54,029 bases of DNA from Candidatus Micrarchaeota archaeon (GTDB lineage Archaea; Micrarchaeota; Micrarchaeia; Anstonellales; Bilamarchaeaceae): assembly GCA_043809425.1 (NCBI GenBank), contig JAZDDV010000070.1, positions 1 to 54,029 on the forward strand. The letters are read 5' to 3'. Each line of letters opens with the position of its first letter. Position 1 is the stretch's first letter. The notes under the pieces are model-generated. The model was not told the DNA's origin. It did no database searches and saw nothing but the letters and a program-made list of their open reading frames with translations. The position numbers and the translations under genes are program-made. This document shows, piece after piece, positions 1 to 54,029 of this stretch.

Positions 1-737
1 AATTCGCCATGCGGGTCAATGATGATTATGCGAACGTTATCTTTGTACTTGGCTTCTATTGCCTTGAGCATCACGTAGAGCGCCTTGCTCTTGCCAGAAC
101 CTGACGTACCGGCGATTATTGTGTGCTGGAATGGGTCGAAATTATCCACGCCCAGCGTTATGCCGGTTTCCTCAAAAATCGGGTACTGTGATGTCATGGA
201 CATCTTTTTCGGTATGGGCTCCAGCACCTCGATGTAGATTGAAGAGCTCTTCTCCAGGTCTATCTTGAAGAACTTCTGCGGGTTAGTGATGGTGACGATG
301 CCTTTCCTTCCCTTCTCGTCTGTTGCTGAGCCAGTGACTACGTAGCCGCCAAGGAATTTGGTCACGTTGAGTACAAGCTCTTCTATGCTGCCCTTCAGCA
401 TGAAATCAAGAAGGTCATAGCGCGAACCGTCTATCATGAAAAGGCGCGGTACTGGGAAAAACGAGCCCTTCCGCGGTTCCAGATCGCTGACTTCTGAAAG
501 TCTGAACGGGAAGACCAATGCCGTCAGGTTTCGCAGATGCGGTTTCTCCTTCATGTAGAACTTAATCGTGTTGTTCTGCCGCCTTACGATCATCTGTATG
601 GCATTTAACGCCAGCATATCGGAAAAGTCGAGAAAGCCGAAAAGCGGAAGCTTGGCTTTCACTACCGTATTGAAGAAGTTCTGGATCTCTGTCTCTCCTA
701 CTTTTTCTAAGTAGAGATTTGCTTCCCGGACTTTCAT
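1..737 (-). CDS. HerA/VirB4-class (DUF87-type) P-loop ATPase, N-terminal 245 codons; 3' part lies beyond the window start
   Basis: Not in the ORF track because there is no stop in the window. My translation from ATG 735-737 reads MKVREANLYLEKVGETEIQNFF...HTIIAGTSGSGKSKALYVMLKAIEAKYKDNVRIIIIDPHGE and stays open to position 1. Walker A GTSGSGKS followed by hhhDPHGE is the HerA/DUF87 signature. Confidence 0.6.
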   Translation of the reverse strand, partial: MKVREANLYLEKVGETEIQNFFNTVVKAKLPLFGFLDFSDMLALNAIQMIVRRQNNTIKFYMKEKPHLRNLTALVFPFRLSEVSDLEPRKGSFFPVPRLFMIDGSRYDLLDFMLKGSIEELVLNVTKFLGGYVVTGSATDEKGRKGIVTITNPQKFFKIDLEKSSSIYIEVLEPIPKKMSMTSQYPIFEETGITLGVDNFDPFQHTIIAGTSGSGKSKALYVMLKAIEAKYKDNVRIIIIDPHGE

Positions 738-962
738 CTCGTTACACCGTCATTACAAACAATTCAGTTATGCCTGAAAGAGTTTAAAAATACTGTAGCC
801 GGCGCCACAGTCGGCAGTTTCCCGCTGCTGGAACTGATACAAAAGGAAACAGGAAACATATTCGAGGACGAGAAGAAGCAACTCGGCCTGTCTGATTTTG
901 TATAAAAACAACTAACAAAAGCTATTTAAACCAATTTATACACAGTAGACTAGGGAACGGGT

Positions 963-3900
963 ATGAGAAATTACATAATCCTGCTAGTTTTAGTGTGTTT
1001 TATACATGTTTTGACTTCGGCTTCTGTGCCAGCTGCCTTTGCGGTGAAGGATCCGTGGGATGACAGAGCCTGGCTTAACGGCTGGTACACTGCTGCGGTC
1101 TGTATTGGGCAGCAGACAAACGCAAGCAGCTATACGCCTTCCAACGCGCCAAAAATGCCTCTAGGCACGTGGGTTAAGGCAACAGGCGATCTGAACAATT
1201 ACATCTCGTATGGTACAGAAGGCGTCAGCTACAACGAACCGTATGTTTACGCGTACAGTTGCAACTGTGACGCGCATGGTTGCAGTATCTGCTACGAATG
1301 CCGCTACAATGAAAAGTACACGACTATCGCAGGCATGGGTTATACAACAGGCGCCTGGGACTTGGAGAAGTACCAAACCACGCTGAAGAGTTTCGCGCTT
1401 AACAATGTAAACTACGCCTTCATTGGCGATAATAAGGGAGTGAAAAGCGCATTGGAAAACGCCCGCTCGCGCTATGCAGCTGCGCAAACTGCCTATGAAA
1501 ACTGCAAAGGCTCAGACAGCTACGAGCCAACGCAACAGCTTGCCGCAACCTATGGCGACAGCCACACAAAAAGATATTTTGAATTCAGTCAGGTGCTAGC
1601 GTTTTTACATCCGAAAATGCTGAAAGTGGCAGGCGCGCCATGCAGCGTAAGCGTGCCAGCGGCTCCAAACGGACCGGCATGCAAGAGTTATCCGCTACGA
1701 TGGAAAGAAACTTCTCGCGGCGCGTTGGATGCGCTTGGAAAAAGTTTCATGACAGCAGATGCGCGCGTTCAGGAACTAAAAACTGAGTTTAACAGACTTG
1801 ATTTTGCCGGCATTTGTGCTGGAGATTACCGGGAAACGCCAAAAGCAACTTGCGATGAAGCAAAATCTGCGGTGGCAACGATAACTTCCGGAAGAAAAGA
1901 AGCAACCTACGGACAGCTCACCACGGCAACCGAAAGAAAAACCGAGATGCAGAAGAAAGCCTATTGTTTTCCGCCTGATTTTAGCGATTATTCAGCAACA
2001 ATGGAACTGCTTTGGAAGGACAATAGCGGCTTCATACCTCTTGTGCTTGCTCTGAAGCAGAGAAGCACTTCTGCATTTTCCGAAGCCAACGCAATCTACA
2101 CCAACCGCTCTAAGCAGGCAAACGAAAGATCTGCTGCACTGGCAAAAAAGAAAATTGAGTTGGATGGCAGTAAACTGAACCTAATCAAAGAAGCAGTGAT
2201 AACAAATGGTTTCGATGAAAAGAGAATAGGAACAATCGCTGAAAGAGTTGCACGTTTTAGTACAACGAAGGTGCAGGCAGATACGCAGATGAAAGATGCA
2301 GGCAGGGCCTATGCAAAAAAGCAGAAAAACTACCTGCGCGATGCGACTGTCAAGGCAAATGCTGCTTTGGCGCTCTACAGTGGAATGGAAAACGAAGCAG
2401 ACCTAATTTTATCAGACGCAAGTATGATTACGGAAACAAAGCGGCAGGCTGCAGAAGTACTGACGCAGCAGGCAGGAGCGCTTTATCAACGGGGGAAAAA
2501 TGAAAAGGTAGGCTCCTACTACAAGCAAGCCCAAGCCCAGCTGACAAAAGCTGCAGCTGCAAAAACAATTGGAGAAAAATACACCTACTACGCGGCAGCG
2601 GCAACAGCAGCACGCATGGCATTAAACAATGGAAATATTCTTGAAAATGAAACTATGCCTCTGGTAAGCCAGCTTGACGATCTGGTTAGAAGGGCTGAAA
2701 TGGATGAGATAAACGTAGCAAGTGAAAAAGAATCGCTAAATGCAATGAAACAAAGCAAAAAATACGATACGGCAGCATTGCAACGTATTTTTGAAAGCAT
2801 AATAAGGAAAGCAGACCTGAAATACGGAGACTTGAGTGACATTAAGGCAGAATTAATGGTTAACATAACTGCGTCGCAGGATTGCGGCAGTGATTTGGCT
2901 AGCGACGTACAACGGGCTGATAAAGGATTTGTAACTGCTGCAGGCATTGATTATATGAATGCACTCGGCAGCCTCAAGAAGATAAGAGAAGAATACGGCT
3001 TTGTTTCTGAGGCGCTGACTGGCTGCGAAATTAAAATGCTGCTATCAGACCTGCGCATAGACAGCAGCGTACGGACAAATGGCAGCATAAAACTGGATAA
3101 GCCAGGGCATTTGAGCGTTACTCTGCTGGTAATGAATCTTGGTACGCGGATTGGCAGGAACCTGGATATGCCTGTTGCACTTAGCTACGACGGACCGCTT
3201 GCAATTTCAGATATACGCGCCGGTAAGGACCGAATATCTGCAATTAGGCTGGCAAATAGAACGAATGTCTTTACTGTGACTGAGATACGGCCGCTTAGGA
3301 CTTTTTCAGTGCAACTGGAAAAGGATGTTATACTGGCGAAAACGCTTGCAACAAAAAGAACAGGCATTGGAAAAAGCGATGGAAGCGTTGATGTAACTGA
3401 AGAAAAAACAATTGAAACTTACGCGGCAGGCAATTTGGAAACGCCTCTTGGCACAGGCGTACTGGTAGATGGTGGAGCTGCTACTGCTGTCAACATTGGC
3501 CAGCACACGCTTGTAAGCACGTATAATCTCAAGGAAGGTTATGAGCGAACAGAGCAGGTGGTAACTACAAAACTAGGCACAAGTGTGCAGGTGGAAAAGA
3601 AAATAACGCTGCTGCCAAAAACAGACATAACGACCATGCCATTTGCATTTGCAGTAAACTATCCTGAGGTAAGCGGACTGACTGTTACTGCAGATGGCGC
3701 AACCATAGCCAATAAACAGTGCGACGTTTCCGGCTGTGCGCTGGACCTAGCTGGCTTAAAAGAAGGGAACGCGGCAAAAATACTAGTGAGTTTCACTGTG
3801 CTTGATGCGACTGCGAATCTTCCTTCAACCCCCGTTGTAGTACCGAAGATAGATGACTGTCTTGGAAGCGGGAAAAACTGCGGCGCCCTGCCTGCTGATT

Positions 3901-5084
3901 TGAATACTACTATAGAAGATCTGAACACGGCCATAAAAGAGAATGATACAGCTACTGCAATCGAACTGAAGGAAAAGGCTGAAGCAGAAATAGCAGAATG
4001 GCAGCGAGAACAGGAAAAGACCTACAACGAGCTTATGGAATTAAAAGAACAGGCACAAACAGAGTTAGAAGAACTGCAGGTAGCGCTTGCAAACAACAGC
4101 ACAAACAGCAGCCTTTACGAAGCGCTGACCGAAAGAAAAGAGGAACTTGAAGGAGCATTAGATCAGGCGGCTGCAGCAACAAGCATAACTGACGAGGTTG
4201 CAGTGCTAAAAAATATCGCTGGGGAAACCACAACCGGCGTAGTAAGCGATTTCCTGGAAGAAAGCTGGAAAAAGTATAATGACCTGAAAGTACGGCTTGC
4301 CGAAGCAGGCGTGCAAATAACGCCGCAGGAATTTATAGACGTGGAAAGCCAACTCGGAGAGCTGGAGCTTGCTAAGGACCCGCAAACTGCGCTTAAACTA
4401 ACTGAAGCGCTGGCGGCGGCAGAGAAACTGGTGGCAGATGAAGAGCAAAACGCAACCGGGCAGCTTGTAATTATGGAACAGAACTATGCGGAAATCAAAG
4501 CAAATGTAACTGCGCTGCTTTCAAAATACGCCAGCCAAAACAATGAAGCAAAAGGCAGCGAGTGGGAAGGACTGTTTTCTCTGGATACGGTCAAAATAGA
4601 CGGACTGTTACAGGAAATAGACCAGTACATTGCTGAAAAAAATATCGGTATGGTAACAATAAAACTAGAACAGCTGCAGAAGAAGCAGGGAAAAATAGAA
4701 GAAGCGCTTGCGGCTGCAAAAGACGAAGCTGAGAATATGTTGGCGACAGTACGTGATGCCTTCGAAGATAAAAAGCAGAGTCTAACGGCTGAACTAGCAG
4801 ATGCAGTTGGAAGCCAGCTAACTACCATGCTTGCAAATATCGGCGCAGGAAAATATATTCAGGCACTGAAGATCGGAAAGGAAGTGTTGACCCAATTGAC
4901 TGGCTACACAACTGAAACATTTAATCCTTTACTTGCTGTTTTGGCAGTGGTAACCGTCGGTGCTGCGGTTGGAGTTTACTATTGGAAAAAGACGGGTAAT
5001 GAAAATAGCGGGGGAGGAATAAACCTGCCGCTACTGAAGAAAAAGAAAAAAGAATTCAGAAAGCTGGCCAGGTCCGAAGAGTAG
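963..5084 (+). CDS. Giant secreted surface protein (1373 aa): signal peptide, Cys-rich head, two long alpha-helical/coiled-coil regions, central beta-rich module, single C-terminal TM anchor and Lys-rich tail
   Basis: Longest ORF in the window. N-terminal hydrophobic signal (IILLVLVCFIHVLTSASVPAAFA). 12 Cys between aa 47 and 335, including CNCDAHGCSICYEC. A/E/K/Q-rich heptad-like stretches. C-terminal LLAVLAVVTVGAAVGVYYW followed by KKTG...LLKKKKKEFRK. Confidence 0.85.
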   Translation: MRNYIILLVLVCFIHVLTSASVPAAFAVKDPWDDRAWLNGWYTAAVCIGQQTNASSYTPSNAPKMPLGTWVKATGDLNNYISYGTEGVSYNEPYVYAYSCNCDAHGCSICYECRYNEKYTTIAGMGYTTGAWDLEKYQTTLKSFALNNVNYAFIGDNKGVKSALENARSRYAAAQTAYENCKGSDSYEPTQQLAATYGDSHTKRYFEFSQVLAFLHPKMLKVAGAPCSVSVPAAPNGPACKSYPLRWKETSRGALDALGKSFMTADARVQELKTEFNRLDFAGICAGDYRETPKATCDEAKSAVATITSGRKEATYGQLTTATERKTEMQKKAYCFPPDFSDYSATMELLWKDNSGFIPLVLALKQRSTSAFSEANAIYTNRSKQANERSAALAKKKIELDGSKLNLIKEAVITNGFDEKRIGTIAERVARFSTTKVQADTQMKDAGRAYAKKQKNYLRDATVKANAALALYSGMENEADLILSDASMITETKRQAAEVLTQQAGALYQRGKNEKVGSYYKQAQAQLTKAAAAKTIGEKYTYYAAAATAARMALNNGNILENETMPLVSQLDDLVRRAEMDEINVASEKESLNAMKQSKKYDTAALQRIFESIIRKADLKYGDLSDIKAELMVNITASQDCGSDLASDVQRADKGFVTAAGIDYMNALGSLKKIREEYGFVSEALTGCEIKMLLSDLRIDSSVRTNGSIKLDKPGHLSVTLLVMNLGTRIGRNLDMPVALSYDGPLAISDIRAGKDRISAIRLANRTNVFTVTEIRPLRTFSVQLEKDVILAKTLATKRTGIGKSDGSVDVTEEKTIETYAAGNLETPLGTGVLVDGGAATAVNIGQHTLVSTYNLKEGYERTEQVVTTKLGTSVQVEKKITLLPKTDITTMPFAFAVNYPEVSGLTVTADGATIANKQCDVSGCALDLAGLKEGNAAKILVSFTVLDATANLPSTPVVVPKIDDCLGSGKNCGALPADLNTTIEDLNTAIKENDTATAIELKEKAEAEIAEWQREQEKTYNELMELKEQAQTELEELQVALANNSTNSSLYEALTERKEELEGALDQAAAATSITDEVAVLKNIAGETTTGVVSDFLEESWKKYNDLKVRLAEAGVQITPQEFIDVESQLGELELAKDPQTALKLTEALAAAEKLVADEEQNATGQLVIMEQNYAEIKANVTALLSKYASQNNEAKGSEWEGLFSLDTVKIDGLLQEIDQYIAEKNIGMVTIKLEQLQKKQGKIEEALAAAKDEAENMLATVRDAFEDKKQSLTAELADAVGSQLTTMLANIGAGKYIQALKIGKEVLTQLTGYTTETFNPLLAVLAVVTVGAAVGVYYWKKTGNENSGGGINLPLLKKKKKEFRKLARSEE

Positions 5085-5087
5085 TGG

Positions 5088-5097
5088 GTTTTTAAAT
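5088..5097 (+). promoter_or_regulatory. TATA-like element GTTTTTAAAT about 25 nt upstream of ATG 5118
   Basis: Lies in the 33-nt spacer after the fibre gene stop (5082-5084). The spacing matches the other putative leaderless promoters in this window. Confidence 0.4.
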
Positions 5098-5117
5098 GAT
5101 TTTTGAGAAGTAGTATT

Positions 5118-5372
5118 ATGGTAAGTGGACTTGAACTAGGATTGTCAAACATTTCTGCATTTTTGCTAACCATTGCCCCAGTCATAGGAATAATTTTGTT
5201 TGTTCTTGGGGGGATTATCTACGGACTTTCCTATACGCAGCCCGCGGAAAACCGCGGCAAATGGCAGAGCGCTGGGATGAATATGGCAATCGGCGGAATA
5301 ATCATTGCCGTCATGGCAGGTGCAGCAACCATGATAATGAACTGGGCTTCTGGCGCGCTCACGAGCTCTTAG
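5118..5372 (+). CDS. Small two-TM hairpin membrane protein (84 aa from ATG 5118; 89 aa if TTG 5103), VirB2/TrbC-like layout
   Basis: Two hydrophobic helices (ISAFLLTIAPVIGIILFVLGGIIYGL and MAIGGIIIAVMAGAATMIMNWA) are joined by the charged loop SYTQPAENRGKWQSAG. The gene sits immediately downstream of the giant surface protein. Confidence 0.6.
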   Translation: MVSGLELGLSNISAFLLTIAPVIGIILFVLGGIIYGLSYTQPAENRGKWQSAGMNMAIGGIIIAVMAGAATMIMNWASGALTSS

Positions 5373-5839
5373 TTTTTTCTTTTCTCTTCTAATTTTTTGT
5401 AGATGCGCGTTATGTTCTTCCAATGGCCACCCTCCCAATAGATTTTGCCGCAATTTTTGCAGAGCCAGAATTTTTTCTGCATCTGGTAGACGCTTTCCGG
5501 CACCTTGTCTTTTACCGCATCTTTTTCTGCCAGGAACAGCTCACCGTTGCATTTCGGACAGCGTGTTTCTTCAGGAAATTTGAAAATATGCTTGCCGGTT
5601 GCCACCTCGATTTCAGCAAGCTGCTCGGCTACATCTGTTGAAACTATAAAGATGCACTGCAGGTTTTGCTTTTTCGCGCGCAGTGAAAGCTGGGCATCGC
5701 GCGTGACAAGAATCTTGCCACTCTTCTTCGCCAACAGCAGGATTTCATCATCGCTGCCGCGGGCGAATAAACTGTCGACGCCAAAAATGCGAGCCCATTT
5801 TGCAGTCTTCATCAGCATCTCATCAAATAGCAGCTGCAT
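5369..5839 (-). CDS. Mut7-C (DUF82) PIN-like nuclease domain protein with C-terminal zinc ribbon
   Basis: MQLLFDEMLMKTAKWARIFGVDS matches the family N-terminus (FL.D.MLG.LARWLR.LGYD). CPKCNGEL...CKNCGKIYWEGGHW is the family zinc ribbon. Start taken at ATG 5839 rather than the track start 5857. Confidence 0.75.
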   Translation of the reverse strand: MQLLFDEMLMKTAKWARIFGVDSLFARGSDDEILLLAKKSGKILVTRDAQLSLRAKKQNLQCIFIVSTDVAEQLAEIEVATGKHIFKFPEETRCPKCNGELFLAEKDAVKDKVPESVYQMQKKFWLCKNCGKIYWEGGHWKNITRIYKKLEEKRKN

Positions 5840-5970
5840 GACGTAAATAATCAGCAAAAGAATATTAAGCAGTAGTTTAAACCCACAAAAAACCGCAAAA
5901 AGAAACCTTTATAAATCCACGTGTTGAATATACACACAACACTATAAATTACCAATATGGGGGTTTGGGT

Positions 5971-6576
5971 ATGGAAAACACGGAACTAATTTTGAAGGAT
6001 TTGGGTAGCGCTAATTTTGAATGTAGGAGGAGCGCAGCGACAAGGCTCTGTGAGGCGGCCTACTGCGGAGAGGACTTGTCGCAATTTTATATAAGGCTCG
6101 GCAGATTGCTGGAAGACTCGGACGTTGGAACGCGAAGTTCTGCAGCGGCGGCTTTGACCTACACGCAGATGGCCCGCCGCGGCTTCAAACATGCGATGCA
6201 GCTTCTTTCTCACCGGGATTATTACGTAAAAAGCAATGCGGCCGGCGCGGTCATGGACTACTACCTGAAAACCCGCTATCTGGAAGGAATCCAGGCAATG
6301 CTCATGTATTCTGACCCGGTTGTGGCAATCCAGGCAGTATGGAAAGTGAATAACTTCATTCCAACATGCAAGAGCATAGCCCAATTGCAGGAGCTGAAGA
6401 AATTGGTGAAAACAAGCTGCAACGGCAATTCCGGATGGCTTGTCAGGGAAATTATTGTAAGAATGCGAACGATCGCTGACGGGCTTGCAGAGATGGCGCT
6501 AGTCCCACAAAGACGGGCAATACCCGCAGCTACTGCTAGACCGCAGGAAAAACTAGCTGTAAGAAGAATGGGATGA
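5971..6576 (+). CDS. HEAT/armadillo-like repeat protein (hypothetical)
   Basis: Repeated helical units with D..VR..AA.AL-like motifs (DSDVGTRSSAAAAL, DYYVKSNAAGAV, DPVVAIQAVWKV). TATA-like CTATAAATT at 5942-5950 supports ATG 5971; TTG 5965 is the alternative. Confidence 0.55.
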   Translation: MENTELILKDLGSANFECRRSAATRLCEAAYCGEDLSQFYIRLGRLLEDSDVGTRSSAAAALTYTQMARRGFKHAMQLLSHRDYYVKSNAAGAVMDYYLKTRYLEGIQAMLMYSDPVVAIQAVWKVNNFIPTCKSIAQLQELKKLVKTSCNGNSGWLVREIIVRMRTIADGLAEMALVPQRRAIPAATARPQEKLAVRRMG

Positions 6577-6586
6577 AAAAGAAAAA

Positions 6587-6892
6587 TCAGCTAAGTGAAA
6601 TCTTCACGAAAACGTTGGTGGGGACTTTCACTTTAAGGATCTGCTTAAGGTACTTCTCGTTTCCTTCAACTTCGATAAGCCTCTTGTAGAGCCTCTTTTC
6701 CCAACGCTCATACGTATCGCTGCCGTCTCCGCAGGGAGTCCTTCTGCAGGCTATCACGAACTGCCTCCTCGGTAGCCTGACCGGGCCCACAAAGTTCATG
6801 CCAAGAGTCTTTGCAAGCTCTTTTATCTGACTGGAGACGTTTTCAAGCGCTCCGGGATCTTCACCGCTAAGCTTTATTCTTATTTTAGACAT
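6587..6892 (-). CDS. rps10: 30S ribosomal protein uS10
   Basis: MSKIRIKLSGEDPGALENVSSQIKELAKTLGMNFVGPVRLPRR... has typical uS10 length and motifs. Confidence 0.93.
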   Translation of the reverse strand: MSKIRIKLSGEDPGALENVSSQIKELAKTLGMNFVGPVRLPRRQFVIACRRTPCGDGSDTYERWEKRLYKRLIEVEGNEKYLKQILKVKVPTNVFVKISLS

Positions 6893-7010
6893 TCGATCAC
6901 TCTTACTATTAATGTTTAATTGCGGATTTTAGTTAAGCCTCGTAAGATATTTAAATCCATGTTTTGGTTGCCAGCCGTAGGCATTTAAAGCAATGCGCAG
7001 ATTTCTATTC

Positions 7011-7736
7011 ATGCAGTTGAAAAAATCCCTTGGCCAAAACTTTCTCCGGGATGAAAACATCCTGCGGAAGGAAGCGGCTCTGGCAAACGTTGCTGGCAAA
7101 ACCGTGCTTGAAATCGGACCGGGTGATGGGCGACTGACTGAAAAATTACTGGAGCAAAAGCCGAAGAAACTGATTTGTGTGGAAAAAGATCTGCGATTCG
7201 TGCAGCTATTGGAAGAAAAATTCGCTGCTGCAAAGAACATTCAGATAGTAAATGCTGATTTTCTTGATTATGAGCTGCCTTCAGTTGACATAGTAATTGG
7301 CAATATTCCCTACTATATCTCGTCTGACATAATTTTCAAGCTAAAAGACGAAAAAATTGAAACTGCCATCATCATGGTGCAAAAAGAATTTGCGGAAAAG
7401 ATGGTTGCCAAGCCAAATGCGGCAAACTACGGCCGCCTAAGCGTCACGTCGCAGCTATTCTTCCATGTGCAGCTAGCTTTCAAGGTATCACGGCATCTTT
7501 TTACCCCTCGACCAAAGGTGGACTCGGCAGTAATCGTGCTGAAACCTACTGGTATTGAGCTTACGGCTGCGCAGGAAGACCTGATAAGAAAGATGTATCA
7601 GCAGAAAAACAAAAAGGTGCGCAACAGCCTGCGCGATGTTGGAGCTAAATGGGCGGAAAGAAGGCCGCGCACATTAAACGCAGTGGAAGTGCTTGAAATA
7701 ATCAAAAACTATTCGGAAAATTCTTCTGCTTCGTAA
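7011..7736 (+). CDS. rsmA: 16S/18S rRNA dimethyladenosine transferase (KsgA/Dim1)
   Basis: KKSLGQNFL, VLEIGPGDGRLT and GNIPYYISS motifs. TATA-like ATTTAAAG at 6983-6990 is 25 nt from ATG 7011 but only about 6 nt from the track start 6993. Confidence 0.9.
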   Translation: MQLKKSLGQNFLRDENILRKEAALANVAGKTVLEIGPGDGRLTEKLLEQKPKKLICVEKDLRFVQLLEEKFAAAKNIQIVNADFLDYELPSVDIVIGNIPYYISSDIIFKLKDEKIETAIIMVQKEFAEKMVAKPNAANYGRLSVTSQLFFHVQLAFKVSRHLFTPRPKVDSAVIVLKPTGIELTAAQEDLIRKMYQQKNKKVRNSLRDVGAKWAERRPRTLNAVEVLEIIKNYSENSSAS

Positions 7737-8281
7737 ACAAAGAACTTGGTGCCTGGCTGCTTCCAACCGTCTGGCTCAAGCCCTGCCTTCATGCTAAGAT
7801 GCTGCAAAAACTCAATCTTATCCGGCAGTTCTTCCCAAACAACAGGAAGAAATGTGGCTCGTGCAGTATGCCGCTGCAGGATAAGACCGTGCTTATGTGG
7901 AATAAGTTTTTTCAGCAAGTCACCCGGGCCCTTAACTGGAAACTCCTTCGGCTCTGTAAGGTAGGATATGCTTATTTTCACCTGTTTTAGTTCTTCTGGA
8001 GTAAGAGGATAGAATCTGGTGTCGCCAAACGCTGAAGCAAGAGAATTATCAATAACGTCTTTGAAAAGCTGCTGGTGCGCTTCCAAACTGCCAACACAAC
8101 CGCGCAGCTGGCCGCCCAGTTTAAGCGTAACGAAGCACGCGCCTTCTTTCACAAGTTTTTCAGATGGCACTTCGTCTGGCGCAAGTTCCAACCTCTGCTT
8201 AGTAGCAAAATAGTACTCTATTGACCTGCGTGCAAGCGCCAGCAAAAACTTCTTTTCTTCCTTACTTAGTTTCTCAGACAT
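7709..8281 (-). CDS. AMMECR1 domain protein
   Basis: GACFVTLKLGGQLRGCVGSLEA is the AMMECR1 core motif. Start taken at ATG 8281 (MSEKLSKEEKK); the track extension to 8479 would overlap the upstream gene by about 200 nt. Confidence 0.85.
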   Translation of the reverse strand: MSEKLSKEEKKFLLALARRSIEYYFATKQRLELAPDEVPSEKLVKEGACFVTLKLGGQLRGCVGSLEAHQQLFKDVIDNSLASAFGDTRFYPLTPEELKQVKISISYLTEPKEFPVKGPGDLLKKLIPHKHGLILQRHTARATFLPVVWEELPDKIEFLQHLSMKAGLEPDGWKQPGTKFFVYEAEEFSE

Positions 8282-8777
8282 TTCCGCGCCTCCGTTTAAT
8301 TCTGCAGAAGCGACCTGTGGCGAGGTCTTTCTTGACATTGTTCCATTGAAAAATCTCGCCGTTAATAATAATATATACCCCGGAAGATAAGGATTGAACC
8401 GCGGTGAATGCACTACCCAAATTAAACATCGCATCACTTTTATTTCTGCTAAAGGGAATCGCAGACCCGGTAATAACAATTACTTTATCGTGTATTTTTT
8501 TACCCAGATAACGAGCCGTATCTGGCATCGTAAACGTTCCGTGGGTAATTATGATTTGGTTTTCTGCACAGTCGCGACATTTTTTCAATATAAGAGCACG
8601 ATCAGTATCATTAATCTCGCGACTATCTTTTTTCATTAAAATTTCCACGCTTGGTTTAATACCATTGTTTATTCTTGCTTGTGCTAGCATCTGGCGGTTA
8701 TATGTTTTGCGGGGTGTTTTACTCCTTAGATTAATGCCATCAATAGTTCCGCCAGTTACAAAAATCCTAATTTTCAT
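8274..8777 (-). CDS. Asparaginase N-terminal-domain-like protein (167 aa, lacks C-terminal domain)
   Basis: MKIRIFVTGGTIDG (TGGT nucleophile motif) and IIITHGTFTMPDTA (compare canonical ITHGTDTMEETA). ATG 8777 lies 1 nt after the Memo stop, and the 3' end overlaps the AMMECR1 start by 8 nt. Confidence 0.6.
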   Translation of the reverse strand: MKIRIFVTGGTIDGINLRSKTPRKTYNRQMLAQARINNGIKPSVEILMKKDSREINDTDRALILKKCRDCAENQIIITHGTFTMPDTARYLGKKIHDKVIVITGSAIPFSRNKSDAMFNLGSAFTAVQSLSSGVYIIINGEIFQWNNVKKDLATGRFCRIKRRRGNV

Positions 8778-8778
8778 G

Positions 8779-9558
8779 TTAACCCTCGTAAAAAGCATAG
8801 CAGCCATAGCCCACTACACTATCCTTGGAACCGGCCGTGTCACCTGAGTTACGATAATCAAGCTGCACTCCTTTCCAACTTAATGTTTTCGCAATATACA
8901 TAGCAGTAACTATTCCGGTTTGGCCGCAGGCGTCTATGTACGGCGCTTTCTTGAAATCAAGCTTTGGAATGGTGTCATTTGCAACTTTATCTATTTTGAC
9001 AGCCTGCTCGTAGGGATGATAATGCGACAGGTCAGAACTGATAAGCAATAATGTATCTTTATCTAGAGCAGACTGCAGAGCATCGGCAAGCAAAGCCGGT
9101 GAAACTTCTCCAGTTAGCAATGGGTAAAAAATAAAATTTTCACCAAGAGTAAGCTGCAAAAACGGCAACTGCACTTCAAGGCAGTGCTCTGGCTGATGCG
9201 CCTGTGGAAAGCAGTTGATCATGCCTGGCTTGGTAAATTTTGAAATTCTTCCTGTGATTACATTGCCTAGCGGCGTTTGCCAGACATCGCTATCGTCTTC
9301 AGTCGCACCGGGAAACGCAACATAGTGTGATGGACCGATAGCAATGACTTTCTTAAAATCTCCGGCCTTGAGAAGTTTGTAGCCGTAGGCAGCAACAGGG
9401 CCTGAGTAGACATAGCCGGCATGCGGCACGATTAATGCGCGTAGTTTTTTCACTTTTTTAGGTTTTGCGCTAGCGAGAAAGACAGCAATCATTTTCCTGA
9501 GTTCTTCTGGATCATCCGGATAAAAAGAGCCTGCGACTGCGGGAAGCCGAATTTTCAT
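8779..9558 (-). CDS. Memo-like protein (AmmeMemoRadiSam system protein B-like)
   Basis: VAGSFYP, VPHAGYVYSG, EHCLEVQLPF and SSDLSHY motifs. Confidence 0.85.
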   Translation of the reverse strand: MKIRLPAVAGSFYPDDPEELRKMIAVFLASAKPKKVKKLRALIVPHAGYVYSGPVAAYGYKLLKAGDFKKVIAIGPSHYVAFPGATEDDSDVWQTPLGNVITGRISKFTKPGMINCFPQAHQPEHCLEVQLPFLQLTLGENFIFYPLLTGEVSPALLADALQSALDKDTLLLISSDLSHYHPYEQAVKIDKVANDTIPKLDFKKAPYIDACGQTGIVTAMYIAKTLSWKGVQLDYRNSGDTAGSKDSVVGYGCYAFYEG

Positions 9559-9592
9559 GAATAGCTAACGACAAACAAATTTAAAAAAACAG

Positions 9593-10111
9593 CTATTGGA
9601 TTTCCTTGACTACTTTTGTGATTGGTTGCCTTTCCCTAATGGATGGACTTTCTGCCGGGTAGCCAATGGGTATTAGAGCAACGGGAATGTGGTAAGGCGG
9701 CAAATCAATTATTCTTGAAACCTCAAGTGAATCAAAGGAACCTATCCACACGCTGGCCAGGCCTTCTGCTGTTGCCGCAAGCTGGGCATAGGCTGCTGCG
9801 ATTGTCGCATCCTGGATAGAATATAGCTCAAAACCGCGCTCCTTGTACTTGGTTGAAGCTTTTTTCTGATTAGCACAGAAGATTAGGACAAATGCCGCCT
9901 GCTCTAGGCATTCCTGCCCGTCTGCGGCGATGGCAAGCGACTCTTTCACTGACGGACTTCTTGTGACAAATATTTTGTACGATTGTAGATTACCGGCAGA
10001 AGGCGCCAGTATGCATGCTGCCAGTATTTTCTCTATCACTTCCTTTTCCACAGTCTTTTCCTGAAAAGAACGTATCGAATGCCGCTGTTTCAAAACAGAG
10101 TAAAAGTCCAT
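9593..10111 (-). CDS. Nitroreductase family protein
   Basis: LKQRHSIRSFQ and APSAGNLQ motifs; about 170 aa. Confidence 0.8.
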   Translation of the reverse strand: MDFYSVLKQRHSIRSFQEKTVEKEVIEKILAACILAPSAGNLQSYKIFVTRSPSVKESLAIAADGQECLEQAAFVLIFCANQKKASTKYKERGFELYSIQDATIAAAYAQLAATAEGLASVWIGSFDSLEVSRIIDLPPYHIPVALIPIGYPAESPSIRERQPITKVVKEIQ

Positions 10112-10138
10112 GAGCCAAATGCTGTAGAGAATTATAAA

Positions 10139-10657
10139 TTACTTTGCTTTTTCAGAAAGATCCGAATGAAGCGCATCAAAGATGGCTGGCACAAGAACAA
10201 CTTTTCTTATCTTGCCGTTTGCCTGTACTGTCAGGACACCTGCTTTTTCAAGCCTAGTTATTGCCCTATAGGCTTTGAGCCGACTCATACCTTCAACACG
10301 GCCGATTTCAGACTGATAGGCCGCGCCATTGCTCTTAACCAGATATTCTATTGCTTTTCGTTCATCTGACTTAAGAAAACTAAGGAGCAAACCGGCAGTT
10401 ATTTTTGATTCCTTCTCTTTTGTTTCTACTTTTTCCTGCATTAGATAGAAAACTGCCGCACCCACGGCGACGCCAAGTAAAGTAGTACCGATCATGAATT
10501 CCATATGGTAGCTGATAAGAGGTACCAGAACGGCAGGCACCTGGTTACCGAACAGCGGCTGATAGGAAATCAGCAGCAGAAAAATAAGAAATATGAAACT
10601 GGATATCAGCGTAGTCGCCAATGCCACCCGTTTATTGATATTCATGGTCCTGATCAC
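10139..10657 (-). CDS. Membrane-anchored winged-helix transcriptional regulator (two N-terminal TM helices plus C-terminal wHTH, COG2512-like)
   Basis: Hydrophobic helices LATTLISSFIFLIFLLLI and GTTLLGVAVGAAVFYL. C-terminal ERKAIEYLVKSNGAAYQSEIGRVEGMSRLKAYRAITRLEKAGVL. Start is GTG 10657 or ATG 10645. Confidence 0.6.
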   Translation of the reverse strand: MIRTMNINKRVALATTLISSFIFLIFLLLISYQPLFGNQVPAVLVPLISYHMEFMIGTTLLGVAVGAAVFYLMQEKVETKEKESKITAGLLLSFLKSDERKAIEYLVKSNGAAYQSEIGRVEGMSRLKAYRAITRLEKAGVLTVQANGKIRKVVLVPAIFDALHSDLSEKAK

Positions 10658-10702
10658 CTACTTAGAGGTTATTTCACAGAAGGTTTTTATATCATTTCAA
10701 AA

Positions 10703-10747
10703 TCTGAAACACTGGTTTCGGGAATAAATTAGTATTGTTTCAGAAAC
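10703..10747. promoter_or_regulatory. Candidate operator pair flanking the TATA-like AATAAATT (10723-10730) of the copper operon
   Basis: GAAAC-N4-GTTTC at 10706-10719 and GTTTC-N1-GAAAC at 10737-10747. A 9-bp inverted repeat TCTGAAACA / TGTTTCAGA lies at 10703-10711 and 10736-10744. Confidence 0.35.
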
Positions 10748-10760
10748 AAGAGCAGTAGCA

Positions 10761-11315
10761 ATGGCAGCGGTTTTGCCATACAAAGGTGATGTTTTGGAAA
10801 ATGATTTTGGAAAAAAGGAAACCGAAAGGCAAAGTGGCCGGGTAAGCATATGGCTTATCGGATTTGTAATATTGTTGATTGCAGCTGGCTTCGTATTGGC
10901 ACAGCCATTACTAGCTGGCTTTCTCGAAGGTGGCACTGCCAATCCGCAAACAGTGATAAATTCAACAACACCTGCGCAAGCACTTGCGGCACAACCGCCG
11001 TCACAGCCAAAGCAGGATGTGGCAGCGCCAACCATACCAGTAAGCTACCAGGAAGTTACGGTGCGGGCGCTTAGCACTGGGAGCTATGACAAAGAGCAGG
11101 TAACTGTAAGAAAGGGCACTCCTGTGCGGTTTACATTCTCTGCTGAACAGAATGCAGGCTGCGGAAGAGCGCTTTACATACCGGCATTTAACGTGAAACT
11201 GGTTTCAATCAACGGAGAAGCACAAAACGCAGTGTTCACGCCTACTGAAGTCGGTACATACGCCTATCGCTGCGGCATGAACATGTTCCGTGGCGTGTTA
11301 GTAGTTACTGATTAG
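10761..11315 (+). CDS. Membrane-anchored cupredoxin-like domain protein
   Basis: N-terminal TM helix (IWLIGFVILLIAAGFVLA) and a Pro/Gln linker. The C-terminal beta domain carries AGCG ... YRCGMNMFRG (Cys/Met ligand-like motif). Confidence 0.55.
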   Translation: MAAVLPYKGDVLENDFGKKETERQSGRVSIWLIGFVILLIAAGFVLAQPLLAGFLEGGTANPQTVINSTTPAQALAAQPPSQPKQDVAAPTIPVSYQEVTVRALSTGSYDKEQVTVRKGTPVRFTFSAEQNAGCGRALYIPAFNVKLVSINGEAQNAVFTPTEVGTYAYRCGMNMFRGVLVVTD

Positions 11316-11325
11316 AGGTGATTAT

Positions 11326-11514
11326 ATGAGAGAAAAAGATTGCCCAGTTTGTGAAGACCCGATATTCGTGACTGCCAAGGCAACGAAAGTGTGCGAAACT
11401 TGTAGTATGGGGATCGCAAGCCCAGCTGCGGTGCACTTCCTGAAAATTGGCAGCGAGAAGAAGTACTTCTGCAAAAAGAAATGCCTTGTTGCTTTTAAGA
11501 AAGCGAACTTTTGA
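11326..11514 (+). CDS. TRASH-domain small metal-binding protein (CopM-like)
   Basis: CETC-x22-CKKKC fits the TRASH pattern C-x2-C-x19-22-C-x3-C. There is an additional CPVC. SD-like GAGGTGA lies at 11315-11321. Confidence 0.6.
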   Translation: MREKDCPVCEDPIFVTAKATKVCETCSMGIASPAAVHFLKIGSEKKYFCKKKCLVAFKKANF

Positions 11515-11523
11515 GGTGATGCT

Positions 11524-11727
11524 ATGGACAAAATAATCAAAGTGAAAGGAATGCACTGTAAAAGCTGCGCTGCAGTTCTTACCGGAAGTATATCTGAGAT
11601 CCCAGGAGTAACAAATGTAAAAGTAGACTATAAAGAAGGTAAAGTAACTGTTAGTATTGCAAGCGAGGCTATTACACAAAAAATAATTGAAATTATCAAA
11701 AACGAAGGCTACGCGCCAGAGGGATAA
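11524..11727 (+). CDS. copZ: Heavy-metal-associated (HMA) copper chaperone
   Basis: GMHCKSCAAVL (MxCxxC) within a 67-aa ferredoxin-like protein. SD-like GAGGTGA lies at 11513-11519. Confidence 0.8.
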   Translation: MDKIIKVKGMHCKSCAAVLTGSISEIPGVTNVKVDYKEGKVTVSIASEAITQKIIEIIKNEGYAPEG

Positions 11728-11728
11728 A

Positions 11729-12484
11729 ATGAGTGAATGCTTAACGTGTGAAAACGCACCGCCGGGCTCAACCGTGCGGGTGAAAACTGCAGTGCAAGGA
11801 ATAATACGAAAAGAACCGGCACTTCTAGTAGAGCGAAAGCTGGTTATTTATGCGGTCACAGCACTTTTACTGCTTAGCCTACTTCAAATCGTAGCGTATG
11901 CGTTGTTTTTCAAGTCTGTACCGAATTTTCTTGCTAACTACGCGCCGCTGGCAGCACTAATAGTTGTTACTGCAGTGGCGACAGCCACGGGAATTTTTCA
12001 CTTCAAGTCGTTTAAGCAGAATTTCTCCTGCATGGCAGGTATGATGATAGGCATGACGATGGGCATGCTTACCGGGTTCATGGTTGGCGCGATAATAGGT
12101 GCCACCAATGGCATGTTTATCGGCAGTATCGCTGGCATGGCTACTGGCATGTTAATTGGCGCCTGGACAGGTAAATGCTGCGGTATAATGGGATTTATGG
12201 AGGGTTTAATGGCAGGTGTAATGGGCGGAACCATGGGCGCCATGCTCTCGGTTATGATGCTCAATGACAATTTACTGCTTTTCCTGTACATATTCTTCGG
12301 TTCCTGCGTTCTGATACAGGCCGGCCTAGGTTATATGATGTACAAAGAAGAAGGTGAAAACAGGAAAGGAGCTGAAAGTGAATTATCTTTTATGCCTTTC
12401 TTCGGAATTACCGTTATGCTAACCGCATTGCTGATGTGGCTCATACTCTATGGCCCAAAGGCAACGATTGTGTGGGGTGTCTGA
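11729..12484 (+). CDS. Met/Gly-rich polytopic membrane protein with N-terminal CxxC (unknown function, copper operon)
   Basis: MSECLTCENAPPG at the N-terminus. Several TM helices. A 77-residue stretch (12032-12262) has 18 Met and 13 Gly at exact 4-residue spacing. ATG 11729 avoids the overlap with copZ that the track start 11687 implies. Confidence 0.6.
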   Translation: MSECLTCENAPPGSTVRVKTAVQGIIRKEPALLVERKLVIYAVTALLLLSLLQIVAYALFFKSVPNFLANYAPLAALIVVTAVATATGIFHFKSFKQNFSCMAGMMIGMTMGMLTGFMVGAIIGATNGMFIGSIAGMATGMLIGAWTGKCCGIMGFMEGLMAGVMGGTMGAMLSVMMLNDNLLLFLYIFFGSCVLIQAGLGYMMYKEEGENRKGAESELSFMPFFGITVMLTALLMWLILYGPKATIVWGV

Positions 12485-14758
12485 ATGGTCCGGCCAAAAA
12501 CGAAAACAAACAAAATGGAAGGTGAAAAGGCACTGCTCCAGATTGAAGGTATGGATTGCGCTGCCTGCGCAATCAATATAGAGCGCAATATTAGAAAAAT
12601 GCCTGGCGTAAAAGAAGCGAATGTAAGTTATGCGACTTCAAAGGCGTTCGTCATCTATGAGCCGGGTTCGCTTGTCAGAGAAGATATAGAGAAGAAAATA
12701 GAGGCGTTGGGCTTTGCGGTTTACAAAGAAAAAAGAGCAGAAGAAACTGGAACTAAAGTAACGCGGCAGGAAGACGCCCATGATCATGAAAAAATGCTGC
12801 GTGACGCAGAGCTCCAAGCGCTCAAAATGCGGTTATTGGTAGCTGCCGTATTCACACTACCCGTTGTACTACTGGCATTTCAGGACATGCTTGGTGTAAA
12901 GTACCCGGACATCGTCGCAGCCAACAGTGCGTTGGCATCTTTTGTCTTCACAACGATTGTGCTTATCGCAGGCTCTCAGTTTTTCAGCCGCGGCATACGC
13001 GGTATGATCAATCTTATGCCTTCCATGGACTCGCTGGTCGCACTTGGTGTTGGAGCTGCCTACTTATACAGCGTAGCAGTCACGTTCTTTGGTTTGCAAG
13101 GCTACATGTACTATGAAACCGCCGCGCTGCTGCTCACATTCATACTTTTCGGCAAATACCTGGAAGCAGTTGCCAAAGGCCGAACTTCAGAGGCAATAAA
13201 AAAACTGATAGGTTTGCAGCCGAAGACAGCAATTGTTGTTAGGGAGGGCGCTGAAATCGAGGTACCTATTGAAGATGTAGTTGTGGGTGACATCCTGGTG
13301 ATAAAACCAGGCAGCAAAATACCTGTCGACGGCATAGTAATTGATGGCGAATCTTATGTTGATGAAGCAATGGTAACCGGAGAGCCAATTCCGGCAGCGA
13401 AACGGAAGGGCGCAACAGTTATCGGGGCAACAATAAACAAAATCGGAAGCTTTAGAATGCGCGCAGAAAAAGTCGGCCAGAATACCATGCTAGCGCAGAT
13501 TATCAAGCTTGTTGAAGAGGCCCAATCATCCAAGGCACCGATACAGAAATTGGCAGACGTTGTTTCAGCCTATTTTGTGCCGGCCGTATTCATTCTTGCC
13601 GTGGCTGCATTCAGCTACTGGTATTTTCTGGCCGGGCAGGGTTTTGTTTTCGCATTAACCGCATTCATAGCCACGCTGATTATTGCCTGTCCATGTGCAC
13701 TTGGCCTGGCAACGCCGACAGCAATAATGATGGGTACTGGCAAGGGCGCTGAAGCAGGCATATTGATAAAAAATGCAGAAGCGCTTGAAACCGCTGAAAA
13801 AATCAACATGGTAGTTTTTGATAAGACCGGCACGCTGACAAAAGGCAAGCCAGATGTCACCGATGTGATTGCGGAAAAAGATATGCATGCGGATGACGTG
13901 CTTGTGATGGCTGCCATAGCGGAAAGGCGCTCTGAGCACCCGCTTGCTGAAGCAGTTGTCAAATATGCGCTTGCCAAGGGCTTGAAGGTGCCTGAACCGG
14001 ATAAATTCGTTTCCATTACCGGTAAGGGAGTAGCTGCAACATACCGCAAGAGCGCCATACTCGTCGGAAACCAGAGACTGATGGAAAGTGAAAAAATAGC
14101 AATGCGCAAATGGCGGCAGCAGATAGAAAGCCTGGAAAACGAAGGCAAAACAACGGTGGTCGTTGCCTATCACGGCCATGTTCTTGGCATAATGGCCATA
14201 GCAGACAAAATAAAGGAAAATTCAAATGAAGCAGTAAAGCAATTGCACGCTGCCGGAATCGAAACTTCTATGATAACCGGCGATAACGAACGAACTGCAC
14301 GCGCAATAGCCAAACAAGCAGGCATAGAAACTGTATTTGCAAATGTGCTACCTGCAGATAAGGAAAAACAGGTACGGGCGTTGCAGGCAAAAGGAAAGAA
14401 AGTCGCATTTGTAGGCGATGGCATCAATGACGCACCGGCGCTTGCAGCAGCTGACCTGGGAATCGCGCTGGGCAGCGGAACAGACGTGGCAATAGAGAGT
14501 GGAGAAATTGTACTGGTAAAGGATGATTTACGTGATGTGCCGCGGGCAATTAGATTAAGCAGATACACAATGAACAAAATCAAGCAGAACCTGTTCTGGG
14601 CTTTTGTCTATAATGTTGTCGGCATCCCCATTGCCATGGGAATTCTTTATCCATTCTACGGATTTATGCTTAACCCAATCATCGCCGGCGCGGCTATGGC
14701 TTTCAGCTCGATTTCCGTAGTGACTAATTCACTCACCATGCGCTGGCTAAAGCCATAG
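12485..14758 (+). CDS. copA: Copper-translocating P1B-type ATPase
   Basis: N-terminal HMA domain (GMDCAACAINIE), TM CPC motif (IACPCALGLATP), DKTGTLT, TGDN and GDGINDAP. Confidence 0.95.
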   Translation: MVRPKTKTNKMEGEKALLQIEGMDCAACAINIERNIRKMPGVKEANVSYATSKAFVIYEPGSLVREDIEKKIEALGFAVYKEKRAEETGTKVTRQEDAHDHEKMLRDAELQALKMRLLVAAVFTLPVVLLAFQDMLGVKYPDIVAANSALASFVFTTIVLIAGSQFFSRGIRGMINLMPSMDSLVALGVGAAYLYSVAVTFFGLQGYMYYETAALLLTFILFGKYLEAVAKGRTSEAIKKLIGLQPKTAIVVREGAEIEVPIEDVVVGDILVIKPGSKIPVDGIVIDGESYVDEAMVTGEPIPAAKRKGATVIGATINKIGSFRMRAEKVGQNTMLAQIIKLVEEAQSSKAPIQKLADVVSAYFVPAVFILAVAAFSYWYFLAGQGFVFALTAFIATLIIACPCALGLATPTAIMMGTGKGAEAGILIKNAEALETAEKINMVVFDKTGTLTKGKPDVTDVIAEKDMHADDVLVMAAIAERRSEHPLAEAVVKYALAKGLKVPEPDKFVSITGKGVAATYRKSAILVGNQRLMESEKIAMRKWRQQIESLENEGKTTVVVAYHGHVLGIMAIADKIKENSNEAVKQLHAAGIETSMITGDNERTARAIAKQAGIETVFANVLPADKEKQVRALQAKGKKVAFVGDGINDAPALAAADLGIALGSGTDVAIESGEIVLVKDDLRDVPRAIRLSRYTMNKIKQNLFWAFVYNVVGIPIAMGILYPFYGFMLNPIIAGAAMAFSSISVVTNSLTMRWLKP

Positions 14759-14768
14759 GCACAAAAAA

Positions 14769-14840
14769 TGGACTGAAGGGGATTTGAACCCCCGGCCTCT
14801 CGCACGCCAAGCGAGCGATCTACCGCTGATCTACCAGCCC
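14769..14840 (-). tRNA. tRNA-Ala (anticodon GGC), 72 nt, no intron, CCA not encoded
   Basis: Reverse complement is GGGCTGGTAGATCAGCGGTAGATCGCTCGCTTGGCGTGCGAGAGGCCGGGGGTTCAAATCCCCTTCAGTCCA. It folds as a cloverleaf with a 7-bp acceptor stem, G3:U70 Ala identity pair, anticodon loop TTGGCGT and T-loop TTCAAAT. An oligo-T run follows on the minus strand (14762-14768). Confidence 0.93.
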
Positions 14841-14867
14841 GAAGTATGAGACAAATGTAGGAAAATG

Positions 14868-14876
14868 TTTATTAAA
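14868..14876. promoter_or_regulatory. Shared TATA-like element TTTATTAAA between tRNA-Ala (-) and acdB (+)
   Basis: Its centre is about 31 nt from the tRNA 5' end (14840) and about 26 nt from ATG 14898. The identical 9-mer recurs at 51637-51645. Confidence 0.45.
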
Positions 14877-14897
14877 CTACTATAAGAATGTAGGGTA

Positions 14898-15527
14898 ATG
14901 ACGCTGGTTGATGATTTCAAATTATTGGAGAAAAACGGCTACAGGCTTCTGCCATACGGTCTTGCCAAAAGCGAGGCTGACGCGCTGGCGCTGGCAAAAA
15001 AATTCGGCTACCCGATTGCTATGAAGATCGTTTCGCCTGCTATCATACATAAAACAGATGTTGGTGGAGTGAAACTTGGGATAAGAAACGACGAAGTTCT
15101 CAGGCACCACTATAATGAACTGACTGCGAGCGCAAGCGGTAAGAAAGTAGATGGCGTGCTAGTGCAGAAAATGGCCCGCCGGGGCGTGGAGCTTATTATC
15201 GGTGGTGTCTACGACCAGCAATTCGGCCATATGATAATTCTCGGCTTTGGCGGCGTCTACGTGGAAGTCTTCAAGGATATTACGGCACGTATCTGTCCGA
15301 TTACAAATGATGATGTAAAAGAGATGGTGATGGAACTAAAGGCGCACCCGATTCTGTTGGGCGCCAGGGGCAAAAAGGCGATCAACATCGATGGCCTTGA
15401 GAGCTTGATGGTCAAGACCTGTAAATTCATGGTGAAAGAGCAGATAAGGGAGATCGATCTAAACCCAGTTATTTTCGACGAGCGCGGCTATGATATTGTG
15501 GATGCACGATTCAGGTTGATGAAATGA
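14898..15527 (+). CDS. acdB: ADP-forming acetyl/acyl-CoA synthetase, beta subunit (ATP-grasp)
   Basis: GYPIAMKIVSPAIIHKTDVGGVKLG and DLNPV motifs. ATGA overlap with the alpha subunit. Confidence 0.8.
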   Translation: MTLVDDFKLLEKNGYRLLPYGLAKSEADALALAKKFGYPIAMKIVSPAIIHKTDVGGVKLGIRNDEVLRHHYNELTASASGKKVDGVLVQKMARRGVELIIGGVYDQQFGHMIILGFGGVYVEVFKDITARICPITNDDVKEMVMELKAHPILLGARGKKAINIDGLESLMVKTCKFMVKEQIREIDLNPVIFDERGYDIVDARFRLMK

Positions 15528-16912
15528 ATGAAAAAATAAGGAAAATATTCGAACCAAAATCAATTGCCATTTTCGGCGCTTCACCCAAGCCGGGCAAGAT
15601 CGGCTATGTCATCCTACGGAATCTGCTGGATGGCAAGTACCAGGGTGGAATTTATCCGATAAATCCAAAGTACGACGAGGTATTCGGCATAAAATGCTAC
15701 AAAAACATCAGCGAAGTAAAGGGCGGAGTTGACTGCGCGATAGTCGCGACGCCTGCAGAAACCGTACCGCAGATAGTAAAGGAATGCGGCCGGAAAAAGG
15801 TTGGTGGTATGGTGGTGCTAACCGGCGGTTTCGAAGAAGTTGGAAGAACAGACCTGGCAGAGCAGTTGAAAAAATACGCGCTGCAGTACGACATACCGGT
15901 AATCGGACCGAACTGCCTTGGTATTTACAATCCCTACAACCGTGTTGACAGCATCTTTTTTCCGATGTACAAGCTTGGCAGGCCAAACCCAGGCGGCGCA
16001 TCATTCATAACCCAGAGCGGTGCAGTAGGTTCGGTAATAATTGATTTGGCCGCGAATTATAAGATCGGTGTCTCGAAATTCATCTCCTATGGTAATGCCA
16101 CCGTGCTCGATGAAACGGATTTGCTTGAATTCCTGGCGAACGATTCGAAAACAACCGTTATCGTGCTCTATCTGGAAGGGGTAAAGAAGGGTAGAAAACT
16201 GCTTGAAACAATGAAAAGAATAAACAAGAAAAAGCCAATACTCGCCCTGAAAGCCGGACGCGGCGAACAGGGGAAACAGGCGGCGGTTTCACACACGGGA
16301 AACCTGGCCGGAAATTATCTTGCCTACAAGGCCGCGTTCAGGCAGGCGCGGGTACTTGAAGCAGCTGATGTGGAAGAGTTGTTTAACCTTATGCGAATTT
16401 TCACGCAGCCGCTGGCAAAAGGCGAACGCGTCGCAATAATCACAAATGGTGGCGGCCTCGGCGTGCTGGCAACAGACGCAGTTGAAAAAGAAGGTCTGTT
16501 GATTAGTGAGTTCAACAACAAAACCAAAGAAGAATTGAAAAAAATCCTACCGCCCTATGCCAATATACGGAATCCGCTAGACCTGATCGCCGATGCCACG
16601 GTCGATATGTATGAAAAAGCGATAGATTTGTTCATGGTTGATGAAAATGTAGACATTCTGGTTGTTTCGGTGTTATTTCAAAGCCCAAGTATTGACGAAC
16701 GATTATTACATGTTTTAACAAAGGCATCAGACGACCAGAAAAAACCAATTATAGTTGTTTCGATGGGTGGGGAATACACGGAAGTTTACAGGAAGATTTT
16801 GGAAAGTAAAGGCGTACCCACATTTTCTTCGCCCTCGGCTGCGATAAGGACACTTAAGAAATTTGTCGAATACTCGAACTACATGGTTGCATTAGGTGCA
16901 AAAAAAGACTAG
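15524..16912 (+). CDS. acdA: ADP-forming acetyl/acyl-CoA synthetase, alpha subunit (CoA-binding plus ligase-CoA domains)
   Basis: PKSIAIFGAS, IYPINPK, GPNCLGI, SQSGA and VSHTGNLAG (phosphohistidine loop). Confidence 0.85.
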   Translation: MNEKIRKIFEPKSIAIFGASPKPGKIGYVILRNLLDGKYQGGIYPINPKYDEVFGIKCYKNISEVKGGVDCAIVATPAETVPQIVKECGRKKVGGMVVLTGGFEEVGRTDLAEQLKKYALQYDIPVIGPNCLGIYNPYNRVDSIFFPMYKLGRPNPGGASFITQSGAVGSVIIDLAANYKIGVSKFISYGNATVLDETDLLEFLANDSKTTVIVLYLEGVKKGRKLLETMKRINKKKPILALKAGRGEQGKQAAVSHTGNLAGNYLAYKAAFRQARVLEAADVEELFNLMRIFTQPLAKGERVAIITNGGGLGVLATDAVEKEGLLISEFNNKTKEELKKILPPYANIRNPLDLIADATVDMYEKAIDLFMVDENVDILVVSVLFQSPSIDERLLHVLTKASDDQKKPIIVVSMGGEYTEVYRKILESKGVPTFSSPSAAIRTLKKFVEYSNYMVALGAKKD

Positions 16913-17047
16913 TTATAGGGAGGTCGTAGTTCCATTATTATTATATCGTTAAAAAACAAAGTTTATAAATAAAATGTAACTATAGATACATTAAAAAAAG
17001 ATAAAGGATAAAGTAAAAAGAAGTTAAAAAAGAAGAAAGTGGATTTT

Positions 17048-17290
17048 ATGTTGGTTTATTTATTTGATTTGAAATACCAGACGAAAAAACAATTTAACCG
17101 GATCAAACGTAAATTTTACTATAATTTAGGGTTATTAAACTTGAAAAAAGAATGTTTTTTTACCAAATCAGGGCTTGTAATCGACGAGAGAGACGAGGTA
17201 AAAACAGATAATTTTTTTAGGCGGTTCAAAAAAATTGAAAAAGACATTATTATTTACAAATTTTTTACAACATCAATGGAAGAATTCTAG
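17048..17290 (+). CDS. Small basic hypothetical protein (80 aa) in an AT-rich islet; possible Cas2/PaaX-C-like ferredoxin fold
   Basis: ORF with strongly AT-biased codons. The pattern MLVYLFDL-helix(KKQFNRIKRKFYYNL)-strand(ECFFTKSGLVI)-helix-strand(IIIYKFF) resembles the Cas2-type beta-alpha-beta-beta-alpha-beta layout. No other support. Confidence 0.35.
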   Translation: MLVYLFDLKYQTKKQFNRIKRKFYYNLGLLNLKKECFFTKSGLVIDERDEVKTDNFFRRFKKIEKDIIIYKFFTTSMEEF

Positions 17291-17328
17291 AGGGTAGAAT
17301 AGTGGAAGTATGGGGGGTGCGCCCAGCC

Positions 17329-18918
17329 TTACAAAAGTGCTGCTACGTCGATCTGGCAAAGGAAAATTGAGTATTCGAGGCCGTAAACGTCCGCTATTTT
17401 TTTAGCTAGTTTTCCAAACACACCACACTGCTTGCCAGCGTGAAGTAGATTAGCTGCATAGGGCTGCTCAAAATATGCCAGCTGCGCGTTCTCTAACTTA
17501 AATTCCCGGCCGCATTCCCTAAACAAGGTTTGCAACACACCACGCGCTTTGGAGAAATCAAGACTCTTATCAACAAGAGCAAAAACCAACACTGTTTTTT
17601 CTTTTCCAGCGACTACGGTTCCTACTTCGTAAAATGATTGCGGCAGACCGCGCATTTTGTTTTTTACTAGTATTTCAACCAGCGCAGGCAACGCCGTACT
17701 TCGAATGGTAGTGTATTCCACAGTCTTTGGGTTGAGAACGTCTATACCTTCCTGCCCGAACTCAGCTAACTTTTCCTTGCTTATGAGGATTGGTGTTGTT
17801 ATTTCATTAAAACCAAGCCGCGCCATTGTATCCCCGAGTCTTCTGCCTCTTGTGTTTTTCTTTCCAGGATGGAAAAAATTGGGTGTTGTCGGTTCGAAGT
17901 TATTGTAACCATAGACGATTGCAACGTCTTCAATAACATCGACATTATTTATGATGTCTGTGCGGTAGGGCGGTGCGTAAACCTGGCCCTTTTCCACCAA
18001 ATAACCCATGCGCCCGAGCATTTCGTTTATTTTCTCCTTCTTCAATGCTACACCAAGGATTTTTTCAACTTCTTTTTCAGTAATATTTACTTTTTTATAT
18101 TCAAGTGCAGGGCCTGTTTTCTTTTCCTTTTCGTATTCCACCGTAACCGTATAGGCCATCCCGCCCAAATCCAGGAAATGGCAGGTGAGTATGTTCAGCG
18201 CCTGGGTTATGCTGGTCTCATCCATTCCCGTCACTTCTATGAAAACATCTTTGGTGCTTTCATCTACCTTGCCCGTTTCCTCAGAGTTAACGATAGGTAT
18301 CAGGGCCAGGATATTATTGTTAGCATCAAGATAAACCGGCAGCTCTTTGTTCCCTTTGATAAGGTACCCGTAGGCAATTCCTTTCGGGTGCTTCTCCAGT
18401 ATCTCTGCAGCACTTGTTTTCTTGCCAGTGTAATTCAACGGAACGTAAGCTATGGCAGAACTTTTCATCGTCGTGTACTTGAGTGGGAACTGGATTTTGT
18501 CAAGCGGGTAAATTCCTATGCCAAATCGTTTCACTATCCTGCCTAATGTGAAGATCAGTTTTTCCTGCAGCACCACGATATCGCGTATTTTCAAATCATT
18601 GAGTTTTAGACCTTTGATGACTACGGCAGTTGTGTAGGGCCTTATTTTAGCTACTGTTTTATCCACGACAATGCGGTAATCGCCCTTGGCGGCGGCGTAC
18701 TTCTTTACTTCTTTCTTGTTGTAGGCATGCAGCGCCCTGGCAAGGCCAGTAATAGAGTACCAATCAGGCCGGTTGGGTGTTATTTCGGCGAATATTTTCC
18801 CGGTTTCCGGGTCTACTTCTGCCGGTGCGCCAATTTCGCTCAGGATTTCCACTACCTTGTCTTTTGGCATGCCGAGAAGTTCTTTGAAATCAGAATATTC
18901 AAATTCCACTACGACCAT
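17329..18918 (-). CDS. pheT: Phenylalanyl-tRNA synthetase beta subunit (archaeal type)
   Basis: 529 aa with an archaeal PheT-like B3/4 and B5 layout (ITPNRPDWYSITGLARAL...). The partner pheS is present elsewhere in the window. Confidence 0.9.
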   Translation of the reverse strand: MVVVEFEYSDFKELLGMPKDKVVEILSEIGAPAEVDPETGKIFAEITPNRPDWYSITGLARALHAYNKKEVKKYAAAKGDYRIVVDKTVAKIRPYTTAVVIKGLKLNDLKIRDIVVLQEKLIFTLGRIVKRFGIGIYPLDKIQFPLKYTTMKSSAIAYVPLNYTGKKTSAAEILEKHPKGIAYGYLIKGNKELPVYLDANNNILALIPIVNSEETGKVDESTKDVFIEVTGMDETSITQALNILTCHFLDLGGMAYTVTVEYEKEKKTGPALEYKKVNITEKEVEKILGVALKKEKINEMLGRMGYLVEKGQVYAPPYRTDIINNVDVIEDVAIVYGYNNFEPTTPNFFHPGKKNTRGRRLGDTMARLGFNEITTPILISKEKLAEFGQEGIDVLNPKTVEYTTIRSTALPALVEILVKNKMRGLPQSFYEVGTVVAGKEKTVLVFALVDKSLDFSKARGVLQTLFRECGREFKLENAQLAYFEQPYAANLLHAGKQCGVFGKLAKKIADVYGLEYSIFLCQIDVAALL

Positions 18919-19460
18919 TTTCCATCGCCCGCCGTGTTTTCGTAGATTTTTGCGACTATAAAACCGCCAGCCAAGCCAAGTAAATGCGCAGAATGCGCGA
19001 TATTGTCCACCTGGCCCATACCAACTACTTCTATCAATGCATATAAAATCCCTGCTACGGCTATCGGCAGTGGTATCAGGTAGACGTAAACCGTCATTTT
19101 AGGTTCAAGTACTACCAGCGCACCGATTATCCCGAATATGGCGCCAGATGCTCCAATTGCCATATCTCCCGGTGCGCTAAATGCCTGGAAACCCAACCCC
19201 CCTATTATGCCTGAGGCCAGGTAGATTATCAGGAACCAGGTTCTTCCCACCTTCCGTTCCAGGTAAAGGCCGAACATAAGCAGGGCAAACATGTTGAAAA
19301 GCAGGTGCATGAAATCCGCATGCAGGAACATGCTTGTGACAAGCCGCCAAGGTTCCGAGAAGGTAAGGCCGCTGATAAGCGAGAAGTTCTGCAGCATCCA
19401 GGGGTCCTGGAACAGGAACGCGGCAATACATAACAATAGGAGTGCGAGTGTAATTATCAT
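18909..19460 (-). CDS. Rhomboid family intramembrane serine protease
   Basis: 6 TM helices, GASGAIFG (GxSG) and the catalytic His in AHSAHLLGL. Overlaps the pheT start by 10 nt. Confidence 0.85.
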   Translation of the reverse strand: MIITLALLLLCIAAFLFQDPWMLQNFSLISGLTFSEPWRLVTSMFLHADFMHLLFNMFALLMFGLYLERKVGRTWFLIIYLASGIIGGLGFQAFSAPGDMAIGASGAIFGIIGALVVLEPKMTVYVYLIPLPIAVAGILYALIEVVGMGQVDNIAHSAHLLGLAGGFIVAKIYENTAGDGKWS

Positions 19461-19469
19461 TTTCTCACT

Positions 19470-20828
19470 TCAGCAATTGCACTGCTGCCATACTTTTTTC
19501 TTACCCAGTTTCTGGACAAATGGGCTGTTGTACTTGCCGGCGATACAGCCTTCGCATATTGGCAAACCGATCGCTTTCTTCAAACCTTCTTTCGAAAGGT
19601 AGGCAAGGCTGTCAGCGCCTATGAATTTCCTTATCTCATCGATTTTCATGTTGTTGGCAATCAGTTCCTCATAGGTCGGCATGTCAACTCCGTAGAAACA
19701 CGGTGAGATGATGGGCGGGCTTGGTATGCGTACATGCACTTCCTTTGCACCGCCCCAGCGGACCAGGGCAACAATCTCCTTCATGGTAGTGCCACGCACT
19801 ATGCTGTCATCAATAAGTACAACGCGTTTGCCTGCCACAACGCTTCTTATCGGGTTGAGCTTGAGTTTTACCGCTTCCCTGCGCTTGTCCTGCGACGGCA
19901 TGATGAAAGTCCTGCCGATGTACCTGTTTTTTATCAGGCCTTCGTCGTAAGAAACGCCAAGCCTTCGTGCGTAGCCAGTTGCAGCGGTTCTTGAAGTATC
20001 CGGTACTGGCACCACTATGTCGCAGGCAGCAGGTGCCTCTTCCGCAAGTATCTCTCCAAGGGCAATTCTCACTTCATGAACGCTCTTGCCGTTGATGGTG
20101 GAATCTGGCCTGGCAAAATAAACGAATTCAAACATACAATTTTTTCTTTCCTGTTGGTTCAGTATTTTTTTCTCGAAATTTTTAACCCGGATAAACGAAC
20201 CGTGTTCAACTTCACCTTTCAGCGGTATGTGATTGATGTCCAACGCAACGCTTTCCGAAGCGAACATCACGAAATCCTCGTTTTCTCCCCATACAAGCGG
20301 CCTAATGCCGTGCGGATCCCGGAATATGTATAACTCTCCGTCGTGGATTACTGCGTCTGAAAATGCGCCTTCAAAATCATTCATTATGTTTTTGGCGCCT
20401 TCTTCCATGCCATATTTATCAATATAATAAGCCATCGGCTCCGAGTCCACAGTGGATTTGAATTCGTAGCCCCAGGATTCGATTTTCTTTTTGAGTTCGT
20501 CGTAGTTAGCCAGATGCCCGTTGTGCGCAACAGCAATTTTTTTGTATATGCTTGGCTGCACGTCCTGGATGCGGCATTCGCCTATGGTCGGATAGCGCGT
20601 ATGGCCAATGTCGACACTGCCTTTCACAAACAGGTCCTGCTTGCTGTATATCTGTTCTACCAGACCCAGGCCCTTTTTGTCCACTATCTTCTCTCCATCA
20701 AAAACTGCAAAACCAGCCGCGTCCTGGCCCCGGTGCTGAAGAGCAATAAGCGCCTTGTATAAAAGCGGTGCAACACCTTTCCCGGTTTTGGAATAGATGC
20801 CTACCACTCCACATTCCTCTCTTAACAT
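19470..20828 (-). CDS. purF: Amidophosphoribosyltransferase
   Basis: Ntn-type N-terminus MLREECGVVGIY, a PRPP loop (VVLIDDSIVRGTT) and C-terminal Cys residues. Confidence 0.93.
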   Translation of the reverse strand: MLREECGVVGIYSKTGKGVAPLLYKALIALQHRGQDAAGFAVFDGEKIVDKKGLGLVEQIYSKQDLFVKGSVDIGHTRYPTIGECRIQDVQPSIYKKIAVAHNGHLANYDELKKKIESWGYEFKSTVDSEPMAYYIDKYGMEEGAKNIMNDFEGAFSDAVIHDGELYIFRDPHGIRPLVWGENEDFVMFASESVALDINHIPLKGEVEHGSFIRVKNFEKKILNQQERKNCMFEFVYFARPDSTINGKSVHEVRIALGEILAEEAPAACDIVVPVPDTSRTAATGYARRLGVSYDEGLIKNRYIGRTFIMPSQDKRREAVKLKLNPIRSVVAGKRVVLIDDSIVRGTTMKEIVALVRWGGAKEVHVRIPSPPIISPCFYGVDMPTYEELIANNMKIDEIRKFIGADSLAYLSKEGLKKAIGLPICEGCIAGKYNSPFVQKLGKKKVWQQCNC

Positions 20829-20873
20829 AAGAATTCTAATAGCTGAAATGAATTAAAAGCTTATCCGGCTGCT

Positions 20874-21917
20874 CTAGCCAAACCAGTTGTCCAGCTTTCT
20901 CTGGCTGCCAGTTTCTTTGAGCCTTTCCTTCACAGCGCTCATGACTGAAGAGATGCGTTCTTCGCTAAAATCATGTTCTTTGACCAGCATTTCGCGCACC
21001 TGGTCTTCATCCATGCTTTTCCAGACTGGCTTTTCAGCCAATTCCATTATTTTCGGCTTCCGGAAAATTTCCATCACGTCTTCCGGTTCCACTTCAAAAG
21101 TATAACCGTACTTTTGCACCGTGTATTTTATTATTTCATCAAAGGTTTTGTGTTCTTTCACGATTTTCAAAGCTGTTTTCGGGCCCACACCTTTCACGCC
21201 CTTGTTGAAATCCGTGCCGACCAGAATTCCGATGGTTATGAGCTGCTCCAGATCAAGACCAGCTGCCTGCAGCGTTTCCGTAAGCCTGATTTCTTCTGGT
21301 TCGATAATGATATATCGATCCTGCCGGGGAACCTTACGCTTTCCGGTGATGGAGATGTTTCGCACAAGAACCGGTGCGCCGAAAAGTATGGCGTCGTAGT
21401 CTTGCGATGCAGCCGCATAGGCAATGCCTTGTTGCACCATGGCCGCCGCCTGCGCTTCCCCTTCGCTTGGTGCCTGCACCCAGGGAATGCCCATGCCGTC
21501 CAGCAGTTTTTTTGCTTCGGCTACCATTTCTGGGGTAAGCCTGGAAGTCGCCTGCGCAAAACGTTTTGCGTCCTCCAACCGTTCCTCTTCCACTGCCTTT
21601 TTCCATTTTTCCAATGCCGCCTGTTTTGCCGCAGCACGTTCTTCATGCGTCCTACGCTTCAGGTCTGATGGTTTTCCATCAAAAACATAAACTGGTCGTA
21701 TGTTGTTTTCAAGCAGTTTTGAGCTTCTGTAAAACAGACCTGAAAGGTGCGCAGTGACACGGCCCTTGTAATCCATGAGCGGGGTACCATCTTCCTGCCG
21801 TATTGATGCAAGGAATTGATACAGCACATTGTAGGCGTCTATTGCGATTATCTTGCCGCCTAGGCTGTCCAATGTTATTTTGTGCTTTATTGCCAGGTCT
21901 CCCAGGTCTACGCCCAC
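20874..21917 (-). CDS. fen: Flap endonuclease 1
   Basis: GTG start giving MGVDLGDL, then AIDAYNVLYQFL, VYVFDG, EGEAQ and a helix-3-turn-helix (GVKGVGPKTA). Confidence 0.93.
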   Translation of the reverse strand: MGVDLGDLAIKHKITLDSLGGKIIAIDAYNVLYQFLASIRQEDGTPLMDYKGRVTAHLSGLFYRSSKLLENNIRPVYVFDGKPSDLKRRTHEERAAAKQAALEKWKKAVEEERLEDAKRFAQATSRLTPEMVAEAKKLLDGMGIPWVQAPSEGEAQAAAMVQQGIAYAAASQDYDAILFGAPVLVRNISITGKRKVPRQDRYIIIEPEEIRLTETLQAAGLDLEQLITIGILVGTDFNKGVKGVGPKTALKIVKEHKTFDEIIKYTVQKYGYTFEVEPEDVMEIFRKPKIMELAEKPVWKSMDEDQVREMLVKEHDFSEERISSVMSAVKERLKETGSQRKLDNWFG

Positions 21918-22390
21918 TACTTTTCACCCTCGTCTATTAGATCGCCCAGCGTAGGTTCAGAGAATTTCTGCTTTGAAAGAGTAGGGGTAATTGACGACGT
22001 TACCTTTTCTATGAGTTTTATGCCTAGTTCTTTTTCCAGTTTTTTCGCCAGTGCCAGCGTAGGTGCTAGCTCTCCCCGCTCCACCCGTTCCAGATAACCA
22101 TGTTTTTCATTTATTCGTTCTGCCACCACTGCAGTCGTAAGGCCCAGCCTATCCCGTGCATCGCGGATGATTTTTCCATAGTTATCGATTATTTCTTCGG
22201 TTTCTTCCTGCCGCGGTTTTACTGTGGCCATGAAGCTATTGTTTTTGGCAGTAGGTTCTTCGTCCAGATAGAACAATACCTTCTTGCCATAGGCACAGTT
22301 TTTGCAGGCGCGCAGCTTGGCGCCCTCTATCTGCACTATGCCGAATACGCCGCCTCTACCGCAAATTTCGCACGTTTCTCTCTCCCGCAT
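21917..22390 (-). CDS. Archaeal MBF1-like protein (N-terminal zinc ribbon plus C-terminal XRE-type HTH)
   Basis: CEICG...CKNC and IRDARDRLGLTTAVVAERINEKHGYLERVERGE. Confidence 0.8.
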   Translation of the reverse strand: MRERETCEICGRGGVFGIVQIEGAKLRACKNCAYGKKVLFYLDEEPTAKNNSFMATVKPRQEETEEIIDNYGKIIRDARDRLGLTTAVVAERINEKHGYLERVERGELAPTLALAKKLEKELGIKLIEKVTSSITPTLSKQKFSEPTLGDLIDEGEK

Positions 22391-22394
22391 ATAA

Positions 22395-22988
22395 TCAACT
22401 TCTCTGTGGTTTTGCCCTTATGAGCACAAGCTTTTCAAAAAAGAATGATTGTTCTTCTATCACATCAGCCTTAAAACCGTTTTTGTTCAGTAGCTGCAGC
22501 ACTTCCTCTACTCCAGTCAAGCTGCTGACAAGGAGAAGCAGTCCGCCATTTTTCTTCAGGTAGGCCGGTGCCTGCTCTATGAACCTTGCGATCGTTTCCC
22601 TGCCAGTTGCGCCTCCGTCCAGTGCTGCATTTAGCTTGCCGTTGACTTTATCTCCTTTAGTTGTGGGCAGGTAGGGCGGGTTGAAGACAATCCAGTCGAA
22701 CTTATTCTTCACTGCTGCAAAAAGATCGCTTTTGTAGATCTTAACGTTTTTTACATGGTTTAGTTCTGCGTTCTTCTTGGCAAGTGCCACTGCTGCTGCG
22801 TTTATGTCTACTGCTTCCACTTCGTTGGCTGGTGCCGTAGCTGCGCATTCCAGTGCGACAATGCCGCTGCCGCACCCTATCTCCAGTATGCGGCCCCGCA
22901 GCAACCGAGTATGCTTTGCCAGCAGCAGCGAATCCTCTGCCGGTTCGTAAACATCTTTTGCCGTCTGTATCTTTAGGGCGCTTGCCAT
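22395..22988 (-). CDS. Mtq2/HemK-type N5-glutamine methyltransferase
   Basis: VYEPAEDSLLL, EIGCGSG and FNPPY motifs. Confidence 0.8.
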   Translation of the reverse strand: MASALKIQTAKDVYEPAEDSLLLAKHTRLLRGRILEIGCGSGIVALECAATAPANEVEAVDINAAAVALAKKNAELNHVKNVKIYKSDLFAAVKNKFDWIVFNPPYLPTTKGDKVNGKLNAALDGGATGRETIARFIEQAPAYLKKNGGLLLLVSSLTGVEEVLQLLNKNGFKADVIEEQSFFFEKLVLIRAKPQRS

Positions 22989-23027
22989 GCTACAACCTTT
23001 TAATTTGTTTGCTACAAAAATATTTGT

Positions 23028-23663
23028 ATGGATGAAGTTCTTTTATTCCTTCTCAAATCAGGCGCAGCTAAAGCGCCTGCTGCAATTACCACGGGCGAGC
23101 TTGGTTCGGCACTGGGCATGACGCAGCAGAACGCTTCCCGGCGTCTGCAGCAGCTGGAGCAGCAGGGTCTAGTAAGCAGATCTTCTGATGGTATAATGGT
23201 AACTTCGACAGGGATAAAGGACGCGCGCAAGGTTTATGCCATTATGAAAGAGGCATTTGAAGGTAGTGTAAAACAAGTTCGCGGTTCAGTTGTAAGCGGG
23301 CTTGGCGAAGGCCGGTTTTATCTTTCAATTCCTGAATACCAGCAGATGCTAAAGAATCTGCTTGGTTTTGTGCCCTACGCAGGCACGCTTAATCTCAAGC
23401 TTGATGAGTCAGAGCTTTGGAAAAAAGACGCGGTTCTCCTGCGCGCAGTGGCAACACCCGGTTTCACATCCGGCAGCAGGAAATACGGGGGAGCGCTTAT
23501 ACGGCCATGTACTATCGGAGGCAAAAAGGCAGCGATTGTTTTTCCCGAGCGAACGCATCACCCGGAGAATATAATAGAAGTAATAGCAGAAGTTAATCTG
23601 CGCGAAGCACTTAGGAAAAAAGACGGCGATGAGGCTGTGCTTAAGCTGGAGGGCCAGCTATGA
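23028..23663 (+). CDS. ribK: CTP-dependent riboflavin kinase with N-terminal winged-helix domain (RbkR-like)
   Basis: N-terminal wHTH (ITTGELGSALGMTQQNASRRLQQLEQQGLV). The kinase core shows VSGLGEGRFYLSIPEYQ...GFVPYAGTLNLKL. Confidence 0.85.
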   Translation: MDEVLLFLLKSGAAKAPAAITTGELGSALGMTQQNASRRLQQLEQQGLVSRSSDGIMVTSTGIKDARKVYAIMKEAFEGSVKQVRGSVVSGLGEGRFYLSIPEYQQMLKNLLGFVPYAGTLNLKLDESELWKKDAVLLRAVATPGFTSGSRKYGGALIRPCTIGGKKAAIVFPERTHHPENIIEVIAEVNLREALRKKDGDEAVLKLEGQL

Positions 23664-24994
23664 AAGGCTATGCGCTAGGCGATTCAATTGAGCTGGCGGG
23701 CGTGATAACGCACAGCCGTCCTGGTCGCGGTGGCGTTGAGTATACCATTCATACCGGTGAGCAGAAAGTTTCTTTTTTCTCTCAGGAGAACATGCCAAAA
23801 GGCAGCGAGCTGGCAATTAGTGCCAAGATAACTGGCTTGCTGCCAATGCAGATTTCAGTGCAGGCAGTGCAGCAGCAGAAAGGAATCTACGAACAGGTGG
23901 CAAAAAAGATAGAAGAAAAAGTGCAGCTTGGCGGCTTTCTTCTTGCCAATCCGGTAACCGAACAGCTTGCCGAGCAATTCAAGGCTGTTGCCAGGCGGTT
24001 GCACAGCGCGAAAGAGCTTAATCGTAATGTGCTGCTGCGATTTCATGGCGATGCAGACGGAATTGCAGGCGCATTGGCATTGGGCGAAGTCGCATTTTTC
24101 AAACCGCTGCAGCAAAATTCAGCTGTTTATTCGCAAAGAGAATCAGTTGGCGACCTCAGCTATCTTTATCATGAAGAAAAACCGCTGGTTATACTGCTTG
24201 ATTTCGGCTCCAATGCAAAAAGTGCCAAACAACTTGAGATATTGCGCGCTTCAGGCGCCGAATTAATACTAATTGACCACCATCCGCTTGAGATGGAGGC
24301 AAAACCAATTCCGCATCTTGTGCTTTCTCCCTGGCTTGCTACAGTTGAAAATCCATCAAGCTATACAGCCGGCTATCTGGCTGCGGAAATTGCGCATCTT
24401 CTCGGTGCGGACAGCGCCAAATATGCGAAAATCGCCTGCGCAGGAGATAAGAGCCACGTCTATGAACCTGGAGATGAAGATAAGAAATCCGCATTGGTAC
24501 TTGATTATCTTGCAGCTAATATAAGTTATGGCAACAATCTCAGTTTCTACAAGAACGTGCTGGAAAAGCAGGAGCTTTTTTCATCGATTTATCTGCAGGC
24601 GCGCGAAAATATAGATGCGGCTGCTGAAAAAGCGATGGTAAAGATGAAAAAGCGCGAGAAAGGCGAACTGCAGATTTTCATCGTGCCGCTTGCCGGCATA
24701 ATCAACCGCGGTGAGTTTCCAAATAGCAGCAAAATAACTACTGCAATTCTTGAGCGCGTTAAAAGCGACAAGCCCACAATCATAATCGGCTATAGGAGCA
24801 GCACGCTTATCCTGCGGGCCAGCAAGGATTGTGTTGCGCGCGGTATTAATTTTGCAGATATAATTCAGCGGCTTTCCAACAAATTCGTCGGCGTAATCCG
24901 AACTGGTGGCGGACATGCGACCGCCGCAGCAATCCATGTCCACAAGGATTATGAGCAGACGGTGATTGATGCTCTAATCGAAGAAATAAAATAA
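23660..24994 (+). CDS. DHH/DHHA1 phosphoesterase with N-terminal OB-like domain (archaeal RecJ/GAN-like)
   Basis: HGDADGIAGA, LLDFG, IDHHP, AGDKS and GGGH motifs. ATGA overlap with ribK. Confidence 0.75.
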   Translation: MKGYALGDSIELAGVITHSRPGRGGVEYTIHTGEQKVSFFSQENMPKGSELAISAKITGLLPMQISVQAVQQQKGIYEQVAKKIEEKVQLGGFLLANPVTEQLAEQFKAVARRLHSAKELNRNVLLRFHGDADGIAGALALGEVAFFKPLQQNSAVYSQRESVGDLSYLYHEEKPLVILLDFGSNAKSAKQLEILRASGAELILIDHHPLEMEAKPIPHLVLSPWLATVENPSSYTAGYLAAEIAHLLGADSAKYAKIACAGDKSHVYEPGDEDKKSALVLDYLAANISYGNNLSFYKNVLEKQELFSSIYLQARENIDAAAEKAMVKMKKREKGELQIFIVPLAGIINRGEFPNSSKITTAILERVKSDKPTIIIGYRSSTLILRASKDCVARGINFADIIQRLSNKFVGVIRTGGGHATAAAIHVHKDYEQTVIDALIEEIK

Positions 24995-25004
24995 AAAAGA
25001 AAGA

Positions 25005-25232
25005 TCAGTACTCTTCTGGCGTCCCTATATCGCCACCGTCAGGTAAAGCCGGATATGCAAGGTCCTGGTCAGAAGGCAAATCACTCTCACTTACAACAGG
25101 CGTCTTGGTGGCCGGGCCAGCTTGCGCGGCTCCGTTTCCACCAGCTGTTTTCCCCCCAATACAGCCAAAAAGCAGCAGGCTGAAAATCAGTACAATGGCA
25201 GCTATAGTTAATTGTTTTTTCATATCACGCAC
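25005..25232 (-). CDS. Small lipobox-containing secreted protein (75 aa)
   Basis: MKKQLTIAAIVLIFSLLLFGC followed by a Gly/Ala/Pro-rich, low-complexity acidic tail. Overlaps the upstream gene stop by 8 nt. Confidence 0.45.
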   Translation of the reverse strand: MRDMKKQLTIAAIVLIFSLLLFGCIGGKTAGGNGAAQAGPATKTPVVSESDLPSDQDLAYPALPDGGDIGTPEEY

Positions 25233-26109
25233 CTGTCGTGTTGCCCTTTATCTTGCGAATAAGGTCCCTCAGGAGCTGGTTTGCCTGCTTTATCTGATCC
25301 CAGGTCTGCTGGAATTCGCCTTCTTCATATGGTCTGCCTTTGGAGGCTTTGGTTGCGGCGCTGTCGAGCAGTGAGTTTATCTGATCAACATCAGAGCTGT
25401 AGCCTTTTTCCACCGCGCTGTCTTTCACAGCATTAAGTATCGCTCTGTCGCGCTCTATAGCGAATCTTGCCCTTGCATGCATATGCTCACCGCGGATCTG
25501 CTCGCGCATGTCTTTGAGCGCAGTCAGGTCACCTGCGTTTATGGCGTTCTGCAGCGCTGCAATCTGCGCATCAACATCCACCAGTACTTCCTGCATCTTT
25601 GAGGTATCATACCCCTTGGCAGACATGTTGTTTACAATATCCTGTCCGTGGTCCCTGAAGTACTGGGCGTCTGCAACCTCGCTTTTGGCGAAATCAAGCG
25701 CAGCAATCTGCAAACAATCAGTTTCAGTTTGTTTGGCAGCCGTGAAATCACTGCGTGCCTGTTCCTTCACTTCATTGGGTTGCTGCGCCAGCTGTCTCTT
25801 TGCGTCTCGCAATGTGCTGAGAGCATCCTTCGCGTCAGCACGCAGGCTGTCCATCACACTCCTGAAATCTGTCTTGCTGCCTGAATCAGCTGCAGATTTT
25901 AATGCCGCCAGATCGCTGGTTAGCTTTGGCGAAACCGAGCTGTCAACAGTTACATTGTAGCCAGGCGCCTGGTCCAGCAGGGTCGTCAGCAGGGTTACCC
26001 TGCAACTCACCATATCATATTTCTTATCCATTAGTTCCTGCAAGCTCACGGGTGGCGCCGCAAATGCAAACACCGTCAACAGGAGCAGCACAAAAATCTC
26101 TTTTTTCAT
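25225..26109 (-). CDS. Secreted all-alpha-helical protein (hypothetical)
   Basis: Signal peptide MKKEIFVLLLLTVFAFA, then long A/D/K/Q-rich helices. Start taken at ATG 26109; the track start is 26121. Confidence 0.6.
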   Translation of the reverse strand: MKKEIFVLLLLTVFAFAAPPVSLQELMDKKYDMVSCRVTLLTTLLDQAPGYNVTVDSSVSPKLTSDLAALKSAADSGSKTDFRSVMDSLRADAKDALSTLRDAKRQLAQQPNEVKEQARSDFTAAKQTETDCLQIAALDFAKSEVADAQYFRDHGQDIVNNMSAKGYDTSKMQEVLVDVDAQIAALQNAINAGDLTALKDMREQIRGEHMHARARFAIERDRAILNAVKDSAVEKGYSSDVDQINSLLDSAATKASKGRPYEEGEFQQTWDQIKQANQLLRDLIRKIKGNTTGA

Positions 26110-26217
26110 TTTTATCACCAAATCAACCTGCGAATCGCGTATTTAAATAAATAGTTTCGCAAAAGCTTTCCCTGGCAGGTTGAAAAGGTTTTTATGCCTT
26201 GATTCCCATTCAGAAAC

Positions 26218-26955
26218 ATGCGTTTGCTGCTATTCATGTTACTTTCGCTTACTTTTCTACATTCAGCCACAATTTCTGGCGACATTTACAGTGCCGAAGA
26301 CCTTGAGGGGCTTAACAGGACCATCATAAAGATCAGCGGCCCGCAGGAAATCCAGTTCGTTGCCAAAGAGGATAACTATTCTGTTGCACTGCCGAGAGGA
26401 AACTATGTTATTACTGCCTATTACTATGAAGGCAGCAAACTGAAATACTACTCTACCGAGAAGATGGCAGTGGGCGATAACGACGCCAAATTCGACATAA
26501 TATTGTTCTCACCAGGGGAATGGGACGGTTTTGTTGATACTACCAGCGAAATAAACAGCAGCGAATTGGACAGCATCAGCAGCAAACAATCGGCAGCACA
26601 GGATTTTACGTTTTATCTGGTCGTTGCCGCCGTTATAATTGCTGTTGTACTACTGCTGTTTTGGTACAGCAAAAAGAAAAAGGCAGAACCGGCTGCGTCT
26701 ACCAAGCCAGAAGCAAAAAGCATCGAGAAAGAACAGGAGCCATTCGAACTCGATGAGGATGCAAAAAAAGTGCTTCAGATCATCGAGACCAATGAAGGAA
26801 GGATGTTGCAAAGAGAGCTGCGTGACATTCTCAAGTTTTCCGAGACAAAAATGAGCCTGCTGCTGTCAGAACTTGAGGTGGGCGGACTGGTGAAAAGAAT
26901 AAAGAAGGGACGCGGTAATATTATCAAACTCATAAAGAGGGATAAAAATGGTTAG
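26218..26955 (+). CDS. Signal peptide + CarboxypepD_reg-like beta-sandwich ectodomain + TM + cytoplasmic winged-helix (membrane-anchored regulator)
   Basis: ISGDIYSAEDLEGLNRTIIKISG...LPRGNYVITAYY (carboxypeptidase-regulatory-like). TM helix FYLVVAAVIIAVVLLLFWY. The wHTH is KKVLQIIETNEGRMLQRELRDILKFSETKMSLLLSELEVGGLVKRIKKGR. Confidence 0.6.
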   Translation: MRLLLFMLLSLTFLHSATISGDIYSAEDLEGLNRTIIKISGPQEIQFVAKEDNYSVALPRGNYVITAYYYEGSKLKYYSTEKMAVGDNDAKFDIILFSPGEWDGFVDTTSEINSSELDSISSKQSAAQDFTFYLVVAAVIIAVVLLLFWYSKKKKAEPAASTKPEAKSIEKEQEPFELDEDAKKVLQIIETNEGRMLQRELRDILKFSETKMSLLLSELEVGGLVKRIKKGRGNIIKLIKRDKNG

Positions 26956-28033
26956 TATCGCAACTTTAGGAAGCCACTCTGCTCTTGACGTGAGCGAGGG
27001 TGCGAAGGCAGAAGGATTCAAATCAATTGTGGTGTGCCAGAAAGGCAGGGAAAAAACCTATGCTGATTACTATAAATCGCGCAAGCGCGGTGATGAGCAG
27101 GTCGGCGTAGTCGACGAGATTATCCTGCTTGATAAGTTCAAGGATATTATAGCTGAAAAAAATCAGAAACAGCTGCTTGATCAGGATGCGTTATTCATTC
27201 CGAATCGCTCTTTTGCAGTTTACGTCGGCTATGATGCCATAGAAAAAGATTTTCAGGTGCCGGTATTCGGTAACAAGCATCTACTCAGGGCAGAAGAGCG
27301 CGACGTGGAAAAGAACCAGTACTACCTTCTGGAAAAGGCAGGCATACGTTTTCCGCAGGAGATTAAGTCGCCAAAGAGCATTGACCGGCTTTCCATAGTC
27401 AAGGTAAGCGAAGCTCGACGCAGCTACGAGCGGGCGTTCTTCCTTGCCTCAAGCTACGAAGATTATCATGAGAAAAGCAGGGAGATGCTTGCCGAAGGAA
27501 AGATAACTGCAGAAGCGCTGAAAAAGGCGAAAATCGAAGAGTATATCATCGGCGCCTACTTCAACCTTAACTTCTTTTATTCTCCGATTAGCGAAGAGCT
27601 TGAGCTGCTTGGCGTTGACATGCGCAGGCAGACAAATCTGGATGGTTTCCTCAGGCTGCCTGCAGACCAGCAGATGGAAGTTTCGAAGTACATGACGCCG
27701 ACTACTATTGAAGTGGGCCATGTTGCATGTACATTGCGTGAATCGCTGCTAGAGCAGGCGTTTGAGATCGGCGAGAAGTTCGTTGCGGCAACAAAAAAGA
27801 CCTACAAAGACGGTTTGATCGGTCCATTTGCACTGCAAGGCGCGCTTGAAGAGAAAGACGGCGAGAACTTTGTCTGCTTTGATGTTTCGCTAAGAATACC
27901 CGGTTCGCCAGGTACGCGCTTTACACCCTATTCGGATTATCTTTTCCGCAGAAGCGTAAGCTTCGGGCGAAGAATAGCCATGGAAGTGAAGGCTGCTGAA
28001 AAAGTGAACAAATTTGACCTAATAACTACCTAA
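26948..28033 (+). CDS. purP: 5-formaminoimidazole-4-carboxamide ribonucleotide (FAICAR) synthetase
   Basis: IATLGSHSALDVSEGAKAEGF, FIPNRSFAVYVGYD, VPVFGN, IEEYIIGAYFNLNFFYSP and ELLGVDMR match the archaeal PurP pattern. Confidence 0.9.
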   Translation: MVSIATLGSHSALDVSEGAKAEGFKSIVVCQKGREKTYADYYKSRKRGDEQVGVVDEIILLDKFKDIIAEKNQKQLLDQDALFIPNRSFAVYVGYDAIEKDFQVPVFGNKHLLRAEERDVEKNQYYLLEKAGIRFPQEIKSPKSIDRLSIVKVSEARRSYERAFFLASSYEDYHEKSREMLAEGKITAEALKKAKIEEYIIGAYFNLNFFYSPISEELELLGVDMRRQTNLDGFLRLPADQQMEVSKYMTPTTIEVGHVACTLRESLLEQAFEIGEKFVAATKKTYKDGLIGPFALQGALEEKDGENFVCFDVSLRIPGSPGTRFTPYSDYLFRRSVSFGRRIAMEVKAAEKVNKFDLITT

Positions 28034-28685
28034 GCAGCCGTTCGGCTTTAGCCTCAGTGAAATCCTTTATTTTCATATCTGGTTTGCAGCCGGCTTCTTC
28101 CACGTCAGCAGGCGCTTCAATGGCAACAAGAAACATGCCTGCAGCTTTCGCAGCCAGGCAGCCGGAAATGGAATCTTCAAATACGATGCATTCTGCTGCA
28201 GCAACACCAAGCTTCTTTGCGCCGGTAAGATAGCATTCCGGGTCAGGTTTTCTTTTTTCGTAGTCTTCCCTGCCTAAGATAATAGCGAAATATTTTTCCA
28301 TTTTAAGTACTTGAAGTGCTACTGCGATATTTGATTTGTGGCCGCCTGAGACAACCGCCATCGTTATTCCGTTTTTCCCGGCTGCTTCCAGAAATTTTCT
28401 AATGCCCCCTTTCTCCTGCAGCCTTCCCTCCACAATCCTTTTCTGGAAAAGGTCACGGCGTGCATCGACCAGTAGTCTGATTTTTTCTTCATCTACAATG
28501 CCTTTTTCGGCAAGTAGTGTTTTCATAATGTGCGGACTACCGACACCTACAAATTCAGTGTACCAGCGCCTTTCCGGAATAACTATGCCGAATGGCTTCA
28601 CAATTTCGCGGAAAGTCTCAAGGTGCAGCGGCTCCGAGTCCACGAGTACGCCGTCAAAATCAAAAAGAAACGCCTTGCAAACCAT
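28026..28685 (-). CDS. HAD superfamily hydrolase (beta-phosphoglucomutase/phosphatase-like, subfamily IA)
   Basis: FLFDFDGVLVDSE (DxDG), VVSGG, KPDPE and FEDSISG motifs. Confidence 0.8.
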   Translation of the reverse strand: MVCKAFLFDFDGVLVDSEPLHLETFREIVKPFGIVIPERRWYTEFVGVGSPHIMKTLLAEKGIVDEEKIRLLVDARRDLFQKRIVEGRLQEKGGIRKFLEAAGKNGITMAVVSGGHKSNIAVALQVLKMEKYFAIILGREDYEKRKPDPECYLTGAKKLGVAAAECIVFEDSISGCLAAKAAGMFLVAIEAPADVEEAGCKPDMKIKDFTEAKAERLLR

Positions 28686-28688
28686 ATT

Positions 28689-30110
28689 TCAGCCCTTGAT
28701 GATGTCGCTAGACGATACTTTTTTGCCCTCTTCGCTTACCAAGTCTATGAGTTTTATTTTACCGCCGTAGCTTTCCACTATCCGTGCTTCAGGCAATGCT
28801 TCTTCTTTGTAATCCCTGCCTTTTGCATAGACTTCTGGTTTGAGCAGCTCCACCAGGTACTCGGGCGTATCCGTATCAAAAATAACCACATAATCTACGA
28901 ATGGCATTGCCGCAAGCAGTTCAGCGCGGCCATGCTGCGGTATTTTCGGTCTGCCTGCACCTTTTAGTTTTTTCACTGATGTATCGCTATTCAAGCCGAC
29001 AATAAGCACATCTCCCATCTCTCTTGCTTTTTTCAAGAAGTAAATATGCCCGTGATGCAGCACATCAAAACAGCCGTTCGTGAAAACTATCTTCTTGCCA
29101 GCTGCCCTTAGTCTGTCAACTGCTTTTTTCAGTTCTGCTTCAGAAAGCACCTTCCTGCTTTCAATATCTGTAACTGCTTTTATCTCCTCAAGTGAAACTG
29201 GCACTGCGCCGCGCTTGGAAACTTTTATCGATGCAGCCACATTGGACAGGAGCGCTGCATTCTGTATGCTCGCACCGCATGCCCAGGCGACAGTAAATGC
29301 AGCCATAACCACGTCTCCTGCGCCGGTAATATCGATAACGTCCTTTGCTTCTGCCTTCAGATGCAGCAGTTCTTCACCAATGAATGTCATTCCTTTCTCA
29401 GACCGGGTTAGCAGCAAGTCAGCTTTCAATTCATCCCTGATTTTTCTTCCTGCCCTGACAACATCCGCATCTTCATTCTGAATCTTTTCACCGTATTCTG
29501 CAGCCAGCTTCTGCAATTCCTTGAAGTTCATTTTCATCAGGTCAACTTTACCTGCAAATAACTGGACATTCTCCGGCTTTACGTCTGCTATTTTTTTCTT
29601 GCCTTTTATCTTCAGGAACTCAGTCAGGCTGCCTTTGTTGAGCATGCCCTTGTTGTAATCAGAATAGATAACCGCGTCAAACTCTTTTTTCAGCCGCTTG
29701 ACAATGAAGCCGGCAGTTTCACGGCTTACTGGTTCCCGACTTTCCACATCTTCCCTTGCCAATAACATCTTCGTTTCCGTATCCACAAACCTGCGCTTGA
29801 CTGTTGTCGGCCTACCGTCGCGTTCTATGACGACTTGGATGCCATTGTCATCTGCCAGCCGGTCTATCTCTCCATCCTGGGCTACGCCCGCAAGAGTCGC
29901 ATTGGCACCCAATGCACGGATGTTATGGGCTATATTTCCCGCACCGCCAAGCCTCTTCTCAACCTTTAGCAGGTCCCACACCATGAACGGGCCTTCCGGC
30001 GTTTTCCGTTCGGTTTTGCAGTAGTGATACTCGTCTATCATTACATCTCCGACAACCAGGATTGCAATCTTCTCGCCATTGGCCTCTATTTGCTCTATGG
30101 TAGTTTTCAA
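28689..30110 (-). CDS. hldE: Bifunctional HldE/RfaE-like heptose 7-phosphate kinase / heptose 1-phosphate adenylyltransferase
   Basis: TTG start. Collinear with E. coli HldE by eye: VVGDVMIDEY (Ec VVGDVMLDRY), GGAGNIAHNI, DITGAGD, then FTNGCFDVLHHGHIYFL (HxGH), LIVGLNSD and KGRDY. Confidence 0.85.
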   Translation of the reverse strand: MKTTIEQIEANGEKIAILVVGDVMIDEYHYCKTERKTPEGPFMVWDLLKVEKRLGGAGNIAHNIRALGANATLAGVAQDGEIDRLADDNGIQVVIERDGRPTTVKRRFVDTETKMLLAREDVESREPVSRETAGFIVKRLKKEFDAVIYSDYNKGMLNKGSLTEFLKIKGKKKIADVKPENVQLFAGKVDLMKMNFKELQKLAAEYGEKIQNEDADVVRAGRKIRDELKADLLLTRSEKGMTFIGEELLHLKAEAKDVIDITGAGDVVMAAFTVAWACGASIQNAALLSNVAASIKVSKRGAVPVSLEEIKAVTDIESRKVLSEAELKKAVDRLRAAGKKIVFTNGCFDVLHHGHIYFLKKAREMGDVLIVGLNSDTSVKKLKGAGRPKIPQHGRAELLAAMPFVDYVVIFDTDTPEYLVELLKPEVYAKGRDYKEEALPEARIVESYGGKIKLIDLVSEEGKKVSSSDIIKG

Positions 30111-30142
30111 GAGAACACCAATGAGACTGTGCTGGAAAAAGG

Positions 30143-30150
30143 TTTAAAAA
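30143..30150. promoter_or_regulatory. TATA-like TTTAAAAA with purine-rich BRE-like GAAAAAGG upstream; promoter of the 5S rRNA, possibly shared with divergent hldE
   Basis: Its centre is about 27 nt upstream of the 5S 5' end (30174) and about 36 nt from the hldE TTG (30110). Confidence 0.45.
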
Positions 30151-30173
30151 GAGCGCTATTCATAATAAATATC

Positions 30174-30286
30174 GTTAGCGGCCATAGGAAGGAGGAAACA
30201 CCCGTTCCCATTCGAACACGGAAGTTAAGCTCCTTCACGGCGTTGCCAGTACTGTGCTTCGCACGGGAAAACGCGCTGCTGCTGAC
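30174..30286 (+). rRNA. 5S ribosomal RNA (stand-alone)
   Basis: GTTAGCGGCCATAGGAAGGAGGAAACACCCGTTCCCATTCGAACACGGAAGTTAAGCTCC...GCTGCTGAC. Helix I closes 5' GTTAGCGGC with 3' GCTGCTGAC. It has the conserved CCCATTC-GAAC and GAAGTTAAGC loops and a T-rich tract downstream. Ends are +/- a few nt. Confidence 0.9.
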
Positions 30287-30363
30287 ACTTATATTTCTCT
30301 AATCCTGTATTTTCCTTCACACTAGAATTAGTTCTATCCTGTTGATCTTAGAGCTTTTTAGCT

Positions 30364-31152
30364 TTAGAGCTGGACTTTCTTTCCGCTGGCATCTCGTTTG
30401 CTGCTTCCGAACTCAGGTTCTTTAAGCAGCATTTCACCGTTGAAAACAGGACCGTCTGCGCAGACGCGGTAGCGGCCAATCATGCAGGAGCCGCACACGC
30501 CAAGGCCGCACTTCATGTAACGCTCCAGGCTTGCTTCGCATGGCGTTTTTGCTGCTATTGCAGCTTTAACTACGGCCGCCATCATTTTTTCCGGGCCGCA
30601 TGTGTAGATTCTATCTGCTTTTCCAGTTGCCTGCATGCCAACAAGCGTATTGCCCTTCACGCCTTCGCTGCCATCATCAGTTGTGAGTATGACTTTTTGA
30701 GATATCATTTCCAGTCTCTTGCCATAGAACAAATGTGTTTTGGTTCTTGCGCCAAAAACTATGGTTACTTTTGCGCCCTCTACTTTGGCTGCTTTTGCGA
30801 GGAAATGCAAAGGCGCCATTCCTGTTCCACCGCCAATAAGCAGCACTTTTTCGCCTTTTTTTGGCAATGTGAAGCCGCGACCAAACGGTCCGCGGAAAGA
30901 AATCCTGTCGCCTTTTTTCAATGAGCGCATCGCATTGGTGAATTCGCCAAGATGAGCTACAGTAAGCATAAGCGGATTGCAATCGGCAACTCCCATGGGC
31001 CGTTCGCCTATTCCCGGCATCCACAGCATGATGAACTGGCCTGGTGTTGCATTCAGTTTGCAATCAAGCTCATAAGTAGTTACGTTATCAGTTTCCTTTA
31101 TGACATTCGCTATCTTCGCGCTTATCATTTCTTTGCTAACCATGCGCCGCAC
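30364..31152 (-). CDS. pyrK: Dihydroorotate dehydrogenase electron-transfer subunit
   Basis: FAD/NAD-binding ferredoxin-reductase-like fold (GGGTGMAP) and a C-terminal 2Fe-2S motif (CGLGVCGSCMIGRYRVCADGP). Overlaps the pyrD stop. Confidence 0.88.
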   Translation of the reverse strand: MRRMVSKEMISAKIANVIKETDNVTTYELDCKLNATPGQFIMLWMPGIGERPMGVADCNPLMLTVAHLGEFTNAMRSLKKGDRISFRGPFGRGFTLPKKGEKVLLIGGGTGMAPLHFLAKAAKVEGAKVTIVFGARTKTHLFYGKRLEMISQKVILTTDDGSEGVKGNTLVGMQATGKADRIYTCGPEKMMAAVVKAAIAAKTPCEASLERYMKCGLGVCGSCMIGRYRVCADGPVFNGEMLLKEPEFGSSKRDASGKKVQL

Positions 31153-32053
31153 CTCTGATATCTTTCACATCCTTGCAGCCATGCTCGCGCAGCCACTCGC
31201 CGAGTTCATCAGCAACTTTCTTGAAAACCTTCGGCGTTCTATAGATCACGCCGGTGCCTATGCCAAGCGCTGTTGCGCCTGCCATGATATATTCCACGGC
31301 ATCTTCGCCGGTTACTATGCCGCCTGTTGCGATGATTGGGATGTCAACTGCCGCGTAAATGTCATAAACGCAGCGAACTGTCAGCGGTTTTATCGCCGGG
31401 CCGCTTAATCCGCCGCGTCCAAATCCAATTGTCGGTCGCCTGCGCTCCAAATCTATTTTCATACCAGGCCCGATGGTATTCCCCATGTTGATTGCAGCTG
31501 CGCCTGCTTCTTCTGCAGCTTTCACAGCAGCCACTTCAGCTGGTGCTGAGGGCGACAGCTTAATTATGAGCGGGAGTTTGCAATTGTTTTTTATCGCTTC
31601 TGTGACTTTTCGGACATAATCCGGTCCTGTCTGGTCTGCCATGAGCCCGTAGCCAGGGGTATGCGGGCAGGAAATTGCGGCTTCGACAGCGGCGGGCTTG
31701 AATTTTGATTTTTCGACTTTTTCAGCAAGCGCGGCGAATTCACCCGCATCTTTGCCTGCAATGCTCAGAATTAGCGGCTCAGGCCGTTTCCAACCAGAGA
31801 ATTCCTTTAACCCTTCGTCTATACCTGGATTAGGATAGCCCATAGCATTGAGCAGGCCGCAGTCCACTTCAACGATATTCGGGCCCGGATGGCCTTTGCG
31901 CGGCTCGAGCGTAAGTGATTTTGTTGTTACTGCGCCAGCGCCGTCTTCTGCGACCCGTTCCAGGCTGCCGCTGGTGGTGCTTAGAACGCCTGATGCAAGC
32001 GCAGTGGGATTTTTCCAACGTTTCCCGAAAAGTTCTATTTCGATCATCATCAT
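31136..32053 (-). CDS. pyrD: Dihydroorotate dehydrogenase (class 1B catalytic subunit)
   Basis: NPTALASG, AVTTKS, LNAMGYPNPG, GGLSGPAIKP and ATGGI motifs. Confidence 0.92.
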   Translation of the reverse strand: MMMIEIELFGKRWKNPTALASGVLSTTSGSLERVAEDGAGAVTTKSLTLEPRKGHPGPNIVEVDCGLLNAMGYPNPGIDEGLKEFSGWKRPEPLILSIAGKDAGEFAALAEKVEKSKFKPAAVEAAISCPHTPGYGLMADQTGPDYVRKVTEAIKNNCKLPLIIKLSPSAPAEVAAVKAAEEAGAAAINMGNTIGPGMKIDLERRRPTIGFGRGGLSGPAIKPLTVRCVYDIYAAVDIPIIATGGIVTGEDAVEYIMAGATALGIGTGVIYRTPKVFKKVADELGEWLREHGCKDVKDIRGAAHG

Positions 32054-32196
32054 TTATTCCTGCGGCAGATATTAAAAACATGAAGGTCGCCGGGCCGGTA
32101 CCTCTGCAAAACACCAGAAAACGCGCTTCGTTCTTTGTCGTTTTCCTTTCAGATAACTTTTTATAGCAGATGGAGCGAAATTTGTGCGGTGAATTT

Positions 32197-33291
32197 ATGC
32201 GGATAGTGGTAAAACTCGGCAGTTCCCTGCTCACTACCAAAGACGGCCTTAACAGCGAACGCATCCGTCAGTTTGCAGGCCAGCTTGCGAACTCACCGCA
32301 TAAGATCGTCATTGTAACTTCCGGTGCCATTGCTACGGGCATGAAAAAGCTTGGCATGAAGCAAAAGCCACCGGATATCTCCATGCAGCAGGCGCTTGCC
32401 GCAGTCGGCCAGAGCTCGCTTATGCGCGAATATGAGAAGGCATTTGACGGTAAGAAAATACTTGCCCAGGTGCTGCTCACAAACTATGATTTTTCCGAAA
32501 GGATGCGCTACCTCAACGTACAGAACACGCTGCTCACGCTCATGAAGCGTGACATAATCCCTGTGATAAATGAGAATGACACGGTAACGGTGGGCGACAT
32601 CAGGAAACTTGCTTTTGGCGACAATGATTCTCTTGCCACACACGTGGCCATAGCTGTCTATGCAGACTTGCTGATTATTTTCACTGATGTGGAAGGCCTT
32701 TACACAAAAAATCCAAAAGAGGCCGGCGCAGAGCTGATACGCGTCGTGGAACAGATTAGTGAAAAGGAATTCGAGATGTGCTCGGGCGCCAACGTGGTTG
32801 GCAAGGGCGGCATGCTTTCAAAGCTGAACTCTGCTAAAAAGGCAACCGAAGCAGGAATCAAAGTCATCATTGCAAACGGCACTGTTGAAAACGCAGTCGA
32901 GCAGGCTCTGGATGGAAAGATCGGTACCACGTTCATGCCAATAAAAAAAATCAATCCGCGAAAATACTGGCTTGCATTTGCTTCAGAGCCAAAAGGCAAG
33001 CTCTTCATCAACTCAGGCGCTGAAAAGGCGGTTCTTGAGGAAAAACGGAATCTCCTGCCAGTTGGCATAGTCGGTTCCGAGGGTGACTTCAAGAAAGGCG
33101 ACGTCGTGGAAATCCTGAATGAAAAAAGAAACGTGATTGCCAAGGGCGTGACAAATTATTTTTCTGCTGAGATTTCCAAGATAAAAGGGTTGGACGAGGA
33201 CATGGTGTTCGCCACCCTTGGCTATGCCTACCGGGAGGCGGTGTCCCGTGCCAGCATGGTCCTTATGAAAGGTGAAAAAAATGGAGAATAA
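32197..33291 (+). CDS. proB: Glutamate 5-kinase (with C-terminal PUA domain)
   Basis: MRIVVKLGSS, VTSGAIA, ENDTV and GDNDSLA motifs. TATA-like CTTTTTATAG at 32157-32166 is too close to the track start 32170, which supports ATG 32197. Confidence 0.92.
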   Translation: MRIVVKLGSSLLTTKDGLNSERIRQFAGQLANSPHKIVIVTSGAIATGMKKLGMKQKPPDISMQQALAAVGQSSLMREYEKAFDGKKILAQVLLTNYDFSERMRYLNVQNTLLTLMKRDIIPVINENDTVTVGDIRKLAFGDNDSLATHVAIAVYADLLIIFTDVEGLYTKNPKEAGAELIRVVEQISEKEFEMCSGANVVGKGGMLSKLNSAKKATEAGIKVIIANGTVENAVEQALDGKIGTTFMPIKKINPRKYWLAFASEPKGKLFINSGAEKAVLEEKRNLLPVGIVGSEGDFKKGDVVEILNEKRNVIAKGVTNYFSAEISKIKGLDEDMVFATLGYAYREAVSRASMVLMKGEKNGE

Positions 33292-34507
33292 AAATTTCAT
33301 TCTTGAAAAGCTTGAAAGGGCAAAAAAGGCAAGTGTTGCTCTTGCCCAGTTGTCCACTTCTGAAAAAAATGCCATGCTGCTGGCAATGGCAGACGCACTG
33401 GAACAAAATTCGCAGGAAATTCTCGCCGCAAACAAAAAGGACCTGGCCGCTGCCCGTCTAACGGAAAGCCTGCGGGACAGGCTTATGCTTAACGAGGAAA
33501 GGATCAGGTCCATCGCAGATGATTTGAGAAAAGTCGCAGCGCTTCCTGATCCGGTTGGCCAGGAGGAAGGGTGGCAGGTTCAGAACGGACTGAAAATCCG
33601 CCGGGTGCGGGTGCCGCTTGGCGTCGTCGGCGTAATCTACGAATCACGGCCGAATGTGACTGTGGATGTGGCAGCGCTTTGCCTAAAAAGCGGAAATGCA
33701 GCAGTGCTTCGCGGAAGCAGCTTAGCGCTCAACTCCAATCGTGCAATCGTAAATGTCATTTCAAAAACCGTGCCCTCAGGCGCAGTTGAACTAATTGACA
33801 GTGAAGACCGTTCTGCGGTTGATGTTCTGATGGCTGCGCGCGACTATCTTGATGTGCTTATTCCAAGGGGCGGGCCAGAACTGATAAGCCACGTAGTCAA
33901 CAATTCCAAGGTTCCGGTAATAGAGACGGGTGCAGGCAACTGCCACATATTTGTTGACGAATCTGCTGATCTAGACGCGGCGGAGCGCATAGTGATAAAC
34001 GCAAAATGCCAGAGGCCCGGCGTTTGCAATGCTGCTGAAAAGCTGCTGGTGCATGAAAAGATAGCAAAGGAGTTTCTTCTGCGCATTGCCCAGGCACTGA
34101 AGAAAAACAAAGTCGAGCTTCGGGTCTGTGAAAAAACCGCAAAAATATTAAAGGGCGAGAAGCTTGCAACAGAAGAGGACTGGGGTAGGGAATTCCTTGA
34201 CCTTATAATCGGCATAAAAATCGTGGGCAATGTTGATGAGGCCATCGCGCACATCAATCGATACAACACCAAGCATACGGAGGCAATACTTACAAACGAT
34301 TACAAAAATGCGGAAAAGTTCTCAAAGATGATTGATGCTGCCGTGGTAATGGTAAACGCATCAACGCGTTTCACCGATGGCGGCCAATTCGGGCTTGGCG
34401 CAGAAATCGGCATAAGCACGCAGAAAATGCATGCCCGCGGCCCCATGGGGCTCAGGGAACTCACAACCTGCAAATACGTTGTGAGCGGGCAGGGGCAGAC
34501 AAGGTGA
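33272..34507 (+). CDS. proA: Gamma-glutamyl phosphate reductase
   Basis: GVIYESRPNVT, NAAVLRGS, CNAAEKLLVH and HTEAI motifs. Confidence 0.93.
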   Translation: MKKMENKNFILEKLERAKKASVALAQLSTSEKNAMLLAMADALEQNSQEILAANKKDLAAARLTESLRDRLMLNEERIRSIADDLRKVAALPDPVGQEEGWQVQNGLKIRRVRVPLGVVGVIYESRPNVTVDVAALCLKSGNAAVLRGSSLALNSNRAIVNVISKTVPSGAVELIDSEDRSAVDVLMAARDYLDVLIPRGGPELISHVVNNSKVPVIETGAGNCHIFVDESADLDAAERIVINAKCQRPGVCNAAEKLLVHEKIAKEFLLRIAQALKKNKVELRVCEKTAKILKGEKLATEEDWGREFLDLIIGIKIVGNVDEAIAHINRYNTKHTEAILTNDYKNAEKFSKMIDAAVVMVNASTRFTDGGQFGLGAEIGISTQKMHARGPMGLRELTTCKYVVSGQGQTR

Positions 34508-34511
34508 ATTC

Positions 34512-35315
34512 ATGGCTGGCAGAAAAATATACAAAATAACTATCCTGGGTGCAGGGCGGCTTGGCTCAACGCTTGCGGTTTCGCTTTCAAAAAGGCACCG
34601 AGTCATAGTTTCAGACCCGAATCCAGAAAGGCTTGCAATGCTCGCCAGGCAGAGCAGGAACATTGCCGCGGCAGCTTCCAATGAAGAGGCAATTAGGGAA
34701 TCCTCGGTGATAATTTTTGCAGTCAAGCCTTCGGTCATAATACAAACCATCGCATTGCTGAAGCAGCTGCTGGCAGGAAAACTGGTTGTTTCCTGCGCTG
34801 CCGGCACCTCTTTGAAAAAAATAGAGGCAGCCACCGGTCCGGCGCGGGTTATTCGTCTTATGCCTAACATCTGTGCCGAGGTGGGTGAAGGCATGCTTGC
34901 CTACGCGCCAGGTATGCAGGCCACTGCTGAAGACGAGTCTGTTTTTGTCCTGCTATTCTCACCACTGGGCAGATGCCTGAAAATCGATGAGGGTCAGTTG
35001 AATGCAATCACCGCAGCATCTGGTTCAGGTCCGGCTTTCCTGGCGTTTTTCGCAAAATCCATTCACGAGGCAGCAGTGGAAAGCGGGCTTTCGGAAGAAA
35101 CCGCGAAGATTGCAGTTGCCCAGACTCTTATGGGTACAGGAAAACTTCTGCTTTCCGGGAAAACATTCGACGATATAATCTCAACTGTAGCTTCGCCAGG
35201 CGGAACAACTGAGGCCGGGTTGAAGGCTTTGGAAGCAAAAGGCGTCAAAGCCGCCATAAAAGAAGCCATCACAGATGCGATAAAAAAGGCAAAGGAATTG
35301 GAAGAAAAAAGTTAG
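34512..35315 (+). CDS. proC: Pyrroline-5-carboxylate reductase
   Basis: Rossmann N-terminus ITILGAGRLGS, then RLMPN and SPGGTTEAGL. Confidence 0.88.
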   Translation: MAGRKIYKITILGAGRLGSTLAVSLSKRHRVIVSDPNPERLAMLARQSRNIAAAASNEEAIRESSVIIFAVKPSVIIQTIALLKQLLAGKLVVSCAAGTSLKKIEAATGPARVIRLMPNICAEVGEGMLAYAPGMQATAEDESVFVLLFSPLGRCLKIDEGQLNAITAASGSGPAFLAFFAKSIHEAAVESGLSEETAKIAVAQTLMGTGKLLLSGKTFDDIISTVASPGGTTEAGLKALEAKGVKAAIKEAITDAIKKAKELEEKS

Positions 35316-35362
35316 CTGTTGCCGCCAGCGCAGGTTTAAAATATTTACTACAATACTTAATT

Positions 35363-35977
35363 ATGGTCCAAATTATTCCGGCGATTCTTTGCAAAACAAT
35401 CGAAGAACTAAACAGCAAAATCACCCGCGTAGCGCCCTATGTCAAGACAGTGCAGCTGGACATGATGGACGGCAAGTTCGTGCCTAATGCCACACTGCTG
35501 CCGCAACAGCTGCCAGCGTTGCAGAAAAATCTTGACTACGAATTCCACTGGATGTACCAAGACCCGGAGCCTTACCTGGACATGTTCCCAAAATCACTGC
35601 ATCTTGTCAATGTGGAAATACTTACCATGGAAAAATGGAAACGGATGAAGAAAAAAGTAAAGCGGCTTGGCATAACCATAAACCCGCCAACCCCATTCGA
35701 ATCTTTACTGCCTTACATCAATGAAACCAACGAATTCCTAGTTATGACGGTTAATCCTGGTTTTTCCGGGCAGAAATACATCGTCGAATGCGAAGAGAAG
35801 ATGCACCGTTTGCGCAAGCTCAAGCCAAAAGCGAATATCGAGGTTGATGGCGGCGTAGATGCGGTTACTGCAAAACGGGCAGTAGCAGCAGGCGCGAACA
35901 AGCTTGTGGTCGCATCAGCGCTGTTCGCTCGCGAAAGCATTAAAGAAGCTATTGCTGATATATTATCATCTTTATAG
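35363..35977 (+). CDS. rpe: Ribulose-phosphate 3-epimerase
   Basis: IIPAIL, QLDMMDGKFVPN and LVMTVNPGFSGQKYI motifs. Confidence 0.8.
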   Translation: MVQIIPAILCKTIEELNSKITRVAPYVKTVQLDMMDGKFVPNATLLPQQLPALQKNLDYEFHWMYQDPEPYLDMFPKSLHLVNVEILTMEKWKRMKKKVKRLGITINPPTPFESLLPYINETNEFLVMTVNPGFSGQKYIVECEEKMHRLRKLKPKANIEVDGGVDAVTAKRAVAAGANKLVVASALFARESIKEAIADILSSL

Positions 35978-36001
35978 TCTTAGAACTTGGGCGTGGGAAC
36001 T

Positions 36002-36862
36002 ATGGCATTATTCAAGAAAGTTACTAGCATCAAGAAGCTTAAGCTGATTGCCAACACAATCAGGCAGGACATCGTGAAAATGCTGTTTGAGGCCAAATCA
36101 GGCCACACAGCAGGCTCCATGGGCCTGGCAGATATTTTCACTGCGTTGTACTTCAACATTCTTTATCATGACCCGGAGAATCCGGACTGGCCGGACAGGG
36201 ACCGCATGGTGGTTTCCAACGGTCATATCGCACCGGTTATTTACGCAGCACTGGCAAACGCCGGCTATTTCCCAAAAGAAGAGCTGCTCACGCTTAGAAA
36301 ATTCGGCAGCCGCTTGCAGGGGCATCCGCATCGCGGCACGCTGCCAGGCATAGAAAATTCATCCGGGCCGCTTGGCCAAGGACTATCACAGGCAGTGGGC
36401 ATGGCAATCGTAGCCAAGAGTGAAAAGAAAAGGTGGCGCGTTTACTGCCTTGTTTCAGACGGTGAATTGCAGGAAGGGCAGAGCTGGGAAGCAGTGATGC
36501 TTGCGAACAAATACCGGCTAGGTAATTTGACGGTTCTTATTGACCGGAACAACATCCAGATAGACGGCTACACTGAAGAAGTGCTTCCGCTGGAGCCGCT
36601 GGCAGAAAAGTTCCGCGCATTTGGCTGGAATGTCATTGACATCGACGGCCATAATGTCAAGAAGATAATCGATGCCTGCGATGAAAGCAAGGCGGTTTTT
36701 GAGCGGCCTACGGTAATCATCGCACATACTGTGCCGGGAAAGGCAATATCGTTCATGGAATTCCTGTCCGAGTGGCATGGAAAATCTCCTGCAAAAGAGC
36801 AGGCTGATGCAGCACTTGGCGAACTGGACAAGGAGCGGCAGAGGATAATGGAGGAGGACTAG
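36002..36862 (+). CDS. Transketolase, N-terminal (TPP-binding) subunit
   Basis: SGHTAGSMG, DRMVVSNGH and SDGELQEGQSWEA. Split tkt as in many archaea. TTG 35987 is an alternative start. Confidence 0.9.
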   Translation: MALFKKVTSIKKLKLIANTIRQDIVKMLFEAKSGHTAGSMGLADIFTALYFNILYHDPENPDWPDRDRMVVSNGHIAPVIYAALANAGYFPKEELLTLRKFGSRLQGHPHRGTLPGIENSSGPLGQGLSQAVGMAIVAKSEKKRWRVYCLVSDGELQEGQSWEAVMLANKYRLGNLTVLIDRNNIQIDGYTEEVLPLEPLAEKFRAFGWNVIDIDGHNVKKIIDACDESKAVFERPTVIIAHTVPGKAISFMEFLSEWHGKSPAKEQADAALGELDKERQRIMEED

Positions 36863-36863
36863 C

Positions 36864-37826
36864 ATGATCATCGAAAATATCACAAATCCAAAAGAAATCA
36901 AGGCAGTGCGTGAAGGCGTTGGCATAGCGCTTGCTGAGATCGGCGAAAAGAACAAGGATTTGTGGGTGCTTTGCGCTGACGTGACCGAATCCACGAGAAT
37001 GCATCACTTTGCGGAGAAATTCCCAAAGCGGTTCGTGCAGGTTGGCGTGGCAGAACAGAATATGGCAGGCGTTGCCGCAGGGATAGCTGCAACTGGCAAG
37101 ACTGCTGTAATCTCAGCCTATGCGGTTTTCTCTCCTGGTCGAAACTGGGACCAGATCCGCGTTTCCATCTGCTACAATAACGTTGACGTCAAGATACATG
37201 CCTCGCACAGCGGCCTTAACGTAGGCCCGGACGGAGCGTCGCACCAGGCGCTGGAGGATATTGCCCTGGTTCGCTCGCTTCCGAATATAATCGTGCTTGC
37301 GCCAAGCGACTATCTACAGGCCAAAAAGGCGGTTTATGCGGCCATGCAGCACAAAGGCCCTGTTTATCTAAGGAGCCCAAGGGATAAGTCAGCTGTTTTC
37401 ACAACCGAAGACGCGCCATTTGAAATCGGCAAGGCAAATATCTACCGCGATGGTACGGACGTGGCAATACTGGCGCATGGCATGATGGTTTACGAATCTT
37501 TACTCGCAGCGGAGAAGCTTAAGGCAGAGGGAATAGCTGCTGCCGTACTCGATATCTCATCCATCAAGCCGCTTGACAAGGAGACGATAATCAAATATGC
37601 GAAAAAGACCGGCCTTATTGTGACTGTTGAAGAGCATCAGGTGCATGGCGGCATGGGTTCTGCCGTAGCTGAAATGCTTGCGCAGCACTGCCCGACAAAG
37701 ATGAAAATTCACGGCGTATACGACCGCTTCTGCGAATCCGGCGAGCTGAAGGAGCTTTTCAAAAAATACCAGTTTGATGCAGACGGCATTGCCAGTGTCG
37801 TAAAAGAAGCGATGAAATCAAAATAG
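36864..37826 (+). CDS. Transketolase, C-terminal (pyrimidine-binding) subunit
   Basis: VGVAEQNMAGVAAG, GPDGASHQALEDIA and VEEH motifs. Confidence 0.9.
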   Translation: MIIENITNPKEIKAVREGVGIALAEIGEKNKDLWVLCADVTESTRMHHFAEKFPKRFVQVGVAEQNMAGVAAGIAATGKTAVISAYAVFSPGRNWDQIRVSICYNNVDVKIHASHSGLNVGPDGASHQALEDIALVRSLPNIIVLAPSDYLQAKKAVYAAMQHKGPVYLRSPRDKSAVFTTEDAPFEIGKANIYRDGTDVAILAHGMMVYESLLAAEKLKAEGIAAAVLDISSIKPLDKETIIKYAKKTGLIVTVEEHQVHGGMGSAVAEMLAQHCPTKMKIHGVYDRFCESGELKELFKKYQFDADGIASVVKEAMKSK

Positions 37827-38978
37827 CGTCAGTCCGAACAGCAAAAGCAGTGTAGGCACTATCACTGCGCCCATCATTTGCGTTCTTTCTACATCAAGCC
37901 TTAGCGTAAGCCAGCCAAGCGCGCTTGCAAGTACAAGCACCAGTAATCCAAGCCAGCCATCCAGCAGGAAGCAGACCAGGGCAAGATAGGCGATAAACAG
38001 CCAGCCGATGGGCCTTGCATTAAGCACTGCCAGGTTGGCTGCCTTTTTTCTTAGCAGCCATACGGCAACAGATGCCAATGCAGCACCGAAAACAAAAAGC
38101 ACTGCCAGGAGCAACGCATCCTGCTGCACATCAGCGAATTGCGTAAGCCAGGCCGTGGTGCCGATGCGGCTTTTGCCTATGGTCGCAGCAGTTGCCAGTG
38201 AAAATATTGCCTGGGAAACGCCAATCGAGCTGACAGTCGCCAGATAGCTAAGGGAATTGAATGGCACTGCTGCAGTGGCAAAGAACGCAACCTGGGCAGG
38301 CGAACTTATGCCTGGCAGCAGGTCAGCGAACATACCTAGAAACACGCCAAGCAGTATGAAGGCAAGCAATTCCTTCCTGAAGCCGCCTTCTTTTTTCTGT
38401 GCCGGTATTTTTGCGCCGGTGATGTTGAGCAGTGCAGCTATGGCAAACATGCCTGAGAACAGCGGCATAAACGGGTCGGGCATCTGCGAGTTAAGCGAAA
38501 AGTAGCCTAGAGCGCCGGCAGCAATGAAAATAAGCAGTGCAGTCAGCATATTCTTGCTTCTTGCCACAAGTACTACTGCCAGCACCAGCACGATATATTT
38601 TATGTAGCCGCCCAATGCCGACTGCAGATAGGGAAACATCAGCATTGACGGGATAAAAAGCAGCAGCGAAAGAAATGCAGCTGCAATGGCAGAAAGCAGC
38701 ATGGTTTTCAGCGCAGTTAATCCTTCGCCGGATAATGTCATCCGCTGGCCTGGTAAGGCCGCAAGTACGGTTTCGCCTTCTGGTATGCCGAAAAATATCG
38801 CCGGAACAAATGAAGCGATGAGATTGGCAGGAAACATGCCTATGAGCAAAGCAGTTTTGCCCTCATTGGTCATGCCAAGCTGGGCTATGACTGAGCTTAT
38901 GTTATTAGGATGAAGGCCAGGCAGAAACCCGGCGATAACCCCCAGGAAAACTCCTGCGAAAAATTCCAAGAATTCCAT
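37818..38978 (-). CDS. Polytopic membrane protein, DUF112/TctA-like
   Basis: About 10 hydrophobic helices with FLPGLHP and LLPGISSP repeats typical of TctA-family halves. Confidence 0.65.
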   Translation of the reverse strand: MEFLEFFAGVFLGVIAGFLPGLHPNNISSVIAQLGMTNEGKTALLIGMFPANLIASFVPAIFFGIPEGETVLAALPGQRMTLSGEGLTALKTMLLSAIAAAFLSLLLFIPSMLMFPYLQSALGGYIKYIVLVLAVVLVARSKNMLTALLIFIAAGALGYFSLNSQMPDPFMPLFSGMFAIAALLNITGAKIPAQKKEGGFRKELLAFILLGVFLGMFADLLPGISSPAQVAFFATAAVPFNSLSYLATVSSIGVSQAIFSLATAATIGKSRIGTTAWLTQFADVQQDALLLAVLFVFGAALASVAVWLLRKKAANLAVLNARPIGWLFIAYLALVCFLLDGWLGLLVLVLASALGWLTLRLDVERTQMMGAVIVPTLLLLFGLTLF

Positions 38979-38983
38979 AACTA

Positions 38984-40285
38984 TTAGCCGATGGTGATAC
39001 TGTTGACGCGGATATGCGGGCCTCCGTCTTCCACTGGCGCCCGCTGGCCGCTTTTGCCGCAGATGCCCGGGTGCGTTGCAAAATCATTGCCCACTGCAGT
39101 TATGCCATTAAGCACTTCCTTCAGATCTCCGATGATGGCTACATCACGCAGCGTCTTGCCCAGTTGGCCGTTTTCGATGAGGTTCCCTTCCTTTGCCTTG
39201 AACATAAAGCCGCCTGAGAAAATGTCAACACTGCCGCCCAGACTGCCTTTGATGTACACGCCGTGCTTGATGTCAAATACCTCATCCAGCTTGCTTTTTC
39301 CAGGCTTGAACATGGTGTTGCTCATGCGCACAATGGGCTGCGAGTCATAGCTGTCTGCGCGCGCATGGCCATTAAGCTGCTGGTTAAGTTCAGCAGCGCT
39401 TTCGCGCGAGTTCATCAGGCCTGTAAGCACGCCATTTGTTATCAGCGAAGCGCGTTTGCCTTCAACACCTTCATCATCGTAGCGGTAATGGCCGAAATAG
39501 GGCAGGGTAGGGTCATCATAGATGGTAACCAGCTCATTGCCGACTTTTTTGCCAAGCTGGCCTGCATAAACAGATTCTTTTGTTATTATGGCATCTGCTT
39601 CCGAAGCATGGCCCACCACTTCATGTATGAAAGTCCCGTTCATTTCCGGATCAAGCACTGCCTGGAATTTGCCTTTGGGCGGCGCGTCTGCGTGCAGCAG
39701 CCGTTCAGCCATTTCCATTGCGTCCATTGCCACGTGTCGCATGTCTATTTTGTCTGCAGCTATCCTTGAGCCTGCACTTTGCAAGCCAGTTTGCATTAGG
39801 CTGCCTTCCCGCGCTATCACGCTGCAGCTGAAGTAAAAATGCGCTGTTGTGTCATCCAGTTCGCGGCCTTCTGAGTTGTAGAACTGCCAGCTGTTTTTTG
39901 TTCCGGAAAAACCAAGATTGGCAGATAATTTGTTTTTGCTGTTAGTCTCTTTCTCTGCTTCTTTTACCATTGCCAACACAGCTTCATCATCAAGCCATTT
40001 TATGCTGTCAGCGGTTTTCTTTTTTTCCGCAGTGGTGTTTGCGACTTTTATTTTTCCTGTCTGTAGCCCTGCAAGCTTTTCCGCATTTTCCAGCAGTTTG
40101 CCTGCGTCTGCATTTTTACTGTTTGATGCGGCAAAGCCCCAGGCGCCGTTTTTCAGCACCCGGGCAGATACGCCGTAGGAGGTGCCTGCGGCTAGGTTTG
40201 TTTCATCTCTTAGGGCCAGGCGCAGCGATTCAGTTTCTTCGAATCGAAGTTCGGCGTATTGGTATTTCTCAAGGCCGAACATCAT
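38984..40285 (-). CDS. tldD: TldD-type metalloprotease
   Basis: HEVVGH (HExxxH), GSLGGSV and the C-terminal PmbA/TldD fold pattern. Confidence 0.85.
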   Translation of the reverse strand: MMFGLEKYQYAELRFEETESLRLALRDETNLAAGTSYGVSARVLKNGAWGFAASNSKNADAGKLLENAEKLAGLQTGKIKVANTTAEKKKTADSIKWLDDEAVLAMVKEAEKETNSKNKLSANLGFSGTKNSWQFYNSEGRELDDTTAHFYFSCSVIAREGSLMQTGLQSAGSRIAADKIDMRHVAMDAMEMAERLLHADAPPKGKFQAVLDPEMNGTFIHEVVGHASEADAIITKESVYAGQLGKKVGNELVTIYDDPTLPYFGHYRYDDEGVEGKRASLITNGVLTGLMNSRESAAELNQQLNGHARADSYDSQPIVRMSNTMFKPGKSKLDEVFDIKHGVYIKGSLGGSVDIFSGGFMFKAKEGNLIENGQLGKTLRDVAIIGDLKEVLNGITAVGNDFATHPGICGKSGQRAPVEDGGPHIRVNSITIG

Positions 40286-40623
40286 AACACGCTTTCTGCC
40301 TGTTTTGAGAAGTCCAGAATGGCCCTTTTCTCTTCCTTTGTTTTTGCGATGCCGAAAAATAGGTAGGTTGCCATTGGCACAATCACGATGGTTTCTCCAC
40401 CGAATGTGATTTCCACCTCTTTCTGCGTGTTGCCTTCGCGCTGCAGCATGGCATCAGACGCATTGACTACGCGCGTTAGCAGCGTCGGTGCCGTATCACC
40501 TAAAGCGACAGTTGCCTTTACCACAACACCGTCCTTCTGCAGCAGTCCGCCGCCTATGCCTGCTTCTTTCATCTTATTCAGCAGATTTTCCACTTCCGTT
40601 GCCTTTGCTTGTGTAAGCGCCAT
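40282..40623 (-). CDS. Roadblock/LC7 (MglB-like) domain protein
   Basis: 113 aa with the alpha-beta-alpha layout GGGLLQKDGVVVKATV...EVEITFGGETIVIVPMATYLFFGI, typical of Roadblock/LC7. Confidence 0.7.
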   Translation of the reverse strand: MALTQAKATEVENLLNKMKEAGIGGGLLQKDGVVVKATVALGDTAPTLLTRVVNASDAMLQREGNTQKEVEITFGGETIVIVPMATYLFFGIAKTKEEKRAILDFSKQAESVL

Positions 40624-40633
40624 ATTTTCACCT

Positions 40634-41347
40634 TTAGATTATTACTATCCCTGACGGTCCGAGCCTGAATTGCAGTGGCACCGGCAGCAGCGGAACCTCC
40701 AGATTGTAGCCTTCCTTTTCAGTTATGGTATAAACTTCATCCATGCCGTGCTCCAATATGCCCATGAGCTGCTTGTCATGCACGCCTTCGTCAATAAGAT
40801 AAATCGTTGTTGCGCCGGCAGTCTTGAGTCGGCCCTCGACAACATCCATGAATTTCCTTATGGAATCCTGCGGGTTGTAGAGCACAAACGTGGAAAGCGT
40901 GTGGAAAATTATGCGCAGTTTCTTGCCGCTGCTTTCCCTTACGGCATCATTGAGCGCCAGCGAAAGGTCGTTGAGCGCGCTTGGGCCTGGCACGTACTTC
41001 AGCTTCTCGGTTTCCTGCACGCTTTTGCCGTCGCCCAGCGTCATGGTGTAGCAGTCTATAAACTTCACATTGTCTTTTTTCAGGTTGACTCCAAGCGTTG
41101 CCGCGCGTTTTATTATTTCTTCAGGCGCTGAACCGCCGCATATGAAATAAACGTCTTCCTCGGCAGATGCCGCATCTGCGAAATGATAGGCAAAGGCAGC
41201 CTTCTCCATGCCGCTCGGGCCGATAAAAAGTATGTTGCCCGGGTTTTTGTATCCTCCTTCAAGGATGATGTCCAGGTCAGCAATGCCCGTCTGCCATCTT
41301 GTTTTTCTTAAAACTGGAAGTTTTTCATCAACGCCGAGTTCGTCCAT
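40634..41347 (-). CDS. KaiC/RecA-superfamily (COG0467-like) protein with degenerate Walker A and B
   Basis: TGIADLDIILEGGYKNPGNILFIGPSGMEKAAFAYHF has the KaiC-like entry motif. Walker A reads GPSGMEKA instead of GxxGxGK[ST]. The Walker B position reads RIIFHTLS instead of hhhhDS. Confidence 0.65.
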   Translation of the reverse strand: MDELGVDEKLPVLRKTRWQTGIADLDIILEGGYKNPGNILFIGPSGMEKAAFAYHFADAASAEEDVYFICGGSAPEEIIKRAATLGVNLKKDNVKFIDCYTMTLGDGKSVQETEKLKYVPGPSALNDLSLALNDAVRESSGKKLRIIFHTLSTFVLYNPQDSIRKFMDVVEGRLKTAGATTIYLIDEGVHDKQLMGILEHGMDEVYTITEKEGYNLEVPLLPVPLQFRLGPSGIVII

Positions 41348-41382
41348 GGCGTGTTTTCTCTTTAGGTTTTTAAAAGCATGCG

Positions 41383-42648
41383 CTATTGCAGTTTGAAGCG
41401 CATAAACACGAGCAGTATTATCACACCGAGCATGCCGAAGAGCAGTTGTATCGTTTGCTGCGTATCATACTGGTGGGCAAAACTTTTCCTGGTCGTTTCC
41501 CAGTTAGGTCTGCTACCTGTTTCAGTTGCATTGCCCTGGGAAAGCTGCCTGCTATAAATTTTCTGCACCGTTGTTGCATTGCCGCCGAAAACATCCATTG
41601 CCTCAAGCTTGAATTCATTTAACCCAAGCTCCTGGCCGAAATTGTAAGCGAAGCGGTAAAGATAGGCAAATGAGTGATTTTCCTGCTCCAGTGTAGTTGG
41701 CGTTGCATTAACCTGACCTAGAAACGGGCTGCTGTCATTTGCTACGGTTACTATCCGCCTTAGCCCGAATTCATTTTCAGTGATATTGAAGTCATACAAT
41801 CGAAAAGAGGCAACGGTTGTGCCATTCTTTATCAGCTTGGCTAAGTATATTTGCCGCTGGGAAAGCAGCAGTATGCTTATTTTATTATTCCTGAACCATT
41901 GTTCTCCCAATGCAGGCGTTTCCAGGAAGTACAGCTTCTGTTTACCTGCCGGGTACACGATCGCCGTGTCGCTGAAATTCAATTCCCTTTCAATTACCTC
42001 ATAGCTGCTGCCACAGCTCCCGCCTCCTCCGCCCCGGTTATCAAAAGCATAAACAAAATCCATCGTGCCGGTAAGCTGCACTTCCAGTGGTTCGCTGCCT
42101 GATGCGTTTTCCATTTGCGCTACCAGTTCAGCTGGTATGCTCGCATTATTCGCAATGGTGTGATTGTAAGAATGCCCGAATAGGCCAAGCGTTTCATAGG
42201 GCGGCTCCACCACCACGCTTTTGTTCCTGAAAGTGAAATTAATAAACCAGTGCGAGTAGGCGTGGAATTCTCTTTCGGTTTCTGTGCAGCCGTCACCATC
42301 CAGGTCGCAGAGCGAGTCTGTTGTTCTTTTCCAGTCGCATACTGCTCCGTTTACATCTTCCAGATGGTTTGCCCTTGCGCCCCGCCCTATTATGAGCAGC
42401 GCACTACCATTGGTACTGTTATCCAGCAGCAGGTTGAAGCCGGCTAGGGCCATGCTGCCGCGTACCACCATCGGTCTGCTGTACCAGTCAAGCGAAAGAT
42501 TGTCCTGGTGGGAAAAATTCTGCAGATAAAGATCATTGAGCTCTGTTGCTTTGGCATTGTTCCAGCTTAGTACGTCTGCAAAAGGTGGTTCGGTATAAAG
42601 CGCCTGGGCCGCGCACAGTAAAAACAAAAGCGCAATCAGCTTTTTCAT
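41383..42648 (-). CDS. Secreted, C-terminally anchored, sequon-rich surface protein (421 aa)
   Basis: Signal peptide MKKLIALLFLLCAAQA. 17 N-x-S/T sequons by my count. C-terminal TM helix LLFGMLGVIILLVF followed by MRFKLQ. Confidence 0.7.
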   Translation of the reverse strand: MKKLIALLFLLCAAQALYTEPPFADVLSWNNAKATELNDLYLQNFSHQDNLSLDWYSRPMVVRGSMALAGFNLLLDNSTNGSALLIIGRGARANHLEDVNGAVCDWKRTTDSLCDLDGDGCTETEREFHAYSHWFINFTFRNKSVVVEPPYETLGLFGHSYNHTIANNASIPAELVAQMENASGSEPLEVQLTGTMDFVYAFDNRGGGGGSCGSSYEVIERELNFSDTAIVYPAGKQKLYFLETPALGEQWFRNNKISILLLSQRQIYLAKLIKNGTTVASFRLYDFNITENEFGLRRIVTVANDSSPFLGQVNATPTTLEQENHSFAYLYRFAYNFGQELGLNEFKLEAMDVFGGNATTVQKIYSRQLSQGNATETGSRPNWETTRKSFAHQYDTQQTIQLLFGMLGVIILLVFMRFKLQ

Positions 42649-44562
42649 CTACAACACTTCTGGCAGTTTCTTTATGGTAACAAAAGTAAGCAGGCCGTTT
42701 GCCCGTTTAACTTCCATCTTGGCCCTATCCCTATCGCTCATTTCTGCGATTACCTTGTCTATATCTTCCTGGTTTTCAACTACGATTATGGCCTTGCGGT
42801 CGTATTTTTCCCTGTAAAGGCCAACATCGAAATCCTTGGTGGAAAACTTGCGGCCTGTTTCCTTGAAACTGATGCCGTCTTCAATCAGGTTCTCCCTTAT
42901 GGCACGCATAAGCGAGCGCTCTTTTATGTCGCCTTCTTTTGGCAGCTGGTAATATTCGCCGTACTGCTCCAGCTTGCCACTGTCCACCAGTTTGCGCAGT
43001 ATCTCTTCCACATTGCCGTCGGTGACGTCTGCGCCGTTGGTGAGATAGCGCTTTACGGCCATTTCGAATTCTGCCAGCGTTATGGGGTAGTCGCGCAGTT
43101 TCGCATCCTTTTTCATCTTTACAATGGCGTCCACCACCTTTTCCTGGTTCATCCGTAGTTCTTTTCTGATATCGCTGCTGCCTTCGGGCACGCGCAGCGT
43201 GTAAACCGGTCGCTTGCTAAGCCGTGCGATGCCGTAAACTACTAGTACTATTCCCAGGCCCGGCAAACCATAGTTAAGATAGACATCCCATATGCGGCTC
43301 TCGTTGTTGATTACTGTAATGTGGAATTGCGTTCCTTCAATTTCTATGTTGAAAATGTTTTCGCCTTTGTCAAGCAGTGCGATTATGGCCAGTTCACCAT
43401 CGTTCACATAATATTTTCTCCTGTCAGTGGAATTGCCCAGGCTTCCATAGGCCGTAAGCCCATTCATCGGCTGCCCGTCCACGGTGACGTTGAAAACGTA
43501 TTTATTGAATGTCTTGCCAGCGTAGACTACCTGCAGCTCTTTCACATGCAGCATGCCGCTTCCGATTACACCGTCGTTGTCCTTGAGCGTAAGCACGTAC
43601 TCGCCAGGTTCTTTCAGGCTTATTCTTTCCACAAATATGCTTTCATCAGTAACGCGGCGCAGCCGTTCACTATTCACTTCCTGGCCGTTTTTTGCTATCA
43701 CAAAATAAACCGTGCCGTTTGTTGTTGTCATGTCATACTGTAGCGTTGCCGTCTGCCAGGTGTAGATATCCTCTGGCTGTGGCGTGAGTACTAGCTGCGG
43801 CGATTGCAGTTCTACCGAATCAGTTATACCGCGGGCGCCACCCAACTCATATATCACTCGAATGTACTTGCTGTTGTTTAGCGCTATTTTCTTCGTTTGT
43901 TTGCCAGTTCCGCTTACTGCGAATGTTTCTGAGCTTTCGTAGGACCAGCGATTTTCCATCAGGTCCCTGCTCATATTGTTTTGCCCAGAGTCCAAATAAC
44001 TGCCGAGCGTTCCATCGTAAATCAGCAGCCTGTCTTTTTGCTCCGGTGTCAGCTCGCTATACCAGCTTTCGTTGTACATTGTCCCACCACGCAGCACCAG
44101 GTCTTTTCTTCCTATATAAACCACAATGCCGTCGCTGGCGTTATTTTTCAAATCATCCAAAACATAATTCGGCATGGCACCAGTTGCAACAACGTATATT
44201 CCCCGGCCAAGCGTTCTTCTTTCTGATATTCTCAATGTGTAACCGTATTTTTCCAGCGGTTTGAGTTTCTCAGCCAAGTCTGTTATGCGGTTCGCTTCGA
44301 TGCCTTCGTTATCATTAATGAGAGTTACCTCACGGAAGCCGCGCAGCCGATAGCTCACCAGCGTTAAATTGCCTGCTCCGCGCATGTCGTATACTAAATA
44401 ACCGTAATTGCCTGCTCTGCCCAGCTCCACTATGTTGAAAAATGGTTTTTGTATTATGGTGTCGTTTGTCTGCTGCTCAGGAGGCTGGTAGAAAACGAAG
44501 GCTACTGCGATCACAGCCAGTATGATGGCAAATGCGCCCAGCAGAACGTAGCGTAGCTTCAT
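42649..44562 (-). CDS. Two-TM receptor-like protein (637 aa): about 400-aa ectodomain between TM1 and TM2, and a 189-aa cytoplasmic tail with a winged-helix-like segment
   Basis: TM1 at aa 5-25 and TM2 at about aa 429-448 (GLPGLGIVLVVYGIARL). About 10 sequons in the ectodomain. The cytoplasmic tail shows ITLAEFEMAVKRYL...VEEILRKLVDSGKLEQYGEYYQL. Confidence 0.7.
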   Translation of the reverse strand: MKLRYVLLGAFAIILAVIAVAFVFYQPPEQQTNDTIIQKPFFNIVELGRAGNYGYLVYDMRGAGNLTLVSYRLRGFREVTLINDNEGIEANRITDLAEKLKPLEKYGYTLRISERRTLGRGIYVVATGAMPNYVLDDLKNNASDGIVVYIGRKDLVLRGGTMYNESWYSELTPEQKDRLLIYDGTLGSYLDSGQNNMSRDLMENRWSYESSETFAVSGTGKQTKKIALNNSKYIRVIYELGGARGITDSVELQSPQLVLTPQPEDIYTWQTATLQYDMTTTNGTVYFVIAKNGQEVNSERLRRVTDESIFVERISLKEPGEYVLTLKDNDGVIGSGMLHVKELQVVYAGKTFNKYVFNVTVDGQPMNGLTAYGSLGNSTDRRKYYVNDGELAIIALLDKGENIFNIEIEGTQFHITVINNESRIWDVYLNYGLPGLGIVLVVYGIARLSKRPVYTLRVPEGSSDIRKELRMNQEKVVDAIVKMKKDAKLRDYPITLAEFEMAVKRYLTNGADVTDGNVEEILRKLVDSGKLEQYGEYYQLPKEGDIKERSLMRAIRENLIEDGISFKETGRKFSTKDFDVGLYREKYDRKAIIVVENQEDIDKVIAEMSDRDRAKMEVKRANGLLTFVTIKKLPEVL

Positions 44563-45917
44563 GGGTTCATCCTTGTGTTTTTCAGGAATTCCAGGTCGTT
44601 CTTGTAGAACTCCCGTATGTCTTTCAGGTCAAGCGCAAGCATCATCGGCCTTTCCAGGCTCAGGCCCCAGGCCAGTACTGGATAAATCCCGCAAAGCGGT
44701 ATGCTCACTTCCGGCCTGAACATGCCTGCACCGCCCAGCTCCATCCATTGTTTTCTGTCTTCATAGTAAACTTCAATTTCCAGGCTAGGCTCAGTATAGG
44801 GGAAATAGCTTGGCCTGAAGCGGATTTTTTCAAAACCAAGCTTGTTGTAAATCTCTTTCAGTATGCCGAGCAAATCGCGGAAAGTTGCGTTTTCCCAGGC
44901 AACGATGCCTTCAATCTGATGGAATTCCGCCAGATGCTTGTAGTCTGTTGCCTCGTTTCTGAATACGCGGCCTACGGCGAAGTACTTGCGCGGTTTTTTG
45001 TCTTTCAATGCGGCCAAATATCTTGCGCTCAGGCAGGTGGTATGCGTTCGCAACACTGTTTTTTTTGCAATGCTTTCCTGCCAGCTATATTTCCAGCCTT
45101 TCTCATGCGCTGCCTTCACCCGTTCTACAAGCTGCTTATCGCTTGGTAGCGGCGTTTCTTTTTCTACGTAGAACGTGTCTGCCAGTTCGCGGGCCGGATG
45201 GTCCTGCGGCTGGAATAGCGCATCGAAATTCCAGAATGCCGACTGCAGCAGCTCTCCTTCCATCTCTTCAAAGCCAAGCTCAGCCATCAGGTCGCGGACC
45301 CGGTCTGCGAACATTGCAGTAGGGTGCGCCTTGCCAATTGCCGCGTCAGCCGCCTGCACATTAAGGTCCAATTCATTTTCCTTTTCCAGCCCTGAAAGCG
45401 GTTTGCCGGTATATTCCACTGCATAAATCTTCTCTGTTTTTTTGGTAATAAGATGTCTGCGGAAAAGTTCATCCTCAGTCAGCTTATCACAGCTTCCATT
45501 TGCCATTATGCTGCGGAAAGCATCTTCCAGTTTTTTGATTTCCATTTTTACTTCATCATAGCTTTTCAGCGGTTTGAGTTTTCCTGCCTCGATGTCGACA
45601 AAACCCTTTGTTTTCGCCCAGCGGATGCCTATTGACTTTTCATCTGCATTCAGCTCGTTTATGCCGACTCCCTTGTTGGCTTTTATGAAGACGGACTGCT
45701 CGGGGAAGCCTACGGACATGTAATTTTTATACTCCTCTTCTGCCTGCAGTGCGGTCTTTTCACTTTCCTGCAGTTTGACGAAATCCTTTGCCCGCAGCGA
45801 TTCTATTGCTCTTCGTACTGAGTCCTGATTAAGCGAAAGCTGTTCTGCCAGTTCTTCCAGGCTTGCGGTTTTTTTCTTCTGCAGGTACGCAGCTATTTCC
45901 CGTTCCCCCTTGTACAT
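44559..45917 (-). CDS. pheS: Phenylalanyl-tRNA synthetase alpha subunit (archaeal type with N-terminal wHTH repeats)
   Basis: HPARELADTFY, LRTHTT, GRVFRNE and FPYTEPS class II motifs. Confidence 0.93.
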   Translation of the reverse strand: MYKGEREIAAYLQKKKTASLEELAEQLSLNQDSVRRAIESLRAKDFVKLQESEKTALQAEEEYKNYMSVGFPEQSVFIKANKGVGINELNADEKSIGIRWAKTKGFVDIEAGKLKPLKSYDEVKMEIKKLEDAFRSIMANGSCDKLTEDELFRRHLITKKTEKIYAVEYTGKPLSGLEKENELDLNVQAADAAIGKAHPTAMFADRVRDLMAELGFEEMEGELLQSAFWNFDALFQPQDHPARELADTFYVEKETPLPSDKQLVERVKAAHEKGWKYSWQESIAKKTVLRTHTTCLSARYLAALKDKKPRKYFAVGRVFRNEATDYKHLAEFHQIEGIVAWENATFRDLLGILKEIYNKLGFEKIRFRPSYFPYTEPSLEIEVYYEDRKQWMELGGAGMFRPEVSIPLCGIYPVLAWGLSLERPMMLALDLKDIREFYKNDLEFLKNTRMNP

Positions 45918-46748
45918 CTAGCTTCCTCCGCTTCTTTTTTCCAGCGTGATGTAGATATAACCGCCTACAATTATTATTATCATTGCTATGACTGCCCAGC
46001 CGTATTGGCCGGTGAGCGCTCCCTGGAATCCGCTGAGAATTCCATAGAAAAATCCGGATACTTCCTTTTCCAGCGGTTCTTCCACCTCGAAAATTACGGA
46101 AAATTTCACCAGGATGGTATCGCTCCAGGTCAGTTCGCCTATTTTTGTTGGCAGCGTTCCTGTGAAGCCGTCCGGCTTCGGATTAAGATCCATGGCAACT
46201 GAATCTGCCGGCGGGACTAGCTTAAGATGAATATTCTCTGCCAGCAGGATGTCTCCCTGCGGCGTTGATAGGAATGATAATGCATCCGGGTCAAGCTTGT
46301 AGCGCGTGGTTCGCGGCTTGTAGGCGTCTATCATGAAAAGGCCGCTGCTGCCGAAGTTGCTGATATTGGCGTTTTCCCGCGATATGGGCTTGGCCGAGTA
46401 TTCTATCACCACTTCGCCATGGCAGATGCCCTGGATGGGGTTGCATTTTTTTCTCGGCTGCGGCCTTACGCGCAGGTCGCTTATGGAAACTTTGGCCGGG
46501 TTGACATGGTATTTCATATCCGGCAGCGCTGTAATGCTGGTCCAGAAAGAAATGTCATTGCTGGAGAATCCGCTGTCGTAGGCTGCCTGCGACTGGTCGC
46601 CGGTTATTATGAGCTTGATGTTTTCGGTGACGCGTGCAGAGCCATCCGGCTGGATGTCATGAATACTGACCAGCACGTCTTCCAGCATGAATTCGCTGTA
46701 TGCCACCGTGGCAAGCAGCAGCAATGCGAATAGGATCTGCAGCCTCAT
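45918..46748 (-). CDS. Secreted, C-terminally anchored protein (276 aa, hypothetical)
   Basis: Signal peptide MRLQILFALLLLATVAYS and C-terminal TM helix WAVIAMIIIIVGGYIYITL followed by EKRSGGS. Its stop abuts the pheS start. Confidence 0.65.
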   Translation of the reverse strand: MRLQILFALLLLATVAYSEFMLEDVLVSIHDIQPDGSARVTENIKLIITGDQSQAAYDSGFSSNDISFWTSITALPDMKYHVNPAKVSISDLRVRPQPRKKCNPIQGICHGEVVIEYSAKPISRENANISNFGSSGLFMIDAYKPRTTRYKLDPDALSFLSTPQGDILLAENIHLKLVPPADSVAMDLNPKPDGFTGTLPTKIGELTWSDTILVKFSVIFEVEEPLEKEVSGFFYGILSGFQGALTGQYGWAVIAMIIIIVGGYIYITLEKRSGGS

Positions 46749-46877
46749 GAATTGTTATCTGAATATTCATTTTTAAACTTCGTTGTTTTGCTGCCGCGCG
46801 CCTACGACCGGAAAAAAGGTAATTTTAAATACTTTACTGCACATCTCTCAAGAACACAAACTGAATTCTGTGAGAGC

Positions 46878-47402
46878 ATGGATAATCAAAACCCAGAAGA
46901 ACTCAAGACAAAAATTGCGGACCTAGAGAAGACCAAGTCCGAACTGATAGAGCGGATAAAGAAAATAAACCGCCGCACCAGGTACAAACAGTACGAGCAG
47001 AAGGCACTAGAGCCGTTCCTGGAGAAAACCAAAAACGTGGACATCGAGTCGGTCAAGCGCAGGAAGCGCATGATGGAATTCAAGATTGCAACTCAGGCTT
47101 ACACTCCGAAACTGGAGCGCGAATGGATAAAGGAAGTCAAGAAAATCGACGAGCAGCTCACGGACATTCGCGAGATAGACCGTGCCCGCCGGAAAATAAG
47201 ATACATCTTCCAGGACATACAGGACGGGGAAAACGAAGTCAAGGTAATTGAAGAGGAGCTCAAGAAAATAAGGGATGAGCTTAAGACTCTCTACGGCAGC
47301 ATGAAAAACGTGCGCTACGCTGAAAGGCGCGCTGAGATGGCTGCCAAGAAAGAGGAAGATGAGCTTGTCAGCCTTGGCGACCTTGCGACGATGGAAGAGT
47401 AA
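46878..47402 (+). CDS. Cytoplasmic coiled-coil protein (archaeal COG1340-like)
   Basis: K/E/R-rich heptad pattern throughout. ATG 46878 chosen; the track extension from 46752 is Phe/Leu-rich and non-helical and covers the divergent promoter. Confidence 0.6.
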   Translation: MDNQNPEELKTKIADLEKTKSELIERIKKINRRTRYKQYEQKALEPFLEKTKNVDIESVKRRKRMMEFKIATQAYTPKLEREWIKEVKKIDEQLTDIREIDRARRKIRYIFQDIQDGENEVKVIEEELKKIRDELKTLYGSMKNVRYAERRAEMAAKKEEDELVSLGDLATMEE

Positions 47403-47781
47403 TAAGCTTCTTCAGGTCTGCTATGATTTCTTCATGATCAAACGCCAGTAGCGGCAGCTGGTTCAGCTCAAAAAAAGCGACTTCCGCCGCATCTGTTCCT
47501 GCCTTTGGCTCACCGCCTGTTCTTTTTACTATATATACAAGGCTGACGATTTTTCTGCTGTCCCGTGCCGGGTCAGAGTAAACGCCCATGAGCTTAAGCG
47601 GTTCCACTTCCAGGCCAGTCTCTTCCCGTGCTTCTCTGCGCAGGCACTCTTCAACTGTTTCATTTTCCTCTAAACGTCCGCCTGGCAGCGCCCACTTGCC
47701 TTTTTCCGGCATGTTGCCGCGCTTGATAAGCAGCAGCTTGCCATTCTCAATAAGTATCGCATCGCACGCTAGAGTTCTCAT
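47368..47781 (-). CDS. NUDIX hydrolase
   Basis: Nudix box GGRLEENETVEECLRREAREETGL. Confidence 0.85.
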   Translation of the reverse strand: MRTLACDAILIENGKLLLIKRGNMPEKGKWALPGGRLEENETVEECLRREAREETGLEVEPLKLMGVYSDPARDSRKIVSLVYIVKRTGGEPKAGTDAAEVAFFELNQLPLLAFDHEEIIADLKKLITLPSSQGRQG

Positions 47782-47813
47782 GCAGCAGCTTCGCTAAGAA
47801 ATTTAAAATAGAT

Positions 47814-48536
47814 ATGCGTTATCAGTTTATGAAAGTAAAAGTCATTTTCAACCCTCTCAAAAGCTGGGCAGCAGCCCTGGCAGCTGCGGTAAAGCGGCAT
47901 CTGCGCCAGGCCAGTCATCATATTGTTGCCAAAGGCGCAGAAGTCACCGTCTGCATTGGCGGAGACGGAACCATACTGTACGGCAATCATAAGAAAAAAA
48001 TCCAGGGAAAGATTCTTGGCATAGGCAGCAGGCGGAGCTACATCTGTCAGCTGCGCCGGGACAACTGGAAAAAAGAATTGCTTTCCAAGCTGCAGGACAA
48101 CACCGATGATATGTTTGTGCTGGATTATGCGGCAAAAGGCATCCGCGGCACGGCAGTCAATGACGTTGTAGTGCATGCGAAAAATTATCGTGTGCTTGGC
48201 ATCAATCTCCAGGCAGCAGGCAAAAAGCACTTTTTTCGCGGCGATGGTCTGATAATCTCATCTGCCATCGGCTCAACCGGCTATGCCTATTCGGCAGGTG
48301 GAAAGGCAGTTGCGCCCACTGCAAAAATACTTCAGCTGGTGCCCATTGCGCCGTACCGCAGGACATTCAAGGGCATGGCTGTGCGAGGAAACGATAGGGT
48401 CGTTGTATCTGCAAACCGCGCCTGCGCGCTGATAATCGATGGCATTTACCTAAAGGAATTAAAAGCAAACGAGTCAGTAGCAATACGCAAAAGCAAGTCA
48501 TTGCAATTTTTCAAGGGGGTCGGTTGGTATGAATAA
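47814..48536 (+). CDS. nadK: NAD(+) kinase
   Basis: GGDGTIL, a NDVVV-type segment and SSAIGSTGYAYSAGG. ATG 47829 (MKVKVIF) is an alternative start. Confidence 0.85.
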   Translation: MRYQFMKVKVIFNPLKSWAAALAAAVKRHLRQASHHIVAKGAEVTVCIGGDGTILYGNHKKKIQGKILGIGSRRSYICQLRRDNWKKELLSKLQDNTDDMFVLDYAAKGIRGTAVNDVVVHAKNYRVLGINLQAAGKKHFFRGDGLIISSAIGSTGYAYSAGGKAVAPTAKILQLVPIAPYRRTFKGMAVRGNDRVVVSANRACALIIDGIYLKELKANESVAIRKSKSLQFFKGVGWYE

Positions 48537-48852
48537 GGAAGACATACTCAGGCAAGGTTTCGTAGTTGTTAAAGTTACGGTAGCAGGCATTAGGCAGACC
48601 CACCGGCTTGACATTGCCAAGGAAAAAAGCGGCAATGGCTACTTCAACTACCTCGCAGGCAGATTCTCGATTCCCGAGGCGGAAATGATCCGACTGGCAG
48701 AAGAGCTGCAGCTGCCGATAAAATCCCACGGCGTTTACGTTTTCCCGCGCGGTAAAAGCAGGCAGGACTTCACCACTGCTAATTTCCAGCCTGAAACCAT
48801 CGAAGCTGAGATAGACGATACTACGCCAGACCGGTCATACCAGGACATATAG
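48529..48852 (+). CDS. Hypothetical protein (107 aa), 8-nt overlap with nadK
   Basis: The only support is an ORF with coding-like composition and translational coupling. No recognisable motif. Confidence 0.45.
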   Translation: MNKEDILRQGFVVVKVTVAGIRQTHRLDIAKEKSGNGYFNYLAGRFSIPEAEMIRLAEELQLPIKSHGVYVFPRGKSRQDFTTANFQPETIEAEIDDTTPDRSYQDI

Positions 48853-48877
48853 TGCGTTCTTGGAGCAGGTCTAATTG

Positions 48878-49759
48878 CTACAGATTTTCTTTCAATAGCT
48901 TTACAAGTTCCGCACCGATGCGGAGCTGCGCTTCTTTTGTGTTTGCGCCAAGGTGTGGCGTTAAGTAAACGTTATCCAGCTCCAGCAGTTTGCCGGTGTA
49001 CGGCTCCTGGGAAAAAACATCAAGGCATGCGCCTGCTATTATGCCTGCTTTGCATGCTTCGTACAAATCGTCTTCGTTTATGATATCTCCTCTTGAAGTG
49101 TTGATGATTACTGCGGTTTTTTTCATCTTGGCGATGCTCGCACTGTTTATCATGCCTTTGGTTTCTGGCAAAGACGGCACATGAATGCTTATCACATCTG
49201 CTTTTGCAAACAGCTCATCCAGCTCAACGAATTTTGCAATTCCATCTTCCTGTCGCGGCGGAGGATTGTAGGCTATTATCTTCATGCCAAGCGCAGCTGC
49301 TTTTTTGCCGACTAGTGCACCTATGCGGCCATAGCCGATTAAGCCAAGCGTTGCTCCATCTAATTCAGTACCTACCAAACCTTTTTTGTCCCATATTTTG
49401 TTTTTTATCTGCAGGTGCGCCTTTGCAATGAATCTTTTTGCAGAAAAGATATGGCCTATTGTCAATTCTGCAACTGCATTGCTGCTTGCGCCAGGGGTGT
49501 TAAGCACTTTTATGCCGCGTTCTTTGCAGGCTACTGCGTCCACATTGTCCAGACCGACACCGCCGCGCAGCACAAGCTTCAACTTAGGTGCATGTGTCAG
49601 CAGTTCTTTTGTCACTTGTGTCTTGCTTCGAACTATAAGTGCATCTGCCGTCTGCAGCGATTCACTGAGGTTTTTTGGAAGATAATCAACTTCACCAAGT
49701 TTCTTTATTTCTTCCACAACGTCTTTTTCCATTTCATCAGAAATAATTATTTTTGACAT
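48878..49759 (-). CDS. D-isomer-specific 2-hydroxyacid dehydrogenase (phosphoglycerate dehydrogenase-like, no ACT domain)
   Basis: GLIGYGRIG (NAD-binding), RGD and HLGA motifs. Start at ATG 49759 (MSKIIISDE); the track extension to 49915 would overlap the XPD 3' end. Confidence 0.8.
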   Translation of the reverse strand: MSKIIISDEMEKDVVEEIKKLGEVDYLPKNLSESLQTADALIVRSKTQVTKELLTHAPKLKLVLRGGVGLDNVDAVACKERGIKVLNTPGASSNAVAELTIGHIFSAKRFIAKAHLQIKNKIWDKKGLVGTELDGATLGLIGYGRIGALVGKKAAALGMKIIAYNPPPRQEDGIAKFVELDELFAKADVISIHVPSLPETKGMINSASIAKMKKTAVIINTSRGDIINEDDLYEACKAGIIAGACLDVFSQEPYTGKLLELDNVYLTPHLGANTKEAQLRIGAELVKLLKENL

Positions 49760-49772
49760 AATTTTCCCCTCG

Positions 49773-51617
49773 TTATTGCTTTTGCTCGCTAGCTTTATTA
49801 TAATTACTGTCTTCCTGCCAGAATTTTCCCACCAGCACAGATGGCTTGTTTGTTGCCGGCACCTTTGCGCCGTTGAAAATCCAGTTATAGGTGCTCCAGC
49901 GGAATCGCTCGTCAAAATAAACTACTGCCACGCGGTCAGTTTCCTTACGGCGGGCTCGGCCTGCTGCCTGTAGCGCCTTTATCGTTCCCGGATAAAGATA
50001 GGCATACTCCCAGCCCATAAGGAATTTCTTTTCATAATATTCTATCAACGCTTCTGTTTCTGCGTTCATTTCTTCCAGGCCAACACCTACGACTACCACG
50101 GTTTTTATCTCCTCTTTCGAGAAGTCAACGCCCTCTGCTAGCGAACCGCCTTGCACTCCGCAGAGTACGCCGCCTTTTTCTGAAAACCGCCTGATAAGTT
50201 CCCGCAATTCCCGCGGCCTCATGCCGCTTTGCTGCACATGCAGGTTGTGCTGTTCCAGCAGCGGCAGTATGCTGGCCATCACATTATAGGATGGGAAAAA
50301 CAATGCAACGCCTCCCGGCGTGTTGTTTATCAGCTGCCTTATTTCTATTGCCATCTTCAGGTAATTTTCCGGATTGCGCTGGTTGAATTTAGTCGTTGCT
50401 TCAGTTGCAATCACATTCAGCAGGTTGCTTTCAGGAAACGGAGAGGGATATTCGCGCAGCAGTGTTCTGCTTGGGTCTAAACCAAGCACGTCCCGGTGCA
50501 TTTCCAGCGGCAGCAGCGTGCCGCTCATCAGCACGCTTGCATAGGTTTCATTCAGTATGCCTGTAAGCAAAGACGGATCAAGTATCTTGCGGGATAGCCG
50601 CACACCGTAGGGAGTGCGCTTGAGTATGCGCACCGATTGCAGTTCGCTGTCCCACTCAGAGATAAAAGTCGCCAGCTTCAGTGCTGCGCTTTTCTTTGCC
50701 TTGAGTTCTACGTAAGTACTGCCAGCATCATTCAGATTGTTCAGCAGGCCTGTGCTGAATTCGCCAAGCAGCGCGTCAAAATCGTCTTTTGTCACCACCA
50801 CTTCGTCTTTCTTTCCAAGCATTTCCTCTGCCCAATCAGTGAATTTGTCTCCAATCCTGTCTTCCCGGTAGCCGAATGCGCGCAGTTCTTTTTCCGCCCG
50901 GTATACCATGCTGCTCCACGTTGAAATTGAAAGGTAGCTGCGCACTCTGCTGCTCAAATTATGCGCCTCATCAACTATCACTATGCAGTCTTCTATCTTC
51001 TTGCCCGTCTTACTAAGCAAACCATCGCGTATTTTCGGCACAACAAAATGATAGTAGTCCCCTATTATCACGTTGGAGACTGCGGCCATGCGCAGCAGCA
51101 ATTCGTAGGGGCATAGTTTGTTTTCCGCAGCCAAATCCGCAGCTTCACTGAAGCTCATGCCCGTTCCATAGGCCGCCACAAGCTTCTCCATTTTTTTCTC
51201 ATTTGCAAAATCCAATGCCCTTACATTATTATAGAATTCGCACTTTTTTCTCTTGCGCTTGTTTTCGCAGAAATGATAGAAGCTTTCATTATCATATTCA
51301 TCCACGTCCATCAGGCACAGGTGCCTCCGGCCCACCAAATCGATTGCGCGGATTTTTGCATTGTGCTTTTTCGCTATGCCCATAGCTACGTCCAGCGCAA
51401 TCCGATGCTGCGATATTTTCGGAGTGAGGAAAAAAACCGTAAGGTTTGTTTTGGCTGCATAGGTTAGTGCGGCTGAAAGCGCCGCGTCGGTTTTGCCGCT
51501 GCCCGTGGGCGCATGCAGCAGGATGTTGTTGCCTGCAGCTATGGCTGAGTGGATGTCCTGCATCAAACCAAGCTGGAATTTTCTAGGCGCATCGTGCCTG
51601 AATAAAAAATCTGCCAC
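49773..51617 (-). CDS. xpd: XPD/Rad3-type 4Fe-4S DNA helicase
   Basis: PRKFQ (Q motif), HAPTGSGKT, four Fe-S Cys (RHLCLM...FCENKRKRKKCEF...KLCPYE), DEAHN and C-terminal motifs. GTG 51617 is the proposed start; the track start 51803 would overlap the divergent gene by 138 nt. Confidence 0.88.
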   Translation of the reverse strand: MADFLFRHDAPRKFQLGLMQDIHSAIAAGNNILLHAPTGSGKTDAALSAALTYAAKTNLTVFFLTPKISQHRIALDVAMGIAKKHNAKIRAIDLVGRRHLCLMDVDEYDNESFYHFCENKRKRKKCEFYNNVRALDFANEKKMEKLVAAYGTGMSFSEAADLAAENKLCPYELLLRMAAVSNVIIGDYYHFVVPKIRDGLLSKTGKKIEDCIVIVDEAHNLSSRVRSYLSISTWSSMVYRAEKELRAFGYREDRIGDKFTDWAEEMLGKKDEVVVTKDDFDALLGEFSTGLLNNLNDAGSTYVELKAKKSAALKLATFISEWDSELQSVRILKRTPYGVRLSRKILDPSLLTGILNETYASVLMSGTLLPLEMHRDVLGLDPSRTLLREYPSPFPESNLLNVIATEATTKFNQRNPENYLKMAIEIRQLINNTPGGVALFFPSYNVMASILPLLEQHNLHVQQSGMRPRELRELIRRFSEKGGVLCGVQGGSLAEGVDFSKEEIKTVVVVGVGLEEMNAETEALIEYYEKKFLMGWEYAYLYPGTIKALQAAGRARRKETDRVAVVYFDERFRWSTYNWIFNGAKVPATNKPSVLVGKFWQEDSNYNKASEQKQ

Positions 51618-51636
51618 AGCGAAATTTTGTATAGAA

Positions 51637-51645
51637 TTTATTAAA
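51637..51645. promoter_or_regulatory. Shared TATA-like element TTTATTAAA between xpd (-) and the metallophosphoesterase gene (+)
   Basis: Its centre is 24 nt from GTG 51617 and 25 nt from ATG 51666. The same 9-mer occurs at 14868-14876. Confidence 0.45.
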
Positions 51646-51665
51646 GGGTTTGCGCATAAGCCTGC

Positions 51666-52382
51666 ATGCAGTTTCTTTACAATGAGCCCGCTGCACTTCA
51701 CAGGAACGCGCTGCTGATCGGCGACACTCACTTTGGCATGGAGTACAAACTGCGGCAGAAGGGAATACACGAGCGTACTTTTAGCGAACGTGTGGTGCAG
51801 CACATCGAGCAGCTGCTGAAAAAAACAAAGGCGAAAAAACTTATTATTGCAGGCGACGTAAAAGATCAGATTGGCGGCGTAGACGACATAACTGTTGCCA
51901 TGCTGCAGCGGCTGCAGGACGCCGTTGAGGAGCTAATCATTGTGAAAGGTAACCATGATGGCGGCATTGAAGCGACCGGCGCGACCGTAGTTCCGGCAGA
52001 CGGTTTTTCCTACTACGGAGTCGGCATCTTCCACGGCCATTCCTGGCCCGGCGAAGAGGTGCTGCAGTGCAAGCAGCTGCTTTCCGCGCACCAGCATCCG
52101 CAGGTTGAATTCCGCGACCGCTCGGGCAAAAGGCATTTCCAGCCGGTGTGGGTTGTTGCCCAGGCGGACGCCGAAGAAATTGCAAAGCACTATGAAAGTT
52201 TCAACAAAAAATCCCAGCTGATTTTAATGCCCGCATTTAATCCGCTCGTCGGCTCGTCGTTGAGACAAAATGAGCACCTCGGGCCGGTCCTTAATAATAA
52301 CCTATTTAAACTCAACGCTGCATTACTATTCTCGTTGGACGGAACCCTGTTGGGTAAATTAGGCGACATCAAAACAGAGTGA
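51666..52382 (+). CDS. Calcineurin-like metallophosphoesterase (COG1407/TIGR00024-like)
   Basis: LLIGDTHFG, AGDVKD, GNHDG and HGH motifs. Confidence 0.7.
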   Translation: MQFLYNEPAALHRNALLIGDTHFGMEYKLRQKGIHERTFSERVVQHIEQLLKKTKAKKLIIAGDVKDQIGGVDDITVAMLQRLQDAVEELIIVKGNHDGGIEATGATVVPADGFSYYGVGIFHGHSWPGEEVLQCKQLLSAHQHPQVEFRDRSGKRHFQPVWVVAQADAEEIAKHYESFNKKSQLILMPAFNPLVGSSLRQNEHLGPVLNNNLFKLNAALLFSLDGTLLGKLGDIKTE

Positions 52383-52386
52383 TCCT

Positions 52387-52650
52387 ATGGGAAAAAAACG
52401 AAGAGGAAGGGAACGGCTTGTCCGCTGTTCTGGTTGCGGAAGGCAGATGCCGCGCGACAAGTGTGTTAATGATATGAAAAGAAGGTCCTATTCTACTGAT
52501 TTGAAAGAAAAAGGCGCAGAAAATGTTTCTTTTAGCGATTTCGTTGAAGTCTCCTACTGCATCAGCTGCGGTAAACATCGCGGAATCTTTGAGAAGAAAA
52601 AACAGCAAGCTCAAAGGAGGAGGGAAAATCGCTATGGCTCGACGTTCTGA
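52387..52650 (+). CDS. rps26e: 30S ribosomal protein eS26
   Basis: MGKKRRGRE...RCSGCGRQMPRDKCV...YCISCGKHRG matches the eS26 pattern (C-x2-C...P.DKA...YC.SCA). Confidence 0.8.
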   Translation: MGKKRRGRERLVRCSGCGRQMPRDKCVNDMKRRSYSTDLKEKGAENVSFSDFVEVSYCISCGKHRGIFEKKKQQAQRRRENRYGSTF

Positions 52651-52948
52651 ACAGGCATTTGAAGTGGCATTCGAAGGAAAGAGTTACGCGGCCATGCAGC
52701 AGAAAATGGGAAATCTTCCACTGATTGTCATCAAGGCAAAATCCGGCTATGTGGCCTGCAGCTACATAGACAAGGAGACCGCAGAAAAAGTCGGTGACAT
52801 CGCAGCATTCGTTGCCGGCGTCAAAACTGTGGAGGATTTCAAGAAGGCCAAAATCCGTTCAGTCACCACCTGGGCTGAGAACCTGGGCATTCGCGAAGGC
52901 ATGAGCGTAAAAAAAGCGCTAGAGCTTATGGACGCCCCTTGTAAATAA
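52634..52948 (+). CDS. DUF1805 (YunC-like) domain protein
   Basis: LPLIVIKAKSGYVACSYIDKETAEKVGDIAAFVAGVKTVEDF resembles the DUF1805 core. ATG 52634 overlaps the eS26 3' end by 17 nt. Confidence 0.55.
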   Translation: MARRSEQAFEVAFEGKSYAAMQQKMGNLPLIVIKAKSGYVACSYIDKETAEKVGDIAAFVAGVKTVEDFKKAKIRSVTTWAENLGIREGMSVKKALELMDAPCK

Positions 52949-53500
52949 GAATAAGAGCACCAGTCCGGCCACTCCAGTTGTCAACGTGCAGATGTTGGTA
53001 TTTTTCGGGTCCTTGGTATCATAATAATTTTGCGGACTTATTTTCATCGTTCTATTGACCTGGTCAATACACACCTGTTTTGTTACCGGCGTGCCGGTAA
53101 GCGTACTGGTGAATGCAGTCACAGTCGGATCGCCTTTCCCTATATTCTCGCAGATCTTTGCAGAGTTAACTCCAGTCGGATTAGTCGTTGCAAGTATGGT
53201 CGCAATATCATAAAAGCAGCGGTTCTTCAGCACCAGGGATTTTTGCTGCACATCCCAATTGCCAGTTCGTTGTCCGTAGTACTCGCCCATCTTCTGGATT
53301 TGATAGCAGTAGAATGTGGAATGCGCGTCATCACCTCTCATGTAGGCGGAAAATACTGCTGCCTGGTGGTAGCATTCCATTTGCCGCTCCACGTTAAGCA
53401 TGGAATCGCATTGCTCTGCATTCTGTGCATCTGCGCCGTAGCATCCGGCCAGTAGGAAAACTGCAAGCAGGATACCGAAAACCAGCAACCGTCTCATCAA
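52919..53500 (-). CDS. Cys-rich secreted protein with lipobox and C-terminal hydrophobic anchor
   Basis: MMRRLLVFGILLAVFLLAGC (lipobox-like), 7 further Cys, and C-terminal GVAGLVLLFLF followed by TRGVHKL. Confidence 0.6.
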   Translation of the reverse strand: MMRRLLVFGILLAVFLLAGCYGADAQNAEQCDSMLNVERQMECYHQAAVFSAYMRGDDAHSTFYCYQIQKMGEYYGQRTGNWDVQQKSLVLKNRCFYDIATILATTNPTGVNSAKICENIGKGDPTVTAFTSTLTGTPVTKQVCIDQVNRTMKISPQNYYDTKDPKNTNICTLTTGVAGLVLLFLFTRGVHKL

Positions 53501-54029
53501 TGACCCTTTTCTGCATAGGCTTTCAGCAGGCGCTTTGCCATGCGCAGCACTGTTCTTATGTCGTCTTCAGTCTTTGCGCCTGCGCAGATTACCTTGCCAT
53601 TCTTGAAGAGCAGTAGTGAAACCTTTGGCTTTTTGAACTTGAGAATAGCACCGGGAAACTGTTCCGGTTCGTACTCCACGTTGTCCAACTTGTAGGCTAT
53701 CTTATACAAATCAAGCGTAAGGCCAAGTTCTGCAGCCGCCACGATATTGGTAATCTCGATCTTCACCTTTTTGGTGCTGTGTATTTTCTTTGCGTAGGGA
53801 AGCAGCAGTTTTCGTGTCTTCTCAACTGTTTTCTCCACCAGGGAGCGTCGCTTGCAGCCCACACAGACTATCTTGCCGTTCTTGAAAAGCAGCAGCGATG
53901 CCTTGGGTTCTTCAAACTTCAGTATGGCTCCGGGAAACTGTTCCGGCTCGTACTCAATGCCCTTGATTTTCGCCGCCAGCTGGAAAAGATCCAGTTCCAT
54001 GCCCAAGTCTGCTGACGCAACAATATTCG
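53497..54029 (-). CDS. tbp: TATA-box binding protein; 5' end truncated by the window edge
   Basis: Two TBP repeats are present. The reading frame stays open upstream of the track start: my translation of 54027-54007 gives NIVASAD preceding LGMELDL, which is the canonical start of repeat 1. Confidence 0.93.
   Translation of the reverse strand, partial: NIVASADLGMELDLFQLAAKIKGIEYEPEQFPGAILKFEEPKASLLLFKNGKIVCVGCKRRSLVEKTVEKTRKLLLPYAKKIHSTKKVKIEITNIVAAAELGLTLDLYKIAYKLDNVEYEPEQFPGAILKFKKPKVSLLLFKNGKVICAGAKTEDDIRTVLRMAKRLLKAYAEKGH

Follow-up and report, generated by a model that had tools for sequence, protein, structure and literature searches.

Do three neighbouring genes at the edge of a Micrarchaeota (DPANN) contig belong to a single DNA-transfer machine? 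The window, a stretch of 54,029 nucleotides from an archaeon with named relatives within the Bilamarchaeaceae, begins with a minus-strand ATPase gene, and a giant surface protein and a small membrane protein (the mini-protein) are encoded divergently from it. A first-pass annotation had read the three as the edge of a T4SS/Ced-like apparatus continuing beyond position 1, in an episymbiotic small-genome archaeon, a reasonable guess for a Micrarchaeota with such relatives. The three ORFs were all found where that annotation had placed them: the ATPase frame reads through from ATG 737 to the window edge over 245 codons and contains both IIAGTSGSGKS and IIIDPHGE, the divergent gap measures 225 nt, and the mini-protein ATG lies 33 nt past the stop of the giant gene. 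Because each of the three proteins has conserved homologues, these are real genes (Table 1). They do not form one machine; they make up two independent units that are adjacent in this genome only.

Table 1. Features at the left edge of the window (nucleotide positions, or residues of the giant protein where marked aa).
Feature	Position	Strand	Basis or remark
Unit B	1-737	-	Start of an orphan FtsK/HerA-superfamily ATPase, truncated at the window edge
ATPase, N-terminal third (245 codons)	1..737	-	Translation; Walker A GTSGSGKS; ends IIIDPHGE
Intergenic region	738..962	.	225 nt, divergent, ATPase versus giant gene; from sequence
Unit A	963-5372	+	Two-gene cassette, giant surface protein and mini-protein
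Giant surface protein	963..5084	+	ORF, 1373 aa
Signal peptide (predicted)	aa 1-28	+	Hydrophobic N-terminus
Cys-rich head	aa 29-240	+	Conserved Cys residues in full-length alignment
Helical region (predicted)	aa 241-696	+	AlphaFold2 helices 238-696
Two beta-sandwich (Ig-like) domains (predicted)	3051..3800, aa 697-946	+	AlphaFold2 strands, Foldseek
Cys-containing linker	aa 947-977	+	
Helical stalk and TM anchor (predicted)	3894..4988, aa 978-1317 and 1318-1342	+	Composition, hydropathy
Basic cytoplasmic tail (predicted)	aa 1343-1373	+	Alignment
TATA-box-like element TTTTTAAAT	5089..5097	+	Centre lies about 25 nt before the mini-protein ATG
Mini-protein	5118..5372	+	ORF, 84 aa, predicted two-helix membrane hairpin

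The ATPase fragment matches Pfam DUF87 (E 2.3e-8, 34.8 bits, gathering score 23.2), and DUF87, FtsK_SpoIIIE and TrwB_AAD_bind all match it at the P-loop only. Relatives with 47-61% identity occur in 39 other Micrarchaeota genomes, and orthologues are 606-919 aa long. The protein is an orphan member of the FtsK/HerA superfamily, with a full size of about 700-900 aa as judged from these sequences. It shares Walker A, Walker B and an arginine-containing RKFN motif with HerA, FtsK and VirD4 (TrwB) translocases, and full-length orthologues pass only DUF87 (41 bits) and TrwB_AAD_bind (34 bits) in Pfam. Unlike those translocases, the family has its own N-terminal domain (about 200 aa), ends in a long tail rich in K and E, and lacks NurA/Mre11/Rad50 or T4SS neighbours. 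The proposed HerA/VirB4 class holds at the level of the superfamily, whereas the narrower identities failed. In full-length orthologues the VirB4 model TIGR00929 reached 17.5 of the 643 bits required, and AAA_10 and P-loop_TraG gave no match. CedD, the best NCBIfam match, scored 41.7 bits where its cut-off is 600, and covered only the P-loop, and the HerA model failed, as did every curated equivalog model.

The genomic setting of the ATPase was compared using raw ORFs and BLAST clustering rather than curated gene calls. Neither the giant nor the mini-protein gene was found near it at any of the 39 loci (fetched flanks up to 10 kb), and the ATPase-giant junction is specific to this genome, being absent from 39/39 ATPase loci and from 5/5 giant loci with upstream sequence. 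Such a lack of synteny between ATPase and fibre genes is an outcome that the annotation itself had named as speaking against its T4SS/Ced reading. In 28 of the 39 loci the ATPase is flanked by tandem arrays of Cys-rich paralogues (cluster-0), and HTH regulators also belong to this conserved neighbourhood. The idea that the rest of a transfer system lies beyond position 1 found no support, as the flanks in relatives contain no T4SS parts, VirB6/CedA, coupling protein or relaxase. A DNA-repair HerA had been considered as well, and NurA/Mre11/Rad50 were likewise absent from these flanks, the Cys-rich arrays being present instead. The ATPase is not part of Unit A and has its own conserved neighbourhood.

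The giant and mini-protein genes are adjacent, in the same direction and 30-41 nt apart in 9/9 related loci (L009-L013, L060-L063), and the ATPase gene is absent from all giant/mini loci examined. The pair sits amid core genes: PolD DP2 precedes it, and it is followed by Mut7-C, ribosomal protein S10 and KsgA, the last three as in the window; PheRS is also among the surrounding genes. Constraint is far tighter on the mini-protein (61-86% identity) than on the giant (33-42% along the full length). We slightly favour the explanation that the pair is an envelope cassette, inherited vertically in Bilamarchaeaceae-type Micrarchaeota, that forms a stalked surface spike with a hairpin membrane partner, independently of the ATPase.

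A reading of the three genes as the margin of a conjugative or viral mobile element is already effectively refuted, and we give it almost no credence. Such elements typically carry FtsK/HerA ATPases and VirB2-like pilins, and a genuine T4SS-like element is integrated in a related Micrarchaeota MAG (L042), where a VirB4-like ATPase (P-loop_TraG 89.6 bits) shares a single operon with a polytopic protein and two pilins. A methylase gene adjoins this operon and an integrase gene lies 2.7 kb away; with 39.4 bits, one of the pilins exceeds the PF18895 threshold. However, core genes surround the pair in every lineage, the ATPase has been conserved across 39 species from several Micrarchaeota families, and there is no step in GC content across the region. 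Viral contigs (IMG/VR) contain no relatives of either the ATPase or the mini-protein, and a scan of the window limited to TM segments and Walker A motifs gave no sign of transfer genes. None of the partners from the L042 element is present in the window, and the mini-protein is only distantly similar to its pilins.

The giant had been described as a secreted protein with a single C-terminal TM helix, and this agrees with its hydrophobic N-terminus and the one hydropathy peak at aa 1318-1342. The mature protein would be about 146 kDa with a pI of 5.3, calculated from composition. In the AlphaFold2 model, which covers aa 1-1000, the beta-sandwich strands have pLDDT values mostly of 60-85, and the head (aa 1-240) was modelled from an alignment of only 4 sequences at pLDDT <50. 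Foldseek matched the giant to tandem beta-sandwich legs and adhesins, namely integrin alpha-V leg domains (E 3.5e-5), ribophorin and Als adhesins. The stalk, about 340 aa long, is acidic (pI 4.3), contains just 2 Pro and harbours 7 of the 13 sequons; its aa 1107-1313 give weak coiled-coil profile matches in the PDB (keratin coil 2B, ATP synthase b stalk). Cys residues, TM and tail are conserved among relatives. [quoted passage not shown] The giant is three times larger than SlaB (1373 versus 475 aa), with two rather than three beta-sandwiches, a stalk of about 340 versus 132 aa and, at the N-terminus, 670 additional residues that make up the head and helical region. The likeness is one of architecture, which need not mean homology. 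No SlaA-like partner was identified, and a Pfam scan of the giant did not detect PF05123, which the known Micrarchaeum S-layer protein carries.

The mini-protein may start at TTG 5103 (89 aa) or at ATG 5118 (84 aa), in line with the size range proposed earlier; homologues and a conserved TATA-like box favour the ATG. This box, TTTTTAAAT, is invariant in an alignment of the giant-mini spacer from 4 loci, which represent three lineages as L010 and L011 are identical there. From the known archaeal spacing between TATA box and start, the gene probably has its own promoter and a transcript with a short leader or none. The earlier annotation had already recognised a pair of hydrophobic helices with a charged loop between them, and AlphaFold2 modelled a hairpin (mean pLDDT 89) with helices at aa 4-40 and 43-83. 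An alignment of 17 homologues has 23 invariant columns and an invariant loop motif, LSYTQPxxxRGKWQ.

How pilin-like is this hairpin? It shares with VirB2/TrbC and T4SS_pilin proteins (PF04956, PF18895), including CedA1 and TedC, a core of about 70-80 aa with two hydrophobic helices, a basic loop, a predicted N-out/C-out topology and profile similarity over the whole hairpin; like CedA1, it lacks a signal peptide. It differs in its sub-threshold scores (T4SS_pilin 19.1 bits, gathering score 26.6), in a loop about 12 residues longer that contains the invariant YTQPxxxRGKWQ, and in its setting, which is never beside VirB4, VirB3, VirB6 or CedA and always beside the giant among core genes. The VirB2/TrbC likeness claimed by the annotation is thus present but remote. 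The family profile collected 89 relatives at E<=1e-3 from 1.84 billion proteins, many with the TrbC-type layout of signal peptide plus hairpin. Among 80 small profile hits, 29 matched T4SS_pilin (best 1.8e-18) and 24 TrbC (best 2.8e-11), and any other Pfam family was matched by at most 2. With hhalign the family profile aligned to true VirB2 with a probability of 44.5% (P 2.3e-4), query residues 3-80 falling onto VirB2 54-120 in the correct register. Profile comparison suggests that the mini-protein is only remotely related to the VirB2/TrbC/T4SS_pilin superfamily.

Alternatively, the similarity could be convergent, arising from the shape and composition of a short Gly-rich two-TM hairpin, and the mini-protein could be a small membrane protein of unrelated origin, such as a stabiliser or insertion helper, with the giant serving as S-layer stalk or anchor. 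Every direct score of the mini-protein is below curated thresholds, hhalign probabilities do not exceed about 44%, HMM scores tend to be inflated by hydrophobic proteins, and the longer loop is also in keeping with this. In the PDB there was no sequence match to VirB2, TraA, CedA1 or TedC, and no fold match to them among the matches listed. However, the Pfam census is concentrated on the two pilin families, the alignment spans the whole hairpin in register, the TrbC-like layout recurs in many relatives, and a control with the two-TM ATP synthase c subunit gave P 0.39-0.47. In addition, true VirB2 scored no better against the context-verified L042 pilins, also 44.5%. On balance we consider convergence improbable.

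It is also tempting to speculate that the mini-protein is a VirB2-type pilin that polymerises with lipid into a pilus, like CedA1, with the giant as adhesin and an unlinked ATPase, possibly the CedD/VirD4-like one at 1-737, powering assembly or the transfer of DNA or cargo to or from a host; the pilin-like features of the mini-protein are strongly conserved and would suit a genuine pilin that polymerises as well. Non-synteny makes an unlinked Ced-like system less probable but is no proof against it, or against a functional relation of the ATPase, because ced genes are scattered in Sulfolobus (PMC11823120, PMC9905601). Like the Ced/Ted systems of Crenarchaeota (CedA, CedA1/A2, CedB, CedD), the window combines a chromosomal archaeal setting, a small two-TM pilin-like protein without signal peptide, as reported for CedA1 and CedA2 (PMC11823120, PMC9905601), and an FtsK/HerA-superfamily ATPase whose best NCBIfam match is CedD, with TrwB_AAD_bind passing in full-length orthologues. 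VirB2-like pilin arrays are widespread in episymbiotic Patescibacteria, one of which has an array reported as essential (PMC12102498); these and the L042 element share with the window small VirB2-like hairpins and either the episymbiotic lifestyle or the phylum. Archaeal relatives of the mini-protein adjoin polytopic membrane proteins (L058, L056), as CedA1 adjoins CedA. Yet no polytopic VirB6/CedA-like (or TedA) gene lies beside the mini-protein in the window or in the 9 related loci, and no VirB4-like gene occurs in their available flanks (up to 10 kb either side). The ATPase does not qualify as an equivalog of CedD or CedB, its CedD match being confined to the P-loop, and its conserved neighbourhood is unrelated. 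The narrow mini-protein profile does not detect the true L042 pilins and aligns to VirB2 at 11.8%, and no pilin was among the top 50 Foldseek matches listed. A dispersed apparatus of this kind therefore seems unlikely to us.

In the favoured explanation of a stalked spike, the giant would be exported and held in the membrane by its C-terminal TM helix, and its C-terminal half (two beta-sandwiches, stalk and TM) would hold the Cys-rich head and the helical region at a height of tens of nanometres over the membrane. The mini-protein, transcribed from its own putative promoter, would insert with both ends outside and the invariant basic loop (RGKW) facing the cytoplasm. Potentially, it packs round the TM helix of the giant as a membrane partner, forming a base or assembly platform, and the resulting spike might serve envelope architecture or host contact. 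The hairpin may have descended from, or closely converged on, VirB2/TrbC-type pilins and be used without an adjacent VirB4/VirB6 machine. Some 45-64 nt downstream of a more distant homologue of the giant (L054/L055, 26% identity) lies the gene for a small integral membrane protein, which is polytopic and non-homologous to the mini-protein. This fits a membrane-partner role, and the lack of homology is also in keeping with convergence. In L056, ectodomain proteins of 472-677 aa with a signal peptide carry mini-family hairpins as C-terminal fusions, which shows that large surface proteins can use a hairpin of this family as their membrane module.

The first-pass annotation had read the three genes at the window edge, an ATPase fragment, a giant surface protein and an 84-aa hairpin protein (here called the mini), as a T4SS- or Ced-like machine for DNA transfer or cell contact. 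All three ORFs were found where it had placed them (see the table of features). In our best reading, however, they fall into two units that are independent of each other: the giant and its hairpin partner would be a cassette for the envelope or for host contact, and the ATPase an orphan unrelated to them. A tempting wrong annotation is thereby removed, as the adjacent ATPase is no evidence for a T4SS here.

Features discussed in the text and their coordinates in the window or in the loci of relatives
Feature	Location	Strand	Description
ATPase fragment	window, ATG 737 to window edge	-	245 open codons; contains IIAGTSGSGKS, with IIIDPHGE at the end
Giant	window, 963..5084	+	1373 aa; hydrophobic N-terminus; one C-terminal hydrophobic helix, aa 1318-1342
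TTTTTAAAT element	window, 5089-5097		~25 nt 5' of ATG 5118
Mini	window, start TTG 5103 or ATG 5118	+	ATG 33 nt past the giant stop
Further predicted surface proteins	window, 41383-46748 (strand as given), also 52919-53500	-	421 aa (signal peptide and C-terminal TM); 637 aa (N-terminally anchored); 276 aa (signal peptide and C-terminal TM)
Cys-rich arrays	L014, 6442-9778 and 13255-18080; L025, 50-9784 and 12129-20680		present in 26 more ATPase loci
T4SS-like element	L042, 973-9464	-	integrated, just upstream of the window-type ATPase of that genome
Gly-rich polytopic protein	L054, 3427-3999; L055, 11774-12328		184-190 aa; non-homologous, in place of the hairpin
Hairpin gene and polytopic gene	L058/L059, 10001-11382		136-aa mini relative (signal peptide and hairpin), then 324-aa membrane protein; stop and start overlap
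Hairpin gene cluster	L056, 9283-20849 (= L057)		six consecutive hairpin-bearing genes

Some details of the gene models could be refined. In the alignment, homologues of the mini begin at the equivalent of ATG 5118. The TTTTTAAAT element is invariant in all four aligned spacers, which come from three lineages. Because it sits at the usual archaeal distance from TATA box to start, we infer that the mini gene would have a promoter of its own and be transcribed with a short leader or none. Across the region, GC content is even. Judged by the names of homologues, the window belongs to Micrarchaeota, and Bilamarchaeaceae are among the named relatives. The gene call for the giant in the collection (P0024) has 1357 aa and starts 16 codons 3' of ATG 963 (window 963-1010); this start would cut short the predicted signal peptide, and the longer form is backed by the alignment of homologues. 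An exact look-up of the giant, aimed at the sequence past position 1, returned no record.

The two-unit reading is carried by synteny. For this, all loci were searched by tblastn with the giant, the mini and the genes that follow them as queries. When one genome was scanned for each GTDB species, orthologues of the ATPase fragment (the window-type ATPase) were recovered in 39 Micrarchaeota loci, with 47-61% identity across the N-terminal domain. Neither giant nor mini occurs in any of these loci, in 34 of which the ATPase start is preceded by 4 kb of sequence or more, and the window-type ATPase is likewise missing from every giant/mini locus. The proposal that ATPase and fibre belong to one syntenic system was therefore abandoned. 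Instead, clustering of neighbouring ORFs revealed that 28 of the 39 ATPase loci are flanked by tandem arrays of one Cys-rich paralogue family, mostly convergent and directly 3' of the ATPase. This family comprises 118 genes in the set, encoding proteins of ~260 aa, or ~520 aa when fused, with 4% Cys, motifs such as CHNCENLNNCMFCFN and almost never a TM segment; they are apparently cytosolic. An array holds up to 14 copies, in which two subtypes alternate or fuse. The family has no match in Pfam, NCBIfam, PADLOC or PHROGs and is not found in the window, and its association with the ATPase appears to be undescribed. Other recurrent neighbours of the ATPase are regulators of the HTH_10 and TrmB-like types and a PALP enzyme. 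A DNA-repair HerA with NurA, Mre11 or Rad50 had been put forward as the alternative to a transfer machine; no recurrent neighbour cluster across the 39 loci, as defined on raw ORFs, resembles these proteins. Given the synteny in ATPase relatives, the sequence past position 1 would be expected to hold the rest of the ATPase and then a Cys-rich array, and probably neither VirB6/CedA or relaxase genes nor NurA, Mre11 or Rad50. An ORF of 80-82 aa that overlaps the ATPase start in L014 and L025, two of the ATPase loci, was checked as a candidate hairpin and is not one.

The affiliation of the ATPase itself was difficult to judge from the fragment, whose Pfam matches (DUF87, FtsK_SpoIIIE and TrwB_AAD_bind) all lie around the P-loop only, and whose best NCBIfam match is CedD, with 23 bits against a cut-off of 600. 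The word-indexed database contained only four relatives, all incomplete owing to a contig end, scaffold gap or frameshift. When intact, the orthologues have 606-919 aa. In them, an N-terminal domain of ~200 aa that is particular to this family is combined with a P-loop core and a long tail rich in K and E. The core carries Walker A and Walker B motifs (GTSGSGKS in the window, ILVVDEF and RKFN in the orthologues). Only two Pfam thresholds are passed by the full-length orthologues, those of DUF87 (41 bits) and TrwB_AAD_bind (34 bits against 20.5 required, residues 204-494). All curated equivalog models fail: the CedD model NF053655 reaches 41.7 bits on the P-loop alone (cut-off 600), the VirB4 model TIGR00929 17.5 bits (cut-off 643) and the HerA model NF040819 18.5 bits (cut-off 970), with only the generic DUF87 passing on the HerA side; AAA_10 and P-loop_TraG gave no match. 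A PDB search with the single sequence returned nothing, and with a profile only P-loop similarity to HerA and FtsK. Because only DUF87 and TrwB_AAD_bind pass, the equivalogs fail and the PDB similarity is that of the P-loop, the ATPase is best placed by its sequence as an orphan clade of the FtsK/HerA superfamily, with no demonstrable VirB4 affiliation. Of the earlier label "HerA/VirB4-class", the Walker motifs and DUF87 hold, but the more specific names do not, as the VirB4 and HerA equivalog models failed and no VirB4, CagE or TrbE model was matched in the profile searches. In many assemblies, contigs end in or beside the ATPase or the giant gene (position 1 of the window; the starts of the giant/mini loci L012, L013, L062 and L063; the proteins P0002-P0005), which suggests that repeats or strain variation break assemblies at these loci. 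Near the ATPase, the repeats of the Cys-rich arrays may explain the breaks.

How a genuine T4SS-like locus looks in Micrarchaeota is illustrated by L042, an integrated element in another Micrarchaeota genome. It served as positive control. Its VirB4-like ATPase has 1063 aa and reaches 89.6 bits on P-loop_TraG; it also matches AAA_10 and, weakly and at the N-terminus, the VirB3-like PrgI. The other products of the element are a polytopic protein of 314 aa, two VirB2/T4SS_pilin-like proteins of 79 and 101 aa, one of which passes T4SS_pilin with 39.4 bits, a DNA methylase of the N6/N4 type and a tyrosine integrase. Its position beside a window-type ATPase is a coincidence. In contrast to this element, the window contains none of its T4SS partners.

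The giant and the mini, on the other hand, form a strictly conserved pair. The mini has 17 close homologues (61-86% identity), and in all nine recovered loci (L009-L013 and L060-L063) a giant homologue of 1374-1387 aa, or a contig-truncated copy, lies directly 5' of it, co-directional and with a gap of 30-41 nt. When the mini sequences are aligned, 23 columns are invariant, and the loop motif LSYTQPxxxRGKWQ is among the conserved stretches; the giant is conserved at 33-42% from end to end, with paired cysteines, TM helix and basic tail kept. The word-indexed search found only three relatives of the giant, as low-complexity words swamped the results, and a metagenome scan added only two new loci. 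The setting is one of housekeeping genes. Upstream of the pair lie PolD DP2 or a HepT toxin-antitoxin pair; downstream follow Mut7-C, ribosomal protein S10 and KsgA, as in the window, or a TRAM/PheRS block. Where a Ced/Ted system would have its polytopic gene, the mini is followed by genes for Mut7-C, aspartate decarboxylase or a TRAM protein. No gene for VirB4, VirB3, VirB6 or CedA/TedA was found near the mini in the window or the nine loci, with up to 10 kb available on each side. A polytopic, VirB6-like CedA/TedA gene next to the pilin gene, as expected of a Ced/Ted system, did not turn up. A mobile-element origin was rejected on genomic context and on scans of viral contigs, which contain no relative of either ATPase or mini. 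PADLOC and PHROGs matched neither mini nor giant and gave weak generic HerA/mad8 and unknown-function matches only for the ATPase; they showed no sign of a defence or phage origin for these proteins or for the Cys-rich paralogues. In L054/L055, the loci of a distant giant homologue (26% identity) without the Cys-rich head, this protein is followed after ~45-64 nt by a Gly-rich polytopic membrane protein.

Is the mini a VirB2/TrbC-type pilin? Its form agrees with this class, namely two hydrophobic helices, a short basic loop and small size. The AlphaFold2 monomer is a two-helix hairpin (helices 4-40 and 43-83, pLDDT 89), whose loop contains R46 and K48 and is ~12 residues longer than that of VirB2. 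However, Foldseek returned only generic helical hairpins (all E > 0.1), with no pilin among the top 50 matches listed, and a PDB search with the sequence profile gave no pilin either. The Foldseek result for the monomer does not discriminate as to polymerisation with lipid into an extracellular pilus. At the level of Pfam, the mini reaches 19.1 bits (E 1.4e-3) against T4SS_pilin (PF18895), below the gathering threshold of 26.6, the next matches being DUF6112 and a Mycoplasma ICE pilin-like family; TrbC (PF04956) is not matched, and precomputed Pfam domains are lacking in all 17 close homologues. The wider family is more informative. Among 1.84 billion proteins, a profile of 17 mini sequences matches 89 with E<=1e-3, 30 of them with E<=1e-10, many being proteins of 110-140 aa in which the hairpin comes after a signal peptide, as in TrbC. 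Among 80 small matches, 29 fit T4SS_pilin (best 1.8e-18) and 24 TrbC (best 2.8e-11) at E<=0.01, where E-values of hydrophobic proteins run optimistic and most individual matches are below threshold; every other Pfam family was matched at most twice. This 80-member family was aligned by hhalign with seven annotated VirB2/TrbC genes located between VirB1 and VirB3 on alphaproteobacterial plasmids, giving a probability of 44.5% (P 2.3e-4) over 66 columns with the whole hairpin in register, although the family was picked by the mini profile itself and is a bridge rather than an independent sample. The narrow 17-member profile gave 11.8% (P 2.5e-3), and the negative control, the two-TM ATP synthase c subunit, P 0.39-0.47. 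True VirB2 against the context-verified L042 pilins also reached only 44.5%; proteins so short cannot score much higher. The narrow profile misses the L042 pilins, and the broad one picks up one of them (E 0.0017). On this profile evidence, the mini is probably, though not securely, a remote member of the VirB2/TrbC superfamily. The earlier description as VirB2/TrbC-like holds for the hairpin form and is favoured by remote similarity at the family level, but not by the Pfam score of the mini itself.

In this study we identified a broader family of VirB2-like hairpins outside classical T4SS loci. Uncultured prokaryotes, of which at least some are archaea, have it in polyproteins with several hairpins or at the C-terminus of large proteins with an ectodomain. 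In the L056/L057 cluster, one protein has four hairpins (P0042), and in three others a large ectodomain stands between a signal peptide and a C-terminal hairpin; behind the hairpin genes lie those of three polytopic membrane proteins. No Walker A motif was found among the eight ORFs of this operon that were checked, within the 10 kb available downstream. P0028, from another source, carries seven hairpins behind a 400-aa ectodomain. Often, therefore, the hairpin is the membrane module of large surface proteins, and these fusions support a view of the window pair as the same design divided over two genes. The literature searched contains no description of VirB2-like hairpins outside classical T4SS loci with ectodomain fusions or up to seven repeats. 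In L058/L059, amid archaeal core genes (exosome, proteasome, GGGP synthase), the order of the hairpin gene and the polytopic gene resembles that of CedA1-CedA. The polytopic proteins adjoining hairpin genes have no Pfam or NCBIfam match.

For the giant, Pfam gave a chance match to RapH_N alone (E 0.2). AlphaFold2 on aa 1-1000, with only four sequences, reached a mean pLDDT of 60; the head (aa 1-240) was of low confidence and left unmodelled, the helices of 238-696 reach pLDDT ~90 in places, and two beta-sandwich domains are predicted at 697-946 (pLDDT ~60-85). In Foldseek the latter match the leg domains of integrin alpha-V (E 3.5e-5) as well as ribophorin and Candida Als adhesins, all of them tandem Ig-like modules of a generic kind found on surface proteins. 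The stretch 978-1317 is acidic (pI 4.3) and has 2 prolines among its 340 residues; 7 of the 13 N-glycosylation sequons fall in it. A PDB search with the profile of the giant yielded nothing but weak coiled-coil matches, in which this stretch resembles keratin coil 2B and the ATP synthase b stalk. SlaB, the S-layer anchor of Sulfolobus, runs from beta-sandwiches through a long helix to a C-terminal TM (PMC10903991). With it the giant shares a signal peptide, beta-sandwich domains, a long helix or coiled coil and a C-terminal TM, a likeness of architecture only; the stalk of the giant is far longer, and ~670 N-terminal residues are additional. The Micrarchaeum S-layer protein SLP_Mh has PF05123 and no clear anchor, and its authors speculated about a second, SlaB-like protein (10.1101/2021.04.28.441871). 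An SLP_Mh-type S-layer protein was considered for the giant and rejected, as PF05123 (S_layer_N) is absent.

A rival to the two-unit reading is a dispersed Ced-like system, and we keep it under consideration. In Sulfolobus the ced genes are scattered, and CedA1 and CedA2 lack signal peptides (PMC11823120; PMC9905601); moreover, VirB2-like pilin arrays are important in episymbiotic Patescibacteria (PMC12102498). There is also a bolder, rather improbable proposal: the mini would be a domesticated VirB2-type pilin which, with archaeal lipids, builds a short pilus-like shaft or membrane collar bearing the giant. The pair would then be an organelle with which DPANN archaea contact their hosts; derived from a T4SS but encoded on the chromosome, it would be energised by genes not linked to it. 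Such an organelle would parallel the pilin arrays of Patescibacteria, and the hairpin family would then be a surface-display system unrecognised so far. To our knowledge, how DPANN archaea attach to their hosts and exchange material with them is largely unknown. Here, a stalked surface protein of 146 kDa and a pilin-like hairpin under strong constraint, strictly conserved as a pair, provide a testable candidate for such a contact structure, or for one of the envelope, in a single lineage of Micrarchaeota.

Elsewhere in the window, several more predicted surface proteins form a block interleaved with PheRS alpha; they have no Pfam match on record. The same block lies within ~1 kb of the giant-mini cassette in three relatives (L012, L013 and L061) and 36 kb away from it in the window.
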